DNA from: Stylophora pistillata
Lineage: Eukaryota
Length of the DNA: 64,000 nt
Reading direction: 5' to 3'
Assembly: GCF_002571385.2 (NCBI RefSeq)
Contig: NW_019217900.1
Coordinates: forward strand, 377,226-441,225
In this document: in pieces, positions 1 to 64,000 of the stretch
Layout of the letters: the number at the start of each line of letters is the position of its first letter
How positions within the stretch are numbered: position 1 is the first letter of the stretch
Notes under the pieces: generated by a model
The model's input: only the letters and a program-made list of their open reading frames with translations
Told to the model about the DNA's origin: nothing
Database searches by the model: none
Program-made: the position numbers and the translations under genes

Positions 1-220
1 AATAGGCCATTTTACAGTTGTGTACTTAGTTGCCAAGCCTTTGATTCAGAGTGAGGCTGAAGGTGACCTTGTTGTGATAGAGACCTGTATCAACTTAGCA
101 TGATAACAAAGTGATTTACATTTGAAAGGCAGCAAGGTTTGTATCATAACAAGGTCACCCCTAGCCTCACTCCCATTCAAAGGCTTGGCAACCAAGCACA
201 CAACTGTAAAATGGACTATT
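1..220. mobile_element. Palindromic MITE with long terminal inverted repeats, in a DNAJC3 intron
   Basis: AATAGGCCATTTTACAGTTGTGT...GCCAAGCCTTTGA at the left mirrors ...TCAAAGGCTTGGCAACCAAGCACACAACTGTAAAATGGACTATT at the right; arms about 75 bp. Confidence 0.8.
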
Positions 221-789
221 CTTTCTTTGACTTGTTCAAAATCAGACATTCTATCAACTATGTACATAGCAATAAACTTCACCTTTTCAATCCGAGGATT
301 TTGTAATAGTCTCGTTTCTTTGATTGTTTGAGTAATTTCTGTGCTCTGTCGAGTCCTTCTTGAACCTAAACTCAGTTTAAATAAAAACAACAACAATAAA
401 CAAATGAAAACAAATGCGAGTCATTTTTAGTTGTACCGTGATCGTGTTTCCAATCAGTAACAGATTCTCACAGATCAAAACAGCTTCAAGCTACTTTTAA
501 GTTAAAGCTGTTCTCCAGTTTTGACGTACTACAATACTTTTCGAAAAACAGCTGCTGCAATTTCTCTGACGATACCACTGCCAGGCGACTCTTGAAATAA
601 GATCTTCCTGTTTGTGCAAGAACCTAGGTTAAGCGCACCTCAACAAGCTGAAAACCTATTCCTTCATTATCCACATTAAACTTCAATGAACCTCGTCTTC
701 TTGTATTTCCATTAAAAAGCATTTAAAGTGAACGTGGCGCCAACAAAACAAATCTCAAAGGCCAATCCGAAAAAAAGGTTAATTACAGC

Positions 790-975
790 AGGAGCCAATG
801 AGAAGTCAGAGTAAACAGTGGTAACCAGCGTCAAGCGCGGGAAAACGCGGCTGACCAAGTCGCTATTTGTTTCAGTTTTGTATCTGATTGGTTGAGAAAG
901 TGGCGCGATTTTTCTAAACCAATCACAGAACGAAATTAAATAAAACTAATGTAACCCTGTATTACTAACGACAGC
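790..975. repeat. Dispersed CCAATC-rich MITE-like repeat; related copies at about 16340-16510, 23070-23290, 29819-30130, 33037-33270, 35440-35575 and 59759-59930
   Basis: Shared motifs AAAACTCGCGCCACTTTCTCAACCAATCAG and GACTTGGTC...CGCGTTTTCCCGCGCTT in either orientation across the window. Confidence 0.7.
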
Positions 976-1045
976 CAATACTGTTCATTCACGAGACATC
1001 CAGCCTAGGTCGTTGCAAGAAGAAGAATAGCTCTGACCACCCTAC

Positions 1046-4000
1046 CTTGTGTAAGTGTTCGTTGATACTTTTTGCCTTCTGATAATCATTTACAGCTGCG
1101 AAATAAACCTCTACGTTAGTAAATAAAGCAACAAAGAGAAACACGACAAAAATGCCTTCCCAAAATCTGTATATCTGTCTATTGGTTTTCTTCTTTTTTT
1201 CGCCAATCAAATAACTCAAAATTTCACGTGATATGACACCTGCACGAGACATACAGCAAGTGCATGTGACAAGAAACTTGGTAGTGTGAAATACAACACG
1301 TTGCGTGACATTTAAAACGTCCAATACCAACTTTTGGTCTTAACATAACGACATGTTTATGTCCTAGCCGCGACAGGTAACCAACATAAGGAAATAAGGG
1401 AGTACCAATGTTCCATTACAAAACAATTTAAAAGAAATCTTCGTCGCTAAGAACAGTAAATTGGTGTCGACAAAGACGAGAATTCCGTACCTTCATCATA
1501 CATCTCATTTAGTATATGTGCCTCTGCCCTGTCGCACAACGCATCGACGTCGTTCTCATCAATCTTCAACGCCTCGTTACATTCAGTAATGGCATCGTTG
1601 GGATTATGAAGCTAAAAGAAGAAACAAATTGAAAGAAATTGCGTAAAACAAAGGAGACGAAACAATGAACACAAAATTCAAGGACGGATTCCCGACGGAA
1701 TTTCGTAAATTATCCGAAGACCTCCCAACGTTTATTACCCAATCAGAAAACAAGAAAACTCTCGTTCATTGTGTTGCTAAGTCACAATGCTAATGGACAC
1801 TTTGTATTGGCCTGGTCTTCACCGAATAGCTTTGTAAGTTTCTTTTCTTTTAAAAAATTCTGGCCGACAAAAATTTTAGAAAAGGGTTTTTACAACAACA
1901 AACCTTGACGTGACAGTGGCATAGCTGACGTCTTGCCTTGCCTGCTAGTGAACGGATTTTAGATTCTGTTTTGAGAGCTTGTTTAAGTTTGGATATTGCT
2001 TCTTCATATCTGTAAAGAAAAGACGAAGACACACAAGTTTATTGGAAAATGGAGATAAGAGAAAGGAGATGAAAAATAGCAGAACAAAAGGAATCAGTGC
2101 TAAAAAACGAATTTAAGAAGGAAAAAATGGGTTAAAAAAAGGACAAACATTTTCAAGCGGGATTTTAACAATCTGCGAAAATCTTCTACATCCTAAGGTA
2201 TCCTCCTTCTTTTACGGCTTACCTCCACCCCTCAAATCTTCGCTTATCCTAGAGAACAATTCTTCTAGGATTTCCTTCTACGTTTAACAAATTGGAGAAG
2301 AAGATAAAGACAGAGGTAACTTACTCTCCTCTGTTGATCAAATCTTGAGCTGCTTGCATCTGTTTATTCAATTTTTTTAATTTCTGTGAAAACAAAAAGG
2401 GTTCAAAATGTTTATTTGATTGGCTAACAATCATCCGCCAGCCAATGTTAAAGGTTATGCAGTTTTTTTTGTCTTTTTACCGAAACCTACTGCTTTGTTA
2501 ATTGTAAAGTGTTCAACAGCGTAATTTAGTTAGTCCAGATGTAAAGAGATGTGACAAATGGTTGGTGCGCTGGACTTCATATCGAGGGGTCCTGGGTCGA
2601 GGCCTAAGTCCTAGCAAATTGTCTTTGATTTCATATTGATATTGTGGGTGAAAAATACGTCTTGACGACTTTTGGGAATTGAAGGTTTACACCCAAAAGG
2701 AGCTGATTCTTAGAAAGGAGCTGTTTTACCTTGTAAAAAGGAAAACAATCTTTGTGATCAGGATCAAGCTTAAGGCACTCACGAATTTCCCTGAAATTTT
2801 AAAAAAATAGGTTTGAAGATTATATATCGACCACAGAGAAAACAATCCAAAGGTTGAATTTTGCAAAGGGCTATCCTGTTCAGTCCACTGTTCCCTTTTT
2901 GTTTAGAATGTTAAAATGCTTATAACAAATCTTCATTAGCAGGGCTCAACACTAGTGGTAGCCAACTAACCACACACCTGTAGAAATTCAGTTTTGGCTA
3001 GTAGTTTTTGATTTCCACTGGCCAGTTTGGCTAGTAAACAAACTGAAATTGTTGTAACATCTAAGTTGTCACAAGCCACTTGGCTAGTAAGTTGAAAAGT
3101 TAGTGCCGAGCCCTGATTAGAACTGGATACTGGAAACAATTGAAAGTAAACAGCAAGAAAATATTTAAGATGTCCTTGGTCAAGATTTGTAGGAGGGGCC
3201 GAGGAAGGCTTCACCAGAATTCAGGAGAAGATTTGTAAATACAATACCTGTTGTGAAAAAATGTGTGTCAGCCATTGCATCTGTATTTAACTTACCTCAG
3301 TGCATCCTCCAATTCTCCCATTCCATAATGTAACTCACTGAGTCTAAGATATGCTGCTGTATTGTCTGGGATAAGTTTAGTGGTTGGCCTAAAATAACGA
3401 TGCAAACCAACAATAACTAGAAGTCACTCTACACTTTAAGAGAATCTTCAAGACTGCTTTCCTTTTCAGGACAAGCCTGCCGTCATCCAGAAAATACACA
3501 ATGAATGATGGAATAAACACTCTAAAAATTTGATACTTTCTATAAATTTGCAACTGCCTTACCAGAGCTTAATAAATGTATTGAAAATGTTTACCGTATT
3601 GTGTATTACCAGAAGCTTGAAAAACACTTACTTAATGTCTGAAATTGCATTGATGTAGTCCCCCAAGTTTTCATGGCAGTCAGCTCTCATTATTCTTAGT
3701 TCAGTATCCCATGGAGCCACCTGAGGGAGGGAAAAGAAACAAAAATCCTATGAAGGCTTGACTCTCATTTACGCCATAAAATGCCGTGCTGTTCAATAAC
3801 GAAAATATGCTTGGATATTTGGCCACAGACTGTTCTGAGATGCAAATAGTTTTCCAAGAGCAAAGCTTGAAAACTATACATAAGCCTTTATCATTAAGTG
3901 CTTGTTCAAGGACAGCATTTATTCCAGGCAATGTTTATTTGCATTCAATATTTACATCAATAATAAGATACAAATAATTTGTTAATCAATATTAATCATT

Positions 4001-7000
4001 ATTAGTGATAATTATTATCACTATTTAAAATTACCTCTATTGCTCTTCCCAAGAACTCTATAGCAAGTGGATAGTCTCCCATATTTATTGCATTTCTTGC
4101 CTCAGAGACATCTTTTCTGATTGGTTCTATAATGTTCAACTGGACAAAGGAGGAGAGAAAAAGAATGAAAAAATACTCAAGGTTAACTAAGACATGCTCA
4201 GGCAAAATTTATTTTCAAAAGGAAAACATTTTACATCAGATGGTTTAGTTTCAAGGCTACCGAATACCTGCTGCAGTGCTTCGGCATTATCAGGGTTTTT
4301 ATGTAACTGCAAAGAAACATTACAAAAGGTCAGCAATCAATTGTCATTAATCTTAAAAATTTGTTCTTGGTTTCTACTCCAGGCTATGATTAAATCCAAT
4401 ACCCCTGCACCTACAGCTTAACTGGTAGGAATGTCAAAGGTTATGTATGAATTATGTTGAACAAAAGGTCCAACAGAAAATTGTAATTTCTCTTAACAAA
4501 GTACAACAAAATTCTTCAATGTGATTTGTACTTTCATTGCCACAAATAGCAAGTATGATCTAAATTCAGCAAAAGAATACATTTTTCCAGGCTTTGTAAT
4601 GTGATGTAGCCATGTGGGATGTTGAGAGAACACAAGGAAAGCTGGTAAATCATGGGCTGAAGAGGAATAATTTCTAGGCTTTGCGAGCATTCTCCTAACA
4701 TCTCATATGGCTTCATTACGTTAGAGAGGCCGGAAAAAATGTGTTCTATTGCTTTCCTGACATAACTATTTGTCACCAATCAAATGCAAGCTCTATAACA
4801 TGATAAAGAGATTGAATTGACCAATCAGACAATGTTTACTGTTTATTATGTTATAATTTCTAAGAATGAATGACTGACAGAATGTTTGTATAACTGGATC
4901 AAATTGAAGATCACTTAACTCAAGCTAATATAAACAACAGCAAGAACACCAAGACGTAGTTAGTTTTTTTTAGCTTACCACTGCTTCATAATCAATATGT
5001 GCTTCATCTAGTCTTCCTTGTTTAAGTAAAACATTCCCTCTTTGTAACCGCGCCTGTTTAAACAAAAATTATTACTAATAGCTCATGGTACCTTTTACTC
5101 AACACAAGGAAGTAGTAAATCATAACCGAGTCATTTGAACCATTCTCAAGGAAATAGACTTAAAGTTAATAATAAATAGGAAAAATGAACTCTGATTCTG
5201 ATCACTCTATTCCGAAAATATTCACAGGTAACTGGTAATAATCTTAGTCTTAGCAAACAATTTCACCAGTGTATTAAGGGGAAATTAAGGTGACAGTCAT
5301 TCATTTTTTCCAGTTTTCCTATTTGTCATTAACATCCAGGCTAAGCTATCTACTATCAAAGACAGAGGTTGCGTATAAGAATGGAACAAATTGCTCACAT
5401 TTTAAACTAGCTATTTGCTGAACTGGGCTACCCTGTCTAAATATTCCTAATAAATAAATTGATTAATTAAATATTCATTAAAAACGTTAAATTAAAAGTC
5501 CTAAAATTTTTTAAGTCTTTGAAAAATTCATTGTTTATCTTTCATGCAAGGTAAAGGCTTTCCTGGATGGGACAAAGGAAATTCAAAGTTGAATCACGAA
5601 TTTTCCCTTACAGCCTTCCTTACAGAAAATTCTCTCTGCAAGATCCAAGAAATTTTCCTTATTTTCTGCTGAATGTGTACTTAATGAAAAACCTTTCCAT
5701 TATATTTTTCTGTAAACATACCTGAAAAAAGTCAGGTCTTAGTTCCAGGACTCTGTCTAGATCAGGTAAAGCAGCTTTTGAGCGACCCATTGCTAGAAAA
5801 ACTGTTGCTCTTTTAAAATATGTCAAAAAATTGTCAGGATCACCATCTGAAATAAGAAAGAAGAAACCTTGAGGTCTTCACTTCCAGGAGTAACCAAATC
5901 AATTTCTCCTTAAATATCAATAAATTTTACAGAAAAAGATGAAGAAAAATTTCAATATTGAAATATTGATCAACTTAACACCCAGTTCTCTGATGTACAA
6001 GTTATACGATTTTGTGCGGCTAATAGCTTGAAGAAGTGACATTATAATTGTGAAATTGAAGAACAATCGGAGCTCAAAATTTTCCAAAAGTCGTGTTGGT
6101 ACTGTATAAATTAAGTTGTTTATATTGTAATTGATAAAACAAAGTTGGCAATTTTTGATTGGTTGAATTTTAAACCACGTTCGCGCCAATTTAATTCGCC
6201 CTCGGGATGATGTAAGAAAAGATATCATGTAATTCGAAAGACGCGGGAGAAAACTTTTTTCAGTGAGAGGCAATACAGGCCAAAAGAAAAATATTCAGAT
6301 TCTTTCCGCTTCGAATAAATCTGCGAGACATAAAGAAATAGTAAACATGATTAAGTATACGTGATTTATTGCGATCGAGACGTCATCGTTGACGTTCGTT
6401 TGGCTGGGTTTAACTAACTCCACTCGATTTTGCAGTAAAACTTTCAAGTAATGCCATAAATTTTCTGGAACGTAACAACGGTATTCTAGGTTTTAAAAAC
6501 AAAACGTTACGCTACTCAAGCAGGTAAAAACATTTGAGTTCACCCAAATAAATAACATCGACCGAAGTTCTAAACTTATTTATTGCACTGCATCGGTCTG
6601 GAAACTAAACTACTGCCATAAAAATTTACAGAAGTAACAGTTCACAGAGAAGCGGACAAATTGACGATTTAAAGCAAGGAATTTTCGGTAACTCTTAACA
6701 ACTGTTTCATCACAGACCACGGTGGAAATTAGGCTAAACGCCGGTTTGAAATAAAAATCACTTACCAACCGCTGCATGATAGTGTACTAGAGCATCACTT
6801 AGCTGCCCATTGGCAAGCAATCTCTTGCCTTGTTCTAAATGTTTTTCGACTTCTGTTGCTGACAATTTGCTCGAAACTCCTGCAAGATAAGATCCAACTC
6901 ACATCATCTTATGAGGCACGTCACCCAAATTCCCTCGTAGGAGAATGGACAAAATCCCCGCACAAAATATTAAATCTGATAATTTCACAGGACTTACCGA

Positions 7001-7067
7001 TTATTTTCAGTTCCAAAATGATCAAAATTATATTCAACGATGTAAAAAGTTGTCCAAAACTACACAT
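1046..7067 (-). CDS. DNAJC3: DnaJ homolog subfamily C member 3 (P58IPK, ER co-chaperone), 5' part; J-domain exons lie left of the window. Exons: 7067-6998, 6879-6766, 5846-5722, 5053-4979, 4306-4268, 4139-4035, 3720-3632, 3388-3296, 2790-2730, 2383-2325, 2009-1904, 1611-1491, 1095-1046
   Basis: Spliced translation gives signal peptide MCSFGQLFTSLNIILIILELKIIG, then EVEKHLEQGKRLLANGQLSDALVHYHAAVDGDPDNFLTYFKRATVFLAMGRSKAALPDL, ARLQRGNVLLKQG and EIRECLKLDPDHKDCF, matching DNAJC3 TPR repeats; all introns GT-AG and in phase. Confidence 0.95.
2940..3115. mobile_element. hAT-like MITE (CAGGGCTC termini) with 5-bp TSD ATTAG
   Basis: TIR CAGGGCTC...GAGCCCTG; ATTAG at 2935-2939 and 3116-3120; two more copies in the window. 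Confidence 0.85.
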
Positions 7068-7162
7068 TTTGAGACTGACATGTATGTTTTGCCTTAAAAT
7101 TTCTGTTTCCTATGTTTTAAGGAAGTGAACCGCGGTTCACTTTCAGTGTTGGCGCACACCGT

Positions 7163-7181
7163 CGTGGTCGCAGCTGATTGG
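7163..7181 (-). promoter_or_regulatory. ER stress response element ERSE-I (CCAAT-N9-CCACG)
   Basis: Minus strand reads CCAAT cagctgcga CCACG, exact consensus spacing, about 100 bp upstream of the DNAJC3 ATG. Confidence 0.8.
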
Positions 7182-8055
7182 TCGTCAATACGTTCCCAGA
7201 CTTCTCTCAGAAGCCCGGTGTCATCCCATCCACTTATGCAGATATCCGCGTGATTTGTTTACACCCGGTGGGAATACCCGACACATCTGGAAAAATAGCG
7301 GAAGACGTGTTTTGCGTTGGAATGAAAAGGAAAAGTTCAGGGATTTTTCCATTCACATGGAAAAATAAAACAATAGTAGCAATGTTATGGATTTAATGGT
7401 TATGGATATTGGAAATTTTTTTCTCCCATTTTGTCACTGACAAGCCACTTTTAGTTGTAGACTTGGACTTGATGTCTTTTCAGTTGGTAAAGGGCTGAAA
7501 GCTTTACGGTTAGAACAAATTTAAAGACTAAACTTTTCCTATACTCCACAATCTAAACAAAGAACAGTGTAGATCAAAGATTGCAATTTTAAGCGAAAAA
7601 TTCTCCATGAAGTCTCAGAGAAAAAAAAGCAATACTCCATTTTTGTGTAAGTTCTAATATACAACTAATAAAAAGGAAAGGACATTTTTTACAAGACAAA
7701 CTTTCTTTTATTACAAAACTAATTTTTTAGTTTAAATTTGTCAACTGTCAAGCAAAATCACTCTTTTTCATCTTCCATAAATTTTCTGGGTGTCATAATA
7801 CAACAGCAAAAAGTATATAAATAAAGCAATAATATATTATAAATCAAAATAACTTATCTTTACAGATAAATCATTATCACCCATTAATCTGAGATAATGA
7901 CTCTATGTTTCCTTGCTTTAAAAAATGCAATACACTATTTTAATGCAAAAAAACTTTGACAGTGTTCAATTCCCAGGGAAGAAATATTTTTTCTTTGTTA
8001 ATTAACATCTAATAAATAGAAGAGATCACTCATAACACAGTGCAAAGCTTTCTGA

Positions 8056-8263
8056 ATCCTTAAACTCCCAAAGTTATCTACATGTAACTTCTCCTTATAA
8101 TTCCAATATGATATCTTGCAAACAGGATATGAGAACATACAAGGTTGTCAGTGAAATGGTGTTATCTTGACGTGCAACTATAACAAAAAATGCTCCTGTC
8201 TAGGAAATGTAAGAGAATTTAAAGAGATAATTACTCATTGGATCCTGAGAGTTAAAGAGTTTA
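8056..8263. mobile_element. TTAA/CCCTT-ended MITE family (piggyBac-like termini), degenerate copy
   Basis: CCTTAAACTCCCA...TTCTCCTTATAAT...GAGAGTTAAAGAGTTTAA; same family as 38366, 38850, 42715, 56160, 56904 and 61926. Confidence 0.6.
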
Positions 8264-8367
8264 AAAAAAGTAAGAACCAAAGCTAGTTTGCAATCTATGC
8301 ATAACAAATTGTATTGTGTACTGGAGGAACTACCAAGCCAATCAAGAAGTAGGGAATGAGCAAGTCA

Positions 8368-8393
8368 AATATGCCATTTCCTGAATTACCTTT

Positions 8394-8424
<31 letters not shown>

Positions 8425-8544
8425 ACCTTACATATAATAATAAGTTTTCATTCCCATGAAAATTAAACTCATTTCCATACAAATGATTGAGCACCAGGCC
8501 TCACATTCAAAAAGAGGCCAAAGGTAATTCGTAAATGGCCTATT
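8368..8544. mobile_element. MITE with AATA(T/G)GCCATTT terminal inverted repeats
   Basis: AATATGCCATTTCCTGAATTACCTTTGCCTCTTTTT mirrors AAAAAGAGGCCAAAGGTAATTCGTAAATGGCCTATT. Confidence 0.7.
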
Positions 8545-8643
8545 AATAAATAGGACATGAAATTTGATGGAGCATCTAATAAAAAGTTAAGTGTCTGTTT
8601 GCATTATGTTCAAATCAGTCTACTCAAATGTAATAGATTGTAC

Positions 8644-10488
8644 CTAGTTTATCCAGCCATATGAAAAGAAACCATTATTTAGCCAAAATGCACACTCTTC
8701 CATGTGGTAACCATGGTTATCAAGAACCTTTATACCACTGTCTGTGAACAGAGCAGTACTTCCAGGGAACTCTTTCCAAGAAGCATCTTGAAAGGTAAAT
8801 TCATTGTAAATAAATTTACCAAACTCTCTTCTAAGGTCCCTCATGAAGCTGTGGTCTCCGGGTGATGGAGTGTAACGAAATGCAGGAGGGAAACCAAACA
8901 GTGTGATAAGATCCCACATGTGAAATGCAAATGTTGCTGGAAATCCAACCACATTCATCGGAAATGATGGAGCATTTGTAACCACATATCTGTAAACTGG
9001 GCTCTTGAAACCTTGAGATGCATTCAAGGCCAACACATCATTTGGGCAAGAAACTCGTATATCAGAGGCCAGGGACGAATAAGTAAACTGAGGAGACAGA
9101 GTTCCCTCACTGGGCTCACTTTTGTTATACATGGCAAGTACCAAGCTGACATTCTTTCCAATAAAAGGAGCCAATTTTTGCTTCATATAAACACTGTAGT
9201 CTTCCCAAGTAGAATTGGAAAAATCCTTCACTGGTTTAATATTTACCTCTTGTGCTGTTGTCCCAATAATTAAAGGGACATCATTTGCTTCCCCTTCTAC
9301 CATGGCAAGAAGAGGAGGCTTGGGAACTACAACATTGTCAACAACGGCAACTGCCCCACAGAACACATTTTTCTGTGGCAGATCCATAAAATCAGCCATG
9401 CGCCAGTATGGGTATACATCCCATGGGATGGCAGCTTCCAGCTTCTCAGTAGTTAGCTGGTACAAACAGTCTCTTTCAGCTGCTGAGCTGTTTCTCACAC
9501 AATCACAATTTTTGATGAAAATTTTGTTGTCATCTGCAGCATCTTCCCATGATTTGTTATAAACAGCTGAGGCACTCATGATAATTGCTCGATGGAATAG
9601 CCCAGCTGCACCAGGGGAGGCAAGCAAAGCCAGTTCAGATGTACCACCAGAGCTTTGTCCAATCAGAGTAACAGATTTTGGATCACCACCAAATTTATGG
9701 ATGTTAGCTTTCACCCATTTTAAGGCTAATACCTGGTCCATGAAGCCATAGTTCCCTGAACTCTTGCTTGATGATGCCTCTGCTAAGGAGTTTAAAGCAA
9801 GAAAACCAAACACATTTAATCTGTAATTGAAAGAAACTCCAACAATCTTCATTTTTGAAACCATTTCCGGTGAAGGGTGAAGTCCATTCCAATCCCCAGA
9901 AGAATACATCAAAAATCCACCATGAATGTAAACTAAAACAGGGAGAAGTTTTTCAGTTGATCTGTGCTTTGGTGTCCATACATTTAAAAACAAGCAATCC
10001 TCACTGCCTATGACTTTTGTTGGATCTGGAGTGTGCAACACATCTTGCTGTGCACACCAACTTCCAAATTCACTAGCATCCAGAGTTCCATTCCAGCATT
10101 TGTTTATATCATCGTCACACGAGACCGGAGCTCTCCAGCGTAAATTTCCAACGGGCGATTTTGCATAAGGAATTCCTTTAAACACAACCGCATCACCCTC
10201 AAACTTACCGCGGATGACACCCGCTTTGATTGTCACTGTAATATGTTGGGTCTCCTCTAGCACGATTTGTTGGTATTCCTTGACTTTTCGAGAGAAATAA
10301 TAATACAGAAGGCCTGACAGAATAGCAACAAATGCAGCGGCAGTTAATACAAATGCAATTCTCTTTTTTGTTCTTTGCTTCAATAAACACGATTTAGAAC
10401 TGCCTCGAATGCTGTGTTGTCCTTCACTTTCGAACTCCAGTTCTTCTCGAATCGGAAGGAAAGGTGTTGATTCCCGAGATCTTCCCAT
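8644..10488 (-). CDS. Type B carboxylesterase (COesterase family), type II membrane protein, coding sequence intronless
   Basis: FKGIPYAKSPVGNLRW, SEDCLFLNVWTP, HGG oxyanion loop, GNYGFMDQVLALKWV, nucleophile GQSSGG, acid GTTAQE, His in AFHMWD; N-terminal TM helix IAFVLTAAAFVAILSGLLYYY; first ATG at 10488 (the track's 10530 start is GTG). Confidence 0.92.
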   Translation of the reverse strand: MGRSRESTPFLPIREELEFESEGQHSIRGSSKSCLLKQRTKKRIAFVLTAAAFVAILSGLLYYYFSRKVKEYQQIVLEETQHITVTIKAGVIRGKFEGDAVVFKGIPYAKSPVGNLRWRAPVSCDDDINKCWNGTLDASEFGSWCAQQDVLHTPDPTKVIGSEDCLFLNVWTPKHRSTEKLLPVLVYIHGGFLMYSSGDWNGLHPSPEMVSKMKIVGVSFNYRLNVFGFLALNSLAEASSSKSSGNYGFMDQVLALKWVKANIHKFGGDPKSVTLIGQSSGGTSELALLASPGAAGLFHRAIIMSASAVYNKSWEDAADDNKIFIKNCDCVRNSSAAERDCLYQLTTEKLEAAIPWDVYPYWRMADFMDLPQKNVFCGAVAVVDNVVVPKPPLLAMVEGEANDVPLIIGTTAQEVNIKPVKDFSNSTWEDYSVYMKQKLAPFIGKNVSLVLAMYNKSEPSEGTLSPQFTYSSLASDIRVSCPNDVLALNASQGFKSPVYRYVVTNAPSFPMNVVGFPATFAFHMWDLITLFGFPPAFRYTPSPGDHSFMRDLRREFGKFIYNEFTFQDASWKEFPGSTALFTDSGIKVLDNHGYHMEECAFWLNNGFFSYGWIN

Positions 10489-10967
10489 TTCTGTGAGAAA
10501 TTTCCAAACAAACTTTCTGTTCCACTGCACTTACAAGCCGTTAAAATCGCTTTTGGCGCACAATGTAGACCGTATCCTCCAATAAGTTAACGCAATACAA
10601 AACATAGGTATCACAAGGTATCATATTAACCTGCCGCCTATACAAAACATTCACCGAAATACTTCGATCAGAAAACAAAGTAAAAACCTGTACCAAAGAG
10701 CCGGTAAGTCACGTGAGGGGTAAATGATTACTGTTAGCGAGTGGGTTAGTAACGCCAGATACGGTATTGCGTGACATACAAACCCTCCCCGCCCCGTCAA
10801 AAGCTTCCAGCTTGCATGTAGCCCCCTATTCTTTCATCACCTCCAACACCGAAAAAAGACAAAACAAAACGAGACAAAAAAGAAAAATAAAAGAAAGGAA
10901 AAAAAAAGAAAACAGAAGAACGAGAGAATTAAAACAAAGGTGGTCAGTATTTGAAATTTTCAGTTAC

Positions 10968-11232
10968 CTGATTTTATCAACTGAGCTATTAACGTAAATA
11001 ATTGGCCACCGTAAAGAATTTATAACGCTGATGTTTGGGGCGTTAGCCTTTCTTCAATCGTCAAAGCATGGGTGGAAGGGTTTAAATCTCGAAACTTCAG
11101 CCTCAGAAACTCTTAACGGTGGCCTATATATATTATTTAACTCAACTGATAAAACCAATTTAACTTATAAAATCCCCGGTCCCACCTACGTAAACCCACA
11201 GTTTCTTTAAACATACCCTCTTTCACTCATTT
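10968..11232 (+). mobile_element. Degenerate Penelope-like pseudo-LTR fold-back copy
   Basis: TTATCAACTGAG...AATTGGCCACCGTAAAG...GCGTTAGCCTTTC followed by CTCGAAACTTCAGC...ACGGTGGCC...CTCAACTGATAAAACCAA...CACAGTTTCTTT, homologous to the 19260, 31135, 52894 and 58535 copies. Confidence 0.7.
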
Positions 11233-12211
11233 GTTATATAAGCTTCTATTTTAAATAATGTCATAGGTCTTCAACCAAAATGATGCATAATGCATGCGAT
11301 TTTCCTTAAAGCTGACTTACAGTTCAGAAATCAGAAAAAAAATTTGCTTACTTTGTGCTTCTTAACAGACCCACTCCTTTTCCAAAAAGGTCCCCCCCCA
11401 CCCCCCTCGGTAATAAGGACTCACCTGATATCCTTGAAAATCGACAAGCCTTGGGGACTTATGTAAATGTCGACGGGAATACAATGTTACTGTTTTCAGC
11501 TCTTAAATATCGAAACACAATCTCTCCATTCCCAACCATTTGTTCACGGTCGTCCTTTAGAGGAAAACTTTCCCGAGACTCTTAGTGAGCAGTACTGTAA
11601 AAACTTTTATCCTTATTTCATCTATTTCATCTGATTACATTTTAAGTGATTTACTCAGCGCAGCGTAAGTCCTGATTGATCAAACTGGGATCGTAAATTT
11701 CATTACATAGCAATTGAGACGATGAATTTCGCCAGTGTCATTCAAATGTATTGCGCATGCTCAAACAAACTAAATAAGGAATCACAGTGACCTCGCGGAT
11801 TAATATTCTCAAAGAATATTTCATTATTTGATGATAAAACTGGAGTCATCAGACTCGAAGCTAAAAAAGAAAAAAAGCTTGTATTTGTTACATATGAAGC
11901 TGTGTAGTCTGTGATTTGAATTTTTTTTACAAATGTGGGAGTGAAGGAATTTGGGTGGACGCCTTATCTCGTCCGAGTCCCCTCTCGTGCATTCTTCTCA
12001 GGAGAGGAAAAGGCTGCAAGCAATTTCTATTTTATTTTGTTTAGGCATGGTACATCACATTTCCAATCACGTGGTGGGCAGTTACATAACTTTATTGGAA
12101 CATGAGTTTACACAAGGAGTGGGTTCCAATTCCACGGGGCTGACTTCAACCCCAACATGGCCGCCATGCAATTGTTCTGGTAACCAGCATGGCCTTTGTG
12201 ACTTCATGTAA

Positions 12212-58500: not shown

Positions 58501-61353
58501 CCAGATATCCTCTAGCAAAAGTGAACTTTTATCTGGATATATCAACAAAGTTGAAATGGTAAATTGGCCACTGTAACGATTACAAAAGCTGACATTTCGA
58601 GCGTTAGCCCTTCATCGGAGCTATTTTGCTATTTCGCTCCAGAGCTATTTCGCTATTTCGCTCCGACGAAGGGCTAACGTTCGAAATGTCAGCTTTTGTA
58701 ATTGTTACGTTGGCCAATTTACCATTTCAACTTAGTTGATATATCCAAATTATTTCGTTACTCCCACCGACGCGGCCCCAAACAGTTTCTTTCAAAACTA
58801 TCAGCCTTTGAACTTTTATCTCCTTTGTAAGTGAATCTTGGGGGTTTTAATTAAAGCTGATTTCCGGTGGTCTACCATTACATGTCTGACCTGAACAGGC
58901 TCTTGTTGTTGAATTTAACTTTACGGCCCGTGTTTGGAAACAGCTACCTGTGAAACCATTGGCAGGCACTAATGGAAAAAGTTATTGAAATCCGCCTCCC
59001 AGTTAGCTCAATGGATAGAGCGCTGGACTGTTGTGCGGGAGGTCGATGGTTCGAGCCCTGGCCGGGCCAACACTCAAGGTCTTGAAATAATTGAGAAGAA
59101 TATGCTACCTTTCTATAACATCAAAAAATGGTTAGATATTCTAGTCTTCTCGGATAGGGACAAATAAATGGAGGTCTCGTCTCCTGCAGGGTTAGGGGTA
59201 GCAGACGTTAATTTCCCACACATGAGATTACTATGTGATGGATGTCCACCCCTGGGGTGGGATGGGTTGGGATTATTAAGAGGGCCACAGGATCATCAGT
59301 TTAATTACTGTCACATGCTACCCTCTTGAAATAAAGTCTATTCTATTCTATTCCATGGTATGCAACATTTAGATAACCTTAACCTACATTGTAAAGTTGG
59401 ATACCTTAATGATTCAAATTAGTGTTTGTTGATTTTTAGGCGAGGTATGCAGGCTCCTCAACTGACTGTCTCCATTAATAATCCCAGAGTGACGTGAGTA
59501 TCATAAGTTGACCTTGATGCAAAGATGTACAATGTAATTCCTACATCAACATGAAAACTCTGATTTAAACCTGTACACCCTAACATTGGCATGTTTATTC
59601 TCCACACTGTTCTCTATACATTTGCTTTGGTGCAGACAAGGAAAATTTGTTTAAATCAAATAAGATTTAGTTAACCATGCATGATGGTGGTGTACTGTGA
59701 AAATGGGCAAGACGCCAAGATCAGTAAAAAAAAAAATGCATGGCATCGAATTAGAATCCCGATAGAACACAATGAAGGGCTTTTTGATCCAGTGCTCTGA
59801 AACTAAAACCAAGATAATCTTAATGGTCAATCAGAGAGAAAAAGAATTCCCTGAAGAGCGTATTAGAACTCAAAGTAAAAACAAGTAAACTGCCTAAAAT
59901 GTGGAAAAATGCAGATGAACAATTGGTTTTGGGAAAAACATTGTACATTTGTAGTTAAAATCACTGGCAGGGAAAAGTCTGATCTATAATTTAAATATTT
60001 AGGTTAACAAGAACTCCACAATGGAAACAACCTGTGAGTCAACAGACAAACCCAAGGAGCAGAAGAGGATGGAGGGGAAAATCTGCAGCAAACATTCCAA
60101 GAGGCATGGGTCTAACTGAGGATCTGAGAATTTCAGTGCCAAACAATTTACATCAGGTGAGATAAAGCAGAAAATCATGAAGGGTCCAGTTGTTTGAAGG
60201 TAGATTAGCTCTAACCCTAGTTTAAATTTTAATGCAGGTTTCTATATTTGTTTGTGCAAAAGCTGTTTTGGGACAATTTTCCCAATTCTTTTTAAGAGCA
60301 TTCAATCATCAAATTGTAGACAAATGGAATTAAACTGAATTTTCTTTTAAAGCTTTCAGATCTGAAATCAGACTTCGCACTAACCCTGGGTTATCTTATC
60401 CCACCATAGTTAGTAACTATGACCCCACCCTTGACCAACCTGGCTCAGTACTCTAAGCTTACAACTGTTTTGATTACCATAGAAAATAAAAATAACTCTT
60501 GGCAAATAAATTTGCAGTGTAATTAAGTCACCAATGTCTGGCAGTTCTATAGCGCACAGTATTTTCCATATTATGCCTTTCTTTCAACCCTGTAATTGCA
60601 ATTGGCTGCAGTGAGGGGTTTTTTACAGTTAAAATGCCTTGAGTCAAATGATTCAGTGCAAGACTAGAAGGCTAGCAGATTCCTTGGATCTTGATTATTA
60701 AATTCCTTTTAAATTGTTCAAGTATCTGTTGTCGTCTCTTCTTGCCAACATGAACAGATCTCAAATCCACACAATGCTGATTAGGAGTTTCTCAAAATGT
60801 AACTATAGCACATCGAGACTGAAAAGATGATTCCTGATACTTTATATTTCAATGCTGTTGTGTGTGTGTGTGTGTTTTTTTTTTATAGCTTTCCCCACTC
60901 AAGCCACTTGTGTACACAAACCATTTCAATCCACCAATGAATACTGCCATGACAGGGAAGGTATGTTGGGAAAAACTTTGTAATGTCTGTTCAATATTTA
61001 CCATGTCAGTGTTCATTTTTGATGATAGTTCCTCTTTCCAAATTATTTCAGTCACTTGAGAGGAGGTCATTCCATTTCATCAATTTTGCCAAGAGACAGC
61101 ACTTGACATTGTTGTAGATTAAATGAACCCTTTCCAATCTAACTTTAGAGTTTATAGTCTCCACACTGTTTTCATAGCCATAGTAAACCCTCTTTAAGAT
61201 GGGTGTACACCAGATTCATGTGTTATCATGGTTTTTAACATCTTTTTGTTGTTGTTTTTTTTTCCATTTATTTTTTAGACATTCGCCACTCTGGATGAAA
61301 GATTCTCCAGCATGTCTCAACACAAGCCTGTCAGGACTATCGTTGTGGAGTAG
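55510..61353 (+). CDS. FYTTD1: UAP56-interacting factor / forty-two-three domain protein (FYTTD1/UIF-like mRNA export adaptor). Exons: 55510-55537, 56489-56856, 57966-58082, 58318-58385, 59440-59493, 60003-60156, 60889-60960, 61279-61353
   Basis: N-terminal UAP56-binding motif MSTNIDRSLDDIIK, K/R/Q-rich disordered body, LTVSINNP motif, C-terminal TLDERFS...RTIVVE; all exons join in phase with GT-AG introns. Confidence 0.78.
56160..56375. mobile_element. TTAA/CCCTT-ended MITE; further copies at about 42715-42910, 56904-57116 and 61926-62127
   Basis: CCCTTAAACTCCCATGAGTGACCAAGACAGAATTTCTCC...GAGATCTTGGGGAATAAAAGGATTAA. Confidence 0.75.
57311..57810. mobile_element. pogo/Tigger-like MITE (TA-flanked)
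   Basis: TACTGTAAAAGCCCGCAGATA at left mirrors TATCCACGGGGTTTTATGGTA; repeated GGCTTATCTGC subterminal motif. Confidence 0.65.
58535..58808 (+). mobile_element. Penelope-like pseudo-LTR fold-back with two opposed hammerhead motifs (58588-58621 minus; 58660-58693 plus) and 13-bp TSD
   Basis: Arms 58535-58621 and 58660-58746; TGAACTTTTATCT at 58522-58534 and 58809-58821. Confidence 0.88.
58990..59353 (+). mobile_element. tRNA-derived SINE family B with (CTATT)n tail
   Basis: A box TAGCTCAATGG, B box GGTTCGAGCCC, shared GTCTTCTCGGATAGGG...GACGTTAATTTCCCAC body, AATAAAGT(CTATT)3. Confidence 0.87.
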
Positions 61354-62167
61354 TGGCACATTTAATTTATTTTTATTCTTTTGACTGTTTCATTTCGTTT
61401 TTTACTGTTTTTACTGATTTAATACTGCTGTTTATACATTTAACTAAATCACTATTTACCTGGACATAAATGTCACCTGAATGCATTACATTTTATTTTC
61501 ATTACTTCTTATTTTAGAAAAATACACTGCTGCTTAAAAGTGGCTCTGTATTTAAGGTGTCACTCCATATTAAGCAGTTTTGTCACCCTTTACTAAATAC
61601 TATCCATCAGTTTGTATTGTTTTCCAGCTGACCTGAATGGTCACTTGAAGCAGGACCCATCAAATAAAACTAAGAATTATCTCTCAAGTAAAATTTAATC
61701 CAAGTTTATCTTTTAAAATCAACTTCAGCAGTATTTTTGAGCGAGTATTTGTAAATTTGGTGGTCAATTATAGCAGGGCATGGCATTTTTTTTTTTTTCA
61801 TCTTTTACAATATTCCTATTCTATGGAACCTTTAAGTGGTCATGCGATCATTTCCCTTGGGTTGGGTGACCACTTAATACAGGTTCAACTGTATTTACTT
61901 GTTTTTTTGTTTGTTTTTTTTCATATGAATCCTTTGACTCCTATGAATGACCAAGACAGAATTTCTCCTTACAATATCAAGCAGACAGAAACGAGAATTA
62001 GGAAAAAAGAAAATCAGGGAATTTTCAGTTGATCCAATGCCAAATTCTCCAAACTAACATAAGTATTGTATGACAGACAGTAAGGAGAATTACTAAATAA
62101 ATGAGATCTTGGGAGTAGAAGGGTTAAAGAAGAGAAAGCACTAGAGAGGATGTTGTGTCAACAACTC

Positions 62168-62359
62168 CAGGGCTTGACACCAACTTTTACTTTTCAACTT
62201 ACTAGCCGAGTGGCTTGTGACATCTCAGTTGTTTTTAGATGTTATGACAATTTTGGTTTGTTTACTTGCCAAACTGGCCAGTGGAAATCGAAAACCATTA
62301 GCCAAAACTGAATTTCTACTAGTCTGTGGCTAGTGGGCTACCTATAGTGTCGAGCCGTG
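62168..62359. mobile_element. hAT-like MITE, third copy of the 2940-3115 family, 5-bp TSD AACTC
   Basis: CAGGGCTTGACAC...GTGTCGAGCCGTG; AACTC at 62163-62167 and 62360-62364. Confidence 0.83.
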
Positions 62360-63382
62360 AACTCATGGGTGTCTTCATTCATGATAAAGTCCTGTTGTCA
62401 AAGTTGTCATGTGTAAATGCTGCTGCTAGTATTTAGCAGAAAGGCTTTATGCTTTTGTATTATAATATATACTTGGTCAATCATACTTATGACATCAACT
62501 TATTTGCTCTATTTGGAGCGCAAAGTACCTAGTATGAGAAATGTAAACATGAGAATAAAAGTGAGGATGAAGTATTCTCTTTTATTGATTAAAATGAAAA
62601 TCCCCGACAGTTAAATAATCATTCTGTTCCTGATCTGGATATTGCCGTGGCATTTGCTTTCCTCAAAGTAGTTGTTAAAAGTTCTCTGGTGGGAAGAACC
62701 AAGCTTTTTAACAACTTCATGCTCCTGTATATCAGCCACAAGCTGGTGCAAGTATTCATGAGCATATGAAGATGTTGAGCAAGCAAAATGGGTCGAACAT
62801 AACTTTGATTTGGGAGATTAAATTACAAAGAATTAGTTAATTCCTTAGTTCTTATGCGACCCTTTAAACTTGACAGCCATGTTTAACATGTTTTTTACCC
62901 AGGGCTCGTTCAGAATGTATAATTCTTGAAAAAGTTTGGAAATTTGAGAAATAGCTTTAATGACCAACAAGAACGATCAGGAATGTAGTCTTAGTAAACA
63001 TAACATTAGTATGTCAGTTCTCCATACTGTTGCATATTTCCTATGATACCTACAAGGAGAATTTGTCCAACAACCAAGGGCTTCTTGAGTTTGTAATGAT
63101 TTCCGTTATTCTCATGACCTTAAAGTTTCTTTCAGTGATGATGCTGTTAGGAAAAAGCATAGTTAGGAAAAAGGAAAGGCGTATCACTTCCAATTTTTTT
63201 CCCCGCGTTTTTTCTGTAGCCTCGATTTGATGTAGTCCCAGTCTTTTTCGTGTTCCCTAGGCAACATGGAGGTGGAGGATCCTGTATGTTGTCCATTTAG
63301 GAATTTAGGAATTTAGCGGTTTTCTGCAGCAGTGACAAGATAAGAGCTGCGAAAGAGGTGCTCCTCCGACTGGTCGCCGAAG

Positions 63383-63485
63383 ATGGCGATGGAAAGGCTC
63401 GCCGTGATCAAAGATACTCACAGTAAAATGATCACAGCGCTTTCATATAATCCGATGAAACATGAAATTCTTTTAGGATTTGAAG
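63383..63485 (+). CDS. Probable first coding exon of a WD40-repeat protein; gene continues beyond the window
   Basis: MAMERLAVIKDTHSKMITALSYNPMKHEILLGFE then G|GTACG donor; H-x3-ITAL-x-YNP...G-x-E is WD40-like; upstream in-frame stop and good Kozak AAGATGG. Confidence 0.6.
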
Positions 63486-64000
63486 GTACGCGTAGTGTTA
63501 CATGAAATATGATACTAGCTGGAATTCCAAATGCTGTTTTAGTGGCAGATAAGTCTCACAAAGCTTCAGTTAAGCTAATTGTCATAATTTAAGCTGTTGT
63601 CTTTATATATTATTCAACTTCAAAGGTGACTTTTTCCGAATTTAATCTACCTTTGAGCTGTAATTATCCTTTGCAGAGCAGTTCAATATTTTGTCTTCAA
63701 ACCCATTTCCGACTGAACGTGTTGTCCAAATAATCTACTACTTGGGCCAAATTATATTGGTATATGTTCTCATCATATCACGGCCTTAACGGTATCTACC
63801 AGGCTTTTCTTCATTTACCTATTGTAAATCAAATAATATTTATCAGTGAGGGCGAAAAGCAGAGGTTAAACTGCCATTTAAACTTTCACAAATTATATTA
63901 TTACTTCTATTACAAATATTTTTAAATCCCTGCTGATCCTTCCAATCTAATTGGCTCTCATTGGTGCACTATATATATGAATCCCACCATTTTTTTCTTC

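What the first reader, a model, noticed from the sequence alone, without database searches (positions are those of the whole stretch)
10968..58821. Family of five ORF-less hammerhead pLTR insertions with a stereotyped inverted cap and a shared non-canonical core
Seen: copies at about 10968, 19260, 31114, 52894 and 58535, none with an RT or GIY-YIG ORF. Four have an inverted partial copy whose outer end falls at almost the same position (the GG(A/T)TATATCAAC-like site, roughly 60-70 nt before the 3' end) while the inner breakpoint varies. All five intact motifs read CCGA(C/U)GA instead of CUGANGA (U4C) and have an extra A before helix II. Three copies have clear 12-13 bp TSDs. Inference: this is a recently mobile non-autonomous ribozyme retroelement (retrozyme-like). 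The fixed outer end may mark an endonuclease or priming site, and the fixed U4C core suggests an attenuated or repurposed ribozyme.
Basis: partly seen in the sequence, partly recalled or inferred. Interest (0 to 1): 0.7.

Follow-up and report, generated by a model that had tools for sequence, protein, structure and literature searches.

The report
Coral Penelope retrotransposon stubs, mutant hammerhead
These five short repeats are protein-free end pieces of a very abundant coral Penelope-type retrotransposon whose main subfamily has one changed letter in its hammerhead ribozyme core, and their ends likely record the element copying uncut RNA from two start sites into both strands of one DNA break.

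Summary
The five insertions, the inverted arms and three 12-13 bp TSDs are real. They are not a separate retrozyme: the same pLTR follows an RT + GIY-YIG ORF of a Neptune-type Penelope-like element (PLE) elsewhere in this coral genome, and short and ORF-linked copies share the same variants. The inverted 5'-truncated arm, a tail on one end, the TSD and the extra A are published PLE features; the same hammerhead with U4 is catalogued from Acropora digitifera. Only three of the five insertions carry C4. Not found in print: C4 is near-fixed in the dominant, younger subfamily (3620 exact C4 motifs against 584 U4; 2344 against 78 within the subfamily). Inverted pairs nearly always join one tailed and one tail-less arm (25 of 27). 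Half of all arms (41 of 83) begin at the hammerhead's 5' edge, just behind TATA- and CCAAT-like boxes, and only 1 at the cleavage site. Likely mechanism: uncleaved mRNA is reverse-transcribed from two internal start sites, primed by both strands of a staggered cut; priming on the upstream pLTR runs off the mRNA 5' end and gives the stubs. Known kind, new variant, useful mechanistic read-out.

The parts
10969..11056 (-). Diverged tail-less pLTR arm, degenerate hammerhead (U4 type)
   Evidence: 75% identity to U4 locus L081; sequence
11075..11223 (+). Diverged tailed pLTR arm of the same old insertion; no TSD found
   Evidence: 70% identity to L079
19257..19503 (-). Tailed arm (-87 to about +159), C4 hammerhead with C3 at 19416; includes CCAAT- and TATA-like boxes; left flank is an N gap at 19252-19256
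19511..19688 (+). Tail-less arm (-87 to +90), C4 hammerhead with C3 at 19598; 3 differences in 170 shared positions from its partner arm
31101..31113 (.). Left TSD, 13 bp
31114..31286 (+). Single tailed stub (about -2 to +149), C4 hammerhead with C3 at 31137, preceded by about 20 nt of filler
31287..31299 (.). Right TSD, 13 bp
52882..52893 (.). Left TSD, 12 bp
52896..52950 (-). Tail-less arm (+36 to +90), sister (U4-type) subfamily
52952..53098 (+). Tailed arm starting at +3 (core positions 3-5 absent), sister subfamily
53099..53110 (.). Right TSD, 12 bp
58522..58534 (.). Left TSD, 13 bp
58535..58621 (-). Tail-less arm (-3 to +87), C4 hammerhead with C3 at 58618
58622..58656 (.). Junction filler made of short reiterations resembling the element's -7..+1 edge
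   Evidence: sequence
58657..58808 (+). Tailed arm (-6 to about +146), C4 hammerhead with C3 at 58663
58809..58821 (.). Right TSD, 13 bp

Best explanation
The insertions are short copies of the terminal repeat of an autonomous Neptune-type Penelope-like retrotransposon present in thousands of copies in this coral genome, likely made when the element's own RT-endonuclease copies its uncleaved mRNA from two internal start sites into both strands of one staggered cut. Shown: the element is pLTR (hammerhead) - tail - 5'UTR - ORF (RT, CX4CxxC linker, GIY-YIG) - pLTR, about 3 kb; 3' ends fall at about +90 or about +150; inverted insertions join one arm of each kind; TSDs have a median of 13 bp; half of all arms start at -7..+7; C4 is near-fixed in the main subfamily. 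Inferred: (1) +90 and +150 are the two RT start sites; (2) each of the two 3'-OH ends of the cut primes one cDNA, one from each site, and the cDNAs are joined head to head, often through short homology; (3) the mRNA starts at about -7, so priming on the upstream pLTR runs off the mRNA 5' end and yields 100-160 nt ORF-less stubs, while priming on the downstream pLTR yields ordinary 5'-truncated copies that enter the ORF; (4) U4C weakens a ribozyme whose cleavage is not needed for insertion. Odds: identity as PLE by-products about 0.95; two-primer model about 0.7; mRNA-start explanation of the -7 edge about 0.6; U4C lowering cleavage about 0.75, being adaptive about 0.2.
For: ORF link: GIY-YIG and RVT_1 ORFs directly upstream of the same pLTR in L003, L012, L033, L052; 96 protein matches at 87-100% identity among 94 scored of 6598 candidates; in 30 such loci a CCGACGA core follows in most that are not gapped or cut, 101 nt after the stop. 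Upstream pLTR - tail - 5'UTR - ATG in L166, L157 (C4) and L159, L163 (U4); near-complete element L302. No polymorphism of 9 tested separates 64 short from 85 long C4 arms (lowest p 0.07). 3' ends: 39 of 95 arms at +86..+98, 56 of 95 at +144..+166, none between. Pairing: 25 tailed/tail-less, 2 tail-less/tail-less (one next to a gap), 0 tailed/tailed among 27 classifiable inverted C4 insertions, p 2.5e-6 against independent choice. In 11 of 25 the tail-less arm reaches further 5', which a fold-back of one cDNA cannot give. Arms of one insertion differ by 2.4% against 4.2% between insertions. 5' ends: 41 of 83 gap-free arms at -7..+7, 0 at -69..-8, 1 at the cleavage site +28; arm lengths within a pair are correlated (13 both short, 8 both long, 4 mixed; p 0.0024); TTTAAAA 31-25 nt before -7 in 73 of 86 C4 arms (TATAAA in 5 of 17 U4 arms) and CCAAT in 74 of 86 and 13 of 17. 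Literature: a PLE protein cleaves and extends both strands, starts at two internal sites bounding the tail, is predicted to be a dimer, and inserts equally well with a dead hammerhead (PMC11167929).
Against: No transcription start was measured: only assembled contigs were available. D. virilis Penelope has a TATA-less internal promoter (PMC2377424), so the TATA reading is not a PLE rule. A stable hairpin covering the core (predicted -11.2 kcal/mol for C4, -12.3 for U4) could itself cause the 5' pile-up. A few arms do start at -11..-60 in the hammerhead-selected sample. The tail is about 60 nt, longer than the 30-40 bp reported. No intact full-length ORF without gaps was found (longest gap-free 594 aa). 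42 of 85 sampled insertions are single arms, which need a second route. No empty allele seen among the joints shown (157 not shown). Neptune placement rests on motifs and the published hammerhead match, not on a tree.
Confidence: 0.7

Rival explanations
1. The stubs are an independent non-autonomous element (retrozyme- or SINE-like) with its own short master, mobilised in trans, perhaps through circular RNA.
For: Half of arms are short with a sharp 5' edge; pLTR-derived non-autonomous elements are described (bioRxiv 10.64898/2026.07.22.740005; PMC8557442); one 135-bp tandem array exists (L303).
Against: No private variants in short arms; short-short distance 5.4% is not lower than short-long 4.9%; 4 of 25 pairs join a short arm to one that runs far upstream; stubs at -7 lack the upstream promoter-like boxes; not tandem; only 1 of 83 arms starts at the cleavage site.
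Confidence: 0.07
2. All copies are primed on the downstream pLTR, and the 5' pile-up is a truncation hot spot caused by the hammerhead hairpin (RT release or cDNA snap-back), not the mRNA start.
For: Predicted hairpin spans about -3..+30 in both core types; 4-nt self-complementarity between -6..-3 and +4..+7 is used at several junctions; the pile-up also occurs in U4 copies.
Against: RT arrest at a hairpin is expected at its 3' base (+29), where there is no peak; the edge at -7 is hard (0 of 83 at -69..-8); arm lengths are correlated within pairs; promoter-like boxes sit at canonical spacing.
Confidence: 0.3
3. The inverted arm comes from self-priming (fold-back) of one strand, on a sense cDNA or an antisense template as proposed for rotifer Penelope.
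For: Arms share sub-variants; short palindromes or microhomology at junctions; proposed in PMC3846280.
Against: In 11 of 25 pairs the tail-less arm is the one reaching further 5', so copying it back cannot create a tailed partner; fold-back gives no reason for the second arm to stop at +90 directly against the TSD. An antisense-template version is not formally excluded.
Confidence: 0.15
4. U4C is a neutral passenger fixed in whichever master copy happened to expand; the ribozyme was already nearly inactive.
For: One change suffices; minimal PLE hammerheads cleave poorly (PMC4209133); dead ribozyme does not affect insertion in vitro (PMC11167929); U4 sister subfamily also expanded, with the same architecture.
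Against: All other core positions and helices stay intact in thousands of copies (exact 28-mer counts), though young age explains this too; none of 56 published motifs has C4.
Confidence: 0.65

Closest known systems
Neptune PLE of Acropora digitifera with minimal hammerhead (Cervera and de la Pena 2014, PMC4209133, Table S1 and Fig. S3)
   Same: Same helix I, extra A, helix II and loop, palindromic helix III and the same 12 nt upstream; hammerheads about 3.0 kb apart (published 3033 nt; here about 2.9-3.0 kb in L297, L302).
   Different: Published motif has U4; here the dominant subfamily has C4; sequence after helix I differs.
Canonical PLE insertion structure (Craig et al. 2021, PMC8557442; Arkhipova et al. 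2013, PMC3846280; Schostak et al. 2008, PMC2377424)
   Same: 5'-truncated copies, partial tandems, inverted 5'-truncated arm, tail at one end, TSD of about 8-10 bp in rotifer.
   Different: Tail about 60 nt rather than 30-40; TSD median 13; strict one-tail rule and the 5' edge at the hammerhead are counted here.
Poseidon PAc of Anolis (Frangieh et al. 2024, PMC11167929)
   Same: Two internal RT start sites bounding the tail; both strands extended; uncleaved RNA is the substrate; AT-rich targets (TSDs here 76% A+T).
   Different: Other clade; there the ORF starts inside the hammerhead, here about 227 nt after C3; natural core change here.
Non-LTR retrozymes (Cervera and de la Pena 2020, PMC7229834; bioRxiv 10.64898/2026.07.22.740005)
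   Same: Short, non-coding, type I hammerhead, PLE-related, occur in corals.
   Different: Retrozymes are tandem 150-450 bp units with canonical, fast hammerheads and circular RNA; these are dispersed single or head-to-head stubs with a minimal C4 motif and no lineage of their own.
Viroid U4C hammerhead variant (Ambros and Flores 1998, as cited in PMC3088659)
   Same: Same core change, reported to lower cleavage in vitro considerably while allowing infectivity.
   Different: A rare variant of a canonical ribozyme, not a fixed state in thousands of genomic copies.

Membership tests
EN+ Penelope-like element | Single ORF with RT and C-terminal GIY-YIG | tested here: met
   P0002: RVT_1 31.7 bits (cut-off 29.6), GIY-YIG 20.9 bits (cut-off 22.6); GIY-YIG 21.9-22.8 bits in four loci. 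In related loci, not in the window.
EN+ Penelope-like element | CCHH motif with two cysteines between GIY and YIG; DKG motif | tested here: met
   Cysteine pair between VIY and YIG and two downstream histidines in P0002; DKG read by eye from L140; motif definitions from PMC8557442.
EN+ Penelope-like element | pLTRs from partial tandems, inverted 5'-truncated arm, tail at one end, TSD | tested here: met
   tail about 60 nt, longer than reported
Neptune clade | CX2-5CxxC linker between RT and EN | tested here: met
   CX4CxxC in P0001/P0002; shared with Nematis per PMC8557442
Neptune clade | Placement in RT phylogeny | not tested
   No reference PLE sequences were fetched; support is the near-identical hammerhead of a published Neptune element
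Minimal PLE hammerhead (min-HHR) | Extra nucleotide between 9 and 10.1, G10.1-C11.1 pair, palindromic helix III, short helix I | tested here: met
   sequence against PMC4209133; helix II pair probability 0.89
Minimal PLE hammerhead (min-HHR) | CUGANGA core | tested here: not met
   C4 in 3620, U4 in 584, A/G in 71 exact motifs; met in the sister subfamily
Minimal PLE hammerhead (min-HHR) | Self-cleavage as dimer or with protein | not testable with these tools
   Needs a cleavage assay; only 1 of 83 arms starts at the cleavage site
Non-LTR retrozyme | Head-to-tail tandem units each with a hammerhead | tested here: not met
   Of 85 sampled C4 insertions 44 single, 37 inverted, 4 complex; one tandem array elsewhere
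Non-LTR retrozyme | Non-autonomous lineage distinct from its helper | tested here: not met
Non-LTR retrozyme | Circular RNA intermediate | not testable with these tools
   Only contigs available

The most novel reading that the evidence does not exclude
The most successful PLE subfamily of this coral has switched off cleavage by the hammerhead at the very 5' end of its mRNA (keeping it as a structural or dimerising element), and PLEs insert by obligately asymmetric twin priming: a dimeric enzyme starts one cDNA at each of two internal sites from the two strands of one cut. The thousands of solo PLE hammerheads in animal genomes would then be run-offs from the mRNA 5' end, marking the start site, not random truncations.
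Probability: 0.35. Interest if true: 0.65.

Novelty: new variant of a known kind. Interest (0 to 1): 0.4.

Why it matters
How PLEs make tandem and inverted insertions, and what their hammerheads do, are stated open questions (PMC8557442, PMC11167929). This family gives a natural test of both: a U4/C4 pair of sister subfamilies with otherwise identical ribozymes, and thousands of insertions whose ends predict two start sites, one tail per event and an mRNA start at the ribozyme's 5' edge. As a feature of this window, though, it is an ordinary abundant repeat of a known class.

Tried and rejected
Rfam scan: no hammerhead model matched; only sub-threshold miRNA-like hairpin hits from the inverted arms. 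Cleavage site as 5' end of the template: rejected (1 of 83 at +28). Fold-back of one cDNA: rejected for 11 of 25 pairs. Cap-derived G before -7: not seen (G in 2 of 28). Target-RNA microhomology at the two 3' ends: mean 1.9 nt against 0.9 in permutations, but the maximal-TSD definition inflates the observed value, so inconclusive. FastTree of 118 short arms gave no useful resolution. RNA contigs of four studies cover pLTR, tail, 5'UTR and ORF start and show U at position 4 in 6-10% of depth, but contigs cannot show a start, strand or level, and intronic copies or DNA can give this. Search for empty alleles at 52894 and 58535 in four runs: none among the joints shown; three runs hold contigs entering the 52894 copy. 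No gap-free full-length ORF found. Earlier findings of this scan: nothing. Literature searches for a C4 PLE hammerhead, PLE twin priming and solo pLTR start sites found no such report; Lunse et al. (small hammerhead variants in PLEs) and Ambros and Flores 1998 were not held, and the supplement of PMC7229834 (16 A. millepora hammerhead families) could not be read: these could already show C4.
Full report
Numbering: hammerhead C3 = 0; the expected cleavage site lies between +27 and +28.

1. Observation. All five places hold related sequence. Four are head-to-head inverted pairs and 31114 is a single arm. Exact TSDs: 13 bp (31101/31287), 12 bp (52882/53099), 13 bp (58522/58809); none at 10968; untestable at 19260 because of an N gap. 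Five intact motifs read CCGA(C/U)GA plus an extra A, but they lie in three insertions (19260, 31114, 58535). Copy 52894 lacks core positions 3-5 and is 93.7% identical to a U4 locus; copy 10968 is 70-75% identical and reads U at position 4. The window holds no RT or GIY-YIG remnant. Rfam found no hammerhead. The host is a coral by the labels of RNA runs that hold the sequence; the genome has 398 Mb.

2. The family. Exact 28-mers of the hammerhead: C4 3620, U4 584, A or G 71; reversed controls 0. With a subfamily marker added: C4 2344, U4 78; C4 sits in a CpG, so these 78 may be decay (inference). A downstream 28-mer occurs 3933 times. Tailed C4 arms differ pairwise by 5.6% (100 arms), U4 arms by 13.6% (18 arms): C4 marks the younger, larger subfamily. 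In RNA contigs of four studies U at this position makes up 6-10% of depth.

3. The partner. Of 18 long ORFs near family copies, four carried GIY-YIG directly upstream of the pLTR, one of them also RVT_1. That protein found 96 matches at 87-100% identity (94 of 6598 candidates scored). The stop lies 101 nt before C3. [quoted passage not shown] Upstream, pLTR, tail and 5'UTR lead to an ATG about 227 nt after C3, in both C4 (L166, L157) and U4 (L159, L163) copies. L302 and L297 are near-complete, about 3 kb, but gapped or broken; the longest gap-free ORF piece is 594 aa. None of 9 polymorphisms separates 64 short from 85 long C4 arms. So the stubs come from the autonomous element.

4. Ends. Sample A: the first 100 listed C4 matches, 85 insertions after merging overlaps: 25 inverted tailed/tail-less, 2 tail-less/tail-less (one beside a gap), 0 tailed/tailed, 10 inverted with one unclassified arm, 44 single, 4 complex. 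Against independent choice of end, 25 of 27 gives p 2.5e-6. TSD >=10 bp in 28 of 63 gap-free insertions against 2 of 600 controls; median 13, 76% A+T. Sample B, chosen by the downstream 28-mer and so not by the hammerhead: 95 arms from the first 100 listed matches (four places lacking a fetched locus were left out, a slight bias towards hammerhead-bearing arms). 3' ends: 39 at +86..+98, 56 at +144..+166, none between (ends below +86 are excluded by the pattern). 5' ends, after dropping 12 arms next to gaps: 41 of 83 at -7..+7, 0 at -69..-8, 33 further upstream, 9 at +18..+58, of which 1 at +28. In pairs, arm lengths go together (13 both short, 8 both long, 4 mixed; p 0.0024); the tail-less arm reaches further 5' in 11 of 25, the tailed in 9, 5 tie. 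Arms of one insertion differ by 2.4%, arms of different insertions by 4.2% (29 pairs). A TTTAAAA box lies 31-25 nt before -7 in 73 of 86 C4 arms (TATAAA in 5 of 17 U4 arms) and CCAAT further up in 74 of 86 and 13 of 17; TATA and CCAAT spacing is from my own knowledge.

5. Mechanism. Shown: structure, two end classes, one tail per inverted event, TSD, 5' edge, C4 fixation. Inferred: the two ends are RT start sites, as shown in vitro for the Anolis PLE, which also cleaves and extends both strands, is predicted to be a dimer and uses uncleaved RNA (PMC11167929, results read; its supplements gave no hits for four terms). Both target 3' ends prime, one at each site; cDNAs from the same source are joined head to head. 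The mRNA likely starts at -7; priming on the upstream pLTR runs off its end and gives stubs, priming on the downstream pLTR gives longer copies. In D. virilis the start site also lies shortly before the hammerhead, but the promoter is internal and TATA-less (PMC2377424 passages; PMC4209133). The main rival is a structure-caused hot spot: both core types are predicted to fold into a hairpin that pairs the core with the cleavage region (-11.2 and -12.3 kcal/mol, against -7.0 for the hammerhead monomer). U4C is reported to lower cleavage considerably in a viroid (statement in PMC3088659; the original was not held); whether it is adaptive here is open, and drift is the likelier.

6. What is known. 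Cervera and de la Pena 2014 (main text parts 1-2 of 4, supplement parts 1-2 of 3) list the same motif with U4 for an A. digitifera Neptune element, describe the extra nucleotide, solo motifs and opposite-strand pairs 100-700 bp apart; none of their 56 aligned motifs has C4. The inverted truncated arm with a one-sided tail and TSD is described in PMC8557442 and PMC3846280 (passages and Discussion); the latter proposes self-priming. Retrozymes differ (PMC7229834 passages; bioRxiv 10.64898/2026.07.22.740005 parts 1-3 of 5; PMC6765202 passages). Searches for a C4 PLE hammerhead, PLE twin priming or a start-site origin of solo pLTRs found nothing, but Lunse et al. and one supplement were not readable and may bear on C4.

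7. Against my reading: no measured start site, no cleavage data, no intact full-length ORF, no empty allele, no RT tree; half the insertions are single arms; samples come from contigs C1-C4 of a gapped assembly.

8. Verdict. Real feature, known class, new variant. Interest 0.4: the window itself is ordinary, but the fixed U4C core and the end statistics make two open PLE questions testable.

Noticed in passing
all fetched loci: Arms starting at -7 are preceded by C in 13 of 16 C4 cases (one of the other three is really a longer copy), whereas longer C4 copies mostly have T there; not a cap-derived G; possibly an untemplated G on the cDNA capturing an acceptor ending in C. Unexplained.
   Followed up: partly
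L303 (G000:C335:93340-94020): Five exact 135-bp head-to-tail units, each with a U4 hammerhead on the young-subfamily background plus flanking DNA: a local tandem array that resembles the proposed birth of a retrozyme from a pLTR.
   Followed up: partly
window 58622-58656 and 31114-31134: Junction fillers of short reiterated pieces, at 58622 resembling the element's 5' edge; suggests repeated re-priming at the template end.
   Followed up: no
window 52521-52841 and 49817-51518: MFS transporter exons (Pfam MFS_1); the 52894 insertion lies about 40 nt after the stop of the likely last exon, so probably in the 3'UTR.
   Followed up: no
window 30593-31113: Tandem repeat of about 176 bp directly left of the 31114 TSD.
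   Followed up: no
window 18670-19008 / 43934-44279; 25948-26222 / 58985-59260; 2938-3115 / 31972-32160 / 62189-62359: Other dispersed repeat families; the one at 58985 begins with a tRNA-like stretch and looks like a tRNA-derived SINE.
   Followed up: no
window 8644-10530 (-), 12212-13156 (-), 32615-35345 (-), 27133-27573 and 56437-56907: Host genes: carboxylesterase, rhodopsin-family GPCR, TMTC-type TPR protein, ligand-gated ion channel exons.
   Followed up: no
window 8386-8527 and 45026-45109: Long imperfect hairpins giving sub-threshold miRNA-model hits; likely small inverted-repeat elements.
   Followed up: no
L127, L142, L152, L154, L187: Family copies with internal deletions joining the RT region to the pLTR.
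   Followed up: no
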